Of a stretch of DNA of 64,000 nt, positions 1 through 64,000 are shown piece after piece (the first letter of the stretch is position 1; each line of letters begins with the position of its first letter). Origin of the DNA: Candidatus Bathyarchaeia archaeon (GTDB lineage: Archaea > Thermoproteota > Bathyarchaeia > Bathyarchaeales > Bathycorpusculaceae); assembly GCA_049969855.1 (NCBI GenBank), contig JBMFOB010000002.1, positions 38,456 to 102,455 on the forward strand, read 5' to 3'. Below the pieces are notes generated by a model, which was given only the letters and a program-made list of their open reading frames with translations, had not been told where the DNA came from and did no database searches. The translations under genes were made by a program, and so were the position numbers.

Positions 1-1
1 G

Positions 2-535
2 ATAAAGTTTTGTGGAGCAAAACCTTTTGCTGAGTTGTATTCGCCTTCTTTTCCAGATTATGTTTCTGTAAATTCTAGGGGGATTTGCCACTTGCCCCGT
101 TATGAGTTTTATGCTGCACCAATGGAGAAAAACGACTTCATAATAATGACTGGGGACACGCAGCCATCCTTTGATGATGTCGTTGCACATTATATGCTGT
201 GTAATGAAATATTGGATTTTGTTGAAAAATATGGTTGCAGCTTCATTGCAACACTCGGCGGAGTTCCAATGACAGGCGAGAAAGCGCAGGTTTATGTGGC
301 TGCAACTTCGCATAGGCTTGCGACAGAGTTTATGGAGAAAGGCGCAGTAATATATGGCAAAGGCAGAATTGTAGGCGCTACAGGCTTATTGTTGGGGCTT
401 GCAAAGGAACGCGGCTTAGAAGGCATATGCCTTTTAGGTGCCACAACAGGTTTTAGGGCTGACCGCGGAGCAGGCTTTTCCGTTTTCAAGTTTCTCATGA
501 AAGCACTTGGCAATGAAGTAAAGGAAGGGTTATAA
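2..535 (+). CDS. PAC2-family proteasome assembly chaperone (5'-truncated by window edge)
   Basis: Frame is open from base 2; YSPSFP, ATLGG and IVGATGLLLGLAKERGLEGICLLGAT motifs are typical of archaeal PAC2. Confidence 0.85.
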   Translation: MKFCGAKPFAELYSPSFPDYVSVNSRGICHLPRYEFYAAPMEKNDFIIMTGDTQPSFDDVVAHYMLCNEILDFVEKYGCSFIATLGGVPMTGEKAQVYVAATSHRLATEFMEKGAVIYGKGRIVGATGLLLGLAKERGLEGICLLGATTGFRADRGAGFSVFKFLMKALGNEVKEGL

Positions 536-577
536 GAGAAAACCCTAATTTTAAATCGTTACAAGGAAAGTGAATAC

Positions 578-820
578 ATGAGCGAAGAAAAAAAGACAAT
601 AAAAGAAGCTCGCAAGTTTGATTTAAGCTCAAAGTTTTGGAGAACACTTCTGCTTGTGTTAGCAGCCTTCCTAGTTTTTGCTGGACCAACATATTTTGTT
701 TACGTGCTCAATATAGTTCTTGAAATAAACTATGCCGTTTCAATGGTTTCAGGTTTCGCCCTTTTCATAGTTGGTTTGGTGCTCATATGGTATTTGATTA
801 AGAAAGGAGCTATTTCTTAA
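578..820 (+). CDS. Small membrane protein, two TM helices
   Basis: Two long hydrophobic segments; fits between neighbours without overlap. Confidence 0.7.
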   Translation: MSEEKKTIKEARKFDLSSKFWRTLLLVLAAFLVFAGPTYFVYVLNIVLEINYAVSMVSGFALFIVGLVLIWYLIKKGAIS

Positions 821-969
821 AGCCTCAGATACCCCAGGGTGCATCATCTTTTTCAGACGAGTATGTTCTTCATCGGCAAGTGTAAAGTGTTTTTGCTATG
901 TTAAAAATTGTTCGGTTGCTTATGGCAAGTTAGCAAAGCATATAAGATATGCCATAAGATATAATAAGT

Positions 970-1563
970 ATGCAAGAAAATGAAAAGAAAAAAATTGAAG
1001 AAATCATGAAAAAAAATGAAGAAACAACAAAAAGGACAACAATAATTTTGGAAAAAGAAGAAAGAGAATTCATCGACTCACTAATTAGAGAGGGAAAGGA
1101 GCCAGGCATAAAACCCTTAATCTCAAAAATGCTTGACGTTTACAGAAGCATGATGATTTATGACTGGCGGTTTCCAGGCGAATGCTATTGCGGCATAAGC
1201 CGAATGGCATTCATAAACGTGGAACTAATCAACATACTCATAAACAACGTTCCAAAAGAAAAATGGCGCCAAATCGGAGTGAAAATGGGTGAAGCCGCAA
1301 AAGTTTCTATGGAAGCAACCTTGGGAATACAAACCGCAAACAGCGAGAAATGGCAAGAAGTTTTTAAACGCTTAAGAGTGCAGGGATTCGGCGACTTCTA
1401 CCTAAGAGACAAGTACATTCTCATAAAAGCACCATTTATTAACGAAGCAGACATTTGGGCTGGTTTTTTGGAAGGCTTACTCAACATAGAAATCGACATA
1501 AAAACCTCCACTCCACCCTTTGTTTTCGAAGTCAAGGAAAAAATCCCACAGCAAACAAAATAA
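970..1563 (+). CDS. Putative regulator: N-terminal RHH-like segment plus V4R-like domain
   Basis: KRTTIILE beta-strand plus helices; C-terminal QGFGDF and GFLEGLL resemble V4R-type folds (inference). Confidence 0.55.
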   Translation: MQENEKKKIEEIMKKNEETTKRTTIILEKEEREFIDSLIREGKEPGIKPLISKMLDVYRSMMIYDWRFPGECYCGISRMAFINVELINILINNVPKEKWRQIGVKMGEAAKVSMEATLGIQTANSEKWQEVFKRLRVQGFGDFYLRDKYILIKAPFINEADIWAGFLEGLLNIEIDIKTSTPPFVFEVKEKIPQQTK

Positions 1564-1622
1564 ACCACGCTAAAACTAAGGTTTACATGAGGCTAAAGCC
1601 TAAATTTAATGGAGAGAAATTA

Positions 1623-2684
1623 ATGGCATCACCTTTACATGAGGCAATGCTATACGAAAAATTAGAAAACAAGAAAGTTAAATGTAACTTATGCGGAAGA
1701 AGATGCATCATAAATGATGGGGGAACAGGTTTCTGTCTCGTGAGAAAAAATATTGGTGGAACCCTTTTTTCGCTTGTTTATGCTAAGGCTATATCAGCAT
1801 GCATAGACCCTATAGAAAAGAAACCTCTTTCGCACTTTAATCCAGGAGCCCTAGTCATGTCAATTGCGACTGTTGGCTGCAACTTTCGCTGTCAGTTTTG
1901 TGACAACTGGATGATAAGCCAAGAGAAAAAAATAGCTGGCAAAGATTTTCCAGCAGAAGAGGTTGTTAAAGCAGCAAGAGACAACGGTTGTCAAGGAATA
2001 AGCTATACCTATACAGAACCCACAGTATTTTTTGAATACGCCTATGACACGGCTAAGTTGGCACATCAAGTGGGGTTTTTCAACACTTTTGTAACAAATG
2101 GTTACATGACGCCGGAAGCTGTTAAAACGATAGCGCCATATTTGGACGCTGCCACAGTGGATTTTAAAGGCGGTGGAGACTCAGAATTTTATAAGTCTTT
2201 TTCGTCTGTTCCTTCTGTTGAGCCTATTTATGATTCTTTGAAGGAAATGAAAAGGAATGATATTCACGTTGAAATAACAAATCTTGTCGTGCCCAAGATT
2301 GGAGATTCCATTGAAAGAATAAAGGAGCTTGCAGCTTGGATAAGGGAAAATCTTGGCAAGGACACGCCTTTTCATCTATTACGCTTTCATCCAGACTATC
2401 AGTTGACAACAATTCCGTCAACTTCCATTGAAACTTTAGAGAAGGCTTATGCTGCTGCAAAGGATGAGGGATTAAATTATGTCTATATTGGTAATGCGCC
2501 GGGGCACCCTTGGGAAAACACTTATTGTCCAAACTGTAACGAGTTGTTGATTAAGCGTTTCAGTTTTGAGATTACAAGGTGGAATTTGACGAAGGATATG
2601 CGCTGTCCAGTTTGCGGACAAGAAATTCCAATTAGGGGCAAATTGCATCCAAGCGGATATGCTTATCCTTATGCTTTGTTTTAA
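1623..2684 (+). CDS. amrS: AmmeMemoRadiSam system radical SAM enzyme
   Basis: CNLCGRRC N-terminus, DPIEKKPL, CNFRCQFC SAM motif, YTYTEP, ENTYCPNC; start moved to ATG 1623. Confidence 0.9.
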   Translation: MASPLHEAMLYEKLENKKVKCNLCGRRCIINDGGTGFCLVRKNIGGTLFSLVYAKAISACIDPIEKKPLSHFNPGALVMSIATVGCNFRCQFCDNWMISQEKKIAGKDFPAEEVVKAARDNGCQGISYTYTEPTVFFEYAYDTAKLAHQVGFFNTFVTNGYMTPEAVKTIAPYLDAATVDFKGGGDSEFYKSFSSVPSVEPIYDSLKEMKRNDIHVEITNLVVPKIGDSIERIKELAAWIRENLGKDTPFHLLRFHPDYQLTTIPSTSIETLEKAYAAAKDEGLNYVYIGNAPGHPWENTYCPNCNELLIKRFSFEITRWNLTKDMRCPVCGQEIPIRGKLHPSGYAYPYALF

Positions 2685-2907
2685 TGGTTTATGTGTGTGC
2701 GACGGCTGATAGCCCGTCTATTTGGAGCTTAATAGGCGTTTGGTTGTGGGGTGAATGTGTGTTTATTGGTTATTTTGGATAGGGAAAGCGTCGCCTTTTG
2801 TTGTTAGGTTCTAATCATACTCTCTGTCTCGCATATCATTGTAGAAAGGTTTAAATATACTGCTTCGTTTGAACCATTCTGCTTTTCCGTGAGGGGAATC
2901 TAAGAAT

Positions 2908-3153
2908 TTGCAGAGAATAGGTCGAGTTCTCCACTTAAGTTCAAGCCGAAACCTTATAGTGAAAATTGAAAACACTCCAAGAATTGGCGAAACAGTCGTC
3001 GACGAAAATTTAACGACCGTTGGAAAGGTTTTCGACATATTTGGTCCAGTTTCCTCGCCCTACGCAGCAATAAAGCCAACCTTGCCAGAAGCTGGGAAAT
3101 TGGCGGGTAAGGTGTTGTATGTTTTCCCCTCAAAAGGAGAAAGGAGAAGATAA
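2908..3153 (+). CDS. gar1: H/ACA RNP protein Gar1/Naf1
   Basis: IGRVLH...[15 protein letters not shown]; conserved position upstream of tfb. Confidence 0.9.
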
Positions 3154-3155
3154 AA

Positions 3156-4130
3156 GTGAGCGATGATAGTGAAGGGCATGAGGATTCTGACCCTGCATTA
3201 GAAGCGCAGCATGTTGAGCCTTCAAAGGTTCAGCGTTGCCCAGAATGTGGCAGTACAAGGCTTATGCGGGATTATGAATGCGCCGAAATAGTTTGTATGG
3301 ACTGCGGTTTCGTGGTAGCAGCAAAAATAGCTGATAGGGGACCGGAATGGCGGGCTTTTGATGATGAGCAGAGGGCTAAAAGGACAAGGGTTGGGGCTCC
3401 CCTAACTTATACAATACATGATAAGGGCTTATCAACGATGATTGATTGGCATGACCGAGACATTTATGGAAAAAGTTTGTCGCCTGGACAAAAGGCACAG
3501 GTTTATAGGCTTAGAAAATGGCAGCGGCGCATAAGAGTTTCTGATGCAACTGAACGCAACCTTGCCTTTGCACTGTCTGAAATAACAAAATTCGCCAATA
3601 ACTTAAGTCTTCCAAAAAACATTCTTGAAACAGCCTCCGTCATCTATAGAAAAGCTGTGAAAGAAAGACTGATTCGGGGAAGGTCCATTCAAGGCGTAAC
3701 TGCTGCAGCAATTTATTTGGCTTGTAGGCAGTGCGGATTGGCTAGAACTTTGGAAGAGATAGCGCAAGCGTCCAATGTGAATAAGAAGGAGGTTGGTCGC
3801 AGTTACCGTTTCCTCATAAAAGAGCTTGACTATTCTATTCCTCCTCTTAAGCCAAGCCAATACATAACCAAGTTTTCAAATCAGTTAACAATGCAGGGGA
3901 AAGTTGAAGAAATTGCCCATAAAATTTTAACTGCGGCAAAAGAGCTTAAACTAACCTCTGGGCGCGGTCCCACGGGCATTGCTGCAGCTGCAAGTTACAT
4001 AGCTTCTGTGTTGACTGGTGAGCGAAAAACGCAGAGGGAAATAGCTGAAATAGCGCAGGTGACAGAAGTTACTATTCGAAACCGCTACAAGGAACTCGTT
4101 GAGAGGTTAATGTTTCAAATAACTATCTAA
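3156..4130 (+). CDS. tfb: Transcription initiation factor IIB
   Basis: CPECG zinc ribbon, GPEWRAF B-reader, two cyclin repeats, [13 protein letters not shown]. Confidence 0.97.
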
Positions 4131-4206
4131 ACCTTCTCTTCCCTTTTTCTGAATTTTACTCAGCTTTGTGCAAGTGTGTCTTTAAAGGAGTTCTTCTTCT
4201 TCGCAG

Positions 4207-4482
4207 CTAGTGCATTCTTCGCTGGAATTTCTCCTCTTCTTTTTCTTCCAATAAAGGAGTTGTAGCCTCTAGGAGTTCTTGGAGAAATTCCTGTGGAATC
4301 TTCTCTTTTAATGTTTTTGCTTCTTTTTTCAACTTGTTTACTTCATTTTCTAAATCCTTTGCTTTTTCACTTAACTCCACAATTTCTTTAAGTTGTCCTA
4401 TTTCCTCCAAAAGTGTGCTTTTCTCCTTTTCTAACGCCCTAATTCTTTCTTCCAACTTAGTTTTCATTTCAGTGGCTTTCAT
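4207..4482 (-). CDS. Coiled-coil protein, possibly frameshifted near its C-terminus
   Basis: Heptad E/K/L pattern; AGGTGAGGGAG RBS upstream. Confidence 0.7.
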   Translation of the reverse strand: MKATEMKTKLEERIRALEKEKSTLLEEIGQLKEIVELSEKAKDLENEVNKLKKEAKTLKEKIPQEFLQELLEATTPLLEEKEEEKFQRRMH

Positions 4483-4604
4483 AACTCCCTCACCTTTCTC
4501 ATTTTACATTTCAAGGGTTTGCAATTAATAATTTATTCTTTGGTTATACTTTTTTGCAAAACACATTTTAACTTTAAATGACAATTATTATAGAGGGTTT
4601 ATAT

Positions 4605-5033
4605 TTGGTTAAATGTCCAAAATGTGGCTTTGAAGTAGCTGCCCCAATTAAGACTTGGCCTATTCCTTCGAGGAAACCATTAAAGGAGGGCGAAGCTGAA
4701 CTTGTTATGGGAATATTTGAATGTCCAAGTTGTAAAGCGAGATTTAGGTCTGCCTTAACCGTTGAAACTGGGGTTGAGGAGAGAGTAAGTATTAAAAATA
4801 TGGTTGAAAGAATTAAGGGTATAAAGGGAGAGCTTATGCAGACTTTAAAGAATCTCCGCGAAAAAATAAAGACTTTGGAAACTGAACGGGCAAATTTGAT
4901 GATTGAAATTGAAAAATTGAAGAAAGTTGCTGAGTCGAGGGTTAATGCCCTTGAAAGCGAAGTAAGCATGCTTCGGGAAGAAGTGAAATCTCTAAGAGAC
5001 CTTCTTGGGTATTCGGAGGAAACCGAAAAATAA
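4605..5033 (+). CDS. Cren7-like zinc-ribbon domain fused to a long coiled coil
   Basis: CPKCG..PIKTW..MGIFECPSCKARFR then about 85 aa of heptads; TTG start after GAGGG. Confidence 0.7.
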   Translation: MVKCPKCGFEVAAPIKTWPIPSRKPLKEGEAELVMGIFECPSCKARFRSALTVETGVEERVSIKNMVERIKGIKGELMQTLKNLREKIKTLETERANLMIEIEKLKKVAESRVNALESEVSMLREEVKSLRDLLGYSEETEK

Positions 5034-5064
5034 CGCTGACGTTCAGTTAAAGGGCTTTTTAAAA

Positions 5065-5469
5065 TTAGGCTTTCAAATACTTTTTATAATATTCTTGAGC
5101 TTTGGCTACGGCTTTCTCTGGGTTTTTCAATATTGAATATTTTGTGTTTGGCGAAATCTTTTCGCATTCGCTGAAATATTCTACAACTTTTTTTACGTTT
5201 CCTTCATAAATGGCTAAGCCGCCTGCAATTTCATACCATGTTTTGGCTCTGATGAAATCCTTTTCTTTCTCAAATTTTTTGGCATTTTCAGCAGCTTCCT
5301 TCATTGAGGTTGTTATTTTTCTGGGGTCAAGGAACATCGTGTTATGTAGTGCTTCGTATGTTTCTTTGTCGTCTCCGCAGATTTGTTCAAGTTCAGTTGT
5401 TGTTTTTGCAGTTTCGGTATCCGTTTTCTTTTCTTCTTTTTTCTTTCTAAATCTGTCAAGTATACCCAA
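5065..5469 (-). CDS. Hypothetical helical (TPR-like) protein
   Basis: GAGGAGG RBS; AKTWYEIAGGLAIYEG helical-repeat pattern. Confidence 0.7.
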   Translation of the reverse strand: MGILDRFRKKKEEKKTDTETAKTTTELEQICGDDKETYEALHNTMFLDPRKITTSMKEAAENAKKFEKEKDFIRAKTWYEIAGGLAIYEGNVKKVVEYFSECEKISPNTKYSILKNPEKAVAKAQEYYKKYLKA

Positions 5470-5572
5470 TATTGTTCCTCCTCTATTTTCGACATTTTCG
5501 TGTTTTATCTATTTTGAGACATTAGTATGAGTAACAGTTAATTTTAAAGGTTTGTTGCCTATAAAGTATTTT

Positions 5573-6187
5573 ATGCCATACAAGTTCACCTTTGACCTTT
5601 CGAGGGTTCCTCGCTTCTTTTTTACGGAAGTTGCTAGAGTTGGATTTGAGAAGGGTGTTCATAAAAAGGTTAGCAAAACAATGCAGGATATGATTAAAAA
5701 GTTTAGAATTCAGGAGATAACGGGTCTCAACTTGTCTGATGCTGTTTTTCTTCTCCAAGACCTTATAGACATGCAGGCTAGAAACCTTTTAGAGAGGGAA
5801 AGGTTTGAGCAAGCGAGAAAAAGGGCTCTTTTTCTGCCGCATTGTTCTAGGAAGTATATGGATAATCGTTGTAAGGCAAATTTTGACCCTACCATTCCAT
5901 CTTACAGTTGTGCGCATTGCTCCCCAGACTGCCTAATTAATAAGGCGGTGCTTCTGGCTGAGAAAAAAGGTTATGACGTTTACATATTGCCTGGTGGTTC
6001 TTGTGTTCAGAAAATTTTAAAAAGTAGGCATTATGATGGTGTCGTTGGAGTTGCTTGTGGCGAAGAAATAAGGTTAAGCGGAGAAACATTGAGCGATTTA
6101 AAGGTTGCTGGTCAAGCGGTTCCTCTAATAAAGAATGGCTGTGCAAACACCATTTTTAACCTTGAAACTTTGTCAAACATTCTTTGA
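5573..6187 (+). CDS. DUF116 family protein
   Basis: LFLPHC, CAHC..DCLI, PGGS, GVAC and GC motifs. Confidence 0.85.
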   Translation: MPYKFTFDLSRVPRFFFTEVARVGFEKGVHKKVSKTMQDMIKKFRIQEITGLNLSDAVFLLQDLIDMQARNLLERERFEQARKRALFLPHCSRKYMDNRCKANFDPTIPSYSCAHCSPDCLINKAVLLAEKKGYDVYILPGGSCVQKILKSRHYDGVVGVACGEEIRLSGETLSDLKVAGQAVPLIKNGCANTIFNLETLSNIL

Positions 6188-6210
6188 TAGCATATGAAGA
6201 GAATGCCCGT

Positions 6211-6228
6211 TTCCTTCAAAAAAGGAAG
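6211..6228. terminator. Candidate terminator between converging units
   Basis: TTCCTT/AAGGAA inverted repeat; T6 run on the minus strand. Confidence 0.35.
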
Positions 6229-6256
6229 GGGGTCGGAAGGAGATACCAGTGTGATT

Positions 6257-6307
6257 TTACTTTGTCTTCTTTGTCTTTTTAGTTGTCTTCTTGGTCTTAC
6301 AAGCCAC
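6257..6307 (-). CDS. Candidate 16-aa basic micropeptide MACKTKKTTKKTKKTK
   Basis: GTG start 6 nt after GAGGTG; CTTATAAA box upstream; T-rich tract downstream; absent from the ORF track. Confidence 0.55.
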   Translation of the reverse strand: MACKTKKTTKKTKKTK

Positions 6308-6415
6308 TGCTTACACCTCAAAACTGCATTTATAAGTATGGATTTTTCGGTATATGTAACTTTCGCATTCAATGGCAAGATAACTTTAATGGATAAATTA
6401 AGGTTTATAAGAAAA

Positions 6416-6577
6416 TTACTTTACAAGTTCTCTTTTCTTCCAGCGCAAGTTTTTGCTTCGGCATTTTCTGCATTTAACTGCAGTTGCAGCATTTCTGGCG
6501 CCGCATTCTCTGCATATTTTCATGTATAATCTGTGTTTTTGTGCGAGAGTTTTTTTAAGTGGGTCCATTATTGGCAT
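6416..6577 (-). CDS. rpl40e: 50S ribosomal protein L40e (53 aa, absent from ORF track)
   Basis: MPIMDPLKKTLAQKHRLYMKICRECGARNAATAVKCRKCRSKNLRWKKRELVK. Confidence 0.96.
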   Translation of the reverse strand: MPIMDPLKKTLAQKHRLYMKICRECGARNAATAVKCRKCRSKNLRWKKRELVK

Positions 6578-6654
6578 TTTGTTAGCCTCTGTTTGGATGG
6601 CTAAGACTGAGATACTATACTGGAAAATATACTTTTTGCATTTTACAAGCTGTT

Positions 6655-7539
6655 TTACAGCCTTTTCAAACTGTGAATTTCCGTTAACAACTCGGCTGCG
6701 TCGCTTGGTTTTTCAGCAACTTTCACTTTGGCTTTCTTGAAGGCTTCTATTTTGCTTTCTGCAGTTCCAGCTTTTCCCATAACTATTGCTCCGGCGTGTC
6801 CCATGCGTTTTCCAGGTGGGGCGGAACGTCCAGCTATGAAGGCTACGACTGGTTTTGGATACTTTTCTTTTTGTATGTATTCTGCAGCGAGTTCTTCGAG
6901 GTTGCCGCCTATTTCCCCTATCAAAACAACGGCGTCTGTTTGCGGGTCTTCATTGAACATTTTTAGTGCGTCTATGAAGTTTAAACCTGTTATTGGGTCT
7001 CCTCCCAAGCCGAGGCATGTGGATTGTCCAAAGCCTTTTCTTGTTAGGCTTGCTGCGATTTCATATGTCAGGGTTCCGCTTCTTGAAACCATTCCTATGT
7101 TGCCTTTTTTGAAAATGTGGGCTGGCATTATTCCAAGTTTGCTTTCTTCGGGCGTGATTATTCCAGGCGTGTTGGGTCCAATTATTGTTGCTTTTAGCTG
7201 CTTTGCCGTTGCCATCAGGTTTATTGCGTCTTTTATTGGGATATGCTCCGTTATTATTACAATGGTTTTTATTCCATTTTCTAATGATTCTAAAGCGGCG
7301 TCTGCCGCAAATGGGGCTGGAACAAAAATTATTGAGGCGTTTGCTGAATGTTTTTCTTTGGCTTCTTCCACAGTGTCATAAACCGGAATGTCATGGACTT
7401 GGGTTCCGCCTTTTCCTGGGGTTACTCCCGCCACTATTTTTGTTCCGTATTCTAGCATGAGTTTTGTGTGGAAGCTTCCTTGGGTTCCAGTTATGCCTTG
7501 AACTATGGCTTTTGTGTTTTTTCCGATTATTATTCCCAA
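6655..7539 (-). CDS. sucD: Succinyl-CoA synthetase alpha subunit
   Basis: [28 protein letters not shown] phospho-His; TTG start after GGAGG (alternative ATG 7554). Confidence 0.95.
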
Positions 7540-7540
7540 A

Positions 7541-8689
7541 TTATTCTCCTCCATGTCTTGAGATTTCGACAACTTTCTGCGCTGCTTCTTCCATGCTTTC
7601 TAAAACGTGGATTCCAGCTTCTTTCAGTATCCTTTTTCCTTCTTCTTCGTTTGTGCCCACAAGCCTAATAACCATGGGTTTTGTTACGCCAACTTTTGTT
7701 TTTGCTTCTAGGATTCCCTTTGCAACTTCGTCGCATCTTGTTATTCCGCCTAAAATGTTTATGAATAATGCCTTAACATTTTTGTCTGAAAGCACTATTT
7801 TTAGGGCTGTGGCTATTTTCTCTGCTGGTGCTCCTCCGCCTACGTCTAAGAAGTTGGCTGGTTTTCCGCCGTAATATTGGATTGTGTCTAAGGTTGCCAT
7901 TACCAAGCCTGCGCCGTTGCCTATGACGCCTATATTTCCGTTCAGTTTTACGTAGGCTAAATCGTTTTTTATGGCTTCTATTTCTTCTGGCGTGAGTTCG
8001 CTTTCGCCTTCTAACAGTCTCTTTTTGTATTCTTGGTGGCGGAATAAGGCATTATCGTCAATTATTATGCGGGCGTCTGCTGCCACAAATTTTCCATCAC
8101 CAGTCTCCACGAGCGGGTTCATTTCGATTAATTCTGCATCATAATCCATGCCAATCTTATACAATGTTTCAAAGATTCTTGCAATTTCTGAAAGTTGACC
8201 GCCAGCATATCCCATTTTTCTTGCTATTTGTCTGGCGTGAAAAGAATGAAAGCCTTGTTGCGGATTTATGGGGAATTTTATGACTTTTTCTGGAGATTGT
8301 TGAGCTACTTCTTCTATTTCCATTCCGCCGACAGAAGAGGCTATTGCAACATAGCTTTGGTTAAATCTGTCTGTTGTTATGCCAAAATAAAGTTCCCTTT
8401 TTATCTTTATTTGCTCTTCAATCCACACGCTTTTTACTGGTATACCCTTTATCTGCATGTTAAGCAATTTCTCAGCAGCCTTCTCAACCCCTTCAATGGA
8501 GTCTGTGAAAAGGATTCCGCCGGCTTTTCCCCTTCCAGCAACCAGCACTTGTGCCTTAACTGCGAATGGTGGTTTTATTTGGCTTGCCACTTCTCTGGCT
8601 TGGCTTGGGCTTGTGGCTAATCCTCCTTTTGGTGTTGGTATTCCGTATTTGGCGAGGATGTTTTTTGCTTCATATTCAAATAGTTTCAT
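7541..8689 (-). CDS. sucC: Succinyl-CoA synthetase beta subunit
   Basis: KAQVLVAGRGKAGG, EMNPL, NGAGLVMAT, NFLDVGGG. Confidence 0.95.
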   Translation of the reverse strand: MKLFEYEAKNILAKYGIPTPKGGLATSPSQAREVASQIKPPFAVKAQVLVAGRGKAGGILFTDSIEGVEKAAEKLLNMQIKGIPVKSVWIEEQIKIKRELYFGITTDRFNQSYVAIASSVGGMEIEEVAQQSPEKVIKFPINPQQGFHSFHARQIARKMGYAGGQLSEIARIFETLYKIGMDYDAELIEMNPLVETGDGKFVAADARIIIDDNALFRHQEYKKRLLEGESELTPEEIEAIKNDLAYVKLNGNIGVIGNGAGLVMATLDTIQYYGGKPANFLDVGGGAPAEKIATALKIVLSDKNVKALFINILGGITRCDEVAKGILEAKTKVGVTKPMVIRLVGTNEEEGKRILKEAGIHVLESMEEAAQKVVEISRHGGE

Positions 8690-8702
8690 TTTGGCTTTTC
8701 CC

Positions 8703-9176
8703 TCACTTTATTGCTTCTATTGTGACGTAGGATTTTGTGTCTTGTATACCATCAATAGCAGACAGCTTTTTTAAAACTTCGTCGAGTTTTCCTCTGTCAA
8801 CTATTAATAAAGCGTCAACATCGCCTGCAATTCTGAAGGCTCTTTGGAGTGTGAGTTCTTTAACTTTCTCGTAAGCGTACATTCGCTTGTGGGGTGAAAC
8901 CTTAAGTAAAACAAACGCTGGATTTGACGATATTCCAAGCGCATCTAACCCTTTTTCGGTTACATCTATGAAGCCTCTTCCAGTGCGTATATAGTTCAAG
9001 TCTCGGAGTTTTCGAAGGTGAATGTTTAAGGCTTGTCTGCTTATTCCAAGCTGTTTTGCCAACTCATCCTGTTTTACATGTAGAGTGTATGTGTTTGTGG
9101 ATTTTCCTCTCTCGTAAAGCATCCGCAACAGTTGAACGGAACGCCTCGTAAGCGCTTCCAAAGATAATTCCTTCAT
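8703..9176 (-). CDS. wHTH plus AsnC/RAM-domain transcriptional regulator
   Basis: QDELAKQLGISRQALNIHLRKL HTH; IAGDVDALL RAM-like C-terminus. Confidence 0.8.
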   Translation of the reverse strand: MKELSLEALTRRSVQLLRMLYERGKSTNTYTLHVKQDELAKQLGISRQALNIHLRKLRDLNYIRTGRGFIDVTEKGLDALGISSNPAFVLLKVSPHKRMYAYEKVKELTLQRAFRIAGDVDALLIVDRGKLDEVLKKLSAIDGIQDTKSYVTIEAIK

Positions 9177-9374
9177 TTTTAGTATTTTGTTAAGTTGAAG
9201 CTTTACAATAGTACCGCTTATTTAAAAGTTTAGCAAAAAGAAAGTGCAAAATTACATTATTTTTTGGGTTTTTATTTTATTGAATAGAAGTAAAAACCGT
9301 AACATATTTATTTATCGATAAAAAAGGTTATGAAGCCATAGAAAATGTGAAAAATAGGAGTGAGGCGGTCCAAA

Positions 9375-9653
9375 ATGTCAGAAAGCAACTCAGTGCTGAT
9401 CGGGAGAAAGCCAGTAATGAACTATGTACTGGCTTGCATAACCCTCTTTCACGGCGGAGCAAAAGAAGTGAATATTAAAGCAAGGGGAAGAGCCATAAGC
9501 CGAGCAGTTGACGTCGTTGAAGTTGTCAGACGCCGATTTCTACCCGACGTGAAAATCAAGAAAGTTGGTGTGGGAACAGAGCAGGTGGCACCCAGAGAAG
9601 AGGGTGGCACGCCCACAAACGTCAGCACCATCGAGATAACGCTGGAACGCTAA
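9375..9653 (+). CDS. albA: DNA/RNA-binding protein Alba
   Basis: [31 protein letters not shown]. Confidence 0.96.
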
Positions 9654-9722
9654 AGCAGTAGTTCGCGCAAAATTTGCAATGCTCCGCCGCCCCTCCTTTA
9701 TTTGTGGAGGGCGCATTTCTAG

Positions 9723-10232
9723 GTGAAAACAGAATTATGCAGTTTCTGTTTAAAGAGCGGGATACTGTGCCAAAAGTGTTTAGCTAAAGTTAAGTCTGGC
9801 GAAATAACAGAATTAGATTTGAAAATTGCCCGTTTGTTGTTGGCTTTAGAGGAAAAGTATCCTTCCCTTCAGAATGTTTATTTTCATAAGGCTGTTGATG
9901 CCGACAAAACTTTGGCAGTAATCGTTGGACCAGGCGATGTTCCCCGTCTTTTAGGTTATGGCGGCAAAATAATAAAGGCATTGGGCGAAGAAGTTGGCAG
10001 AAGTATTCGTGTTTTGGAGTATGGGGTTGATGATAGGAAATTTTTGGAGGATTTGTTTGCGCCTCTGAGCATAGTGACTATTAACACTATTTGGCTGCCT
10101 GATGGAACCACTGAAACCAGGGTAATCCTAAAAAAGAGGCGTGGTTCGCAGCCGCCTTTTGATGTAAAAGCTTTAAAGGAGATTGCTCGTAAAGTTCGCA
10201 ACATAACTTTGCGAGTTGAATTTGCAGATTAG
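9723..10232 (+). CDS. Archaeal NusA-like KH-domain protein
   Basis: CSFCLKSGILCQKC zinc motif, LLGYGGKIIK KH loop. Confidence 0.8.
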   Translation: MKTELCSFCLKSGILCQKCLAKVKSGEITELDLKIARLLLALEEKYPSLQNVYFHKAVDADKTLAVIVGPGDVPRLLGYGGKIIKALGEEVGRSIRVLEYGVDDRKFLEDLFAPLSIVTINTIWLPDGTTETRVILKKRRGSQPPFDVKALKEIARKVRNITLRVEFAD

Positions 10233-10249
10233 AGGTTTGGCGATAAGCT

Positions 10250-11569
10250 ATGAAGTTGGATTCCATTGGTGATTGGCGTAGGACGCATTATTCGGTTGAT
10301 GTTAAACCTGAAATGGATGGTTTAGAAGTTACGCTTTTCGGTTGGGTTCAAGAGATTAGGGATTTGGGTGGAATCCGCTTTATAATATTGCAGGATAGAG
10401 AAGGCACAATTCAAGTTACTATTCCACGGAAAAAGGTTACGAGCGAAGTTTTATCGAAATCTGATGTTTTGCAGAAAAGGTATAGCATAGGCGTGAAGGG
10501 AACTGTGAAGAAAACTGAAGTAACCCCAAGAGGAGTCGAAGTTATACCGAAGGAGATTAAAATTTTCGGCACAGCTGCTCCTCAATTACCCATCGACATT
10601 ACTGGAAAGACGCCTGCAAGTTTGGAAACGCGGTTGGATGCCAGAGCCTTAGACCTTTGTCAAGACAAAAATTTGGCAGTTTTCAAAATTCAACACACAG
10701 CGGTAGAAGCCATTCGAAATTTCCTATTTGAGAGAGGCTTCATAGAAGTGCATACGCCACGGATTATTGCCTCCGCAACTGAAGGCGGCGCAGCCCTTTT
10801 CCCAGTTGATTATTTTGGCAGAAAGACTTTTCTCGCCCAAAGTCCGCAATTGTATAAAGAACAACTTGTCATGAGTCTTGAAAAAGTTTTTGAAGTGGGT
10901 CCATTTTTTAGGGCTGAAGAATCTCATACAAGATTTCACACCAGCGAGTTCGTTTCAATTGATATCGAGCAAGCTTTTGCGAATGCTGAAGATGTAATGC
11001 AACTGCTTGAAAAGTTGATACAGCATGTTTGCAAAGTTGTAAATGAAAAATGCAGGAAAGAGTTGGCTTTGCTTAAGCATAAAATTGAGGTTCCAACGGT
11101 TCCGTTTAAACGTTTGACTTACGATGAGGTTCTCCAAGAGTTAAAAAGTGAAGGAGTAAACATTCCATGGGGAGAAGACATTCCAACTCCAGCCCTAAGA
11201 ACTCTCGGCAAAATTCACCCATACTTTTACTTCATAATTGACTGGCCCACCCACTCCAAAGCCTTCTACATAAAGCCCCGTGATGATAATCCGGAAATTT
11301 GCGAAGGCTTTGATTTGATGTGGCGTTGGCTTGAGCTTGTTTCTGGTGGCACAAGGATTGCAATAAAAGAGCTGTTAATAAAGCGTTTACAAGAGAAGGG
11401 GTTAAACCCAGAAGCGTTCAAGTTTCATTTGCAGGCTTTTGATTATGGTATGCCTCCGCATGCTGGTTGGGCTATTGGCTTGGAACGTTTAACTATGATG
11501 TTGACTGGTAAAAGGAACATTAGAGAAGTGACGCTTTATCCGAGGGACAAGTTTAGAGTAACCCCATAA
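10250..11569 (+). CDS. aspS: Aspartyl-tRNA synthetase, probably non-discriminating Asp/Asn
   Basis: GWVQEIRDLGG, LAQSPQLYK, FRAE, GMPPHAGWAIGLER; Pro in the L1 loop (TPRG). Confidence 0.95.
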   Translation: MKLDSIGDWRRTHYSVDVKPEMDGLEVTLFGWVQEIRDLGGIRFIILQDREGTIQVTIPRKKVTSEVLSKSDVLQKRYSIGVKGTVKKTEVTPRGVEVIPKEIKIFGTAAPQLPIDITGKTPASLETRLDARALDLCQDKNLAVFKIQHTAVEAIRNFLFERGFIEVHTPRIIASATEGGAALFPVDYFGRKTFLAQSPQLYKEQLVMSLEKVFEVGPFFRAEESHTRFHTSEFVSIDIEQAFANAEDVMQLLEKLIQHVCKVVNEKCRKELALLKHKIEVPTVPFKRLTYDEVLQELKSEGVNIPWGEDIPTPALRTLGKIHPYFYFIIDWPTHSKAFYIKPRDDNPEICEGFDLMWRWLELVSGGTRIAIKELLIKRLQEKGLNPEAFKFHLQAFDYGMPPHAGWAIGLERLTMMLTGKRNIREVTLYPRDKFRVTP

Positions 11570-11709
11570 AATTCTCCATACTTTTGGAGCTTTTCTTTTC
11601 CAATAGAACCCTACCCTCTCTAGGATTTTTCTGGTTTTATCTTATAGAAGCATCCTACAGAATGGATAAAGAGGTGTCTGCGAATTATCTATAGTGGAGG
11701 AAGGAAAGC

Positions 11710-12147
11710 GTGAAGAAAAAATATTCCTTGTTGTCTCTTGCCATAGTTGCCTTGTTTCTCACCATTAGCCTTTCAACAATACGTTCAGAAGAAACGCAGT
11801 GGCTTTGTTTTGCATGCGAAGACGGCGGCGTTGTTGACAAAGTACCATGTGAAGCTTTCACAGTGAAAATAGCTTTCAAAAACACTGGCAAATGTGAAGG
11901 CACATGGTCTATTAACATAGCCTTTGAAGGCGAAGCTTGGACTTGGAGTGGGACACCGCAAACATTAACTCTTAAACCGTGTAAAACAAAAACTTTGACA
12001 TGGAATGGAACTGTTCCATGTGACGCTCCAATAAATTCCGTAGCACGCTTAATAGTTTATTACAATGATTCTTTTGTGGCGCTGAACTGGTGGGTTCACA
12101 TAATTTCTGGAGCGGAACTGGCAATAACCTCAAGCACTGTGGAATAA
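11710..12147 (+). CDS. Secreted Ig-like beta-sandwich protein
   Basis: Signal peptide; FKNTG and LTLKP..TKTLTW CARDB/NEW3-like pattern. Confidence 0.65.
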   Translation: MKKKYSLLSLAIVALFLTISLSTIRSEETQWLCFACEDGGVVDKVPCEAFTVKIAFKNTGKCEGTWSINIAFEGEAWTWSGTPQTLTLKPCKTKTLTWNGTVPCDAPINSVARLIVYYNDSFVALNWWVHIISGAELAITSSTVE

Positions 12148-12273
12148 AGCAGCAGCAATGCAACAATCGCTTCGCATCGGTTCTGTAAAATTTAACATAT
12201 TTTTTAGTTAAAAATGTCATAAAAACTGATAAACACCAACTTCTCTATTCGCAACAAGAGGAGAAAAACCAAA

Positions 12274-13761
12274 ATGGGCTGCGGAGTATTTGGAGCAATA
12301 AACTTCGAAGAACAGCCCATATTCCCATACATATACTGGGGCATGAGAGCCCAAAACCACAGGGGACACCAATCTCACGGATTCCTAACATTTGATAATG
12401 GAAAGTTCCACGTTCACAGAAGCCTAGACCTCATACCAAAAATAAAAACAAGCGCCATCCAAGAATGGTTTGGGCGTTTACCAGGGCGTGTGGGCATAGC
12501 AAATGTTAGATACACAACTTCTGGAAAATGCGACGAAAAATCGTTAATAAAGGGTACTCAACCTGTAACAGTCTCAAAAAACGGATTGGAATTGGCTGTT
12601 TCCTTTAATGGTAACGTTGTCAATGTATTCCAAGTTAAAGAGGAAATAAGCAAATATTTCCCGAAATTTTCCTATGAATGTGACGCCGACCTCATCTCCC
12701 ACAAACTCCTTATAGAATTATTAAAGAAAAAAGACATTGCATCAGCAGCAAAAACATGCATGAAAGAAATTGAAGGTGCCTTTTCAGTGGCTGGCATAAC
12801 AAAAAACGGCGAATTTTTCGCCTTCAAAGACCCAAATGGAATAAGACCATTGTGCGCTGGACACAGCGAAGACAAAACAACATACGCCTTCTCCTCAGAA
12901 ACCGTGGGTTTAGACATAAACGGCTTCAAAAAAGCCTTTGAAATTGAGCCAGGCGAACTCGTAACCATTTCAAAGGATGGATTTCAAAGAGAGAAATTAG
13001 TGAATGGAGGCTGCAAGGCTTTCTGCGCCTTTGAATTTGCATATTTCGCCAGACCAGACTCATGTTTTGACGACAGATATGTTTATGAAGTCAGAGAGGA
13101 GTTCGGAAGAAATCTTGTTAGAGAAAACCCAGAGATAGCCAAAAACGCAGACATAGTCATCTCCATTCCAGAAACAGGCGACGACGCAGCCTTTGGAGTT
13201 CATGAAGAATCTGGCTTAAAATGGGAAAGGGCTTCACGAAGGCATCGTTTCGTAACTGAGAGAGCCTTCATTTTGCTGAATAGGGAGCGTTATGCAACCA
13301 TAGACCGCAAAATTAACATTATAGCCTCAAAAGTTAATGGAAAACGTGTCATAGTCACAGAAGACAGCATCGTGCGCGGCGACACAACAAAAATTGTTAT
13401 AGAGAAACTCCGCAGAATGGGAGCAAAAAAGGTTTACCTTTTCGTAACTTTTCCACGCATAATTGGACCATGCTTCTATGGAATAGACATGGCAACATAC
13501 GGTCAACTAATAGGCTCTAAACATACGGCTGAAGAAATAGCAAAAATAATAGGTGCAGACGCAGTCTGCTACCAGTCCATAGATGGTTTCGTAAAAGCCA
13601 CGGGATTCCGCCGTGACCAACTTTGTTTAGCATGCGTAACTGGCAAATATCCAACACCACTGGCACAAAAAATAGCAGATGAGATGAAAAAGAAATTCCT
13701 TGAAGGCTACGAGGAAAAGGGAAGGCTTTACGAGATAGCTGAAGCCGTCCAAAAAGCCTAG
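12274..13761 (+). CDS. purF: Amidophosphoribosyltransferase
   Basis: CGVFG, NHRG, VRYTTSG, NGN, CAFEFAYFARPDS, EDSIVRGDT, CFYGID. Confidence 0.93.
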   Translation: MGCGVFGAINFEEQPIFPYIYWGMRAQNHRGHQSHGFLTFDNGKFHVHRSLDLIPKIKTSAIQEWFGRLPGRVGIANVRYTTSGKCDEKSLIKGTQPVTVSKNGLELAVSFNGNVVNVFQVKEEISKYFPKFSYECDADLISHKLLIELLKKKDIASAAKTCMKEIEGAFSVAGITKNGEFFAFKDPNGIRPLCAGHSEDKTTYAFSSETVGLDINGFKKAFEIEPGELVTISKDGFQREKLVNGGCKAFCAFEFAYFARPDSCFDDRYVYEVREEFGRNLVRENPEIAKNADIVISIPETGDDAAFGVHEESGLKWERASRRHRFVTERAFILLNRERYATIDRKINIIASKVNGKRVIVTEDSIVRGDTTKIVIEKLRRMGAKKVYLFVTFPRIIGPCFYGIDMATYGQLIGSKHTAEEIAKIIGADAVCYQSIDGFVKATGFRRDQLCLACVTGKYPTPLAQKIADEMKKKFLEGYEEKGRLYEIAEAVQKA

Positions 13762-13816
13762 CGCCAAAAATAAAATAGGCTTCAAACTTACTTCCATAAC
13801 TAAAGGGACGCATGAC

Positions 13817-15226
13817 ATGGAGAAAGTTGGCATACTCGTGGTTTCTTATGGCGCAAGAGAAGTAGCCATGATAGACGCTTTTACACGCAGCACAAAATAT
13901 GATGTGAAAGTTTATGTTGTTGATAAACAACGCAACCCCTTCAACGTCAAAAAAGCAGCAGAGCACGTTGTCGTGCCAGACTTAAATGTTGATGAAATAT
14001 GCAAGTTTGCAGAAAACAATAAGGATGAGATCGCCTTTGGCATAGTTGGACCAGAAAAACCAATAATTGAAGGCGTCCGCGACCTATTGGAAAAGCGGAC
14101 TGGCATACCCATCATTTGTCCAAAAAAGGAATATGCCATAGAAGCAAGCAAAGTGCAGCAGCGCTTATTATTCCAAAAAATAGTGCCAGAAGTGAATCCA
14201 CGCTTCAAAATTTTCAACCCAAAAGATTACAAAAGCCAAGAAGATGCGAAGAAGGCTGTTTACAAATGGCTGGATGAGCTTGGGGATATGGCTGTTGTTA
14301 AACCAGACCAGCCAGCAGCAGGAAAAGGCGTTGGCGTTTGGGGAGACCATTTTACAACCCGCGAGGAATTGTTTGAGCATTTTATGGCAAATTTCCAGCA
14401 TGGCTCAGTAATAATTGAAGAAAAAATCGATGGCGAAGAATCGAGTTTTCAAGCCTTCTGTGATGGCAAACACTTGGTGCCCTTACCAGAAACGAGGGAT
14501 TATAAGCGAGCCTTTGACGGTGACAAGGGTCCGAACACTGGTGGAATGGGTTCTTATAAGAATGTTGGCGATGTTTTGCCCTTTATGACTGATGCTGATA
14601 GGGCTAGGGAAGTTGAGATTGTTAAGCGAATCTTTGAAAAGTGGGAGGTTAAAGATAAAAGCGGCTTAAGGGGTATCCCGTTCTATGTGGCTTTCATGCA
14701 CACAAGCGAAGAACCAAAAATCCTTGAGAACAACAGCAGACCCGGAGACCCAGAAATAATCAACATATTGCCAATTTTAAAGGATGATTTTGTGGACATT
14801 TGCTTCAAAATTTTGGAAGGAAACCTAACAAAAATCGAATTAGAAAAAACTGCAACAGTCGTAACCTACAAGGTTCCACCAAACTACGGCGGATACATTG
14901 ATGCTTTTCCACAACTTGTGGACAAGAACGAAATTGGCACACCAGTCAACCTAACAGAAGCTTACGAACTAACAAAAAAGTATGGTGAAAAAATCAGCAT
15001 CTACCCAGCATCCATGGAACTCCGCAACAACGAAACCTACGCTCTCAAATCTAGAGCTGTTGGCGTTGTGGGCATAGGCGAAAACATAGAGGCTGCTAGA
15101 AGAGTTTCTTGGGAAGGCATAAAAGCCATTAAAGGCGGAGCATTGTGGCATAGGAAAGACATAGCCTCAAAAAGGCATATAACAAAAAGCATTAAGCATA
15201 TGAAGCGTTTGAGGCTTAAAAAGTGA
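13817..15226 (+). CDS. purD: Phosphoribosylamine-glycine ligase (archaeal type)
   Basis: GPEKP, EASK, KP...AAGKGV, IEEK..GEE, DYKRAFDGDKGPNTGGMGS, NSRPGDPE. Confidence 0.88.
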   Translation: MEKVGILVVSYGAREVAMIDAFTRSTKYDVKVYVVDKQRNPFNVKKAAEHVVVPDLNVDEICKFAENNKDEIAFGIVGPEKPIIEGVRDLLEKRTGIPIICPKKEYAIEASKVQQRLLFQKIVPEVNPRFKIFNPKDYKSQEDAKKAVYKWLDELGDMAVVKPDQPAAGKGVGVWGDHFTTREELFEHFMANFQHGSVIIEEKIDGEESSFQAFCDGKHLVPLPETRDYKRAFDGDKGPNTGGMGSYKNVGDVLPFMTDADRAREVEIVKRIFEKWEVKDKSGLRGIPFYVAFMHTSEEPKILENNSRPGDPEIINILPILKDDFVDICFKILEGNLTKIELEKTATVVTYKVPPNYGGYIDAFPQLVDKNEIGTPVNLTEAYELTKKYGEKISIYPASMELRNNETYALKSRAVGVVGIGENIEAARRVSWEGIKAIKGGALWHRKDIASKRHITKSIKHMKRLRLKK

Positions 15227-16305
15227 AAAGAGTTTTCATATCAGACTGTGAAGGACCAATCTCAAAAAATGATAATGCCTTTGAAATAACATCCCATTAC
15301 GTTCCACACGGCGACAAACTTTTCACGGTAATAAGTAAATATGACGATGTTTTGGCAGAAGTCCTAAAAAGACCAAATTATAAGGCTGGAGACACTTTAA
15401 AACTTATACTGCCTTTCTTGAAGGCTTATGATGTTACAGACGCCAAAATGCGGGAATTTTCTGCCAAAAGCCTACTTTTAATTGCTAATGTTAAGGATAT
15501 GCTGTCACATGTGAGAAATGCAGCCCACGCTTTTATCGTTAGCACAAGCTATCAGCATTACATAGAGGCTTTATGTCAAGCCTTGAATTTTCCATACGAG
15601 AACACCTACTGCACAAGGCTATGCCTTGACAAATACCCCATAACCGAGAAAGAAAGAAGTGAACTGAAAGAATTGGCGAGAGAAATTGCAGAAATGCCCC
15701 TAATTAAAATCCCACCAAACGCAAAAACCATGAGCGACTTTTCCAAAAAAGACCAAGAGTTAATTGATCGGCTGGACGAAATTTTCTGGAATACCATAAC
15801 AAAAATGGACATTGGCAAAATTTTCTCCGAAGTTAATCCAGTTGGAGGAAGCGAGAAAGCCGAAGCCGTGAAAGATGCAGCTAAAAAGGTTGGTGTTGAG
15901 CTAAGCGATGTGATGTATGTGGGCGACAGCATAACAGATGTAGAAGCATTTAGGCTTGTGAAACAAAATGGCGGCTTAGCCGTCTCCTTCAATGGTAACG
16001 AGTATGCCGTAAGAAATGCTGAAATTGCCATACTATCCGAAAATAGCATAGCCACTGCGATAATTGCAGAATTATTTAGCAAATTTGGGAAACAAGAAAC
16101 CCTAAAGATTGTTGAAAATTGGAGTCATGAAACACTAAAGAAAAGCTCCATAAACCAGACATTACTTAACAACCTTTCCGGTTTGTATCCTAAAAAATTG
16201 CCCAAAGTTAAAATAATAACAAAAGAGAATATGAAGACTCTGGCAAAAGAAAGTAGCAAATTCAGAAAAAGGGTTAGAGGCGAAGCCATAGGAAGGCTGG
16301 GATAA
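15223..16305 (+). CDS. HAD-superfamily hydrolase, EhaR-like
   Basis: DCEGP motif I, STS motif II, K motif III, GDSITD motif IV; GTGA overlap with purD. Confidence 0.82.
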
Positions 16306-16306
16306 A

Positions 16307-17218
16307 ATGGTAAAGAAGGCTGAAGTTGAAGACGCTTATGCAGAGGCCTTTGAAGGAATATTCACCAGAATAATAGTTACCGCTGATGGTGAAGAAACAC
16401 TACGAAAAGCAGCAGAAGACGCAACAGCAACACCATCCATAGTCATTGGCAGAGTTGAAGGAGGAATAGAAAAATGGCTAAGCAAAAAAGAAACCCCAGA
16501 CAAACGCCAAGGCGCTTTGCTCCAGTTTTGGGGTGGAATAGACCCAAAAAAGCCCTTTTCAGACTCTGTTAAAAAATTTGAGGTTGAGCTTTCCTACAGA
16601 ATCCGCCAAGACATTCTCGTTAAACCTTTTACGGCAGTTTTTGACGCAACGCAAAAGGCTGAAGGGAAAATTGACATGATGGAGCGTGTAGGACATTGCG
16701 GAGATGGTTATGAGTGGGTTGAAAAACGTTTTGGACGCGAAGTTATTGTCGTTCCCATAATGGTTCCGGACTTCATTATCGAACGCTATTTAGGCTATGC
16801 CCATGGAGTTATGGGTGCGAATTTTTGGGTTATGTGCAAAACAAAAGAAGCCTTGAAAAAGGCTGGAGAAAAAGCCTTAGAAGCAATTCACAAAATTGAT
16901 GGTGTAATAACGCCTTTTGATGTTTGTTCTGCGGGTTCTAAGCCTGAAACAAGTTTTCCATGGATTGGACCGACAACAAACCATCCATACTGTCCGTCCC
17001 TAAAAAAGAAGTTAGGCAAAGAATCTAAAGTTCCCGAAGGCGTCAACTACATTCCAGAAATCGTAATCAATGGGGTTTCACTGGAAGCTGTGAAAAAGGC
17101 TATGCGGGCTGGCATAGACGCAGCATTAGGCGTTGAGGGTGTTGTGAAGGTTTCTGCTGGAAATTATGGTGGAAAACTTGGCAATTATAAGATTTATTTG
17201 CGTGAGCTGTTTTCATGA
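16307..17218 (+). CDS. Formylmethanofuran:H4MPT formyltransferase-like protein (EhaS/Ftr-II type)
   Basis: [45 protein letters not shown]; divergent [12 protein letters not shown] instead of canonical RIGQCVMT.PT. Confidence 0.88.
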
Positions 17219-18129
17219 ACACTTTTGACGTTATAGGATTCGGCGCCTTAAACGTCGACAAACTTTTCAAAGTGAATAAAATAGCTGGGGCTGAAGAAGA
17301 AGGCTTCATTATGAACTGTGAAGAATGGTGTGGGGGCTCAGCGGCAAACACTATCGTCGGCTTGGCAAAGCTAGGTTGCAAAGTTGGTTTTATAGGAAAA
17401 ATAGCCAAGGATAGGGAAGGAAAAATGCTCATTGAAGATTTTCGTAAGGAAGGCGTTGACACAAACGGCATAGTCTACGCAAAAGGTGGCAGAAGCGGAA
17501 CAGTCATGGGTTTCGTGGATGAAAAGGGCGAAAGAGCCTTATATGTGGACCCAGGCGTGAACGATACGATAGAGTTTAACGAAATAAGCAAGGATTACGC
17601 TTTTAGCACGCAATTTTTGCATTTAAGCTCCTTTGTTGGAGAAAAGTCCTTCCAAACCCAAAAAAGGCTTGTTGAAATATTGCCCGAAAATGTTAAGGTA
17701 AGCCTTGACCCTGGAGAATTATACGCCAGAAAAGGACTAGCCGCGTTAGAGCCCATGATAAAGCGCACTTTTGTTTTGATGCCAAATCAAAGAGAACTCC
17801 AACTTCTAACCAAAGCGAAAGATTACAAAAAAGGCGCTGAGGTTCTGCTTGAAAATGGCGTTAAAATAGTTGCTGTAAAACTTGGCAATAAAGGCTGTTA
17901 TGTTACGGATGGAAAGGAAAACCACCAGATAAACCGCTTTAACGTAAAAGTTGTTGACACCACGGGTGCTGGTGATGCCTTCTGTGCAGGCTTCCTATAC
18001 GGCTTAATTAATGGTAAAAGTTTGTACGAATGCGGAAGGCTGGGTAATTTTGTAGCTTCAAGGTGCATAATGAAAATGGGTGCCAGAACAGGACTTCCAC
18101 ACATTGAAGATTTAAAGCTTCTTCGTTAA
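17215..18129 (+). CDS. PfkB/ribokinase-family kinase, EhaT-like
   Basis: [18 protein letters not shown]; ATGA overlap with the ftr-like gene. Confidence 0.9.
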
Positions 18130-18930
18130 GTATTCAATTAAACTTTCAAAGATTAGTTTTCCATCGCCATATTGGGGCATTTGCTTTTGTCTTGTCCAGT
18201 CTGGCTGTTGCCACCAATAAAATGCTCTTTCTGGATGCGGCATCAAACCAAAAATTGTCCCTTCTGGATTGCATATTCCAGCTATGTCATGGAAAGAGCC
18301 ATTTGGGTTTGTTGGAAAACATCCATTAGCATATTCGCCACTTTTATCACAATAGCGGAAGACTAGTTGGTCATTGTCGTAAAGTCTTTCCAGAAACGGT
18401 TTTTCCTTTTCCTTTGCAAACATGAATCTGCCTTCTGAATGGGCAACGGGAATCCGCAAAACTTTTCCCTGAGGAATCTTCCAAGTAAATGCACATTTTC
18501 CCTTGTTTTCATGCCTAATGTAAATCCATCGACAATTATATCCAGGCGGAAAATTAGGCGCCAAAACCGCTTCAGGATAGGGACTTATTCCATCAAATCC
18601 CGGAAGAAAACCAGCCTCAACAAGCACTTGAAAGCCATTACAAATGCCAAGGATTAAGCGATTTTCATTAACGAAAACTTTAAGCTCCTTGCCCAACTTT
18701 GCCATAATCCACTTCGCCCATATGGCGCCAGCCCGCACATAATCCCCATAAGAGAAGCCTCCTGGAAAAACCAGAACATGATATTCCAAAAGGTTTCCGC
18801 GCTTAACCAATTCACTTGCATGCAAAATTTCAGTTTGAACACTCAACTCCTCAAAAGCCCGTTTTGTTTCTGCGTCGCAGTTTGTTCCGCCAACCCTTAA
18901 AACGCAGACTTTAATCTCTTCCCGTTTCAT
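18112..18930 (-). CDS. purQ: FGAM synthase glutaminase subunit
   Basis: GTNCD, PGGFSYGD, GICNGFQ, MPHPER. Confidence 0.96.
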   Translation of the reverse strand: MKREEIKVCVLRVGGTNCDAETKRAFEELSVQTEILHASELVKRGNLLEYHVLVFPGGFSYGDYVRAGAIWAKWIMAKLGKELKVFVNENRLILGICNGFQVLVEAGFLPGFDGISPYPEAVLAPNFPPGYNCRWIYIRHENKGKCAFTWKIPQGKVLRIPVAHSEGRFMFAKEKEKPFLERLYDNDQLVFRYCDKSGEYANGCFPTNPNGSFHDIAGICNPEGTIFGLMPHPERAFYWWQQPDWTRQKQMPQYGDGKLIFESLIEYLTKKL

Positions 18931-18932
18931 GC

Positions 18933-21314
18933 TTAAACCCCGCTGCTTAGGGTTCTTTTCCAACTTGCCAACAAATCCTTCAACGAAGCATCCACAACAA
19001 CTTCATCGGCTAATCCGTAAACGCATAACCTTGGAGCCTTTGCGACTTTACCTATTTCAGCATACGCAACACCTTTAAACAGTGCCTCAAACTCTTTTTT
19101 CGCCTTTTGTGAAACTTCCACCAAAAAGCGACTGTTAGACTCCGAAAACAAAACGAAATCATTACGATTCACATTTTCTCTTGGAACCTTTCGCAATTGC
19201 AATTCCATTCCATATCCGCCAGCAAAAGCCATCTCCGCAGCCGCCACGCCTAAACCGCCTTCAGATAAATCGTGGCAAGCCTTAACCAATCCTAAATCAA
19301 CAGCCTTAGTAATTGCCCTAAAAGTTTTCATGGCTTGTTTTGCCCGCACTTTCGGCACAGAGTTTCCAACAAAACCCTTAAGCCTATAATATTCTGAACC
19401 GCCCAGCTCGTTATAGGTTTGTCCAACAATGTAGATTAAGTCGTCAACATCTTTAACATCTATGGACACAACCAAACGAACATCTGGAACTATGCCCAAA
19501 GCAGTAATTAAAAGCGTAGGCGTAACCGTTCCAAGCGGAGATTCATTGTAAAGGCTGTCCTTTCCAGAAATAAATGGTGTTTTAAAGGCTGTTGCAAAAT
19601 CATAACATGCTTCACAAGCCCTAACAAGACTGCCAAGGATTTCGGGCTTTTCCGGGTTGCCCCAAGTGAAATTATCAAGTAAGGCTATTCTTCTTCCGCC
19701 AACAGCCACATTATTTCTTATAGCTTCATCTATTGCTGAGGCAGCCATCCAATAAACATCAATTTTTCCGTAATTTGGATTCATCCCACATGAAATGGCT
19801 AAGCCTTTCCACGAATCCATCAATGGTTTAAGCACAGCCGCATCATTAGGTCCAGCAAACTCACCATGCAACGGCTTGAGCAAAGTGTTCCCTTTAACCT
19901 CATGGTCGTAAGTGCGTATCACACTTTCTTTGCTTGCAATATTGGGCGAAGATAAAAGTTGCATAAACGTTTCAGTTAAGTTTTCTGGTTCTTGAAAGGA
20001 TGGCTCCTCAAAAATTTTCGGCTTATAATGGGCGGTTCTTATAACTTTGGGCGGTTCAAAGAGAAATGGAATCTCTATTTCCGCAACCTTTTCGCTTTGA
20101 AAATAAACCCTTAAAACCTTATCCTCTGTATATTTTCCAATAGCATTAGCCTCCACATCCTCACTCCTGAAAACTTCTAAGACTTCTTCCAAATTTTCAG
20201 GAGAAACAGCCAAAAGCATCCGCTCTTGCGATTCAGAAACATAAATTTCCCAAGGCGCCAAACCAGAATACTTCAAAGGAACCTTATCCAACTCAACAAC
20301 AGCGCCACAACCAAAACGCTTTGCTGTTTCGCCAATAGCAGATGATAAGCCGCCTCCGCCTAAGTCCGTTATTGCCGATGCAATCTCCAAATCTCGAATC
20401 TTAATTATCGCCCTCTTCAGCTTCTCCTCCTCAATCGGATTTGCAATTTGAACCGCTGGTCTCGAAACCTCTTCTGACTTTTCAGTCAACACAGCAGATG
20501 CAAAAGTTACGCCGTGAATGCCATCCCGACCGGTTCTTCCTCCAGCCAAAACTATAATATCATCTGGTTTGGCGTTTCTCCTAAACTTTTTCAATGGAAG
20601 CAATCCGACGCATCCACAGTAGACAACCACATTCCCAACATAGCTTTCATCAAAGTATATGGCTCCATTAACCGTTGGAATGCCCATGTTATTGCCATAA
20701 CTCCCTATACCCGCAACCACCCCCATGTAAACATATTTCGGATGCTTAACCCCAGACGGAAGCTTTTCAAATTCAAAATTTAATGGACCAAAACCCAAAA
20801 CATCCATGCACGCTATCGGGTCAGCCCAAACCCCCAAAACATCACGAATCACCCCACCAACCCCAGTGGCTGCACCACCAAAAGGCTCCACAGCAGAAGG
20901 ATGGTTATGAGTTTCAACTTTAACTGCAACTCCATAACCCTTATCAAAACGGATTATGCCAGCATTATCCTCAAAAATTGAAAAACACCATCTTGGCTTA
21001 ACCTCATTGGTTGCCTTTGCAATATACGTTCTAAAAAGGCTATCAATATCTTTCCCATCAAACTTTACCTTACCCTTAAAGGTTTTGTGAAAACAATGCT
21101 CAGACCACGTTTGTCCAATTGTTTGAAGTTCCACATCTGTTGGATTTCGCCCTTTCCGCCTAAAATATTCTTTAATACTCTTCATTTCCTGCAAATTTAA
21201 TCCTATGCCAAGTTCAAGGCTTAATTCTAAAAGTTGTTGTTCAGAAGCTTCAAGAATGTTAACTTCAAAAAGTGGAAAAGGAGTTTTTCTGCGAATGTAA
21301 AGGCTTTCAGTCAT
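18933..21314 (-). CDS. purL: FGAM synthase subunit II
   Basis: WSEHC, ETHNHPS, DLGGGG, SESQERM, HDLSEGG. Confidence 0.97.
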   Translation of the reverse strand: MTESLYIRRKTPFPLFEVNILEASEQQLLELSLELGIGLNLQEMKSIKEYFRRKGRNPTDVELQTIGQTWSEHCFHKTFKGKVKFDGKDIDSLFRTYIAKATNEVKPRWCFSIFEDNAGIIRFDKGYGVAVKVETHNHPSAVEPFGGAATGVGGVIRDVLGVWADPIACMDVLGFGPLNFEFEKLPSGVKHPKYVYMGVVAGIGSYGNNMGIPTVNGAIYFDESYVGNVVVYCGCVGLLPLKKFRRNAKPDDIIVLAGGRTGRDGIHGVTFASAVLTEKSEEVSRPAVQIANPIEEEKLKRAIIKIRDLEIASAITDLGGGGLSSAIGETAKRFGCGAVVELDKVPLKYSGLAPWEIYVSESQERMLLAVSPENLEEVLEVFRSEDVEANAIGKYTEDKVLRVYFQSEKVAEIEIPFLFEPPKVIRTAHYKPKIFEEPSFQEPENLTETFMQLLSSPNIASKESVIRTYDHEVKGNTLLKPLHGEFAGPNDAAVLKPLMDSWKGLAISCGMNPNYGKIDVYWMAASAIDEAIRNNVAVGGRRIALLDNFTWGNPEKPEILGSLVRACEACYDFATAFKTPFISGKDSLYNESPLGTVTPTLLITALGIVPDVRLVVSIDVKDVDDLIYIVGQTYNELGGSEYYRLKGFVGNSVPKVRAKQAMKTFRAITKAVDLGLVKACHDLSEGGLGVAAAEMAFAGGYGMELQLRKVPRENVNRNDFVLFSESNSRFLVEVSQKAKKEFEALFKGVAYAEIGKVAKAPRLCVYGLADEVVVDASLKDLLASWKRTLSSGV

Positions 21315-21562
21315 CTTTCTTCCTCAACCGTAATCACATAATCATCCTTTGTTGGATTTGCCAAAAGTCTCCTACACATTTCATCCGCCTTCACATTGGC
21401 TTCTTCCTTGGATTCTGCTTCAAGAACTACGCTGTAAACTTTACTAACATTCGCAGCATCAACTCCATAGCCAAGCTCTCTAAGTAAACGCGCTGTGGTC
21501 TCACCCTCAGGGTCGCTGTGTCCAGGCTTTAACCTAACTTCAATTTTTAAACGGTATTTCAT
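21311..21562 (-). CDS. purS: FGAM synthase subunit PurS
   Basis: LKPGHSDPEG...LLANP. Confidence 0.95.
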   Translation of the reverse strand: MKYRLKIEVRLKPGHSDPEGETTARLLRELGYGVDAANVSKVYSVVLEAESKEEANVKADEMCRRLLANPTKDDYVITVEEER

Positions 21563-21616
21563 AGGCTAAGTTTGAGTTTTAAAAGATTTAAACACTTTTA
21601 TCAGCAAAAACTAAAA

Positions 21617-22699
21617 TCATTTCAAAACGATCTTCCTATCCCTATAAAGAATCCTGATTCCTCTGGAATCCGTTACAAAGCCTATCGGTTCAACTTGTAC
21701 ACCATTTTTCTCCAAGACATCTATTGCCTTGTCCTCATCCTCTTTGTCAACCACCACCGCAAAACCCCATCCCATGTTAAACGTCTTAAACATCTCCTCA
21801 TCCGTTATTTTTCCACCCAATTCCGAAGCGGTTTTCTGAATTAACTCAAAAATCGGCTGCGGTTTGAAATTGTCAAACTTGAAACCTATACCCTTCGAAA
21901 ACTCCGTCAACCTATCAAATTTTAAATATGCATCGCCAGTAATGTGCACCGCAGCCCTAACCCTAACCTCTTCAGCAACCCTAAGCAATGGCGTAACATA
22001 TATCCTAGTAGGTTCCAAAACTTCGTAAACAACTTCCCTATTCAATCCCTCTGGAACATCGTAAGGCTCATATTTTCCACCCCAACGCTTAAAAAGAACT
22101 TTCCTCGCCAAAGAAACACCATTACTGTGAATTCCAGAACTTCTCAATCCAACAACAACATCGCCAGCCTTTATGTCTCTTCCATAAATTATTTTCTCAC
22201 CAGAAACCACCCCAATAGCTGCCACAACCAAGTCAAACCCTTTACCCTCCACCAAACCCTTCACTACCTCGGCAACATCACCAATCTCCCCACTAGGCAC
22301 AACGCATCCAGCCTCAACAGCCCCTTTGGCTATTCCCTTCAACAATTCCCTAATTAAGCTCGGATCAGAAACTTGAGCGTGAATGTTATCTGCAACCGCC
22401 AAAGGCTTAGCTCCAGACCTAATAACGTCATTAACAGCCATAGCAACGCCATCAACACCTATCGTATTGTATTTTCCAGCCAACTGCGCAACAAGAACCT
22501 TAGTGCCCACACCCTCAATAACCAAATCCAAAAAACGCCCATTCTCCAAGGGAAAAATGTTTCCATAAGGAAGCTTAACAACTCTACCATAACAACTAAA
22601 CTTATAAGTTTCCATTAAAATCCGCAAAGCCCCCTTAGATTGGCTTCTAAGTCTTCTGTTAACGCCAGCTTGAGCATACGTGATTTTTTTAACCATCAT
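21617..22699 (-). CDS. purM: Phosphoribosylformylglycinamidine cyclo-ligase
   Basis: YAQAGV, EGVGTK, AMAVND, SSGIHSNG, HITG, TFNMG; start trimmed to the MM after GGAGGAG. Confidence 0.93.
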   Translation of the reverse strand: MMVKKITYAQAGVNRRLRSQSKGALRILMETYKFSCYGRVVKLPYGNIFPLENGRFLDLVIEGVGTKVLVAQLAGKYNTIGVDGVAMAVNDVIRSGAKPLAVADNIHAQVSDPSLIRELLKGIAKGAVEAGCVVPSGEIGDVAEVVKGLVEGKGFDLVVAAIGVVSGEKIIYGRDIKAGDVVVGLRSSGIHSNGVSLARKVLFKRWGGKYEPYDVPEGLNREVVYEVLEPTRIYVTPLLRVAEEVRVRAAVHITGDAYLKFDRLTEFSKGIGFKFDNFKPQPIFELIQKTASELGGKITDEEMFKTFNMGWGFAVVVDKEDEDKAIDVLEKNGVQVEPIGFVTDSRGIRILYRDRKIVLK

Positions 22700-22857
22700 T
22701 TTTGGTGCTCCTCCATTAATTAATAAATGACCAATTAACATACGATGGCTTAGAAAATAACGTTTTTGGGACAGTTCACCATGAATTACAAACTTATTGA
22801 ACATGGTAAGAAAAATTTTTATTCTAATTAAACAATAATTGGTTTTGAAGGAGAAGT

Positions 22858-23151
22858 ATGCTGAACTTAATATATTCTTCATATTCTCTTCTAAATGCTT
22901 TCAAATACAGAGATAGAATGACTATAATTGGAGATATCTTAAAGAGTATTAAAGAGTCCAGAAATGGAAGGAAACTGTCTCAAATAATGCAGAGTGCAAA
23001 CCTAAACTACATTCAGACAAAAAAGTATTTGAATTATCTCCTTAACTGCGGTTTCCTTGTAGTTACTGAAAAGGAAACGTACACTATAACAAGTAATGGT
23101 TTAAAGTTTTTGCAGTTTGTCGAAATACAAAGAATACACATGATACGCTAA
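22858..23151 (+). CDS. Small archaeal winged-HTH regulator
   Basis: RDRMTIIGDIL...IMQSANLNY...YL..L...Y.IT..G.KFL. Confidence 0.8.
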   Translation: MLNLIYSSYSLLNAFKYRDRMTIIGDILKSIKESRNGRKLSQIMQSANLNYIQTKKYLNYLLNCGFLVVTEKETYTITSNGLKFLQFVEIQRIHMIR

Positions 23152-23232
23152 TTATGTTATCTAAAATAAAATGTCAAATTTCAGCGAAGATGATTAAACT
23201 TAATTATTTTTAACCATCTTTTATATCTTGAT

Positions 23233-23309
23233 GCGGTCGTAGTCTAGTTTGGTTAGGACATCAGCCTCCCACGCTGACGACCCGGGTTCAAATCCCGGCG
23301 ACCGCACCA
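23233..23309 (+). tRNA. tRNA-Gly(CCC), CCA encoded, no intron
   Basis: GCGGTCG/CGACCGC acceptor stem, TCAGC-CTCCCAC-GCTGA anticodon arm, GGTTCAAATCC T loop. Confidence 0.97.
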
Positions 23310-23384
23310 AAGCTAATTGGTTAATGCCATGTCGTGGTTGTTGTTTTTCAAAAATGAAGCTTATTAAAGGATGGAATTTGGTTT

Positions 23385-25601
23385 TTAGGCTTCTTCGTAG
23401 AATTCTTCTGGTTTTGGTGGTGTTGGGCTTAGGCCTCTGCGTTTGCGTATTTGGGCTATTATTTCTGTTTGCATTGATTCTGGAACTGGGGCCCATCGGC
23501 TGAATTGTGTTGCCCAGAAGGCTCTTCCTTGGGTTGATGAGCGTAGTTCGTCTGCTAGTCCGAAGGATTCGGCTACTGGCATTTCGGCTTTTATGATTAC
23601 CATGTCTTCTTCGTTTGTCATGTCTAATATTTTTCCTCGGCGTTTTTGTACTATGGCAATGACGTTGCTTACGAATTGGTTTGGAACTTTGCATTCAAAG
23701 TTTAGGATTGGTTCTAGAAGTTTCGGGTCGCTTAGGAGGAAACAGCACCATATTGGACGCCATGTCATTGGGAGTATCTGGGCTGGGCCTCTGTGGACTG
23801 GGTCTTCGTGGACTAGTATGTCTTCTAAGTTAACTTTTAATCCGTAGGCTGGTTCTTTTGCTAAAACTGATGTGTAGACGGCTTCGCGGAAGCCTGATTT
23901 TACGTGGTCTATTATTTCTTCTACGTATTGTCTTCCTTTTATTCTGTTGACTAGTATGTTTGTGCCTTCTATGGCGATGACGTTGCGGGCGTCGTCGGTT
24001 GACCATCCGAACTGTTTTAGAATTTTTTGTCTTTCGTCTCGGGTTTGCATTTCGTTGATTTTTCCTGTTCTTATGGCTTCGATGACTTCTTCTGGTAGTT
24101 TTTCTATTGTTACCCATAGGCGGTTGTGTTTGTTTGGGCTTTTGCCCATTATGGGTGGTCCTTTGTAGTCGTGGCTTATTGTTTCGCGGTAGATTACTAT
24201 GGGTTTGCTTATTTTGACTTTTAATCCTGCTTCTTGCATTCTGTAGGCTGTAACTTCTAGGTGGAGTTCGCCCATGCCGCTTAGGAGGTATTCTCCGCTT
24301 TCTTTGTTTATTATGAAGTGGAGGTTTGGGTCTTCCAGGGTTAGTTTGTGGATTACCTTGTCGAAGAGAGGCAAGTCTTTCACGTCTTCCGGTTCAACTG
24401 CAACAGTGACTACGGGGTCTGAAACATATTTTAGTCCTTCAAAGGGTTGGGTTTCTACGCCTTCTTCTGCTATGGTTTCGCCCACGTGGATTGATGGTAA
24501 CCCTGATAATGCGGCTATGTTTCCAGCTGGGATTTCGTCTACGATTACTCTGTCTGCGGCCATGCTCATGTAAACTTGCTGGATTGTTCCTTTTTGGCGA
24601 CTGTTTACGAGGCTGACGGTTTTTCCCTTCTTGACTGTGCCGCTGAAAACTCTTCCTATGGCGATGACTCCGCTGTGAGGGTCCACTTCGATGGTTGTTA
24701 TGCACATGAGGAGGGGTCCGTTTGGGTCAACTTTTGCCATGGCTTTGCCTACTGGACTGTTCACGTCTCCAGGCCATATTTGAGTTTGTCTGTATGGTTG
24801 TGCGTCTAGTGGGTTTGGCAAGTGTTCGCAGAACATGTCCAGTATCGGCTCGTATAATGGTGCTTTTTTGCTTAGGGCATCCACCTTCTTTGCGATTTCG
24901 TCTGTTTCTCCTGCGTATGCGTCGATGATTTCTTGGAATGTTATGCCCTTTGCCTTCATGTGCGGTAGGTTTAGTCCCCATTTGTGGAGGGCTGAGCCGA
25001 AGGCTACTCTGCCATCTTCAACTTTGACTTGCCAATCTTTTTTGTGTTCTGGCGGCGCATATTTTTCTATGAGGTTGTTTATGCGTAGGATTATTTTTGC
25101 AAATTTTCTTTGGATTTCTTCTGGGGTTAGTTTTATCTCTTTTATGAGTCTGTCAACTTTGTTTATGAAGAGAATTGGTTTAACCCTTTCTCGGAGGGCT
25201 TGCATCAGAACTGTTTCAGTCTGCGTCATTGGGCCTTCTACAGCGTCTACAACTACAAGTGCGCCGTCTACTGCGCGGAGGCTTCTCGTTACTGCTCCGC
25301 TGAAGTCTATGTGTCCAGGCGTGTCAATTAGGTTTATTAGGTGTTCTTTTCCGTTGTATGTGTGGACCATGCTTATGTTGGATGCGAAAACGGTCATCTG
25401 TCTTTTTTGCTCCAGTTCCCAACTGTCAAGGTAGAGTTGTTGTCCAGCTCTTTGTTCGCTTATTATTCCCGCCGCAGCTAAAAGGCTGTCTGAAAGTGTT
25501 GTTTTTCCATGGTCTACGTGGGCTATTATGCTTGTGTTTCTAATTATTTCTGGATTATTCATCAGTTTGACGATGTCTTCAATTTGCCTATAACGTCCCA
25601 T
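23385..25601 (-). CDS. fusA: Elongation factor 2, possibly the archaeal paralogue aEF-2p
   Basis: AHVDHGKT, DTPGH, NKVD, GMGELHL, HEDPVHRGPAQ; switch I reads RQMTV rather than RGITI. Confidence 0.92.
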   Translation of the reverse strand: MGRYRQIEDIVKLMNNPEIIRNTSIIAHVDHGKTTLSDSLLAAAGIISEQRAGQQLYLDSWELEQKRQMTVFASNISMVHTYNGKEHLINLIDTPGHIDFSGAVTRSLRAVDGALVVVDAVEGPMTQTETVLMQALRERVKPILFINKVDRLIKEIKLTPEEIQRKFAKIILRINNLIEKYAPPEHKKDWQVKVEDGRVAFGSALHKWGLNLPHMKAKGITFQEIIDAYAGETDEIAKKVDALSKKAPLYEPILDMFCEHLPNPLDAQPYRQTQIWPGDVNSPVGKAMAKVDPNGPLLMCITTIEVDPHSGVIAIGRVFSGTVKKGKTVSLVNSRQKGTIQQVYMSMAADRVIVDEIPAGNIAALSGLPSIHVGETIAEEGVETQPFEGLKYVSDPVVTVAVEPEDVKDLPLFDKVIHKLTLEDPNLHFIINKESGEYLLSGMGELHLEVTAYRMQEAGLKVKISKPIVIYRETISHDYKGPPIMGKSPNKHNRLWVTIEKLPEEVIEAIRTGKINEMQTRDERQKILKQFGWSTDDARNVIAIEGTNILVNRIKGRQYVEEIIDHVKSGFREAVYTSVLAKEPAYGLKVNLEDILVHEDPVHRGPAQILPMTWRPIWCCFLLSDPKLLEPILNFECKVPNQFVSNVIAIVQKRRGKILDMTNEEDMVIIKAEMPVAESFGLADELRSSTQGRAFWATQFSRWAPVPESMQTEIIAQIRKRRGLSPTPPKPEEFYEEA

Positions 25602-25774
25602 AATTAAACCTTCCTTACGCTAGTTAAGTAGGATTTTTTGATGGAATATTCTGTTTTAGTTTCTTTAATCATTGTTCTTCGCTCTCTAAAGAAGAGCTAC
25701 ATGGATGAATGAAATGTAGCCTATTAACTTTTTGTCGTGTTTGCTTAAAAAGGGCTACATGAACTTTATATCTA

Positions 25775-26224
25775 TTATTCCATTAGTGTAACCATTCTTT
25801 CCGCAGTTTCCTTGTCTATGTAGAAGCCTCCTCTTGCTAACCTTTTAACGCCTAAAAGCAAACGAACATTGTTTAGCGGTATGGGTTTGGCAGCCACTTG
25901 CAAGTTTTTAAATCGGATGAAGGAAACTAATGGTTTATCTTTGACAAATTGAAAGTATTGTTCTGCAGAGCTTAAAACAGATTCATTGCCATGTTCCCTC
26001 CACAACTCCTCGGCTTTTCCAACTTTTCTTTCGATGAACTCTGCGTAACCGCCTATCTCGCCGACTGGTTTTGAAACGTAAAAGATAAGTAATGAAGCAT
26101 TTGTGGGTGGTGCTCGCGGTCCACCGACATAGGAGTGCACTTGTTTTCCTTCGCTGCTGCGACTGCAGAATTTGCGCCACCACTTTTCCTTAATCATTAT
26201 GACGAAAGCGTATTTTTCCTTCAT
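25775..26224 (-). CDS. PUA-like (DUF365/EVE/ASCH) domain protein
   Basis: LIFYVSKPVGEIGGYAEF...ELW pattern. Confidence 0.65.
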   Translation of the reverse strand: MKEKYAFVIMIKEKWWRKFCSRSSEGKQVHSYVGGPRAPPTNASLLIFYVSKPVGEIGGYAEFIERKVGKAEELWREHGNESVLSSAEQYFQFVKDKPLVSFIRFKNLQVAAKPIPLNNVRLLLGVKRLARGGFYIDKETAERMVTLME

Positions 26225-26311
26225 CGAACCACGTTAATATGCTGAATGCGTCATCATTTAAAACTTGTTGAACTAAACTTTTTAACGGAATGGTTGTTTA
26301 TTCAATTGTTG

Positions 26312-27202
26312 ATGTCTAGCAAAGAATTTTTCGTAAACCGTTATGCTATGTTAGGCTGGAAATATGAGGATGCAGAGCTGAAGCCAGCAATTAGGATAAA
26401 CGCTATGAACGCACGAGAAGAAGAGGTTGTTAGAAGGCTGCAATCTTTAGGCGTAGAGCTTGAGAAAATTCCTTTTCTGGAAAAGGGCTATTGGGTTTCC
26501 CGTTCAGAATTCTCTGTTGGAGCAACAACAGAATACCTTTTAGGCTATTATTCAATTCAAGAGGCTGCATCCCAAATTCCAGCTACGCTCTTCACGAACT
26601 TGGAAGACAAAATTGTTTTGGATGCATGTGCCGCCCCTGGTGGAAAAACTGTTCAATTAGCAGATTTGATGGGGAACACTGGCGCAATTATAGCTTTAGA
26701 CGTTAAGTTGCAGAGGTTAACTGCCCTTTCAAACCAGCTTGAGCGATGTCATGTAAAAAACGCCATAGTCTACAACTTAGACGCAAGATATGCTTCTAAA
26801 TTAGGAATGAGGTTTGATTGTATACTTTTGGATGTTCCATGCTCTGGTAACTTTTCAACAGACAAAGAATGGTTCAAACGCAGAACAATTAAAGATGTGG
26901 AGGAAAATGCAAAGCGTCAAAAAGAAATATTGAGTGAAACAGCCAAGGTTCTGAAGGATAATGGAGAAATAGTCTATTCAACTTGCTCCTTAGAGCCTGA
27001 AGAAAACGAACTAAACATTGACTGGGCAGTAAAAAACCTTAACCTCAATGTGGAGAAAATTAACTGTTATGGCGAGCCTTCTCCAACAAAAATTTTCGGA
27101 AAAACGCTTGACGGTCAAGTAGAAAATTGCAGAAGAATTTGGCCGGGAAAAACTCAGGGCTTCTTTATCTGCAAACTCAAGAGGGAGGCTAGCGTGCGAT
27201 GA
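26312..27202 (+). CDS. RsmB/NOP2 RNA m5C methyltransferase
   Basis: IQEAAS, DACAAPGGKT, LLDVPCSG, YSTCS..PEENE. Confidence 0.93.
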   Translation: MSSKEFFVNRYAMLGWKYEDAELKPAIRINAMNAREEEVVRRLQSLGVELEKIPFLEKGYWVSRSEFSVGATTEYLLGYYSIQEAASQIPATLFTNLEDKIVLDACAAPGGKTVQLADLMGNTGAIIALDVKLQRLTALSNQLERCHVKNAIVYNLDARYASKLGMRFDCILLDVPCSGNFSTDKEWFKRRTIKDVEENAKRQKEILSETAKVLKDNGEIVYSTCSLEPEENELNIDWAVKNLNLNVEKINCYGEPSPTKIFGKTLDGQVENCRRIWPGKTQGFFICKLKREASVR

Positions 27203-27669
27203 AAGTTTTAAAGGAGTTTGTAAGCCGGTTTGGTGCACGCATAAATGTGAACGAGAATCTTGTGGTGAAGAAGGAAAACAGATACTTTCTTCTGAATGAA
27301 GGGTTGAAAAAGCTCGTTGGGAAGGATTTCTTTTATGCTGGAATCTATCTTGGAAAAGTGAGGAATGGAAAGTTTTTCCCGAGCTTTAACCTATTGTCGA
27401 TGATTGCGGAGAAAAAGGCAAACAAAATATTTGTTGATAAGAGGTCTGAGTGGCTTTTCATTTGTGGAAGAGACATATTCAAACGAGGAATAACAAACGT
27501 GGTTGGTTCGAAAAGGAAGGGTGATTATACGCTTGTCTTAAACCAGTATGGTGAGTGCCTCGGCTTTGGCAGAATAATAAGCAATTTAGACGAGATTGTG
27601 GAGGGTGTTACTGTGAAAAATATTTCTGATTTGGGAGACTTTTTAAGAAGAGAGAAACGCCAAGCCTAA
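27199..27669 (+). CDS. NIP7-like PUA-domain ribosome biogenesis protein
   Basis: AGIYLG, EWLFICGRD, LGFG, DLGDFLRRE; coupled to the NOP2 gene. Confidence 0.8.
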   Translation: MKVLKEFVSRFGARINVNENLVVKKENRYFLLNEGLKKLVGKDFFYAGIYLGKVRNGKFFPSFNLLSMIAEKKANKIFVDKRSEWLFICGRDIFKRGITNVVGSKRKGDYTLVLNQYGECLGFGRIISNLDEIVEGVTVKNISDLGDFLRREKRQA

Positions 27670-28952
27670 GCTATTTCATCTATTATTTTTCTGATTTTAA
27701 CGGTTTTTTGTTCTCTCTTTGCTAAGTCTCGAAGGACTACTGCTTCTTCTTTCAGTTCTTTTTCTCCGACTATTATCGCATATTTTATTTGCCTTCTGTC
27801 TGCATCTTCTAGGGCTTTAGTTATTTTTCGACCCATAACTTCAACTTCTGTGGGTATGCTTGCGTCTCTTAGCATTCTTGAAATTTCCATGGCTTTTCCA
27901 ATAAACTCTTCTTTAGTTGGAATTATCACAACCTTATTTTTTTCCATTTTCTCTAATGGAACTTTTTGGGTTTGTATGGCTAACATTATCCTATCTATTC
28001 CGTGGGCTACTCCAACTGCTGGTGTTGGTTCGCCGCCAAACAATTCAATAAGCCTATCGTATCTTCCACCGCCACCTAATGCTGTGTCTATTTCTGGCAC
28101 TGTCACTTCGAAAATCATTCCAGTGTAATATTCAAGTCCCCTTGCAAAGCCAGCATCAACTGTTATGTCAATTTTACTTTTGCTTTCTGAGATAAGTTTC
28201 AATATTTCATAAAGGTTTTCTGCAGCAGCCTCAGCTTTTTTGTAATTTCTGACGCATTCTTTCAGTTTTTCAACTGTTTCGAAAACGTCAGCACCTTTAA
28301 GCTCCACTAATTTCTCGAGGGTTGTTACGCACTTTTCTTTGACTCCTGCATCTTTTACCAATTTAAACGCATCATCATATAGTTTTTTGTCCATTAACTG
28401 CATGGCTGAGTTTTGTGTTTTCTCTTCCAATTTTTCCTCTGTCATTATGCCCCTTAAAACTCCGACATGTCCAATTTTGAAGGTGCAATTCCTTAGCCCT
28501 ACAGCATTCATTAAACTGTTTGTTAGCATTATTATTTCAGCGTCTGCTTCTGGCTTGTCTGAACCCATAAGTTCATAGTTTGATTGCCAAAATTCCCTAT
28601 AACGCCCTCTTTGAGGCTCATCGTAACGATAAACGCTTCCCACCGAAAAAAGCCTCAAAGGTTTAGGCTCATTTTTTAAAGTGGTTGCAACGAGTCTAGC
28701 AACGGAAGCTGTGAATTCTGGGCGGAGAGCAACCATGCGGTCGCCTAAGTCTCTGAAGGCAAACATTCTTGAACGAATTTCTTCGCCAGATTTAGCTGCT
28801 AAAAGTTCATACGATTCTACAACTGGCGTTATTATTTCTTGATATCCGTAAAGTTCAGCCACTTTTCTGGCTTTGTCTTCGATGTATTTCATTATTTTTG
28901 CTTCTTCTGGCAGAAAATCCCTCATTCCCCTAACTGTTTTGAACTGTGGCAT
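27666..28952 (-). CDS. hisS: Histidyl-tRNA synthetase
   Basis: RGMRD, LRPEFT, RYDEPQRGRYREF, RGLEYYTG, GGGRYD. Confidence 0.97.
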   Translation of the reverse strand: MPQFKTVRGMRDFLPEEAKIMKYIEDKARKVAELYGYQEIITPVVESYELLAAKSGEEIRSRMFAFRDLGDRMVALRPEFTASVARLVATTLKNEPKPLRLFSVGSVYRYDEPQRGRYREFWQSNYELMGSDKPEADAEIIMLTNSLMNAVGLRNCTFKIGHVGVLRGIMTEEKLEEKTQNSAMQLMDKKLYDDAFKLVKDAGVKEKCVTTLEKLVELKGADVFETVEKLKECVRNYKKAEAAAENLYEILKLISESKSKIDITVDAGFARGLEYYTGMIFEVTVPEIDTALGGGGRYDRLIELFGGEPTPAVGVAHGIDRIMLAIQTQKVPLEKMEKNKVVIIPTKEEFIGKAMEISRMLRDASIPTEVEVMGRKITKALEDADRRQIKYAIIVGEKELKEEAVVLRDLAKREQKTVKIRKIIDEIA

Positions 28953-28965
28953 GCTAAATTCTCCG

Positions 28966-29523
28966 TCATTTTAAGCTTAATTGTGAAACTGAATAGTAAA
29001 CTATTTCTCCTCTGCGATTTATAACAGCCAAAACCAACTCTTTTTTTAGGCTTTGGCACTGCATCATGGCTCGGGTTAAATCTTCCAGCGAAATAGGCTT
29101 TCCTTCTTGAATGTTTAAAACCAGATATTTTGCAGCGTCTTTACCATATTCTCCTCTTTCATAAACTCGAAAATCAACTCCTAAACCGAAACCTTCCCGC
29201 ACAACGTATCCGCGCCCTCTCAAGTCACGATAGGTCAAATATGCAGCCCAAGCGTTCTCATTAACAAGCTCGTAGCATCGGAGAAGCTTCTGAAAATCCA
29301 CTCTTTCTCCGTTTTCATCTTCAACTTCCAGCATGTTTTTCTCTAAAAGATATAACGCTTCATAAAAAGTGAGCAGAAGTTCATTATTTTCCATTGTGCC
29401 GTATCCTCTTGAAGAGATGCCTTCCGCATTCTGGTTTTTGGGGATTCTGACGCCCTTTTCCGTCAGTAACCCCTTAACTTTAAGTTCCGTGTTGCCCGAT
29501 GTTTTTCCTCTGTCCTTGCTCAT
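28966..29523 (-). CDS. endA: tRNA splicing endonuclease subunit, probably the structural beta subunit
   Basis: YEALYL, YRDLR.RGY, DFRVYERG, KKELVLA..GEIVYY; catalytic His position occupied by Ala. Confidence 0.85.
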   Translation of the reverse strand: MSKDRGKTSGNTELKVKGLLTEKGVRIPKNQNAEGISSRGYGTMENNELLLTFYEALYLLEKNMLEVEDENGERVDFQKLLRCYELVNENAWAAYLTYRDLRGRGYVVREGFGLGVDFRVYERGEYGKDAAKYLVLNIQEGKPISLEDLTRAMMQCQSLKKELVLAVINRRGEIVYYSVSQLSLK

Positions 29524-29550
29524 TTAAACCATCAACCAATAAACACATTT

Positions 29551-30567
29551 TCATTTAAACTTATCAAAGTCTTTCTTATATAGAATCCCACCTTCGCAAA
29601 TTATCGCTGTCACATATTTAAGTGAAGTTATGTCAAATGCTGGGTTTAAGGCGTCCACTCCTTCAGCGGCAATTCGAAGCGAACCTATATGCGTTACTTC
29701 TTCTGGTTTCCTCTCTTCAATAATAACATCAGCTGACTTACGTGTCAAATCAAAAGTGGATTTTGGAGCTGCCACATAGAAAGGTATGCCATGCTCTTTC
29801 GCTAAAACTGCCACGGTGAAAGTTCCAATCTTGTTAATAACAGCGTCTTGAACTATTCTGTCAGCTCCAACAATCACTTTATTGACCAACCGCTTAAACA
29901 TGACATAACCAACCATGTTATCAGTAATCAGAGTAACTGGTATTCCATCCCGTTTAAGTTCATAGGTTGTTAACCTTGCTCCTTGCAATTTTGGGCGAGT
30001 TTCTGTGGCAATAACGCGAATCTTTTTTCCTTGTTCCCATGCAGCCCTTATAACTCCAAGAGCCGTGCCATACTCAACAGTTGCCAAAGCCCCAGCATTA
30101 CAATGAGTCAGAACAACATCTCCATCATGGATAAGCTCAGCGCCATATTTTCCAATCATGCGATTCGCCGCAGCATCCTCATCAGCTATTCTCTTCGCTT
30201 CATCAACAACAAAATCAGCCAAAGCCTCAGCGCTCCCAGAAAAATCCTTTGCCTTAGCCAAAATTCTATCCACAGCCCAGAAAAGATTAACACCAGTCGG
30301 TCTTGTACTTCTCAAAATTTCAGCAGCCCTTTCCAACTCATGAACAAGTTCCTCTTTGCTTTTACTTTTCGAATGGTATGCTGTTAAAGCCAATGCAAAG
30401 GCTGCAGCAGCACCTAAAAGGGGCGCACCCCTAATTTTCATTGTTTTTATAGCTTCAGCCACATCACCGCAACTCCTCATCTCAAGTGTTACTGTTTCCC
30501 ATGGAAGCCTCGACTGGTCTATTGTAAGTACGATTCCATCATGCCACTCAATTGTTCGAGTCCGCAT
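29551..30567 (-). CDS. mtnA: Methylthioribose-1-phosphate isomerase (eIF2B-like family)
   Basis: IRGAP, RPT, THCNAGALAT, ETRP..QG, GADRI, NKIGT, NPAFD. Confidence 0.9.
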   Translation of the reverse strand: MRTRTIEWHDGIVLTIDQSRLPWETVTLEMRSCGDVAEAIKTMKIRGAPLLGAAAAFALALTAYHSKSKSKEELVHELERAAEILRSTRPTGVNLFWAVDRILAKAKDFSGSAEALADFVVDEAKRIADEDAAANRMIGKYGAELIHDGDVVLTHCNAGALATVEYGTALGVIRAAWEQGKKIRVIATETRPKLQGARLTTYELKRDGIPVTLITDNMVGYVMFKRLVNKVIVGADRIVQDAVINKIGTFTVAVLAKEHGIPFYVAAPKSTFDLTRKSADVIIEERKPEEVTHIGSLRIAAEGVDALNPAFDITSLKYVTAIICEGGILYKKDFDKFK

Positions 30568-30622
30568 GTGATTAGCCTCAGTAAATGGTTTATGCGGGAA
30601 GGAGTATAAAATATGTTAGAAA

Positions 30623-31342
30623 GTGAAAGGCATTATGAAAAAGGAAAGTTTGAGGATTCTTGTTGAAAATTTTGGAACAAGATACTCCGAACTGTTAGGC
30701 ATGAACCTTGCAAGCGGCAGAGACGAAGAAATTTTCAAGTGGTTTTTTGCTTCCATACTTTTTGGCGCTCCAATAACAGAAACTTCAGTGATTAAAACCT
30801 ACAAGTGCTTCGAAAAATATGATGTTCTAACGCCTAAGCGAATACTCCAAACAGGATGGGATGGGCTTGTTAAAATATTAGATGAAGGAAGCTACACACG
30901 CTATGACTTCAAAACTGCAGACAAACTCCTAGAAGTTATGCAGAATCTCATCCAAAAATATGACGGGAGCCTAACCATTCTATACAATAAGGCTTCGGAC
31001 ATGCAAGACTTGGAAAACCTCCTAAAAGATTTGGGGGAGGGTATCGGAAATGTAACCGTGAACATTTTCCTAAGAGAACTCCGCGATATATGGGAAAAAG
31101 CCAAACCAGAACCAACAAATCTCGTTTTGCTTGCAGCCAAAAACCTTGGAATAATCAAAAAAGAAGCAGGCAAAAAAGCCTTAAAACAATTAATGGATTT
31201 TTGGCTCAAAAATGAAGTCGAAGGGAAATCTTTCGTAAATTTCGAAACGGCACTGCTAAGGCTTGGTAAAGATTTTTGTAGGAAGCGTAAATGCATTTCT
31301 TGTCCAGTTAAAATCGAGTGCTCTGCTCCACAGGCGCCTTAA
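30623..31342 (+). CDS. HhH-GPD superfamily DNA glycosylase-like protein
   Basis: GIGNVTVNIFLREL HhH motif; C-terminal C-x4-C-x2-C-x5-C cluster. Confidence 0.75.
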   Translation: MKGIMKKESLRILVENFGTRYSELLGMNLASGRDEEIFKWFFASILFGAPITETSVIKTYKCFEKYDVLTPKRILQTGWDGLVKILDEGSYTRYDFKTADKLLEVMQNLIQKYDGSLTILYNKASDMQDLENLLKDLGEGIGNVTVNIFLRELRDIWEKAKPEPTNLVLLAAKNLGIIKKEAGKKALKQLMDFWLKNEVEGKSFVNFETALLRLGKDFCRKRKCISCPVKIECSAPQAP

Positions 31343-32063
31343 CATAAGTGATGACTTCTATTGGGCATTCGCCTGAAAGCTTCAGCTTTCTCTTCCACTC
31401 TTCGCCAACAGCTATAAGCGAGAAAAATCCTGAAATTTCAGCTTTTGCCTTGCGGACAAGGTTAACCAAAGCCGCTTGGGTTTCTCCAGTTTTAATCATG
31501 TCATCCACAATCAAAACGCTGTCCCGCTTTTTAATGGCGTCCTTTGGAATGTAAAGCGTCATAGTTACCCCTGAATCCCTAAGCGCATAAGTTTCTTCCA
31601 AAAAAGCCTTAACACCAACCTCCTTGCTTCTCTTTGCGATTATGAGATTCACTCCCAAGGCGCTTGCAACCATAGTTGCCAATGGTATGCCGTCCACAGC
31701 CGCCGTCAAAACCTTCGTCACCCGTTTTCCAGCAAAATTCGCAAGGGCATGATTAGCTGCTTGTTGTAAAATGTTAAAATCCCCAACAATATCAGTATTA
31801 TCAAAATACCCATCCTCATCAAACCTTATCCTACTCCGCAATTCAGTTTCCAAACCAACAAGCTTGTTTAAAACTTTCCAAAGCTGCCTCGCCCTCGAAG
31901 TGTTAGGCAGAACATGCCCCTTCGCATATCTGCTCAAAACAGTCACAGGCAAACCAGTCTTAGAGGCTAACTCACGATAAGTAATATTCCTCTTATACTT
32001 CGCCGTTCTAAGCAACTCAATAGTCATCAAACGAAGCTTTAACTCATCTACATGTGTGCTCAT
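31308..32063 (-). CDS. HTH plus phosphoribosyltransferase protein (PurR/Apt-like)
   Basis: YRELASKTGLPVTVLSRY HTH; VLIVDDMIKTGET PRPP loop. Confidence 0.85.
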   Translation of the reverse strand: MSTHVDELKLRLMTIELLRTAKYKRNITYRELASKTGLPVTVLSRYAKGHVLPNTSRARQLWKVLNKLVGLETELRSRIRFDEDGYFDNTDIVGDFNILQQAANHALANFAGKRVTKVLTAAVDGIPLATMVASALGVNLIIAKRSKEVGVKAFLEETYALRDSGVTMTLYIPKDAIKKRDSVLIVDDMIKTGETQAALVNLVRKAKAEISGFFSLIAVGEEWKRKLKLSGECPIEVITYVKAPVEQSTRF

Positions 32064-32192
32064 AGTATCCCCCTTATACACTGACACGTCAATCTTAAAG
32101 CGTTTACCATTTATTATTGCATTACTAATTTAAAATTTCCGTTCCAAAACGAACAAGAAACTGGAACCTTAATAGGCAGTATTGCACGAATA

Positions 32193-32606
32193 TTAATGCC
32201 AAAGCGATTTTGAATATCCAAGGTATTTTTGTATGAGACTTGCGCTTAACAGTCTTCCATGCTTATCTGATGGTTGGCGTGCGCACAAATGAAATACTTG
32301 CACTTGATTGTCGTGAAAAATTTTGGAAATCTGCATCCGCAAACCCGCATACTTACTTTCAAGATAAGTAAGTTGCGTGGCAATCTCCTTTAATTCTGAA
32401 GCTAGGATGTTTTTGCGCTCCTCTAATTCCCTAACTTTTTGCATAAGTTGTTCTTCCGTACAATCAGTTTTCATTCCTAACTCTATTAGTTTTTGAACAA
32501 ATTCAGCATTGACTTGGATGTTTGTTCTTTTAATTAGCTCTGAAATTTCGCTGTTTACATTTATCAGGGTAACCTTTTGCGATTTTCTCTGCAATTTGGT
32601 TTTCAT
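32193..32606 (-). CDS. Hypothetical coiled-coil protein, gene 4 of the riboswitch operon
   Basis: ATG 4 nt after AGGTGA; central heptad region. Confidence 0.6.
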   Translation of the reverse strand: MKTKLQRKSQKVTLINVNSEISELIKRTNIQVNAEFVQKLIELGMKTDCTEEQLMQKVRELEERKNILASELKEIATQLTYLESKYAGLRMQISKIFHDNQVQVFHLCARQPSDKHGRLLSASLIQKYLGYSKSLWH

Positions 32607-32610
32607 AATT

Positions 32611-32889
32611 TCACCTTTTTTGAGGAAGGAGGGTTTCAAGCACATTGTTGTCTTTAAGCATTTCATTTAGAATGGTTTCTATTCTTTTGATTTCATCGGG
32701 CAATTCGTTGACTTGTTTTTTTAAATTTTCTATTTGCTTTGTAAGTGCACGGTTTTCTTGCTCAAGAACATGAATTCTAAAGGCGAGTAAACCCTTTTTG
32801 ATTAAATTTATGGCGGTTTCCTGATTTTCAATTTTCTCATATAAATGTGTTGGAATTTGAAGTTGAAGTTTTTTGGCTTCATTCACCAT
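32611..32889 (-). CDS. Hypothetical protein (RHH-like N-terminus plus coiled coil), gene 3 of the riboswitch operon
   Basis: GGAGGG RBS; LQLQIPTHLYEKI then heptads. Confidence 0.6.
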   Translation of the reverse strand: MVNEAKKLQLQIPTHLYEKIENQETAINLIKKGLLAFRIHVLEQENRALTKQIENLKKQVNELPDEIKRIETILNEMLKDNNVLETLLPQKR

Positions 32890-33596
32890 TGATTAGCCCT
32901 CCAGTAAGTCTTAATCCACGTCTCCCAACAAGTTTTCCAACGCTTTTCCATACAACATCTTCCACAACCCTGCGCTCTTCTTCTGAAAACTCGTAGCTTT
33001 GTCTTCTTATATACTCGGCAAGTTCGGAATTTAATCGTCTGATTTTTCTCTTCCACTTCAATTATAACTTTGATAACATTTTGAGCTTGACCCGCCAACT
33101 TCTCTTCTATTGTACGAGTTAATGCTGCGAAATGTGGAATACACAGTCCCCTTGACTCTTTGAAAAGTTTCATAAACTCTTCATCCTGCAAAGAGAAAAG
33201 CTCTACAACTTTTTGAATATACATGTATGTAAACGCTGCCAAGTGACTGCACGCTGGACACTTTTCTTCGCTTGAAAGCATATTGCGAAAAGCATTTTTG
33301 TATCTGCTTAGTTTACACACGTCCAGAAGTAGTTGTTCAACGACGCTGTTTGCGATTAAGGCTATTCCGTGACCGTCTGGGCTTCTGTGCTTATTTGCTG
33401 CAATGAGCATTTTGTAGAAATGGTTGTTGCAGAAACCTCTGCTTTCAATTATTTTGTTTCTTGCTGAAGCATCCATTACCAATTCAGAAAGATAAGTGTC
33501 TACAAATTTTCTTTCAATTTCATCTTCTAACACGCATAGAAAGCACTCTTCTTTACATTCGATTGCTCTTTTGATGCGAAGATAAGCTATGTCCAA
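32879..33596 (-). pseudogene. DUF6062-like protein split by a frameshift near 33045 (real or assembly error)
   Basis: Repeated CxxC...GFCxxH / CPAC...GLCIPH motifs; the C-terminal ELAEYIRRQSYEF segment lies in another frame. Confidence 0.75.
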
Positions 33597-33598
33597 AT

Positions 33599-34447
33599 TT
33601 ACGTAGTCCCCCTTGCTTGTTCACTGAGCAACCGCAATGCGTTCACGGCGTAGAAGGTGTCTTCAAATGTTGAGATGCCGATGTCTGACCTTGCAAATCC
33701 TCCATTTACGTTTTGGCATTTAAGAATAAATCTAATAGTGTTTTCGGGATACATTGCACGTTCGCCGAGCAGATTAAGCGTCATTACTCCATAGTAGACG
33801 TGCTCCATATACGGTGCGGAGGTGCTTGGTATAACTGTGAAGCCTCCAGAAGGCTTTTCGCATAATCTGACGTATGCTAATGTGTTTTTGAGGGATTTAG
33901 CTGGATAACCAAGATTGCAGAGCGTGGCTACGGCATGATATGTTGCGTTTAGATTAGAATGTCTATAGGCGCCAAAGCCTCCGTCAGTGTTCTGGTAGCT
34001 TAAAAGCCACTGTGCAATCTTTTCACGATTAATTTCCACACCAGCAATGTTGGCGAGCTCAGTTGCCATAAAAGCAGTTTCAAACTCTGACGCAACTTCC
34101 ACATAAACATCAATTGCCTTAAATTCCATTTTTGCAAACTTTGAGGATAACAGAAAATCTTTAAGGCGTTCATCGGGTTCCTGTCCGCATAACTTTAAGG
34201 CTTTGGCTACATAATAATGTGAATAAAGATTGTCTGGAACAAAATCACGCAACCAATTAATCGTTTGCCAAAGATTGGGAAACGGAGCATTGAGCATATT
34301 CAATATTGCCAACCCATAGTAAGTGTCCTGCGCATTCGATTCCGTCCCTAGACAAAAAGTGTAACCCCCGTCAACATTTTGCCTGCAAACAACATATTCT
34401 ATAACTTTTCCAGCTTGAAATGCTTTACCAAGATGCTTAGTTTCCAT
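33599..34447 (-). CDS. Prenyltransferase/squalene-oxidase repeat protein (alpha/alpha barrel, COG1689-like)
   Basis: Repeats QNVDGGY, QNTDGGF, EKPSGGF, QNVNGGF, each followed by TY/TF-x-A/G; start ATG 34447 (alternative TTG 34495). Confidence 0.85.
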   Translation of the reverse strand: METKHLGKAFQAGKVIEYVVCRQNVDGGYTFCLGTESNAQDTYYGLAILNMLNAPFPNLWQTINWLRDFVPDNLYSHYYVAKALKLCGQEPDERLKDFLLSSKFAKMEFKAIDVYVEVASEFETAFMATELANIAGVEINREKIAQWLLSYQNTDGGFGAYRHSNLNATYHAVATLCNLGYPAKSLKNTLAYVRLCEKPSGGFTVIPSTSAPYMEHVYYGVMTLNLLGERAMYPENTIRFILKCQNVNGGFARSDIGISTFEDTFYAVNALRLLSEQARGTT

Positions 34448-34526
34448 ACTTAAAGCTGCTTTGCCTTCCCCATTAAACCGCCCCACTTCACGCAACCTTA
34501 CGTCAACTCCACCTAATTTAACGTGG

Positions 34527-34590
34527 GTAGAAGCTATCAGCCCTCGCGCATAAGGAAGCAAGGGCGGTTAAAGGCGAGCTTCATCGCCTA
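34527..34590 (-). promoter_or_regulatory. Fluoride riboswitch (crcB motif)
   Basis: Minus strand: GGCGAUGAAGCUCGCC-UUUAACC-GCCCUUGC..GCGAGGGC-UGAUAGCUUCUAC; P1, P2 and the GAAGCU/AGCUUC pseudoknot are intact. Confidence 0.92.
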
Positions 34591-34653
34591 TAGTCTAGGC
34601 GAAATGTGAAACTGGCAAATAAACGTTATGAAAAAATGCTGAAAATTGATTAA

Positions 34654-34745
34654 CGGGTCCGCTGGGATTTGAACCCAGGATCTCCGGCTTAGAAGGCCGA
34701 CGCGCTTTTTGGAATTTAGCCTAATCCAAGCTGCGCCACGGACCC
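34654..34745 (-). tRNA. tRNA-Arg(TCT) with a 15-17 nt D-loop intron (about 34707-34723)
   Basis: GGGTCCG/CGGACCC acceptor stem, TCGGC-CTTCTAA-GCCGG arm, GGTTCAAATCC; oversized D-loop folds as BHB/BHL (TTGG/CCAA helix, AAA bulge). Confidence 0.92.
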
Positions 34746-34864
34746 CCAAGATGTGATACGAAGCTTTAGATAATAATTTTATCTGTATTGATTGAAAGAT
34801 TCTTAATGGAAAAATGTTACTTAAAACTTTTAAAGGAGAGCTAAATTACCTTTATTAGGGGAGG

Positions 34865-35248
34865 GTGAAGGTGTCAGAAATCCACCAGTTTGATATTCCC
34901 ATCCCTCTGGTAAATTACATATACCTTATTAGGAACCGCAAGTCGCCATACTATGACATAGTCAACTTTCTTTTAAAAGAAATGGAGACCCATTACGAAC
35001 GAGCTGGACAAAGTTCCGATGTTATTTACACGATTAACCCCAGGATCTTACAGGAGGAGATTGAAAAGAAGGTTAGGAATGAGAAACTGACTACGGTAAA
35101 TGTTTGTCGCACTATTTTGGCTCTCTTGTATGGAAGCAAACTCCGTGAGGAGCAAGACTTCTACGTTACAACAACCAGTAGTGGAAGAAGAAACTATCAC
35201 GTTAGGGTTAATAACCGTACCTTAAATTCTATGTCAAGATTACTATGA
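34865..35248 (+). CDS. Hypothetical protein
   Basis: GGGAGG RBS; uninterrupted ORF in an intergenic gap. Confidence 0.7.
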   Translation: MKVSEIHQFDIPIPLVNYIYLIRNRKSPYYDIVNFLLKEMETHYERAGQSSDVIYTINPRILQEEIEKKVRNEKLTTVNVCRTILALLYGSKLREEQDFYVTTTSSGRRNYHVRVNNRTLNSMSRLL

Positions 35249-35255
35249 CAATAGG

Positions 35256-38138
35256 CTACTCAATGTAAATTGCTGGTCGATATGGCATAGCCATAGTTGC
35301 TCTCTGTCGGGGATCATAAATTTCTTTGTCTTCTTCGTTGTAGACAGTGATTTGTGCTTTGAATCTTTTACTTAAAAATTCCTTTGCGCCATCAATTATT
35401 TCTTTTTCGTTAAGCTTTTTTATCTTTAGCATGTTTTCTCTTCTGTTTTCCGGTATCATGCCTGCTTCTTTGAGGATTTTTGTGGCGAATTTTGCAACTT
35501 CTTTCATGTTTTCCTTTAACTCTTTTTCTTCGCTGAGTTCTTTCATAAGTTCGTTTAGTTTTGCTTCTCCATGTTTTGATTTCTCAAGCACTTTTTGGTA
35601 AACTTTCCATTTCCATGAGCTGGCTGTGTAATAGAATATTTTTTGTGGAGTGATTTTTGTTGCTTTTAAGACGTTTAATGTGTCTTCGATTAAATCTTCT
35701 ATGAAATTTTCCTTCTCTTCTGCCAATGTGTCTATTTGTTTTTCGTTTATTTTTGGCCATTCGGCAAGGGAGATGAAGCCTTCTTCTTTCATTTCGCTCC
35801 ACAGTTCTTCGCATATGTGTGGCATAAAGGGAGCGAGTAATTTTAGCCATGTTTTTAGGGCTTCTTTTAGGGTTTCTGATTCCATTGTCTTTTTTCTTTG
35901 TATGTACCAGCGGAAGTCGTTCCATGTTTCGAATAGGGCTATTTCTAGGGCTGTTCTTGTTTTCATTTCTTCCAGATTTTTTGTAACTTCTTCTATGCGG
36001 TGTTGTAGGGTGCTCATAAGCCATTTTTCTAGGTGTCCGCTTTCCATGCTTTTCGCATTGTCAATTATGTTTTTTGCAAAGTTGTAGAATAGTTCAAGTT
36101 TGTTTTGTATGTCTTTGACGTTTTCGCTTCTCCAGTCTGGGTCGTCCATTCCCTCTGCAGCTAATAATAAGGCGCATCTTGTGGCGTCTGCTCCGTATTT
36201 TTCGATGGCTTTTTTTAATGGTATGAAGTTTCCCAAGTGTCTGTGCATTTGTTTGCCTTCTATCATTAGCATGCCGTTTACGCCTACTCCTTTTGGCCAG
36301 TGTTGTGGTGGGAAAAGTGCTGTGTGGTGGAATATGAAGAATGTTAAGTGATTTGGGACGAGTTCTTTTGCTGAGACTCTTAGGTCAACTGGGTACCAGT
36401 ATTGGAATTCTTTTTGCATTTCTTCTAGGCTTTTGGTTTCTATTCCAGTTTGTGTGGCTATTTTTTCTGTGTCTCCTTTTCCATAGAAAATGTAGTCGAA
36501 AACTTCTTTTGTCAAGTTTTGTGGTTTTATGCCTTTTTCTTTTATGTGTTTGTTTATTGTGTAGAAAGCCATGTAAATTGTGGAGTCGCTTAATGTTTCT
36601 ATAATCCAACCTTCACCCCATGGTAATGGCGTGCCGAATCCTGTTCTTCTTGCGCAAGCCCATTCTTTCAGCCAATCAATTACTGTTAAAAACCATTGGG
36701 TTGCCGTTTCTGGGTAAATTTTCATTTGGTTTAGGGCTTTTTTTGCTTTTTCTTTCCATTCTGGGTCTGAATAGTTTAGGAACCACTGGTCTTGCAAGAC
36801 TTTGACGATGCATGGCGTTAAGCAGCGGCAAACGACTGGTTGTGGAAGGTCATACATGGATTCTACGATTCCGCGGCTTTTGAAATCTTTTATTAATGTT
36901 TCTTTGACTTCTCTAACCATTTTTCCAGAGTATTCCATGCAGTTTTCTTTTAGGATTCCGCCGTGGAACTCCTTCTTGTAGAGCAGTTTTGTTGCCTCTT
37001 CAGCCTTTGGGTCATGCTGATTTTTGGCGCCTAACTGTTCCACTATTTCGATGGCTGGATATTCGCCGAACCCTTCCACTTTGATGAGGGAGATTGGCTT
37101 TATTTTCTTCACAGTTTCTGGGTCTATGCCAAATTCCCGCAATGTTTCTGGATTTTCCTGCAAGTCTTTTAGCGCTAACCAATCGTAGGGTGCATGTGCT
37201 GGAACGCTATAAACGACGCCTGTTGCTTGTTTTGGGTTGACAAACCATCCTGGAAGTATGGGGAATCTTTCTTTTGTAACTGGGTTTTCGAAGGTTTTTC
37301 CTATAAGCTCTCTTCCTTTGAATGTTCGCTTTACTTTTATGGTTCTTCCTTGTTCTTTCATTTTTTGGGCTGCTTCTTCGCTTATTATCCAAGTTTCATT
37401 GTCTACAAGGGCTTCGACGTAGGTTGCGTCTGGGTTTATCCACATGTTTGTAACGCCATAGATTGTTTCGGGGCGGAAGGTGGCTGCTGGCAAAATGGTT
37501 TCATGGTTTAGTTTGAACTTTATTAGCGTATATTCTTCTGGTGTGATGCCTTCTCCCACTTGGCGGTCATGGTCTCCTGTTGGGCTTTGACATTTTGGAC
37601 ACCAAACAACTGGATGGGTTCCCCTTGAAACGTAGCCTTTTGCTTTTAGGTTTTCATATTGCCATTCAATGAATTTTTGGTATGTGGGCATTATAGTGTT
37701 GAATTCTCTTCTCCAATCAATTGAGAAACCAGCTTTTTTTGCGGCTGTTCGTCCATTGTTTGTGTAGTATGTTGCCATACAAATTGGGTCACTGAATTTT
37801 TTTAGTTCTTCTTCTGGAACGCCGTCCACTTCTCTTAAAATTTTTATGAATTCCTCATCGCCTTTTGCGACACGTTCGCTTGCGCCTAAGAGAGGTTGGC
37901 CAGTCCAGTGCCATGCCCATGGCCAAAGCACATTATAGCCTTGCATTCGCTTGAAGCGTGCATATGCATCTACGCGTGAAGCCGTGAAGCCGTGGCCTAC
38001 GTGGAGGGGTCCGTTCATGTATGGGTATGGGAAGGTTATGAAGAATTTCTTTTTGTTTGGGTCTGGGTTTGCCTCGAAGATTTTGGCGGTTTCCCAGCGT
38101 TTTTGCCATTTTTCCTCGATTTTCTTTAAAAATTCCAT
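35256..38138 (-). CDS. leuS: Leucyl-tRNA synthetase (archaeal type)
   Basis: FPYPYMNG, HVGH, ATFRPET editing domain, SDSTIY, YGADATR; KMSKS replaced by QMHRH. Confidence 0.95.
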   Translation of the reverse strand: MEFLKKIEEKWQKRWETAKIFEANPDPNKKKFFITFPYPYMNGPLHVGHGFTASRVDAYARFKRMQGYNVLWPWAWHWTGQPLLGASERVAKGDEEFIKILREVDGVPEEELKKFSDPICMATYYTNNGRTAAKKAGFSIDWRREFNTIMPTYQKFIEWQYENLKAKGYVSRGTHPVVWCPKCQSPTGDHDRQVGEGITPEEYTLIKFKLNHETILPAATFRPETIYGVTNMWINPDATYVEALVDNETWIISEEAAQKMKEQGRTIKVKRTFKGRELIGKTFENPVTKERFPILPGWFVNPKQATGVVYSVPAHAPYDWLALKDLQENPETLREFGIDPETVKKIKPISLIKVEGFGEYPAIEIVEQLGAKNQHDPKAEEATKLLYKKEFHGGILKENCMEYSGKMVREVKETLIKDFKSRGIVESMYDLPQPVVCRCLTPCIVKVLQDQWFLNYSDPEWKEKAKKALNQMKIYPETATQWFLTVIDWLKEWACARRTGFGTPLPWGEGWIIETLSDSTIYMAFYTINKHIKEKGIKPQNLTKEVFDYIFYGKGDTEKIATQTGIETKSLEEMQKEFQYWYPVDLRVSAKELVPNHLTFFIFHHTALFPPQHWPKGVGVNGMLMIEGKQMHRHLGNFIPLKKAIEKYGADATRCALLLAAEGMDDPDWRSENVKDIQNKLELFYNFAKNIIDNAKSMESGHLEKWLMSTLQHRIEEVTKNLEEMKTRTALEIALFETWNDFRWYIQRKKTMESETLKEALKTWLKLLAPFMPHICEELWSEMKEEGFISLAEWPKINEKQIDTLAEEKENFIEDLIEDTLNVLKATKITPQKIFYYTASSWKWKVYQKVLEKSKHGEAKLNELMKELSEEKELKENMKEVAKFATKILKEAGMIPENRRENMLKIKKLNEKEIIDGAKEFLSKRFKAQITVYNEEDKEIYDPRQRATMAMPYRPAIYIE

Positions 38139-38268
38139 AAAACTTTCTGAATTGGTTTGAGGGATATTAAATGTTTTGTTTTTACGGACAGAGAACGCTA
38201 TTCCTCACGTTTAAACACCAATTTAAGCATGGCGAAACTTGCATTAATCCTTTACTCTCTTTCCCTAA

Positions 38269-41070
38269 TTATTCAAGTTTTAATTGTTTCCTCAAAATTT
38301 CTTCAGCTTTCTTAACAGCCTCTCTTAGCTTTTCGACTTTCGTTCCGCCGCCTTGGGCGAAGTTTGGTTTTCCACCACCTCCGCCGCCTATAATTGCTGA
38401 TGCTTCTTTGACTATGTCGTTTGCGTTTACACCTTTTTCAATGGCTTTTTTACCAGCCATAACCATTATTCTCGCATTTTTCCCATCATTTCCATAAAAT
38501 ACAGCGACTGTTGCCTCGTCTCTTTTTATTATTTCATTTGCAGTTTGAACCATACGGTCAACATCAATTAACCCTTTGAAATCGCGTGTTACGACTTTGA
38601 CGCCGCTTATTTCTTTAGTTTTTTCAGCTGGTTTTGCTCCTAAACCTGCGCTTTCACGTTCTGCCAATTCTTTTATTAGCTTTCTTCTTTCTGCAAGGAG
38701 TTCTTTGTATTCTTTTACGAGTTTTTCGGCTGTTTTGTCCAGTTTTTCCATTGGAGCGTTCAAAATTTCCGACAGTTTCCATAGCAGCCTTTCCTTTTCC
38801 TGCACTGTTTTTAAGGCTGGAATTCCAACCGAATAGGCAAGTCTTTCAACGCCGTCTTGAATTCTTTCTGTGTGAATTATTTTTATGAAGCCAATCTCGC
38901 CTGTACTTTTCAAATGGGTTCCAGCACACGCTTCAATGTCCCAGTCTCCAGTTTTTACCACACGAATTTCTTTTCCTGGAACCGCACCGCCTTGGTATAG
39001 TCTAAAGCCGTATCGGTTTTCTGCTTCGTTTCTTGGCATCCAAACGGTTTCCACCGGCATATTTTTTAGAATCGCTTGGTTTGCCAAAGTTTCTATTTTG
39101 TGGGTTTCTTCTGGTGTTAATCGGCGGTAATGGGATATGTCCAGTCTCGAAGTTTCAGTGCCTTTTTGTGTTCCAAACTGCCAAACATGCTGTCCCAAAA
39201 CTTGTCTTGCAGCGCCGTTTATTAGGTGTGTTGCCGTATGGGCTTTCATTAGAGCGTATCGTTTTTCCCAGTCAATAGCGCCTTTAACGATGCTGCCCTC
39301 TTTTGGAATGGCTTCGCCCTTAATTTTGTGGATTATTACTTTTCCAACTTTTTTTACGTCAATAACCTCGACCTTTTTTCCGTTGAATGATAGGTAGCCC
39401 GTGTCTGCTGGTTGTCCTCCACCTTCTGGGTAAAAGCATGTCTCATCAAGAACCACATACTCGTTGTCTATTACTTTTAGGACTGTTGCTTCGAACTCTT
39501 TCATGTACTGGTCTTGATAATACAATGGTGTTGTTTGGGGCAGTTCCGAAACTTCTTTTTCAAGCCACTCTTCAGGCTTAACTTCTTCTTCGGTTGGTTT
39601 TGTCAGTTGCATGTGTCTTTCCGCTATTAAGGCGTAGAAGTTTTCTGGAATGTTCACTTTTAATCCCTCTTCTTCTGCAAATTGCTTGACAATTTCTGGT
39701 GGAAGCCCATGAGAATCATAAAGTTCCGTTAAGGTTTCCACAGGAATTTCATGCGCCTTTTTTGTTTTTAATTCGCTGGATATTCGCTTAACCAGCCCTG
39801 CGCCCCTCTTGATTGTTTCCTCGAATTTTTCTTTTTCAACTGAAAGCATTTCCATTATTTCGTCTCGCATTTCCCCAAGGTGAGGATAATCCTTAGACCA
39901 GAAGTTAATCTGCATGTCCATAATGTCTGGCAGTTTTTCGGGAGCACCCAGCATTTTTAGCAGTCGGTAGATTCTGCGGAAAAGCAGTCTTGCCAAATAT
40001 CCCTCTTGAATATTTGATGGAACCACACCTTCTGAGAGTATGAAACTTAAGCATTTTGTGTGGTCAGCCACAGCGAAAGCATTTTCTATAGGCGTAAGAA
40101 AAGCATCTAATTCCTCAACTTTTGCTCCAACAAGTTCTGCCACTTTCCTCCTAACTTCCCACATGCTCGCTGTTTTATCCAAACTAATCAAACCAGAAAC
40201 TCTTGCCACTTTTGCTAACAAATCCTTGTCGATTCTGGTTATTCCAACGGTTTCAAAAATTTTGTCAAGCAATTCTCCATAAACAGCGTGAAAACCGCTT
40301 GGCGCACCTTGAGAAACCCATGTGAAACGGTCAATGCCATAGCCAGTATCAACAGTTCTTATGGGCAACTTGACAAACTCGTTGTTAACAACCTTGTACT
40401 GCATAAAAACAAGAGTGCCAAGCTCCAATCCTCGAACAATAGTTTCTAAACATGGACCAGCATTTCCGCCGCCAGACCAAACCTCTTCCTTATAAACAAC
40501 CTCTTCAGATTTAACTCCCAATTCCTTCGTAACAAAATCGTGGTGATACCTTACCGTTTGGTCTTTCCAATAAACCTCCTTTTCTGGATAATTAAATGCG
40601 TGATGCCCCCCCATCTCAAAAATTGTTTCGTACTTCCCAAAAGTTGGACCAGTGTTGGCAATGTCCACCAAGCGAATGCAAGGCTGAGCAATCACAAGTG
40701 GGTTTGCTGGTGGAGGAGCTATTCCCTCAGTTACGTATGGCTGAAAATCGATGATGCTTGCGTGTGTTAGGTAAATGTCTTCTCTCCATCGGGCTACAAC
40801 TGGATAAGGCTTTATACGTGTATGCCCATGCTTCTCAAAAAACGATAGGAAAGCCTCTCGCATCTCACGGAAAGTGTAGCTTCTCTTTGTCGGCGGATCA
40901 CCTATAAAAGTGTAAAAAGCGCAACCTTCCTTTCTTGCTTCTCCACAAGTTTCTCTTTCTGGATTTTGCGTCCAAAAATAATCTCCACATTTTGGACAAA
41001 GCTTCCTAACATAACCCATTTCCTTAAAGAAAGGAAGGCTGTATTCTTCCATGGGAAACTTTTTCTCCAA
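38269..41070 (-). CDS. alaS: Alanyl-tRNA synthetase (archaeal type)
   Basis: PPANPL, QPCIR, DTGYG, HTATH editing motif, CAGTH, GGGGGK..AQGG. Confidence 0.97.
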   Translation of the reverse strand: MEKKFPMEEYSLPFFKEMGYVRKLCPKCGDYFWTQNPERETCGEARKEGCAFYTFIGDPPTKRSYTFREMREAFLSFFEKHGHTRIKPYPVVARWREDIYLTHASIIDFQPYVTEGIAPPPANPLVIAQPCIRLVDIANTGPTFGKYETIFEMGGHHAFNYPEKEVYWKDQTVRYHHDFVTKELGVKSEEVVYKEEVWSGGGNAGPCLETIVRGLELGTLVFMQYKVVNNEFVKLPIRTVDTGYGIDRFTWVSQGAPSGFHAVYGELLDKIFETVGITRIDKDLLAKVARVSGLISLDKTASMWEVRRKVAELVGAKVEELDAFLTPIENAFAVADHTKCLSFILSEGVVPSNIQEGYLARLLFRRIYRLLKMLGAPEKLPDIMDMQINFWSKDYPHLGEMRDEIMEMLSVEKEKFEETIKRGAGLVKRISSELKTKKAHEIPVETLTELYDSHGLPPEIVKQFAEEEGLKVNIPENFYALIAERHMQLTKPTEEEVKPEEWLEKEVSELPQTTPLYYQDQYMKEFEATVLKVIDNEYVVLDETCFYPEGGGQPADTGYLSFNGKKVEVIDVKKVGKVIIHKIKGEAIPKEGSIVKGAIDWEKRYALMKAHTATHLINGAARQVLGQHVWQFGTQKGTETSRLDISHYRRLTPEETHKIETLANQAILKNMPVETVWMPRNEAENRYGFRLYQGGAVPGKEIRVVKTGDWDIEACAGTHLKSTGEIGFIKIIHTERIQDGVERLAYSVGIPALKTVQEKERLLWKLSEILNAPMEKLDKTAEKLVKEYKELLAERRKLIKELAERESAGLGAKPAEKTKEISGVKVVTRDFKGLIDVDRMVQTANEIIKRDEATVAVFYGNDGKNARIMVMAGKKAIEKGVNANDIVKEASAIIGGGGGGKPNFAQGGGTKVEKLREAVKKAEEILRKQLKLE

Positions 41071-41147
41071 AGCTCAAGACGCTCCAATAAACTCTTTAAT
41101 TTCAAGTTCCAATGGATTAAAGAGCTTCACAAATTTAAACTATTTCA

Positions 41148-41456
41148 CTACCCAAGTTTGAAGCCGAGCAGAAAGCCTACGACAAAGCTTCCCATGAACG
41201 GCAATATGGATATTAAGCCAATAAACCATGAAAGCGCTTGTCCAGCTGAACCAAAAATACCTTCAAGTTTTTCCCATAATGCGCCATAGTTTATGCTTAT
41301 TATTCCCTTTGTGCTCAAATAGATAAGTGCGATTATGAACAAGCCTATTACTATGGCTATTAACTTGCTTAGCTTCTTCACGGCAAATCCGACTATGAAA
41401 CCGCCTATGCCGCCTAACCCCAATTGGTATGCAAGCGGCGAAACAATTTCGCTCAT
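41148..41456 (-). CDS. FUN14-family membrane protein
   Basis: QLGLGGIGGFIVGFAVKK...GSFVVGFLLGF. Confidence 0.85.
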   Translation of the reverse strand: MSEIVSPLAYQLGLGGIGGFIVGFAVKKLSKLIAIVIGLFIIALIYLSTKGIISINYGALWEKLEGIFGSAGQALSWFIGLISILPFMGSFVVGFLLGFKLG

Positions 41457-41485
41457 AGAGGCATCTCTGTTTTGAAGTGCTATCA

Positions 41486-41500
41486 CAAGTTTGATTTAAA
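41486..41500 (+). repeat. Direct repeat, copy 1 (CAAGTTTGATTTAAA)
   Basis: Identical 15-mer at 42515-42529; both continue ..TATT. Confidence 0.8.
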
Positions 41501-41684
41501 CGTATTGGGTAGGGCAAAGGTTATGGCTATGAATATTCTGCCTTTTTTCCATAACCAATTGTGATTTCTAAAATATCAAAATAAATCTTATCATTGTCAA
41601 TGATTTTTCTTCTAACAGAAACATTAAAGACCGCAAAATTGGTTATGCCATTTAGGTTAAACGTTTTGTGGTCGTGATTCTTCT

Positions 41685-42086
41685 ATGAGTGGAATAAGAA
41701 AACATATGAATATGCTTGATTGGTATTTAAGTAACCCAGAGAAAATCGAAGATGGATTTAAGCCTATTTTCAAAGAATTTGGTGTTGGAAACTGGAAAAG
41801 AGTTGATATTTTGGGCATAGACAAAGACAAAAGGCTATGCATTGTTGAAATTAAAACTGGAAAAGACGATAATTATAAAAAGCAGGTGAAAAAATATCGG
41901 AGTGCCTTAAATAAGCTATTTGAAGCACTAAATCTATATGTCCCTATTAGAATAATTATCATCACACCTAAAGGGCATGTTGATTTAGGTCCTCCTCACA
42001 ATTTTAATCCAAAATTGCAGATTAGAATTCCTGAAAACATACCAACAAGTAGAGAACTTTTTGGCTTAAAAAGAGATAAAATTTAG
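41685..42086 (+). CDS. NucS-C-like PD-(D/E)xK nuclease domain protein
   Basis: KEF....RVDILGID....IVEIK....QVKKY; AT-rich. Confidence 0.75.
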   Translation: MSGIRKHMNMLDWYLSNPEKIEDGFKPIFKEFGVGNWKRVDILGIDKDKRLCIVEIKTGKDDNYKKQVKKYRSALNKLFEALNLYVPIRIIIITPKGHVDLGPPHNFNPKLQIRIPENIPTSRELFGLKRDKI

Positions 42087-42090
42087 CGAA

Positions 42091-42462
42091 TTACAGTATC
42101 ATGAGTTCTAATGGTGTCAATTTTCCGGTTATTGGGTCTACTTTTAAGCCCAGTAACTCCAAAGTTGTCACACCCAAAAGCGTAGGGGTCTTCTCATCTG
42201 CAATGGCTACAACAGAAGTTATGCCTTCGCCATTAATAATTATGTAAGCCTCAGAAATCGGATACTCCACAACATCTCCATTAGCTATCTTAAACTTCCT
42301 CCTACCCATCTCCTTCAACTTCAACCTCTCAGCAACACTTTTCGGAATAACTGTGTAAATCGCACCAGTGTCAACAACAAATTCCAACTCCGCTCTTAAA
42401 CTACGGTCAGATGGATTGGCAACCGTTCCTCGAACCCGCACATATCCCACAACAACCACCAA
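42091..42462 (-). CDS. Clan AA (retropepsin-like) aspartic protease
   Basis: VDTGA, LLGVTTLELLGLKVDP. Confidence 0.88.
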   Translation of the reverse strand: MVVVVGYVRVRGTVANPSDRSLRAELEFVVDTGAIYTVIPKSVAERLKLKEMGRRKFKIANGDVVEYPISEAYIIINGEGITSVVAIADEKTPTLLGVTTLELLGLKVDPITGKLTPLELMIL

Positions 42463-42514
42463 ACAACATAATACTCAAATCACAATAAAAACCTTAACCA
42501 TAACATGTCCAGCG

Positions 42515-42529
42515 CAAGTTTGATTTAAA
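42515..42529 (+). repeat. Direct repeat, copy 2
   Basis: Identical to 41486-41500. Confidence 0.8.
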
Positions 42530-42578
42530 TATATTATGTTAATAAATAAAAAGCGTTTACAAGTGGAGGTGAAAAGTC

Positions 42579-42839
42579 ACGGATGACCTCATACTATACA
42601 TATACTTGTTAAATCTTTTACTCACTCTCGGCATGTTTGCCGTCTTAATTTTTAGGGCTTGGATTGAACAGAAACATTATCGTATGATGTGGCAAGAATT
42701 AGAATGGAGGCGAACATACCAAACTATGGGAAGATTACTAAAAGCAGAAAAAGACTTGTTCTCAAGGGTTGAGGGCGGCGATGAACTTTATCAAATGCTG
42801 TGCGAAATCTTCAAAGTAAACGAGGACAGAAAGGACTAG
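42579..42839 (+). CDS. Small single-TM protein; start is ACG 42579 or TTG 42606
   Basis: Perfect GGAGGTGA SD 6 nt before an in-frame ACG; hydrophobic N-terminus. Confidence 0.6.
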   Translation, partial: TDDLILYIYLLNLLLTLGMFAVLIFRAWIEQKHYRMMWQELEWRRTYQTMGRLLKAEKDLFSRVEGGDELYQMLCEIFKVNEDRKD

Positions 42840-44176
42840 GGAAAATGCCAACCATCAATCAGCTTCACAATTGTTTTACCACGTTTTTCCATTCCATAAC
42901 GCCTAAAAGGCTTGGTTAAGTGTCTCTGAGACCTAGTTGATGTTATGTAAAGCCCTCTTTTTACTTCCCGTCTCATTTTAACCTCAACTTTTCCAATGTT
43001 GGCGTATCTTGAACCGCATTTTTCGCATCTGAAGCCCTTATCCTTTCCCATGGACTTCAATCTTTTACCACATTTAACGCAAACTGGATTTTGATGAACA
43101 ATCTTTGGCGCCAACTTCAGCAAACGAATCTTTTCAAGGTTTATAGTTAAAGGGTTCTTCTTTGAAGGCGCCCGCACGCCGCCGTAAACTTCAATGTAAT
43201 CCCCAACCAACAATTTCATTGCAACATGGCGAAGACCACCTGTGGGCTCATAGGCAGCGCAATCAACCTGAGCACTTTCATCTTTAATGGAGAAAATCAC
43301 GTGTCTTCTAGGAATTATCTTTGGATTCGTTGCCACAGTTCCCTTGGCTACAACTGGATGATAAGGCTTAATCTCGTTCAATTTTTCAACCCTTTTCAGA
43401 TGCGCATCTGTTCCCTGATTCGTGCGGAAAATAACCCACCGCTCCACAGGCTCCAAAGGCTTAACCATAGCGAAAGCCTTCTTCACAATTTCTGCAGTTT
43501 CCCCTCTAATCCCGAAAAGGATGGGGTCTGGTCCTCTTGGCGTAATGATTACCCTGCGCTTTTCTTGGTCAACGTTATTGAATGTGTATGGCGCAGTAGC
43601 CTTATCCATTTCAAAAATTGAAGCGGAATCCGCCTTTCTTTTTGACCCGTAATTTTCTGGAACACGATACGCAAGTATCTCATAAGTATAATCGCCAGGA
43701 AGAGTTTCGCCAACCGCTGCTAAACCGCCAATTATACCTCTACCCTTTTTGAAGCCAACCGCCTCAGCCCCAAACTTTTTTAGAAGTTTCAGCGCCTCTT
43801 TTAGACTTACAATTCCAGTAATAGTGTTCTTGGCAAAAATTTTGACCTCTTTTGGGATTCGGCTTCCTTTAAAGAAGACTATGCCTGGGTCTGTGCCTTT
43901 GAATTCTAAATCTGCATTTTCCTCAACAGTGCTTATAGCTATTTCCTTGATTTTTTCTTCAACATTTTCGTCATATTGTATTCTTATGCATAGGGCTCCG
44001 TTTCCCCTTGTTTTCCACGGCACATTTGGATTCAGCCTAATCAAGTTTGGATAATCAATAAAGTTAACATTCAATTTTTGTAGCCTTTCCACTAGGAGAG
44101 CGGCAATATAAGTGGTGCATCCTCTTCTTGTGGAATCTGTATCATCAAACCCTATGTGCATTATTTGCTTATTCAT
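42836..44176 (-). CDS. tiaS: tRNA(Ile2) agmatinylcytidine synthetase
   Basis: GFDDTDS..GCTT, KTRGNG, P.GPDPILFGIRG, TNQGTDAH, C-terminal zinc ribbon, HLTKP. Confidence 0.95.
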   Translation of the reverse strand: MNKQIMHIGFDDTDSTRRGCTTYIAALLVERLQKLNVNFIDYPNLIRLNPNVPWKTRGNGALCIRIQYDENVEEKIKEIAISTVEENADLEFKGTDPGIVFFKGSRIPKEVKIFAKNTITGIVSLKEALKLLKKFGAEAVGFKKGRGIIGGLAAVGETLPGDYTYEILAYRVPENYGSKRKADSASIFEMDKATAPYTFNNVDQEKRRVIITPRGPDPILFGIRGETAEIVKKAFAMVKPLEPVERWVIFRTNQGTDAHLKRVEKLNEIKPYHPVVAKGTVATNPKIIPRRHVIFSIKDESAQVDCAAYEPTGGLRHVAMKLLVGDYIEVYGGVRAPSKKNPLTINLEKIRLLKLAPKIVHQNPVCVKCGKRLKSMGKDKGFRCEKCGSRYANIGKVEVKMRREVKRGLYITSTRSQRHLTKPFRRYGMEKRGKTIVKLIDGWHFP

Positions 44177-44260
44177 TTATGGTGTCCCATTGTTAGCGGA
44201 TTGTAAATTATTAAATGGATTTTAAAGAAGTTTGTGTGAATAAAAAAGAGGAAGTTTTTG

Positions 44261-44500
44261 TTATTTCGACTCTTCCACAACTATCATTGTTAAAGTTGAC
44301 CTAACCTTGTCAAGTCTTCTTATTCGCCAAGTTACGATTTCCTTAAGCTTATCCATAGTGTCTGCTTTAACCCTTGCAACAATGTCGTATACTCCGTAAA
44401 CAGCGCACACGTCATCTACTCCCTCGACTTTCTTCAGTTCTTTCAGCACATCGCTTTCTGAGCCTATCTCAGTGTTTATCAACACAAATGCTGTTGGCAT
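44261..44500 (-). CDS. Stand-alone Lrp/AsnC ligand-binding (RAM) domain protein
   Basis: AFVLIN...VYGVYDIVA...IRRLDKVRSTLT. Confidence 0.9.
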   Translation of the reverse strand: MPTAFVLINTEIGSESDVLKELKKVEGVDDVCAVYGVYDIVARVKADTMDKLKEIVTWRIRRLDKVRSTLTMIVVEESK

Positions 44501-44687
44501 GAAATTCTCCTCACTTAATGTTTTGTCTTTATGCATTAAAATATTTTACTACAAAACAACTGGAAGGTTGCAACTTTCCACGTTTTCACTCCATCGGTTT
44601 CCAAGTTTTGCTCACTATAAGTTCATATTGTTCCTCAATATTTTAATTTCATAATTGTTATCGGTTTCGCCGTTTGAAGCATCCTTT

Positions 44688-45152
44688 ATGGCTTCGACTC
44701 AGAACTCACTAACTCATCTGATTCTTATTACAGCTTTATTCATAATTCTTATTCAATCAGTAAAGGCGACCTCAACAAGTTTCACTGTGCACAGTGGCGA
44801 GGAAATAACCAAAGTTTTAAGGCTTACAATCGAGGACCATGTTTTCATAAAGTTCACCGTTGTCGGGGTTTCCGAAAACACTATACATTTCTATATGACA
44901 TATCCAAATAAAACCACGAAGGATTTTGATAGCATAGGCGATTTTCGTTACACTTTTGTGTGTGATGCTGAGGGCGATTATATTCTGCACTTCTCTAACA
45001 CTGGTTCTTCTGTGGAAAAACTTGTAACTTTAGATTATGAAGTTGAACATTACATTTTTGGTGTCCCTCAAATGCTTTTCCTCACAGTAATTATTGCAAT
45101 AATCTGCGTAATCGCAGTGGCAGCCTTCATTCTTCTAAGCAAAACGCATTAA
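44688..45152 (+). CDS. emp24/p24 GOLD-like type I membrane protein
   Basis: Signal peptide, beta-rich domain with GDYILHFSN..S..KLVTLDY, C-terminal TM helix, short tail. Confidence 0.65.
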   Translation: MASTQNSLTHLILITALFIILIQSVKATSTSFTVHSGEEITKVLRLTIEDHVFIKFTVVGVSENTIHFYMTYPNKTTKDFDSIGDFRYTFVCDAEGDYILHFSNTGSSVEKLVTLDYEVEHYIFGVPQMLFLTVIIAIICVIAVAAFILLSKTH

Positions 45153-45261
45153 CCACGCATCCATCAAATTCTAATTTTAACTCCATATGTGAAATCTTGT
45201 TTCAAAAAATGTAAATCATTTATATTAATCCACAATTAATATCAATCCGCAGTGAAAATAC

Positions 45262-46179
45262 ATGCTTGTAACAAATAAGGACTTATTATTACCAGCTAAG
45301 CGTGGGGCTTATGCAGTAGGCGCCTTTAACATTCAAAATCTTGAAAGCCTTTCAGCCGTTGTTGAAGCAGCTGTTGAGGAAAAGTCTCCAGTAATAGTTG
45401 CTGTTACGCCAAGCGCCATAAAATATGGCGGTTTAGCCTACCTATCAGAAATCGCCAAGACAGCAGCCAAATCCGTTTCCATTCCCATGTCCCTCCACCT
45501 CGACCATGGAGAAGATTTTGAAACTGTTTCAAAATGTGTGGAGGCTGGTTTTACTTCTGTTATGATTGATGGCTCCTTCCTAAAGTTTGAAGATAACATT
45601 GCCATTACAAGGCGTGTTGTTGATTTTGCCCATTCTAAGGGTGTTTCTGTTGAAGCTGAGCTTGGAAGGCTAGCTGGTGTTGAAGAGAAAACGGTTGAAG
45701 AGAAGGAAACTGTTTTAACAGATCCCGATGCGGCTAGGGATTTTGTTAAGCGGACAGGTGTTGACGCTCTTGCGGTAGCTATAGGAACATCGCATGGAGC
45801 TTACAAGTTTAAAGGGGAACCAAAGCTAGACTTTGAAAGGCTAAAGAGCATAAGTGAAAAGGTTGATGTGCCACTTGTCTTGCATGGTGCCTCAAGTGTT
45901 CCGCAATGGATTATTGAGAAAGCCCAAAAGTACGGCGCTGAGCTTGCAGGCGCAAGGGGCATACCTGAAGAACATATTAAAAAGGCGATATCGCTTGGCA
46001 TTACGAAGATAAACATTGATACAGACTTGCGGCTTGCATTCACAGCAACTGTACGCGAGGTTTTGGCAAAATCACCAAAAGAGTTTGACCCCAGAAAAAT
46101 TTTGGGTCCAGCAAAAGAAGTCATGAAAGAAGTTGTTAAGGGTAAAATGCGGTTGTTTGGAAGTTCTGGTAGAGCCTAG
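45262..46179 (+). CDS. fba: Fructose-bisphosphate aldolase class II
   Basis: AVGAFN, HLDHG, SVMIDGS, AIGTSHG, LVLHGAS, KINIDTD. Confidence 0.95.
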   Translation: MLVTNKDLLLPAKRGAYAVGAFNIQNLESLSAVVEAAVEEKSPVIVAVTPSAIKYGGLAYLSEIAKTAAKSVSIPMSLHLDHGEDFETVSKCVEAGFTSVMIDGSFLKFEDNIAITRRVVDFAHSKGVSVEAELGRLAGVEEKTVEEKETVLTDPDAARDFVKRTGVDALAVAIGTSHGAYKFKGEPKLDFERLKSISEKVDVPLVLHGASSVPQWIIEKAQKYGAELAGARGIPEEHIKKAISLGITKINIDTDLRLAFTATVREVLAKSPKEFDPRKILGPAKEVMKEVVKGKMRLFGSSGRA

Positions 46180-46194
46180 TTTGAGGCGAAACAA

Positions 46195-47223
46195 ATGAAG
46201 GTTGGAATCCTAAGCGGTGGCGGAGACGCTCCGGGAATAAATGCTGTCATTCGAGCAGTGGTAAGAAAGGGGATTCAACATTATGGTTATGAGGTTGTAG
46301 GCATAAAAGACGGATGGCGTGGGCTTCTTGAAGGCGAATTTTTGCCTCTGGACTTAAAATCTGTTTCTGGGATTCTTCCACGAGGTGGCTCAATTTTAGG
46401 CACTTCTAGGACAAACCCGTTTAAACATGAGAAGGGACCTGAAAAAATATTGGAGAACGCTAGAAAGGCTGGGATAGACGCTGTTATTGTCATCGGCGGC
46501 GACGACACGTTAAGTGTAGCCCAAAAAATGGGTGAGTTTGGATTAAAATGTGTTGGCGTTCCAAAAACAATAGACAACGACTTAAGCGGCACCGATTACA
46601 CTTTTGGCTTTAACACTGCAGTATCCATAGCAACAGAAGCCCTTGACAGACTTCACACAACAGCCGAAACCCATCGCAGGGTCATGATTCTTGAAGTTAT
46701 GGGAAGATACACGGGCTGGATAGCCTTAGAGGCTGGAATTGCAGGAGGCGCAGACGTCATACTAATACCTGAAAAACCCTTTGATGTGGAAGAAGTTTGC
46801 GAATACATCAAACGCAGACACGAAAGGGGACGAAACTTTAGCATAATTGTTGTTGCTGAAGGCGCCAAACCAAAGGGTGGAAAAGAAATTGTTTACAGTG
46901 AGACCATCGACGAGTTTGGGCATATACGCCTCGGAGGAATAGGCTATTACCTTGGAAAAGAAATTGAAAAGTGTCTAAACATTGAAACTCGTGTGGTGGT
47001 TTTGGGGCATATTCAACGGGGTGGTTCGCCGACAGCCTTTGACAGGATTTTAGCCACACGTTTTGGAATAGCGGCAGTGGACTTTGTTAATGAAAAAAAG
47101 TTTGGGCATATGGTTGCCCTTAAAGGAAACAAGATTGTTTCCGTTCCCTTGAAGGATGTTGTTGGAAAAAGGAAAACGGTTGATTTGGGGCTTTATGAAA
47201 TAGCAAAAGTTTTCTTCGGCTAA
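46195..47223 (+). CDS. pfkA: PfkA-family phosphofructokinase with PPi-type signature
   Basis: GGDAPG, GGDD, PKTIDND, MGR. Confidence 0.9.
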   Translation: MKVGILSGGGDAPGINAVIRAVVRKGIQHYGYEVVGIKDGWRGLLEGEFLPLDLKSVSGILPRGGSILGTSRTNPFKHEKGPEKILENARKAGIDAVIVIGGDDTLSVAQKMGEFGLKCVGVPKTIDNDLSGTDYTFGFNTAVSIATEALDRLHTTAETHRRVMILEVMGRYTGWIALEAGIAGGADVILIPEKPFDVEEVCEYIKRRHERGRNFSIIVVAEGAKPKGGKEIVYSETIDEFGHIRLGGIGYYLGKEIEKCLNIETRVVVLGHIQRGGSPTAFDRILATRFGIAAVDFVNEKKFGHMVALKGNKIVSVPLKDVVGKRKTVDLGLYEIAKVFFG

Positions 47224-47232
47224 AAGGTGCAA

Positions 47233-48195
47233 CTAAGTTGCAAGAATCCTAGCCAATCTCAGAAGATTTAAGTCTAAAGGCTTTTCTTTGCTGCAAGATT
47301 CTTCAAGCTCCATGCTTGTTATTTTTCCGTTCTGCAATCCAACAATTCTGCTTCCATTTTCCTTCAGTAAAAGCTCAACTGCATGGTTTGCGAAGAGGCT
47401 GGCTAAAAGTCTGCTTCTAGCCGTGGGGTTTCCGCCTCTTTGTGCATAACCTAAAATGCTGAGCCTAACTTCTGCGCCAGTATGCCTTTGAATTTCCTTT
47501 GCAATTTTATGTGTGTCGCCGACGCCTTCTGCTGCCACAATTATGCCTGAACGTTTTCCTTTTGCGCTGTTTTCTTTGATTATTTTGAAAATTTCTTCTA
47601 AGCTCATCTTTTCTTCTGGAACCAATATCACTTCTGCGCCCACAGTTAAGCCTACCGTTGCCGCTAGAAATCCTCTTGTTCTTCCCATAACTTCAACTAT
47701 GAAAATTCTTTCGTGCGATATTGCTGTGTCTCGAATTTTGTCAATTTCACTAACAGCCGTGTTTACAGCAGTGTCAAAACCTATGGTTTCTTCCGTGCCA
47801 TAAACATCATTGTCTATGGTTGCTGGAACCCCAATTATTAGCGTGTCTGTTTTTCTACTTAAATTTAAAGCTCCCTTGAAGGAGCCGTTACCGCCAATAA
47901 CAATTAAACCGTCAACTTTGTTTAGCGCTAGAGTTTTGGCAGCCTTCTTTAACCCTTCTGTTCGTTTAAATTGTGGGCATCTTGAAGTGCGAAGAATTGT
48001 GCCTCCCAACTGGATTATGCCGCCCACTGAGCGGGGATTAAGCTCTCTAAAAGTGTTTGTTAACAAGCCTTCCCATCCCCTTTCAAAACCAAAAACCCTT
48101 AAACCGTTGGCATATGCAATGCGTACAATGGCGCGGATAGCAGCATTCATTCCAGGCGCATCTCCACCACTTGTAACAACGCCTATCCTTTTCAA
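47233..48195 (-). CDS. pfkA: PfkA-family 6-phosphofructokinase with ATP-type signature
   Basis: GGDAPGMN, GGNG, PATIDND, MGR. Confidence 0.92.
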   Translation of the reverse strand: MKRIGVVTSGGDAPGMNAAIRAIVRIAYANGLRVFGFERGWEGLLTNTFRELNPRSVGGIIQLGGTILRTSRCPQFKRTEGLKKAAKTLALNKVDGLIVIGGNGSFKGALNLSRKTDTLIIGVPATIDNDVYGTEETIGFDTAVNTAVSEIDKIRDTAISHERIFIVEVMGRTRGFLAATVGLTVGAEVILVPEEKMSLEEIFKIIKENSAKGKRSGIIVAAEGVGDTHKIAKEIQRHTGAEVRLSILGYAQRGGNPTARSRLLASLFANHAVELLLKENGSRIVGLQNGKITSMELEESCSKEKPLDLNLLRLARILAT

Positions 48196-48295
48196 ATCTT
48201 ATTCATCTCCAAATTTAGAACGGCTTTAAACAGAATGTGTTGTTACGACAAAAATAATTTGCCCTATTCTATAAATGCTTTGTAAGGTGAAAGCC

Positions 48296-48616
48296 TTGAA
48301 AAAAGAGTATGCAATTGTCTTAGTAACAACTGCGAATAGGGAAGAAGCAGAAAAAATTTCGAAGGCTTTGCTTAATGAAAGATTGATTGTATGCGCTAAC
48401 ATAATTGGTCCAATCTCATCGCTTTTCTGGTGGCGTGAAAAAATCGAAAGTGCAGAAGAATATGTGCTCTTGATGAAAACTCGCTTTGACATGTTTGAAA
48501 AGCTTGTTGAAAAAGTCAAAGTCATACATACTTATGAGGTCCCAGAAATAATCGCCATACCAATCATCCAAGGATTCAAACCTTACCTAGAATGGCTTAA
48601 CAACTCGCTAAGGTAA
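48296..48616 (+). CDS. cutA: Divalent-cation tolerance protein
   Basis: CANI..I.S.FWW, H.YEVPEII. Confidence 0.92.
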   Translation: MKKEYAIVLVTTANREEAEKISKALLNERLIVCANIIGPISSLFWWREKIESAEEYVLLMKTRFDMFEKLVEKVKVIHTYEVPEIIAIPIIQGFKPYLEWLNNSLR

Positions 48617-48685
48617 AGTTTTATCCTAAGTCCAACATATAGACCCACTTTCGATATTGCAGAATCCTCCTCAAGCAAGAAAAGC

Positions 48686-49640
48686 TTAATGGAAAGATTT
48701 TTCGTAGGTTAAGTACTTCTCAACAACTTTGAATCCTATCTTCTCATAAAGTCTTATGGCTTCAGTCTCGTTGAGATCATCAACGTCCAACATGGCCTTG
48801 GTCATCTGTTGGGTTCTAAGAAACCTGAGCCCATGAAGCACCAATGCGGTGCCAATACCAGTCCTTCTGTAGTCTCTTCGGACGCCTAAGCCTAGGATTG
48901 CGCCTGTTTTGACTTTCCTTTCTGAATTATATTTTTCATCTATGGCAACGATGATAAAACCAACACATTTCCGGTCCAACATTGCGAAGAAACCTTTAAA
49001 ACAAGAATACGGATTGTTTTTCAGGAAATGTCTAATCTCTTCTGTGGTGCTTGGTTGAAAATTAAATCGCCCTTGTCCACATTCGTTTCGAAGCGCATTT
49101 AGTTCCTCAATATCTTCTTCAACGTGTTCGCGGAATGGTCTTATATTACACCTTTTGTTCACCTTGATGTCGGATGGAATCCTCGCTAGGTCAATCTCCA
49201 TTAAACTAGTTTTGCGAATTATGTTGAAACCCAACTCTTCTAGGGGCTTGACATGGTTGTTTTCTTTTGGGTCAAACCAACGCAGCCGTGGCACAAGTAT
49301 AGTATTCACTTTTCTTTTTTCTAGTCGACCTACTACAAATCTCACGATTTCTTTCCACATCAGACTCATGTAGTTTTGGAATGATGGCAAGGTCATCGAC
49401 AACGCCCCTTCTTTCATCATTTACTCTTTCCTCAAAAACGTGAACCACACCAACAGGATTTCCGTCAAGCTCTGCTATCCATCTTTCACTATACAATAAA
49501 TTTGAATCTCTCTGCAACTCTTTAAGAAACTCTTCAACAGTAATTTTTCTCCAATCTCTGAACTTTTCATAAGCAGCATTCAACACATAAACCCATGTTG
49601 ACTCATCATGATCTTTAATGAACTTTCGAATCCTTAGCAT
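48686..49640 (-). pseudogene. Tandem-domain GNAT acetyltransferase split by a frameshift near 49355
   Basis: First GNAT half in ORF 49272-49640, second in 48686-49420 (V..DYRRTGIG, LYEKIGF). Confidence 0.75.
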
Positions 49641-49908
49641 AAATCCCTACCTCCACATCCCATTTTCAAGTATATATTCAGAGCTGATTTGACTTAAGAT
49701 TTACTCACGCATTGTAATCACAAATCATTACCATGGCGAGACTCTACTCAAAGCTGCCGTCACAAGGTTAAATGTCTATCAATCGTCTGAATTAAGAATG
49801 TTTAAACTCGAAACACTTGACAAACTGTGTTTATTTTGTTTGTTTCCTCTCTATCTTTGTTTGGTTTGGCGGTAAAGTTTTATAGTTTCGAATTGCCATG
49901 AATGTTTT

Positions 49909-50227
49909 GGCGGTGGGTCTTAGGCGGGGGGCTAGGGGTCCCCTGCACCGTAAACCCTCTATACGACGGGCCGAAAGCTGAGGCTGAGGCATCTGTGGCT
50001 GCTGAAACCCTTCACTTCCGAAACAAAGACTACCCGTCCCTCGGGGCTGACGGTCGCTGGGCTGCTTCCGTAGGGAAGCTGTCTCCAGCGTTTGTCAGGT
50101 GAACCTGGCCAGGCCCGGGAGGGAGCAACCTAAGTCTGGACGTTTAGCGCTCGAGGGGGTGCGGGTACGAGTGTAGGTTTGAGGGGTTCGGCGGATTCTG
50201 GATGTCGAACCTCAGTGACCCACCGCC
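49909..50227 (+). ncRNA. ffs: Archaeal SRP (7S) RNA
   Basis: GC-rich; GGCGGTGGGTC/GACCCACCGCC helix 1, CGTAAA Alu motif, GCCAGGCCC-GGGA-GGGAGCA helix 8; TTTTATA upstream and T run downstream. Confidence 0.93.
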
Positions 50228-50269
50228 TTTTAAATATGTTATAGTGCTTTTATAGTAGTGTGAATTGTT

Positions 50270-51814
50270 ATGGGCTTTCCCGAAAAGTTTCTTTGGGGCG
50301 TATCCATAAGCGGTTTTCAATTTGAGATGGGTGATGCTGCTGGAAAAAATGTAGACGCCAATACAGATTGGTATGTTTGGGTGCATGATGCCCAAAACAT
50401 AAAGAAAGGCTTGGTGAGCGGCAACTTGCCAGAAAACGGCATAGACTACTGGAACTTGTATGCAAAAGACCATGACATTGCCAAAAGGCTTGGGTTAAAC
50501 GCCTACCGTATTGGCGTGGAGTGGAGCAGAATCTTTCCAAAAAGCACAAACGCCGTGGAGGTTGGTGTTGAGAAGGCGTCTGATGGCAATTTTTCTAGGA
50601 TAGATGTTGACGACAAAGCCTTGGAAGAGCTTGGAAAGTTGGCGAATAAGGAAGCGTTAAACCATTATAGAGCTATGATAGAGGACTTGAGGGCGAAGGG
50701 GTTCAAGGTTTTTGTTTGCTTAAACCATTTCACGCTTCCCTTGTGGATTCATGACCCAATAGCCGTTCGCAGCACGAAGCTGAAGAAGGGCGCGAAGGGA
50801 TGGCTTGACAAACGAACCATAATCGAGTTTGCAAAATATGCGGCTTATGTGGCTTGGAATTTTGGAGACGTCGTGGATAATTGGGCGGTTTTTAATGAGC
50901 CTATGGCTGTATGTGAAGCTGGCTATATGATTCCAGAGTCTGGTTTTCCGCCTGGAATAAGCAGTTTCAAGGCTGTTAAGGAAGCAGCCAAAAACATGGT
51001 TGTTGCTTATACCCGTGCTTATGATGTTATAAAAAGGGTGGATACTGTTAAAGCGGATGAGGATAGCTCAAGCCCAGCGAATGTGGGTTTGATACATAAT
51101 GTGATACCAGCAAAACCCTTCGACGAAAAAGAAGAGTTACACGTTATGGCGGCTAAATTTATGGATGACATGCATAATCACTTCTTTCCTCAAGCTGTTA
51201 CTTACGGCTGGTTGGATGAAAACTTCACTGGAATAAAAGAAAAAGCGGAAATGAAAGATTATTTGAAGCAGCGTGTTGACTGGCTTGGCGTAAACTATTA
51301 CACAAGATTTGTGATTAAAGGTAGAAAATCGCTTTTAGCCAAAATTTTTGCTGGAATCCCAGCCATTCCAAACATAATGCAGAATTATGGTTTTGCATGT
51401 CAACCAAAAAGCAAATCAGCAGACGGCATGCCCACATCAGACCTTGGATGGGAAATCTTTCCAGAAGGCTTACGTGAAGCCTTAAAGGCGATGAACAGAT
51501 ACGAGCGTCCTCTGTACGTGACGGAGAATGGAATAGCAGATGAAAAAGACGAGCTTAGACCAAAATTCATTGCCTACCACCTCAAAATGCTTGAAAAGGC
51601 GCTGAATGAAGAGAAAATTGACGTTCGAGGCTATTTTCACTGGTCTTTAACTGACAATTATGAATGGGCTAACGGTTTCAAAATGAAGTTCGGCTTGTTT
51701 GCTGTTGACCTCAAAACCAAAAAGCGGACAATGCGAAAAAGCGCAAAAGTGTACAAGAAAATAATAGAAGAAGGATTTACTGAAAACCTAGAGGGTAAGG
51801 TCCGTATTGGTTGA
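50270..51814 (+). CDS. GH1 beta-galactosidase/glucosidase
   Basis: FPEKFLWG..SGFQFE, NEP, TENG, WSLTDNYEW. Confidence 0.93.
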   Translation: MGFPEKFLWGVSISGFQFEMGDAAGKNVDANTDWYVWVHDAQNIKKGLVSGNLPENGIDYWNLYAKDHDIAKRLGLNAYRIGVEWSRIFPKSTNAVEVGVEKASDGNFSRIDVDDKALEELGKLANKEALNHYRAMIEDLRAKGFKVFVCLNHFTLPLWIHDPIAVRSTKLKKGAKGWLDKRTIIEFAKYAAYVAWNFGDVVDNWAVFNEPMAVCEAGYMIPESGFPPGISSFKAVKEAAKNMVVAYTRAYDVIKRVDTVKADEDSSSPANVGLIHNVIPAKPFDEKEELHVMAAKFMDDMHNHFFPQAVTYGWLDENFTGIKEKAEMKDYLKQRVDWLGVNYYTRFVIKGRKSLLAKIFAGIPAIPNIMQNYGFACQPKSKSADGMPTSDLGWEIFPEGLREALKAMNRYERPLYVTENGIADEKDELRPKFIAYHLKMLEKALNEEKIDVRGYFHWSLTDNYEWANGFKMKFGLFAVDLKTKKRTMRKSAKVYKKIIEEGFTENLEGKVRIG

Positions 51815-51905
51815 TTTTTGCGCCAAAAGTATGTAGAAAAGCTGCAAACTTTGGAAAATGCTAAATCTATTTTAAAGCTATATCCTAACACTGTTGGAGT
51901 TTAGC

Positions 51906-52943
51906 ATGACATATAACGAGGTTCGTAAGGATTACTTGCTTGACCGTTGGGTCGTCATCGCCACAGAACGCGGTCGCCGCCCAACAGACTTCGTCAAAAA
52001 GGAAAGGCAGACGGCTAAGGCTGGTGTTTGTCCAATGTGTCCAGGCAACGAAAACATGACTCCGCCAGCAGTTCTTGCCTACATCAAATCTGGAAAAGGC
52101 ATAAGAAAAGTCAAAGAGAAGAATGGTTTTCGCTATAAGAATTGGCTTATTCGATGCGTTCCAAACCTTTACCCTGCCTTTACTCCGCCTAAAGAAGGAG
52201 CAAGCCCAAAACAGTTTCTGAAAAGTGATAACTTAGGCATGGCTGTTGGGCATCATGAAGTTTTAATTGAATCTCCAAACCATGATGCGCATCCAGCAGA
52301 CGCAGAAATTCCGCAACTGGTTCATGTTATTAACGGTTACATTGACAGGTTTCGTGAGCTTTCAGCAAAACCCTACGTGCAGTATGTTTCCATATTTCGA
52401 AACCATGGTTTAGAGGCTGGAGCTTCGCTTTCTCATGCTCACAGTCAAATAATTGCCATGCCTTTTATTCCGAAAATTGTTGCAGAAGAGATTAAAGCGA
52501 GCAGAAAATTTTGGAAGCAAAATGGAGAATGCGCATTCTGCAGCATTATGGAAAAAGAGAGAGATAGCCCAAGACTTGTTCTTGAAAACTCCAATTTTTT
52601 GGTTTTTACACCATATGCAAGTGTAAACCCTTTAGAGTTTTGGATACTTCCAAAAAGGCATGAAGCCACACTGCTTGACATGACGCAGAGAGAAGTGAAA
52701 ACTTTTGCTGAAACATTAAAAGCTTGCTTTAAAGGACTGAAAATTTTGGTAAATGACCCACCATACAATTATGGTTTCCATCAAATCATAGACAAGAGCG
52801 CACGAGAACATTATCATTGGCATTTGGAAGTTTATCCACAACTAGCAACATGGGCTGGGTTCGAAAAAAGCACAGGCGTATACATAAACACTGTTACGCC
52901 GGAAGTTGCTGCAGAAAGCCTTAGAACAACAATTTCAGCTTAA
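51906..52943 (+). CDS. galT: Galactose-1-phosphate uridylyltransferase family
   Basis: R..RP, CPMCPGNE, HEV, GASLSHAHSQ. Confidence 0.92.
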   Translation: MTYNEVRKDYLLDRWVVIATERGRRPTDFVKKERQTAKAGVCPMCPGNENMTPPAVLAYIKSGKGIRKVKEKNGFRYKNWLIRCVPNLYPAFTPPKEGASPKQFLKSDNLGMAVGHHEVLIESPNHDAHPADAEIPQLVHVINGYIDRFRELSAKPYVQYVSIFRNHGLEAGASLSHAHSQIIAMPFIPKIVAEEIKASRKFWKQNGECAFCSIMEKERDSPRLVLENSNFLVFTPYASVNPLEFWILPKRHEATLLDMTQREVKTFAETLKACFKGLKILVNDPPYNYGFHQIIDKSAREHYHWHLEVYPQLATWAGFEKSTGVYINTVTPEVAAESLRTTISA

Positions 52944-55019
52944 AACTTGCAGAATTTCCCTTTCATATTTTGGTCTAATCTGTATGACATCTTCCACATA
53001 TGCCCTAAAAGGTTCTGCAATGCTCCATGCTTGGGCTATGCACCCTCTCGGCGTGTGAGGCGGGTCTCCATCAAAAATTTCGCTTATTGTGCCCAAGCCA
53101 GCCTTAAAAATTTGTTCAGTGAAAAGCGGCAAAAGGAAGTTTTTCACGGCATATTCTCTTCTAAAATCTGCATAACCCTTCGCTTTCAGGTAGGCTTTCG
53201 TGAAGGGACCTAAAAGCCAAGGCCAAACAGTGCCATTATGGTAGGCTTTGTCTCTGCTTCTTCTGTCTCCAGCATAAACCCCAACGTATTTTGGGTCGTT
53301 TCTTGTGAGGGTTCTTAAACCGTAAGGCGTTAAAAGTTCACGTTGCACAACATCCACTATTTTTTCGCTTTTTGTTTTATCCAGCATTGTGAAGTCTAAG
53401 GCTACGGCAATTATTTGATTAGGCCTTAAAGAAGTATCCTTTCCATTTTCACTTATGACATCGAACAAAAAGTTCTTTTCTGCATTCCAAAACTTTTCAA
53501 CAAAACTTTCTTTCGCCTTTTCAGCAATATGAGCATATTTTTCCGCTTCACTTTTTTCTTTGAACTTGTCAGCCAAAATCTCCATAATCCTTAGCGCATT
53601 ATACCATAATGCTTGAGCCTCAACGGCTTTTCCGCCTCTCGGGGTTACTGGTTGTCCATCTACAACCGTGTCCATCCATGTTAATTGTGGATTATGAGTG
53701 AGCAATCCGTCAGCGTCTAAGCGTATGCCGAAGACTGTTCCTTTAATATGGTTTTCCATAATTGACTTTAGGGTATCCCACAACTGTTCTTTAACGAATT
53801 TGAAGTCGTCTGTATACTTTAGATATTGTAGTATTGCATTAACAAACCAGAAGCTTGCGTCAACAGTGTTGTAGGCTGGTTCTCTTGATTGTTCCGGCAA
53901 AAAGTTTGGGATTAAACCATCTTTGCAATGTTTTTGAAATGCCAAGAAAGTTTTCCTCGCATCCTCAAATCTTCCAGTCACAAGCATCAAGCCTGGCAGA
54001 GAAATGAATGTGTCTCTTCCCCAAATTTCAAACCAGTGGTAACCCGCAATAACAGCCCTTTCTAAATCGTTCAATCCTTTAACTATAAACGTGTCTGTTG
54101 CCAGAACAATCCAGCTTAACCAATCTTTTTCATTAACGTTTAAGTGTTCTTCGTAAAATTTTGCCAAAAAGTTTTTGCGTCGTTCTATTTCTCTTTCGTA
54201 TAGGGCTTCTACATCATAAGCTGAAGAGGGTGCTCCATAAAGGCTTCTTTTTGCGGCATCCTCGTTTTCGCTTGCAACAAAAATAGTTGCGAAACTTTCG
54301 TTTGTGCCAGCTTTCACATTAACTTCTACGTATCCTGGTTGAAAACAGTCGTCTATGCATGTTTCTCCTCGCATGGATTCTTCGCGGTAAAAGATTCTTT
54401 CAATCCACTTCTCAGAAGCATAATAATTACCGCTTGTTGTTTTCATCATGAGCACAGACTGGGGGTTACTGAAGCAAATTTCTACTTCTTTGTCTTCTTG
54501 CTTCTGAGTGATTGTTCCAAAAATTTTCCATTTATCAGTTACGGAGTGCATATGCCTGCTGTTTATCAGTGGAAAAATCCTAATTTTGACGTCTAAACCG
54601 TTTTTATTCAAAACTTTGTAAAGGCTTAATACGGCATTTTTCTCATGATGCATAAAAATTATTTTTTGAACTTCCGCATTCTGCACTGTATAAACGTATT
54701 TTGGGAAGGGTGAAATTGAAAACTCCTTTAAGAATAAGTGCCCTTTGGGGAAAATTCCATTTTCGAACTCGTTGGCGCCAAGCGGATAAACATTGTTTCC
54801 GACGCTTACTTCTTCGTCAAGCTTAGATAGGCATACTCTGCGGTCTCCCGGCGGATGAAAAGCGGCAACAAGCAATCCATGATATTTTCTTGTGTTTATG
54901 CCTAAAACTGTGGATGAAGCGTAACCGCCTAAACCATTTGTTATAATCCATTCCTTTTTGATTGCGTCTTCGAAGTTTGAAAGTTTTTCATGGTTCAGAT
55001 TTATGGATGGCAATTTCAT
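52935..55019 (-). CDS. Amylo-alpha-1,6-glucosidase (glycogen debranching enzyme)
   Basis: EWIITNGLGGY, AGYHWF..WGRDT, TWMD, YHNGTVWPW, QAWS. Confidence 0.93.
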   Translation of the reverse strand: MKLPSINLNHEKLSNFEDAIKKEWIITNGLGGYASSTVLGINTRKYHGLLVAAFHPPGDRRVCLSKLDEEVSVGNNVYPLGANEFENGIFPKGHLFLKEFSISPFPKYVYTVQNAEVQKIIFMHHEKNAVLSLYKVLNKNGLDVKIRIFPLINSRHMHSVTDKWKIFGTITQKQEDKEVEICFSNPQSVLMMKTTSGNYYASEKWIERIFYREESMRGETCIDDCFQPGYVEVNVKAGTNESFATIFVASENEDAAKRSLYGAPSSAYDVEALYEREIERRKNFLAKFYEEHLNVNEKDWLSWIVLATDTFIVKGLNDLERAVIAGYHWFEIWGRDTFISLPGLMLVTGRFEDARKTFLAFQKHCKDGLIPNFLPEQSREPAYNTVDASFWFVNAILQYLKYTDDFKFVKEQLWDTLKSIMENHIKGTVFGIRLDADGLLTHNPQLTWMDTVVDGQPVTPRGGKAVEAQALWYNALRIMEILADKFKEKSEAEKYAHIAEKAKESFVEKFWNAEKNFLFDVISENGKDTSLRPNQIIAVALDFTMLDKTKSEKIVDVVQRELLTPYGLRTLTRNDPKYVGVYAGDRRSRDKAYHNGTVWPWLLGPFTKAYLKAKGYADFRREYAVKNFLLPLFTEQIFKAGLGTISEIFDGDPPHTPRGCIAQAWSIAEPFRAYVEDVIQIRPKYEREILQVLS

Positions 55020-55901
55020 TTACATCATCAGTTTTGCAACGTTTTTCTCTTTTGCAACTGCGAAAAAGTTTGCCACTGGATTACATTTAGTTCTGAAAAA
55101 TAATGCATGAGGCTTCTTGAGTTTATATTCTGTTAATGTTTCGGCATATCCCATGCCCTTGGCGAAAACCAAATCCACGCTATTATAAACTTCCATGAAT
55201 TCTTTGGAAACTTCATTTATGGCTAAACCAACGGCGTCTGTTCCCGTGGTAATCACTTTGTCAGCAATCTTTTTCATTCCTGAAACTTCTGCATCTTCTA
55301 ACGTTGCATCATTAATTACTGGTTTATCTTTAACAGCAACTGTCACTTTTGCGCCCATGTTCTTTAACTGTTCAACAAGCAATGTGTCGAAGACAATTTC
55401 GCCCGCATTATCAGTCAAATAGAGGATTGTTGTGGCTTTTTTTGCCAATTCGTAAATCTTACTTGAGTCATCAATGGCAAGGTCTTTGCTAGCGTTTTTG
55501 AAAAGCTTTCCGATGCCGCCAAATGTGAAGTTGTGGCCTGGAATGTCAAATTCAATTACGTTGCCGACAATGCTGCACAAAATTGCCCTTTTGAATCTAT
55601 CTTCTTGTGCATAGCCTTCTTCCACAATTTTTTTGGCGAAAGGCAATATTTTCAAAGCTTTTTCGTTGCTTATTCTTTTATTTCTTTTGTAGGGGTCTTC
55701 GTTTCCAGAGACCCATTTTATAATGCGGTCCCTTTTTGTGCCGAGGTTTGCTGGGACGGCTGTTGGCTTGAATTCTTTGTTTAGGAATTTTATTACTTCT
55801 GCCATTGCTCTAAAGCGTAAGGCTGGATTTGTTGTGGCTTCCATGATTTCTGCTGCTGCTCTGTTGATTATGCATGCAGCGCATTCGGCTTCAACTTTCA
55901 A
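55020..55901 (-). CDS. DUF89/ARMT1-like damage-control phosphatase
   Basis: CAAC, DPY, GN, DNAGE..FD, INDAT, KGMGY.E, KC. Confidence 0.9.
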   Translation of the reverse strand: MKVEAECAACIINRAAAEIMEATTNPALRFRAMAEVIKFLNKEFKPTAVPANLGTKRDRIIKWVSGNEDPYKRNKRISNEKALKILPFAKKIVEEGYAQEDRFKRAILCSIVGNVIEFDIPGHNFTFGGIGKLFKNASKDLAIDDSSKIYELAKKATTILYLTDNAGEIVFDTLLVEQLKNMGAKVTVAVKDKPVINDATLEDAEVSGMKKIADKVITTGTDAVGLAINEVSKEFMEVYNSVDLVFAKGMGYAETLTEYKLKKPHALFFRTKCNPVANFFAVAKEKNVAKLMM

Positions 55902-55903
55902 AG

Positions 55904-56605
<702 letters not shown>

Positions 56606-56691
56606 TCACCTATTTAGCGTTAACGTTAACTCTTAATATTATTTTAGAATAAAAAACTGGATACTTATTGTGCATAATGTTGCTGAGAGCA

Positions 56692-57246
56692 TTAACGCCT
56701 TTTTTCTGGAACGAAAACCGCTGCTGCAATGGCTGTTGTCCATAAACCGTTTTTGTCTCCTGTTGCCGACTGCGTTATGTTTGTCGTCTTGATTATCATT
56801 CCGCTGGTTTTGAAAAGCTGTTTTCTCTCATCCCAGGCGGTTTGCGGGTCAAAGGGTATTCCCATGGTTGTAGCCAACATTGTTGCAGCCAAATCCTCAG
56901 CATAATCCCCAGCAGTCTCGTCTGTTTGTCCAAAAGAATGGTGTTCAGAAAGGTAACCATAGTGGCTTTTGCCTGAGGGGATGGCTACTCCTATTGAGGC
57001 GGCAATCAGCCTGTGCGGCTCATTTGTTGAGTTTCTGGCTATGACAACGAATGTTATTTCGCCTGGTTTTAGCATTTTTAGTCCTCTTTCTCTGCTTATG
57101 AGCTTGCAGCCTGGCGGTATTATGCTTGAAACGTTCACTATGTTGCAATGTTGTATTCCAGCGTTTCTTAGGGCTAATTCGAAAGATTGCAGTTGCTCCT
57201 TATGTTTGCCGACTCCTTTTGTTAGAAACAAATATTTGGGAATCAT
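56692..57246 (-). CDS. pdaD: Pyruvoyl-dependent arginine decarboxylase
   Basis: SFELALR.AGI...N.V.VSSI.P, GYLSEHH. Confidence 0.92.
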
Positions 57247-57367
57247 TTTGCTTTTTCGCAATAGAATAAATAAAATACGCTTATTAGTTTTTTGTTTCCA
57301 TTTTTGGTGCGAATTAGGGAAAAGAATAACAAAGCTTGGCATATAATTATTTTTGAGGTCATGCTAA

Positions 57368-58552
57368 GTGTCATATCGTCGCAGCGTATTCCGAGATGAA
57401 ACGAAGCTTGACATAAACTATGTTCCTTACAAGCTTCCGCATAGAGACAAGGAACTGCGCTTGCTTATGGAGTTTTTCAGTTTTATATGGCAGTCCCCAT
57501 GGAATATGGCTCAAAGGGTTATAATAGCTGGCGATGTTGGCACTGGCAAAACTGCCCTTTCCCAACGCTTCGGAGCAGACATCACCCGAGAAGCAGACAA
57601 GCGTAAAATGAACATTCGATACGTGCATGTTAACTGCCGCGAATATCGCGGAAACCTCCTCCTCATCGTTCACCACGCAATCTCTATTTTCCACCCAAAC
57701 TTTCCAAGAAGGGGCTACTCAGCAGAAGAGCTCCTTCGCATTTTCTTACAAATTTTGGATGATGAAAACGCATATGTAATCTTAGCCCTAGACGAGTTTG
57801 AGAGTTTAGTTGAAAGGGAAGGCTCCGAAGCTGTTTACAAGCTTACTCGGTTGCAGGAAATTAGGCAGAATAAGCCTCAGAGACTTTCGCTCCTATGCAT
57901 TTTAAGAAACTTGGAGGTGATTGAACGGTTAGATGCCAGCACCAGGAGTACTCTGCAGTCTAACCTAATTCAGCTTGAAAAATACTCGAAGCCTCAGCTA
58001 ATAGACATTCTTAATGACCGTGTTTCTCTAGCTTTTAAGCCGTTGACGGTGCTTGATGATTCTGTAAATTTGATAGCTGAACTTGCATATTCTGAAGGCG
58101 GAAACGCTCGTTTCGCCATTGAACTGCTTTGGAGGGCTGGAAAATACGCTGATGCTGAAGATTTAGGTGCGGTTACGCCGGAATGCGTTAGAAAAGCAGT
58201 TTCAAGCATAATTCCAACTTTACGAAAAAGCGATTTAGCCCCTTTGGGTTTTCATGAAAAACTCTTCTTGCTTGGCCTAACAAGGCTTTTGAAGGAAAGT
58301 CAAAAGGCTTACGTTTCCCTTGCAGAGGCAGAAAAAGCCTACAATGTTGTTTGCGAAGAATTCCATCAGCATCCTCACAGTCACACGCAGTTGTGGAAGT
58401 ATTTGCAGCTTCTCTCTGCTTTAGGTATACTAACCACAGAAGTGTCCGTTGTGGGTTCTCGCGGAAGGTCGACAATTATTTATTTGCCTAGAATTCCAGT
58501 TGATGAATTGGAGAGGGAATTGAGCAAGCTTTTGGAAGGGGAAGGAGCGTGA
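57368..58552 (+). CDS. cdc6: Orc1/Cdc6 family AAA+ protein
   Basis: YVP..LPHR, GDVGTGKT, DEFE, GNARFAI, C-terminal wHTH with GRST. Confidence 0.92.
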   Translation: MSYRRSVFRDETKLDINYVPYKLPHRDKELRLLMEFFSFIWQSPWNMAQRVIIAGDVGTGKTALSQRFGADITREADKRKMNIRYVHVNCREYRGNLLLIVHHAISIFHPNFPRRGYSAEELLRIFLQILDDENAYVILALDEFESLVEREGSEAVYKLTRLQEIRQNKPQRLSLLCILRNLEVIERLDASTRSTLQSNLIQLEKYSKPQLIDILNDRVSLAFKPLTVLDDSVNLIAELAYSEGGNARFAIELLWRAGKYADAEDLGAVTPECVRKAVSSIIPTLRKSDLAPLGFHEKLFLLGLTRLLKESQKAYVSLAEAEKAYNVVCEEFHQHPHSHTQLWKYLQLLSALGILTTEVSVVGSRGRSTIIYLPRIPVDELERELSKLLEGEGA

Positions 58553-58558
58553 AAGGCG

Positions 58559-58831
58559 ATGGATGTGGAGGATGTTTTTTCTTCAAGGCTTAGAATTAAA
58601 GTTTTGAAAATGTTAATGCAGATGAGCGAGCTTAATGTTTCCGAAATTGCCCGCAGATTGAATGTAAACTACAACACGACAATTAAACACTTGAAAATTT
58701 TAGAAGATGAAGGTATCGTTTGCCACAAAGTTTTTGGAAGAATCCACCTCTATAGGCTTGATGAAAACTCGCCAAAGACCAGAGCATTACAAAATCTTTT
58801 GGATGTTTGGGAACATGCAAATAAGCAATAA
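58559..58831 (+). CDS. ArsR-like wHTH protein
   Basis: ELNVSEIARRL...HLKILEDEGIV. Confidence 0.85.
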   Translation: MDVEDVFSSRLRIKVLKMLMQMSELNVSEIARRLNVNYNTTIKHLKILEDEGIVCHKVFGRIHLYRLDENSPKTRALQNLLDVWEHANKQ

Positions 58832-58851
58832 GCCACATTAACTATTCCTAA

Positions 58852-59556
58852 GTGGTGCAGAGTTTGGTTAAAGAAGAGTTTGACGGAAAAATAGGAGAGT
58901 TTGAAGGGATTCTACAGAAGATTGCAAGCGACATAGCCAGCGGTGTTCTCTCCGAAAAGCTTCCGCCATCCGAGTTGCTGGGAAAAACTGAAAACTACAC
59001 TAATTACTTAAAGGATTTGGTGAAAAACAGCGAAGAGCTTATGCTCATTTTAAAGCCAGAAAGGGCTTACACCATAAACGCTACAAGTAAGAACTTAACT
59101 CAAGCACTAACAACATATAAAGATATTCTTCTTCAAAATACGCCAGACCCCCTTGCAAATTCTCGCTTAGCCTTTGAACAGTTAAGAAAAGCGCTAACGG
59201 ATGGTTCAGATTTCCTTTTTCTAATGCGTGAAGTTAGAGATAATCCTTCCCCGCTTATAGATGCAATAATAAATTTTAAAAGGGCTTCAGAAGCCAAAAG
59301 TTCAGTTATAAGCATACAAGCAAAGGAAGATGTTGCGCCTCTCATTAAATACGTTTTAACACGCATAGACGATTTTCGGGCTGCTTTGATTGGTTTGGAA
59401 AAGAAGGTGGATGAGATGCGTCAGATTTTGCGGGAGCTTCAAGAAGAAAGCCTAAAAATTCTTTCTGGAAAGACTTCGCAACAATCAGTCATGGCGGAAA
59501 ACAAAACGGAAAAGAAGCAGCTCTCCCTCTCAAACTTTAAAACTGAAAAGGCGTGA
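58852..59556 (+). CDS. Hypothetical helical protein
   Basis: Long ORF in operon order; coiled-coil C-terminus. Confidence 0.7.
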   Translation: MVQSLVKEEFDGKIGEFEGILQKIASDIASGVLSEKLPPSELLGKTENYTNYLKDLVKNSEELMLILKPERAYTINATSKNLTQALTTYKDILLQNTPDPLANSRLAFEQLRKALTDGSDFLFLMREVRDNPSPLIDAIINFKRASEAKSSVISIQAKEDVAPLIKYVLTRIDDFRAALIGLEKKVDEMRQILRELQEESLKILSGKTSQQSVMAENKTEKKQLSLSNFKTEKA

Positions 59557-59565
59557 GGCGAAAAT

Positions 59566-60033
59566 ATGGCAATGGTTGATGTTTCCGCTAAACCCGAAAT
59601 TTTCCGTGAAGCCACTGCCACCGGCACAATCAAGTTGAAAGCTGAAACCATACGCTTAATCAAGAAAGGCAAGATAGCAAAGGGAGACCCTTTTTATACG
59701 GCTAAAATTGCTGGGATTTTGGCTGCCAAAAAGACAAGCGCTCTGATTCCCCTTTGCCATCCGCTGCCGTTGACAAATGTTGAAATTGAAATTGAAATTT
59801 TGGAAAATTCTAAAGTGCAAGTTTCCTCCACCGTCAAAACGAAAGCACAAACGGGGGTTGAAATGGAAGCGTTGGTGGCAACCGCCGTTAGCCTCTTAAC
59901 AATTTGGGATATGGTGAAACAGTATGAGAAGGATGAGTTTGGGCAATATCCTTTAACAACCATCGAGGATATTCGGGTTGTGAAGAAAATTAAGGAGGGC
60001 GTTGTTAGTGAGCGAAAGCGCAAAAAAGCATAA
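59566..60033 (+). CDS. moaC: Cyclic pyranopterin monophosphate synthase
   Basis: MVDVS.K, KGD, LIPLCHP, TGVEMEAL, WDMVK. Confidence 0.96.
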   Translation: MAMVDVSAKPEIFREATATGTIKLKAETIRLIKKGKIAKGDPFYTAKIAGILAAKKTSALIPLCHPLPLTNVEIEIEILENSKVQVSSTVKTKAQTGVEMEALVATAVSLLTIWDMVKQYEKDEFGQYPLTTIEDIRVVKKIKEGVVSERKRKKA

Positions 60034-60538
60034 AGCTGAAGCACCTAAAAATTTGAAATTTGCCGTTTTCACTTGCAGCACATCTCGCTACCAAAAAATG
60101 AAAAATGGCGAAAAAGTAGAAGACATTTCAGGCGACTTGATTGAGGCTTTTCTAAAAAAGGCTGGGCATATGGTGGTTTTGCGAAAGCTTATCCCAGACG
60201 ATAGAGCTTCAATTGAAGAATGCATAAAGCAAACGTTAGCCAACGCTGATTTAGACGCCGTTGTTTTTTGCGGTGGAACTGGTATAGCTCCATCAGACAT
60301 AACCATAGAAACCATTTCGCCATTTTTAGAGAAAGTCTTGCCAGGATTTGGCGAGATTTTTAGGCGTTTAAGCTATGATAAGATTGGCTCTGCTGCTGTT
60401 TTGTCTCGGGCGTTAGCTGGCGTGGCAGGGGGTAAAGCTTTCTTCTGTGTTCCTGGTTCGCCTGATGCTGTTAGGCTTTGTTTTGAAAAGCTTATTTTGC
60501 CCGAAGCACCTCACATATTAAAACACGCCAACGAATAG
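60008..60538 (+). CDS. moaB: MoaB/MogA molybdopterin adenylyltransferase
   Basis: D.SG, GGTG....D.T.E, PGFGE.FR, SRA, PGS. Confidence 0.92.
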   Translation: MSESAKKHKAEAPKNLKFAVFTCSTSRYQKMKNGEKVEDISGDLIEAFLKKAGHMVVLRKLIPDDRASIEECIKQTLANADLDAVVFCGGTGIAPSDITIETISPFLEKVLPGFGEIFRRLSYDKIGSAAVLSRALAGVAGGKAFFCVPGSPDAVRLCFEKLILPEAPHILKHANE

Positions 60539-60558
60539 AGTAGTGGAATTTATTTACC

Positions 60559-60930
60559 TCATTGGCTAATGGCTGTGGAAAGTGCTTGCAAAGAACGTAG
60601 AATTTCCTCTACGTTATCGTACTTCTTTCCATTAACTATCATTGTGGGTGTTCTTTTAACTCCCCTCTTAATTGCCTTCAATCTATCAGTTACCCGCGAA
60701 ACATCAAACACCAAAACTTTCTCATCAGTCTTATTAACCAGGCGCAACGCGTGTTCCAGAACTGTACGGTCTTTTTCAGGTAATATACGCCCCTTAAATT
60801 TGGATGGTATCTCCGCCGCCCACTCCGCCAGATCCGGAGCGCAGAGGACGTGTTGAGACATTTCTCTGTAATGGCCCACGTCTATGTATGGAGATGAGGA
60901 GCGTACAAAAATTTCGATCAAGGTTTTCAC
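60559..60930 (-). CDS. Hypothetical protein with degenerate thioredoxin-like C-terminus
   Basis: GVKRTPTMIVNGK motif; no CxxC. Confidence 0.6.
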   Translation of the reverse strand: MKTLIEIFVRSSSPYIDVGHYREMSQHVLCAPDLAEWAAEIPSKFKGRILPEKDRTVLEHALRLVNKTDEKVLVFDVSRVTDRLKAIKRGVKRTPTMIVNGKKYDNVEEILRSLQALSTAISQ

Positions 60931-61038
60931 TGATAGTTTAATTGCTGTTTTGAATATTTATTTTTGTCGTCGTGTTAAGGCAAGTTTTATATTGCTGGAA
61001 GTTTACGGAGAAACCGATAAGCATATGCGGGAATAACG

Positions 61039-61968
61039 ATGGTTTTGGCTGATAATTGGGGGCGTCCACTCCTAAACTTGCGGGTAGCAGTAACGCGAAA
61101 TTGCAATTTGCATTGTCAATACTGCCACATGGAAGGCGAAGAAAAACAAACGAAAAATTTTGCTGAAGAAATGACTGTTGACGAAATTGTACGCATTGTG
61201 CGAATCGCCGTTGCATTAGGCATGTCCAAGATTAAGCTTACTGGCGGAGAACCCCTAATGCGCAAGGATATTACAGAAATCGTCAAGGGAATAGCTGCAA
61301 TATCTGGCCTAGAAGACCTTTCCATGACAACTAATGGGACAATGCTTGCCAGCTTGGCTGAGGAGTTATATGCAAGTGGCTTAAGGCGTGTGAACATAAA
61401 CTTTCCAACATTAAATGGCGAAGTTTATGGCAAGTTGACTGGCGGCGTTTTGAAAGATGTTTTAGAAGGCGTTGAAGCCGCTGTGAAAGTTGGTTTTCAC
61501 CCCGTTAAACTTAACATGCTTGTTTTGAAAGGCGTAAATGATGATGCAGTTTTGGAAATGATCGATTTTGCCAGAAAAACAGGCGCAGTTTTGCAGTTAA
61601 TCGAGCTTGAACCATTAAACATAAGCCCCACTTATTATGCGATAAACCACAAACTTTTAGATGAATATGAGGATATGCTTAGGCAAAAGGCTGTGAAAAT
61701 CGAAACCAGGCGTTACATGCAAAATCGCCATGTTTACCACTTGCAAGACGTGACTGTTGAGGTTGTGCATCCAATTGAGAATACAGAATTTTGTATGCAT
61801 TGTACACGCTTGCGCTTGACAAGCGATGGAAAGCTTAAACCTTGCCTAATGCGAAACGACAATCTTGTTGATGTTTTGACGCCCATGCGAAACGGGGCAA
61901 GCGACAAAGAATTGACTCGGCTTTTTAAGTTGGCAAACCAAAAAAGAAAACCCTACAACAACAATTAA
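61039..61968 (+). CDS. moaA: GTP 3',8-cyclase
   Basis: LRVAVT..CNLHCQYC, TGGEP, FCMHC.RLRLTSDG.LKPCL. Confidence 0.96.
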   Translation: MVLADNWGRPLLNLRVAVTRNCNLHCQYCHMEGEEKQTKNFAEEMTVDEIVRIVRIAVALGMSKIKLTGGEPLMRKDITEIVKGIAAISGLEDLSMTTNGTMLASLAEELYASGLRRVNINFPTLNGEVYGKLTGGVLKDVLEGVEAAVKVGFHPVKLNMLVLKGVNDDAVLEMIDFARKTGAVLQLIELEPLNISPTYYAINHKLLDEYEDMLRQKAVKIETRRYMQNRHVYHLQDVTVEVVHPIENTEFCMHCTRLRLTSDGKLKPCLMRNDNLVDVLTPMRNGASDKELTRLFKLANQKRKPYNNN

Positions 61969-62075
61969 CCTATAGCAAAATTGGAGCTTTCAAGCTGAAA
62001 TTGAGTTCTATTTTCTCGGATTCAACAATACTATTATAGGATTCTGCATGAATAATTTTGTAATGGAGATGTCTG

Positions 62076-62452
62076 ATGTCATCTCATTACATTAGGTGTG
62101 TTGTTAAAGGTTCTTTCGAAAATGTTTTTGAGGTTTTAAGTAAAGCTTTCGGGAGTGTATATGCTAAAAGATTTAGCAGCGGTCGTGAAATGACTAGAGG
62201 TGTTATTTTGGGTGAGGAATACTTCTTGAGAGTTAGCAGCGATGTTGCAATTTTAATTATTTTGGAAGAACATTCCATCGAAGAAACAGAGGTTGAGATT
62301 ATTTCATGTGCTGGTGGAACTGGGTTAACTGGTATCTCATATGGCGCTCACTCGGCATACGTTCATAAAGTAAAAGACTTCTTGGTAAGTTCAAATTTCA
62401 AAATTGAGGTTAAAGAGGAATTCCATATTTTACCAGTTTTAGTTATCGTTAA
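62076..62452 (+). CDS. Hypothetical protein, probably frameshifted near 62420 (the track ORF runs on to 62606)
   Basis: Adding one A gives ...KEEIPYFTSFSYR* and removes a 121-bp convergent overlap. Confidence 0.5.
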
Positions 62453-62485
62453 GAAGCACGTAAATCTGAGGTTTAGGATAGAATC

Positions 62486-62983
62486 CTACAGTTTTATCAG
62501 TTTTGCTTCGTGTTTTGTTGTGTCGTATATGGCTATTGTTGATTTGCTTGATAAGTATCCGCAGACTTCGCCAGGATTTACGACTAATGTTTTGCCTTTT
62601 CGATAAATTTCCGCTTTATGTGTATGCCCATGCACTATGACGTCGAAAGTTTCGCTTTCAATTAAAGCCTTTAAAAGTTCTTCTTCTGTTCCATGCAACA
62701 AGGCTACTTTTAAGCCGTCAATTTTTATTTCTGCAAAGTTTCCTCGTATTTCTAAACCCTCATGTTCGCTGAACCTTTTCTTTAACAGTTCGCGGTCTCC
62801 GTCGTTGTTGCCGAAAACGCCTATTAGTTTTGCTTTTAATTCTTTAAATTTTGGAATAACGAAAGGCGCTATGTAATCTCCCGCGTGAAGCACCAATTCA
62901 ACTCTTTCCTCATTTAATCTTTTTATGGCTTTGTCCACCATTGGCAGTTTGTCATGTGTGTCAGCCATTAACCCGATTAGCAT
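62486..62983 (-). CDS. YfcE/MJ0936 metallophosphoesterase
   Basis: DTH, HAGD, GNND, HG, GHTH, NPG. Confidence 0.93.
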   Translation of the reverse strand: MLIGLMADTHDKLPMVDKAIKRLNEERVELVLHAGDYIAPFVIPKFKELKAKLIGVFGNNDGDRELLKKRFSEHEGLEIRGNFAEIKIDGLKVALLHGTEEELLKALIESETFDVIVHGHTHKAEIYRKGKTLVVNPGEVCGYLSSKSTIAIYDTTKHEAKLIKL

Positions 62984-63153
62984 TTCCTTCACCTTTCCTA
63001 ACATTCTCTTTTATGGAAATTAAGTGTTTCTTATAGAAGTTTGTTCTAGAGAATATTTCGATATTTGAAATACTCAAGCATGCGAAACACCATTTAAAAC
63101 ACTCCACTGCCACTTTTTCGTATAGAAACTGTTTTAAAAGAGGAATATTGAAA

Positions 63154-63492
63154 ATGAGTGATTGGGGTTCGAACCCCGCTTCGAAAAGGAGAGATAAGCT
63201 TTACATTATTGCTGAAATTTTAGAAATAGCTAAAGAGGGAACTTTGAAAACTCAAATTATGTATAGGGCAAATTTAAGCTTCACGCAGCTTAACGATTAT
63301 CTTGGGTTTATGTTGAAAATCAGATTGTTGGACAAAACAGTTGAGAACGATAAAGAAATTTACAGGGCAACTGATAAGGGTTTAAGTTTTCTCATGCGTT
63401 ATCGGGAAATTACGGAGCTTCTTAAGACAGAAAACGACAATTATAAAAATAATATTAAGATTCCTCCTCCGCATTTGTTGAAAAGAAACTAA
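63154..63492 (+). CDS. Small archaeal winged-HTH regulator
   Basis: RRDKLYIIAEIL...KTQIMYRANLSF...YL...TDKG. Confidence 0.88.
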   Translation: MSDWGSNPASKRRDKLYIIAEILEIAKEGTLKTQIMYRANLSFTQLNDYLGFMLKIRLLDKTVENDKEIYRATDKGLSFLMRYREITELLKTENDNYKNNIKIPPPHLLKRN

Positions 63493-63509
63493 AAATAATT
63501 AACTGTGAG

Positions 63510-63635
63510 TTAGTTCTTTTTTGGATTTTGCTCGTCAAGATAGTTTTTGACTTTTTCTTTCAATGTTGGGAACTCTTCAAGCATGGCTTTTATGACTTGC
63601 CAGCGGATTTCATCTGTTTTTGCTGTTCTGTTCAT
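63510..63635 (-). CDS. Candidate 41-aa protein MNRTAKTDEIRWQVIKAMLEEFPTLKEKVKNYLDEQNPKKN
   Basis: Fills the intergenic gap; amphipathic; host-like codon use; CTTATAT box upstream. Confidence 0.5.
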   Translation of the reverse strand: MNRTAKTDEIRWQVIKAMLEEFPTLKEKVKNYLDEQNPKKN

Positions 63636-63731
63636 TTTCAAAGCGCCCCAAATAGGGTATAGCAATATACAATATAAGCTTTTATTCCCAAAAACGATAC
63701 ATCCACCAACAAAACAAAAAGAAAAAGGAAA

Positions 63732-63998
63732 CTAATGGATGTTCACTATGTTAACTGGTTTCTTCCGCATCCTAACAGCAACTATAGCAACAGCGATAAC
63801 CAATGTGGCTCCAATAAGAATTGCAAGCATCATTGGTCCCGTCAATGTTGGAATTGTTGGGGCTGAAGCAAGCCCTATGGTTGGGTCATGCTCTAAAGTG
63901 TAATCGCCAAAGTATGGATAACAAATGAAGAGCCTAAGGTGTCCACCAGCAGCAATGTAAGATGCAGTAACATTCACATAACCCACGGTGTCTCCAGT
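63732..63998 (-). CDS. C-terminus of a membrane-anchored secreted protein (5'-truncated by window edge)
   Basis: YPYF...LEHDPTIG then TM helix and basic tail; frame open to the window end. Confidence 0.75.
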   Translation of the reverse strand, partial: TGDTVGYVNVTASYIAAGGHLRLFICYPYFGDYTLEHDPTIGLASAPTIPTLTGPMMLAILIGATLVIAVAIVAVRMRKKPVNIVNIH

Positions 63999-64000
63999 TT

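Follow-up and report, generated by a model that had tools for sequence, protein, structure and literature searches.

A formyltransferase paralogue in a purine gene cluster

The window, a 64,000-nucleotide stretch of a Candidatus Bathyarchaeia genome, contains two facing runs of purine biosynthesis genes, with ORFs assigned to families by Pfam and NCBIfam profiles. The forward run starts with purF (12274–13761), encoding the amidophosphoribosyltransferase of step 1, which scores 317 bits against TIGR01134 over residues 3–460, short of the cut-off of 350, and also matches GATase_7 (PF13537). Next is purD (13817–15226), encoding the GAR synthetase of step 2, with GARS_N, GARS_A and GARS_C domains and a TIGR00877 score of 275 bits, under the cut-off of 288. 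Three further forward-strand genes encode an EhaR-type HAD-superfamily protein of 360 amino acids (15223–16305), a proposed phosphatase; Ftr2 (16307–17218), a 303-amino-acid Ftr paralogue with PF01913 and PF02741 domains, proposed to be a GAR or glycinamide-riboside formyltransferase; and a ribokinase-like kinase of the PfkB family (17215–18129, 304 amino acids, PF00294), the proposed kinase of the module. On the reverse strand lie purM, encoding the AIR synthetase of step 5 (21617–22882; TIGR00878, 254 bits), and three genes of step 4: purS (21311–21562; TIGR00302, 74 bits), purL for FGAM synthase II (18933–21314; TIGR01736, 695 bits) and purQ for the glutaminase subunit of FGAM synthase (18112–18963; NF002252, 304 bits), all above their cut-offs.

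The forward genes are coupled. Read in the sequence, the purD stop and HAD start overlap as GTGA at 15223–15226, the HAD stop (TAA) is separated from the Ftr2 ATG by a single base at 16303–16309, and the Ftr2 stop and PfkB start overlap as ATGA at 17215–17218; from the coordinates, the PfkB gene and purQ converge with an 18 bp overlap. The ORFs and junctions are those of the original prediction, which described a coupled purF–purD–HAD–Ftr-like–PfkB run facing purM–purS–purL–purQ.

Ftr2 matches NF002554 at 350 bits, above cut-off, and scores 234 bits against the equivalog TIGR03119, under the cut-off of 292.6; in a tree it is placed outside the Ftr1 clade, with an SH-aLRT of 99–100 on the separating branch. 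The HAD protein matches only generic HAD profiles in Pfam and NCBIfam, and its homologues carry the JGI name 'energy-converting hydrogenase A subunit R' (EhaR). Across six divergent family members, D-x-E-G-P, STSY, K212 and GDSITD do not vary, and the sole solved sequence relative of the window protein is 1Y8A (AF1437; E 9e-31, residues 4–290). The PfkB protein scores 186 bits against PF00294 and 170 bits against the ribokinase profile TIGR02152 (cut-off 300), staying under every NCBIfam equivalog cut-off. Residues D15, GGS..N and DTTGAGD are conserved in eight members, and the best solved relatives are the adenosine kinase 3UBO, YdjH and ribokinases.

A gap at step 3 across the assembly

The host assembly (1.28 Mb, 49 contigs, 93% complete) encodes purF, purD, purLQS, purM, purE, purC, purB and a PurP-like ligase, the last a divergent protein that scores 141 bits where the cut-offs are near 560. 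The whole assembly gave no match to PF00551 (PurN) or TIGR01142 (PurT), so that the step-3 gap extends to the assembly and is not just a feature of the window. It does encode a separate canonical Ftr, on contig C17, with 389 bits against TIGR03119, over the cut-off of 292.6. Both results bear out the original prediction.

In the cited part of Brown (2011, PMC3261824), GAR formyltransferase is described as missing from Archaeoglobi, Methanobacteriales-type methanogens and Methanopyrus. The pertinent part of Chadwick (2022, PMC9012536) places an Ftr2 paralogue in those same groups and in ANME-1, and describes ANME-1 as without PurN and PurT.

Ftr2 and PurN/PurT nearly exclude each other

We compared the distribution of Ftr2 with that of PurN and PurT in two sets of genomes, 151 in each and mostly MAGs, calling absence at E thresholds of 1e-5 for PF00551 and 1e-30 for PurT. 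Of 151 Bathyarchaeia, 120 are purD-positive, and these carry Ftr2 only (51), PF00551 only (47) or a PurT-like protein only (12); exactly one step-3 candidate is thus found in 110 of the 120, two in 2 and none in 8. One family (f11) includes all three solutions and another (f21) two. In the second sample, taken from the phylum of genome G155 and without a purD filter, the counts are 57 with Ftr2 only, 61 with PF00551 only, 13 with PurT only, 4 with PF00551 and PurT, 6 with Ftr2 and PF00551 and 10 with none, PurN and/or PurT without Ftr2 occurring in 78. Related genomes are not independent, and Fisher p-values for this exclusion therefore overstate the case. Co-occurrence is found in 2 of 53 Ftr2-positive, purD-positive Bathyarchaeia (both matches weak), in 6 of the 63 second-phylum genomes that have Ftr2 (PF00551 in each), and in 5 of 25 Ftr2 genomes of other lineages, among them three of four Loki-type genomes, which encode a full-length PurN. 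Some Halobacteriota-side genomes also have both systems. Ftr2 is thus not invariably a replacement.

The position of the genes follows the same pattern. Depending on lineage, the slot just 3′ of purD in Bathyarchaeia is occupied by purN, purT or HAD–Ftr2–PfkB: by coordinates, 17 genomes have a PF00551 gene there and 4 have a PurT-like gene, one of these passing the PurT equivalog NF006766. Of the 56 Ftr2-positive genomes, 50 have Ftr2 no more than about 3.5 kb from purD. The shared slot, together with the near-exclusive distribution, implies that Ftr2 serves the same pathway step as PurN and PurT. Among 68 Ftr2-type loci, the HAD–Ftr2–PfkB trio is contiguous in 43, purD is directly upstream in 39 and at least one pur gene is nearby in 45, compared with no pur gene beside any of 12 Ftr1-type loci. 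Linkage to pur genes is also found independently in the Asgard archaeon Borrarchaeum, which retains purF–purD–HAD–Ftr2–PfkB–purL–purQ–purM at 28–43% identity to the window proteins. Counting against replacement, the contiguous trio is missing from 25 of the 68 loci and the fetched flank has no pur gene in 23; at ANME-1-like loci, Ftr2 instead neighbours FBPase, PFK and aldolase genes.

A probable third route to FGAR

On balance, we favour the view that the HAD–Ftr2–PfkB module supplies the conversion of GAR to FGAR performed elsewhere by PurN or PurT, possibly acting at the riboside level. The gap in the assembly, the exclusion profile and the pur linkage all support the trio as a third route to FGAR, as originally predicted; a literature search found no paper linking the trio to GAR formylation. 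The module would probably fill, across many archaea, the GAR-formyltransferase gap that has stood open since 2011. We propose the following activities. Ftr2, a predicted catalytically intact paralogue of formylmethanofuran:H4MPT formyltransferase, would pass formyl to the glycinamide amine, with N5-formyl-H4MPT or formyl-methanofuran as the donor, and the formylated product would then enter PurLQS, encoded on the opposite strand. This non-canonical reaction would have two obligate partners, the HAD protein of EhaR type and the PfkB protein. The likeliest role that we can name for them is a shunt in which the HAD protein would strip the 5′-phosphate of GAR, the formyltransferase would act on the riboside and the PfkB protein would put the phosphate back, using ATP; the order of the genes is that of the proposed reactions. 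In the cited part of Brown (2011, PMC3261824), N10-formyl-H4MPT is not thought to be a formyl donor, which speaks against the proposal.

The distribution of the companions bears on this shunt. The EhaR-type HAD occurs in all 56 Ftr2-positive Bathyarchaeia compared with 6 of 95 Ftr2-negative ones, and in 22 of the 25 genomes from other lineages that carry Ftr2. Of ten Ftr2-negative genomes picked from the second phylum, one has the HAD, next to purT. In at least two of the six HAD-positive, Ftr2-negative Bathyarchaeia (G034 and G028), HAD and PfkB genes stand beside a PurN-like gene in the order purF–purD–[PurN-like]–HAD–PfkB–FolD, and the PurN-like protein keeps N-x-H-P and D-(E)-G-P, with SGRDAA or TGRDRD replacing the canonical SGRGSN loop. 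This pairing with an enzyme without the SGRGSN loop lends only indirect support to the sequence of dephosphorylation, formylation and rephosphorylation, which the original prediction gave as a possibility. In genome G031 the trio is paired with a canonical-type PurD, so a co-adapted PurD is not needed.

Alternatively, Ftr2 alone could formylate GAR itself while the HAD and PfkB proteins do a separate purine-linked job (salvage, damage control of dephosphorylated intermediates or ribose phosphate supply), which is why they would travel with pur genes. Such a division of labour would fit pur operons with HAD and PfkB genes that have no adjacent formyltransferase, as in G157 (purS–purQ–purL–purF–HAD–PfkB–purE) and four Loki-type genomes (purD–HEAT–HAD), and the many lineages in which Ftr2, HAD and PfkB are unlinked; speculatively, the clade-specific Arg100 of Ftr2 could bind a phosphate. 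General salvage, however, would not predict the absence of the HAD from PF00551-only, purD-positive Bathyarchaeia (0 of 42, five HAD-positive ones set aside) and from PurT-only ones (0 of 12), nor would it predict partnership with a PurN-like enzyme whose SGRGSN loop is altered, and we regard this alternative as rather unlikely.

That Ftr2 is instead an isoenzyme of H4MPT-dependent C1 metabolism seems quite improbable. It might, for example, move formyl to methanofuran so that formate is freed for formate-dependent purine ligases, as with FhcD, while a different enzyme, perhaps a bifunctional PurP-like ligase, carries out step 3. Ftr2 retains the core that is conserved throughout the family, E251 included; FhcD (6S6Y) is among its solved relatives, at 107 bits; the divergent PurP-like protein of the host could have altered specificity; and the Ftr2 gene of some ANME-1-like loci is surrounded by genes of central carbon metabolism. 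A formate supplier would nevertheless be expected to accompany PurT, yet PurT-like proteins occur in 0 of 63 Ftr2 genomes of the second phylum, 0 of 25 elsewhere and 1 of 56 in Bathyarchaeia (a weak match). No amidohydrolase family was matched among the scanned neighbours in the window, and alternation of the Ftr2 module with purN and purT after purD also argues against this role. A place for the trio in the Eha hydrogenase, or in methanofuran or methanopterin synthesis or repair, with its pur position incidental, is highly improbable: Methanothermobacter homologues are cotranscribed with ehaA–R and treated as Eha subunits in the cited part of Kaster et al. (2011, PMC3087415), an assignment that KEGG and JGI names follow, but pur neighbours in the host and at most other Ftr2 loci, the lack of a hydrogenase gene among the scanned window neighbours, the exclusion of PurN/PurT, and the finding that 22 of 31 purD-negative Bathyarchaeia (G014 among them) have neither Ftr2 nor HAD, are all unexpected for it and agree with the prediction that the trio is not hydrogenase-related.

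Comparison with known systems

The predicted parallel with EhaR, EhaS and EhaT holds only in part. EhaS and EhaT of Methanothermobacter are annotated as Ftr and ribokinase in the cited part of Kaster et al. (2011, PMC3087415), and with the JGI name for the HAD the protein types match those of the trio, as judged by annotation and name. The setting differs: the Methanothermobacter genes accompany a membrane hydrogenase, whereas here and in most loci they lie in pur clusters. The HAD protein shares its D-x-E-G-P start motif with AF1437 (1Y8A) from Archaeoglobus fulgidus, which structural genomics lists as a 'hypothetical protein' and for which a literature search found no functional paper. With the adenosine kinase 3UBO and ribokinases, the window PfkB protein shares its fold, Asp15 for ribose binding and the DTTGAGD motif for catalysis; it has GGS where the ribokinase motif is GGK.

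Ftr2 has the same two-lobe fold (PF01913 and PF02741) as the solved, characterised Ftr enzymes (1FTR, 2FHJ, 1M5H and 1M5S), against which it scores only 176–183 bits. E251, in the conserved core, aligns with the Glu of the Ftr EIVING motif, which we take to be the catalytic residue. Ftr2 differs in a 9-residue insert and in the clade-specific residues C131 (Phe in 25 of 25 Ftr1 proteins), R100 (mostly Gly in Ftr1), P222 and W75. The canonical Ftr of the host falls inside the Ftr1 clade, across the Ftr1 branch from Ftr2, and the Ftr2 gene sits in a pur operon, unlike canonical Ftr with its C1-pathway genes. FhcD is an earlier example of an Ftr-family paralogue put to use outside methanogenic C1 reduction. 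In the Fhc formyltransferase/hydrolase complex, FhcD and an amidohydrolase release formate; no such partner was matched among the scanned neighbours in the window, and the distribution of Ftr2 excludes PurT, unlike what FhcD-like formate release would lead one to expect.

With the folate-dependent PurN and the formate- and ATP-dependent PurT, Ftr2 has in common the operon slot after purD. Their folds are unrelated to that of Ftr2, the proposed donor of Ftr2 is formyl bound to H4MPT or methanofuran, and in the sampled Bathyarchaeia Ftr2, unlike PurN and PurT, never occurs without HAD and PfkB partners.

The purine cluster and its HAD–Ftr2–PfkB trio

The purine cluster consists of nine ORFs, read in the window and assigned with Pfam and NCBIfam models, which form two converging gene sets. 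On the forward strand, purF (12274–13761) and purD (13817–15226) are followed by genes for a HAD-superfamily protein of 360 residues (15223–16305), an Ftr-family protein of 303 residues (16307–17218), hereafter called Ftr2 together with its relatives, and a PfkB kinase of 304 residues (17215–18129). On the reverse strand, purM, purS, purL and purQ, in this order, run from 22882 down to 18112. The tight coupling originally read for the trio is confirmed, with a GTGA overlap between purD and HAD, a 1-base gap between HAD and Ftr2, and an ATGA overlap between Ftr2 and PfkB. In the window, Ftr2 thus shares a cluster with purD and purL and takes the place expected for step 3, the conversion of GAR to FGAR. 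Besides pur genes, the scanned neighbours on both sides are of housekeeping type and encode Alba, a class II (aspartyl/lysyl-type) tRNA synthetase, wHTH proteins and EF-2; no hydrogenase gene of an Eha-type context is found among them. Two ORFs with no Pfam match at E ≤ 1e-4 flank the cluster, at 11710–12147 (forward strand, 145 residues) and 25775–26224 (reverse strand, 149 residues). A scan with a sigma-70 promoter and terminator model, which is unsuited to archaea, found sites no commoner than in shuffled sequences.

Homologues at 83–98% identity are labelled Bathyarchaeia or Bathycorpusculaceae. The lack of purN and purT, first noticed in the window, holds across the whole assembly (1.28 Mb, 49 contigs, 93% complete), where neither PF00551, the PurN family, nor the formate/ATP-dependent ligase PurT has any match at E ≤ 0.001. 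With the adjoining steps encoded, step 3 is therefore left without a recognised enzyme. The HAD, Ftr2 and PfkB proteins themselves match neither family. Genes for purE, purC and purB are found in the genome, which has no match to PurH1 or PurH (PF01808) or to PurO (PF07826), so that its IMP cyclohydrolase is also without a recognised gene. The sole PurP-like ligase, a 477-residue protein on contig C17, is divergent (141 bits, against cut-offs near 560).

Ftr2 is a paralogue of canonical Ftr

Ftr2 matches both FTR lobes, PF01913 and PF02741, with 149.8 and 196.4 bits; it passes the subfamily model NF002554 (349.8 bits, cut-off 297) and fails the equivalog TIGR03119 (233.6 bits, cut-off 292.6). 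The original prediction turned on a separate canonical Ftr, and one is present: of the two Ftr genes in the genome, the copy on contig C17, hereafter Ftr1 together with its type, passes TIGR03119 with 388.7 bits. A tree of 53 full-length cluster representatives places the window protein in an 11-row group, and a branch with an SH-aLRT of 99 splits off 35 rows that hold the C17 copy. A second tree adds 78 proteins from named loci, solved Ftr sequences being absent from both trees. It groups the genome’s Ftr1 with Planctomycetota FhcD-like proteins and Archaeoglobaceae Ftr1 in a clade of 25 rows (support 100), and the pur-linked proteins of Bathyarchaeia and Borrarchaeum in a group of 45 (support 93), with the Loki-type proteins as the most distant Ftr2-like group. 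By these sequence comparisons, Ftr2 falls outside the canonical Ftr grouping, across a branch with an SH-aLRT of 99–100. Ftr2 retains the family-wide conserved core, E251 included, and has its own signature, formed by C131 (F in 25 of 25 Ftr1 sequences), R100, P222 and W75. Solved Ftr sequences match Ftr2 with 176–183 bits, and Ftr2 carries a 9-residue insert that they lack.

The canonical Ftr gene (L001, G000:C17:22157–25579) is preceded by an ORF of 321 residues with weak matches of NAD(P)-binding type (npdG, 38 bits), and the ORF on its 3′ side resembles a release-factor gene by eye. Several Ftr2 matches contain a single in-frame stop, TAG in genomes G159, G173 and G245, TGA in G172 and G218, and TAA in G185, G293 and G301, affecting two of the four Loki-type copies; these stops could stem from match overhang, from errors in sequencing or from gene decay. 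Two Ftr2 loci on contigs labelled Nitrososphaerota and Nitrosotalea (L038 and L055) nest in the tree among Bathyarchaeia and ANME-1-like sequences, and their labels or binning look doubtful.

Ftr2 loci are linked to purine genes

One species-genome scan, mostly of Bathyarchaeia, provides 80 loci, 68 of Ftr2 type and 12 of Ftr1 type by tree. Among the Ftr2-type loci, HAD–Ftr2–PfkB is contiguous in 43, purD lies directly upstream in 39 and purF–purD in 33. The purine linkage of the trio recurs well beyond the window, as at least one pur gene is present in 45 of the 68, an Asgard locus included, against none of the 12 Ftr1-type loci. The strongest single case of synteny is this Asgard locus, from Candidatus Borrarchaeum yapensis (L071), where purC and purE face purF–purD–HAD–Ftr2–PfkB–purL–purQ–purM and the proteins are only 28–43% identical to those of the window. 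Contrary loci also occur: the contiguous trio is missing in 25 of the 68, and 23 have no pur gene in the flank that was fetched. The loci lacking the trio or pur genes are ANME-1/Methanophagales-like, Alkanophaga, Archaeoglobaceae, Hydrothermarchaeota and Loki-type, and in the ANME-1-like ones FBPase, PFK and aldolase genes adjoin Ftr2. In a one-contig genome (L122, G081:C1:1521000–1535000), a HAD match covering profile positions 113–370 lies in an open frame of 604 residues, followed by Ftr2 and PfkB; no purD is found in that genome at E ≤ 1e-40, and the locus could represent either a gene fusion or a cluster in decay.

Ftr2, PurN and PurT alternate after purD

Five profile searches were run on the same set of 151 evenly drawn Bathyarchaeia genomes. 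Scores of the Ftr2 profile are bimodal, above 340 bits for Ftr2 and 230–275 bits for Ftr1, and 56 genomes are positive for Ftr2, 54 for PF00551, 13 for a PurT-like protein and 120 for purD. The purD-positive genomes have Ftr2 only (51), PF00551 only (47), PurT-like only (12) or none of the three (8), and in the last two Ftr2 accompanies either a weak PurT-like match (175 bits) or a 79-bit PF00551 match on a small separate contig. Exactly one system is present in 110 of the 120, in keeping with the predicted anti-correlation of Ftr2 with purN and purT, in a sample made up mostly of MAGs, where absences hinge on E thresholds. All three systems are missing from 22 of the 31 genomes without purD; one purD-negative genome of the window’s order (G014, 98% complete) keeps only Ftr1. 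The systems have switched in more than one event: family f11 has Ftr2 in two genomes, PurT-like in eight and PF00551 in one, and family f21 has Ftr2 in three and PF00551 in two.

The alternation extends to gene position. Adjacency counts, read by eye from coordinate tables, place PF00551 just downstream of purD in 17 genomes of this sample and a PurT-like gene there in 4, and in 50 of the 56 Ftr2-positive genomes no more than about 3.5 kb separates Ftr2 from purD. Fetched loci have the orders purF–purD–purN–FolD (G099, G111) and purF–purD–purT (G016, G006), and the PurT of G016 passes the equivalog NF006766. The slot after purD shows a pattern of non-orthologous displacement in place.

PurD itself falls short of the TIGR00877 cut-off in most genomes of Ftr2/HAD type, with 222–275 bits, and reaches 300–505 bits in those of PurN/PurT type. 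The idea that a divergent PurD has become co-adapted to the trio is rejected on the strength of G031, which pairs a canonical-type PurD with HAD–Ftr2–PfkB. Within family f11, the PurD type switches along with the formyltransferase type, which suggests whole-operon transfer. G031 departs from the usual pairing of PurD type and formyltransferase type, and G087 carries a purD of each type.

A second sample of 151 genomes, unfiltered for purD, covers the phylum to which the Alkanophaga genome G155 belongs. Here Ftr2 occurs alone in 57 genomes, PF00551 alone in 61, PurT alone in 13 and none in 10, with double occurrences of PF00551 and PurT in 4 and of Ftr2 and PF00551 in 6; PurN and/or PurT without Ftr2 thus amounts to 78. 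Fisher values for this phylum are only descriptive because related genomes are not independent. In 25 further genomes with Ftr2, taken from outside the main group of Bathyarchaeia, a PurT-like match is never seen and PF00551 is found in five, three of the four Loki-type genomes among them, so the exclusion is strong, not absolute. Full-length PurN is present in three of these four Loki-type genomes (G170–G173).

HAD and PfkB accompany non-canonical formyltransferases

The HAD protein has the motifs D-x-E-G-P, STSY, Lys212 and GDSITD, invariant in six members down to 30% identity. Its motif I is D-x-E-G-P, not DxD, in all six and in AF1437 (1Y8A), the only solved sequence relative, and the nucleophile Asp8 is invariant; DxE also occurs in active enolase-phosphatase. 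PfkB (PF00294, 186 bits) retains the ribose-binding Asp and the catalytic DTTGAGD, and its closest solved proteins are adenosine kinase and ribokinases. It falls below every equivalog cut-off and, with 170 bits against 300 for TIGR02152, is not a ribokinase equivalog. A complex prediction for Ftr2 and PfkB with HAD as partner, run without controls, scored 0.00 and is evidence neither way.

A HAD profile finds the protein in 56 of 56 Ftr2-positive Bathyarchaeia against 6 of 95 Ftr2-negative ones, and in 22 of the 25 other Ftr2 genomes. Five of the six Ftr2-negative genomes with HAD have a weak partial PF00551 match just after purD. Of three among these five whose loci were fetched, two (G034, locus L097 on contig C8; G028, locus L098 on contig C17) encode purF–purD–[PurN-like, 281–330 residues]–HAD–PfkB–FolD, a fourth type of module. 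Only profile positions of about 60–160 are matched by this PurN-like protein, which keeps N-x-H-P and D-(E)-G-P and whose sequence at the canonical SGRGSN loop is SGRDAA or TGRDRD; in PurN, this loop presumably holds the GAR phosphate. The same kind of partial match follows purD in G002, G010 and G140, with HAD about 12 kb from purD in G010; in the sixth genome, G062, HAD immediately follows purD, close to the end of a contig.

HAD and PfkB also occur in pur operons away from Ftr2, for example in the order purS–purQ–purL–purF–HAD–PfkB–purE in a Promethearchaeota genome, and the order purD, 160-residue HEAT-repeat protein, HAD is kept in the four Loki-type genomes (L114, L115, L117, L118), whose Ftr2-like gene lies elsewhere, adjoining a gene for a 307-residue protein with no Pfam match. 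Among ten Ftr2-negative genomes picked by hand from the second phylum, HAD occurs in one, where it and a PurT-like gene (344 bits) are convergent neighbours (G229:C7:3726–6893), so HAD is now seen beside all three kinds of formyltransferase. Clusters of HAD look-alikes include mostly bacterial (Thermodesulfobacteriota) or Thermoplasmatota ones, so the family may not be confined to archaea that use H4MPT.

A candidate route from GAR to FGAR

On these comparative data, the Ftr2-centred module probably performs the conversion of GAR to FGAR. Ftr catalyses formyl transfer between N5 of H4MPT and a primary aminomethyl group, and Ftr2 would act on the amine of glycinamide instead of on methanofuran. 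The reaction would lie near equilibrium and be pulled by the ATP-dependent PurLQS.

The role of the companions is less certain. On the simpler alternative, Ftr2 acts on GAR itself, and HAD and PfkB have another purine-linked job. A more elaborate possibility, which we consider rather unlikely as a general statement, is that step 3 in a large part of the archaea is a three-enzyme, ATP-spending shunt at the riboside level. The EhaR-type HAD would dephosphorylate GAR; glycinamide riboside would then be formylated by a formyltransferase without affinity for the 5′-phosphate; and PfkB would phosphorylate the formylated riboside to FGAR. The formyltransferase would be either Ftr2, with formyl bound to H4MPT or methanofuran, or a folate-using PurN-like enzyme without the phosphate loop. 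Judged from sequence and gene order, this riboside shunt is a tentative proposal, yet the best available account of HAD and PfkB, because the pair goes with two non-canonical formyltransferases that are unrelated to each other, but with neither PurN nor PurT of canonical type, and because the gene order HAD–Ftr2–PfkB is that of dephosphorylation, formylation and rephosphorylation.

Relation to known systems

In the available sections of Brown et al. 2011 (PMC3261824), purN and purT are reported as not found in Archaeoglobi, in four methanogens listed with M. thermautotrophicus, and in Methanopyrus; a new GAR formyltransferase is concluded to exist in purine-prototrophic archaea without PurN and PurT, and N10-formyl-H4MPT is not regarded as a donor. 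The corresponding sections of Chadwick et al. 2022 (PMC9012536) restate the missing GAR formyltransferase for ANME-1, Archaeoglobales and Methanobacteriales and state that ANME-1, ANME-2a/b, Archaeoglobales, Methanopyrus and Methanothermobacter possess a divergent Ftr2; the absence of PurN and PurT from ANME-1 is treated in a separate section, and in these parts of the paper no connection to Ftr2 is made. Our literature search found no paper tying Ftr2/EhaS or HAD to GAR formylation. Ftr2 is a specific, testable candidate for the missing GAR formyltransferase, and its distribution and gene context speak for it in two phyla and in Asgard archaea as well. If correct, this assignment would establish a third, non-homologous route to FGAR, and the annotations ‘Ftr’ and ‘EhaR/ribokinase’ would need correcting in hundreds of genomes. 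Metabolic models of Methanothermobacter-type methanogens would not need free formate for purine C8, and the origin of C8 from C2 of acetate in Methanosphaera, as reported in the available text of PMC3261824, could be explained without folate.

The co-occurrence of Ftr2 and PF00551 in 5 of the 25 genomes resembles the ANME-2a/2b case in the relevant part of Chadwick et al. 2022 (PMC9012536). In Methanothermobacter, the trio is paralleled by EhaR, EhaS and EhaT, the eha-operon names for the HAD, Ftr and ribokinase homologues, a likeness drawn from one paper and the JGI names; the section of Kaster et al. 2011 (PMC3087415) concerned interprets the homologues of Ftr and ribokinase as subunits of Eha. 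Under the riboside shunt, EhaR, EhaS and EhaT would instead be purine enzymes, not hydrogenase subunits, and purine C8 would be directly linked to the C1 pool of methanogenesis.
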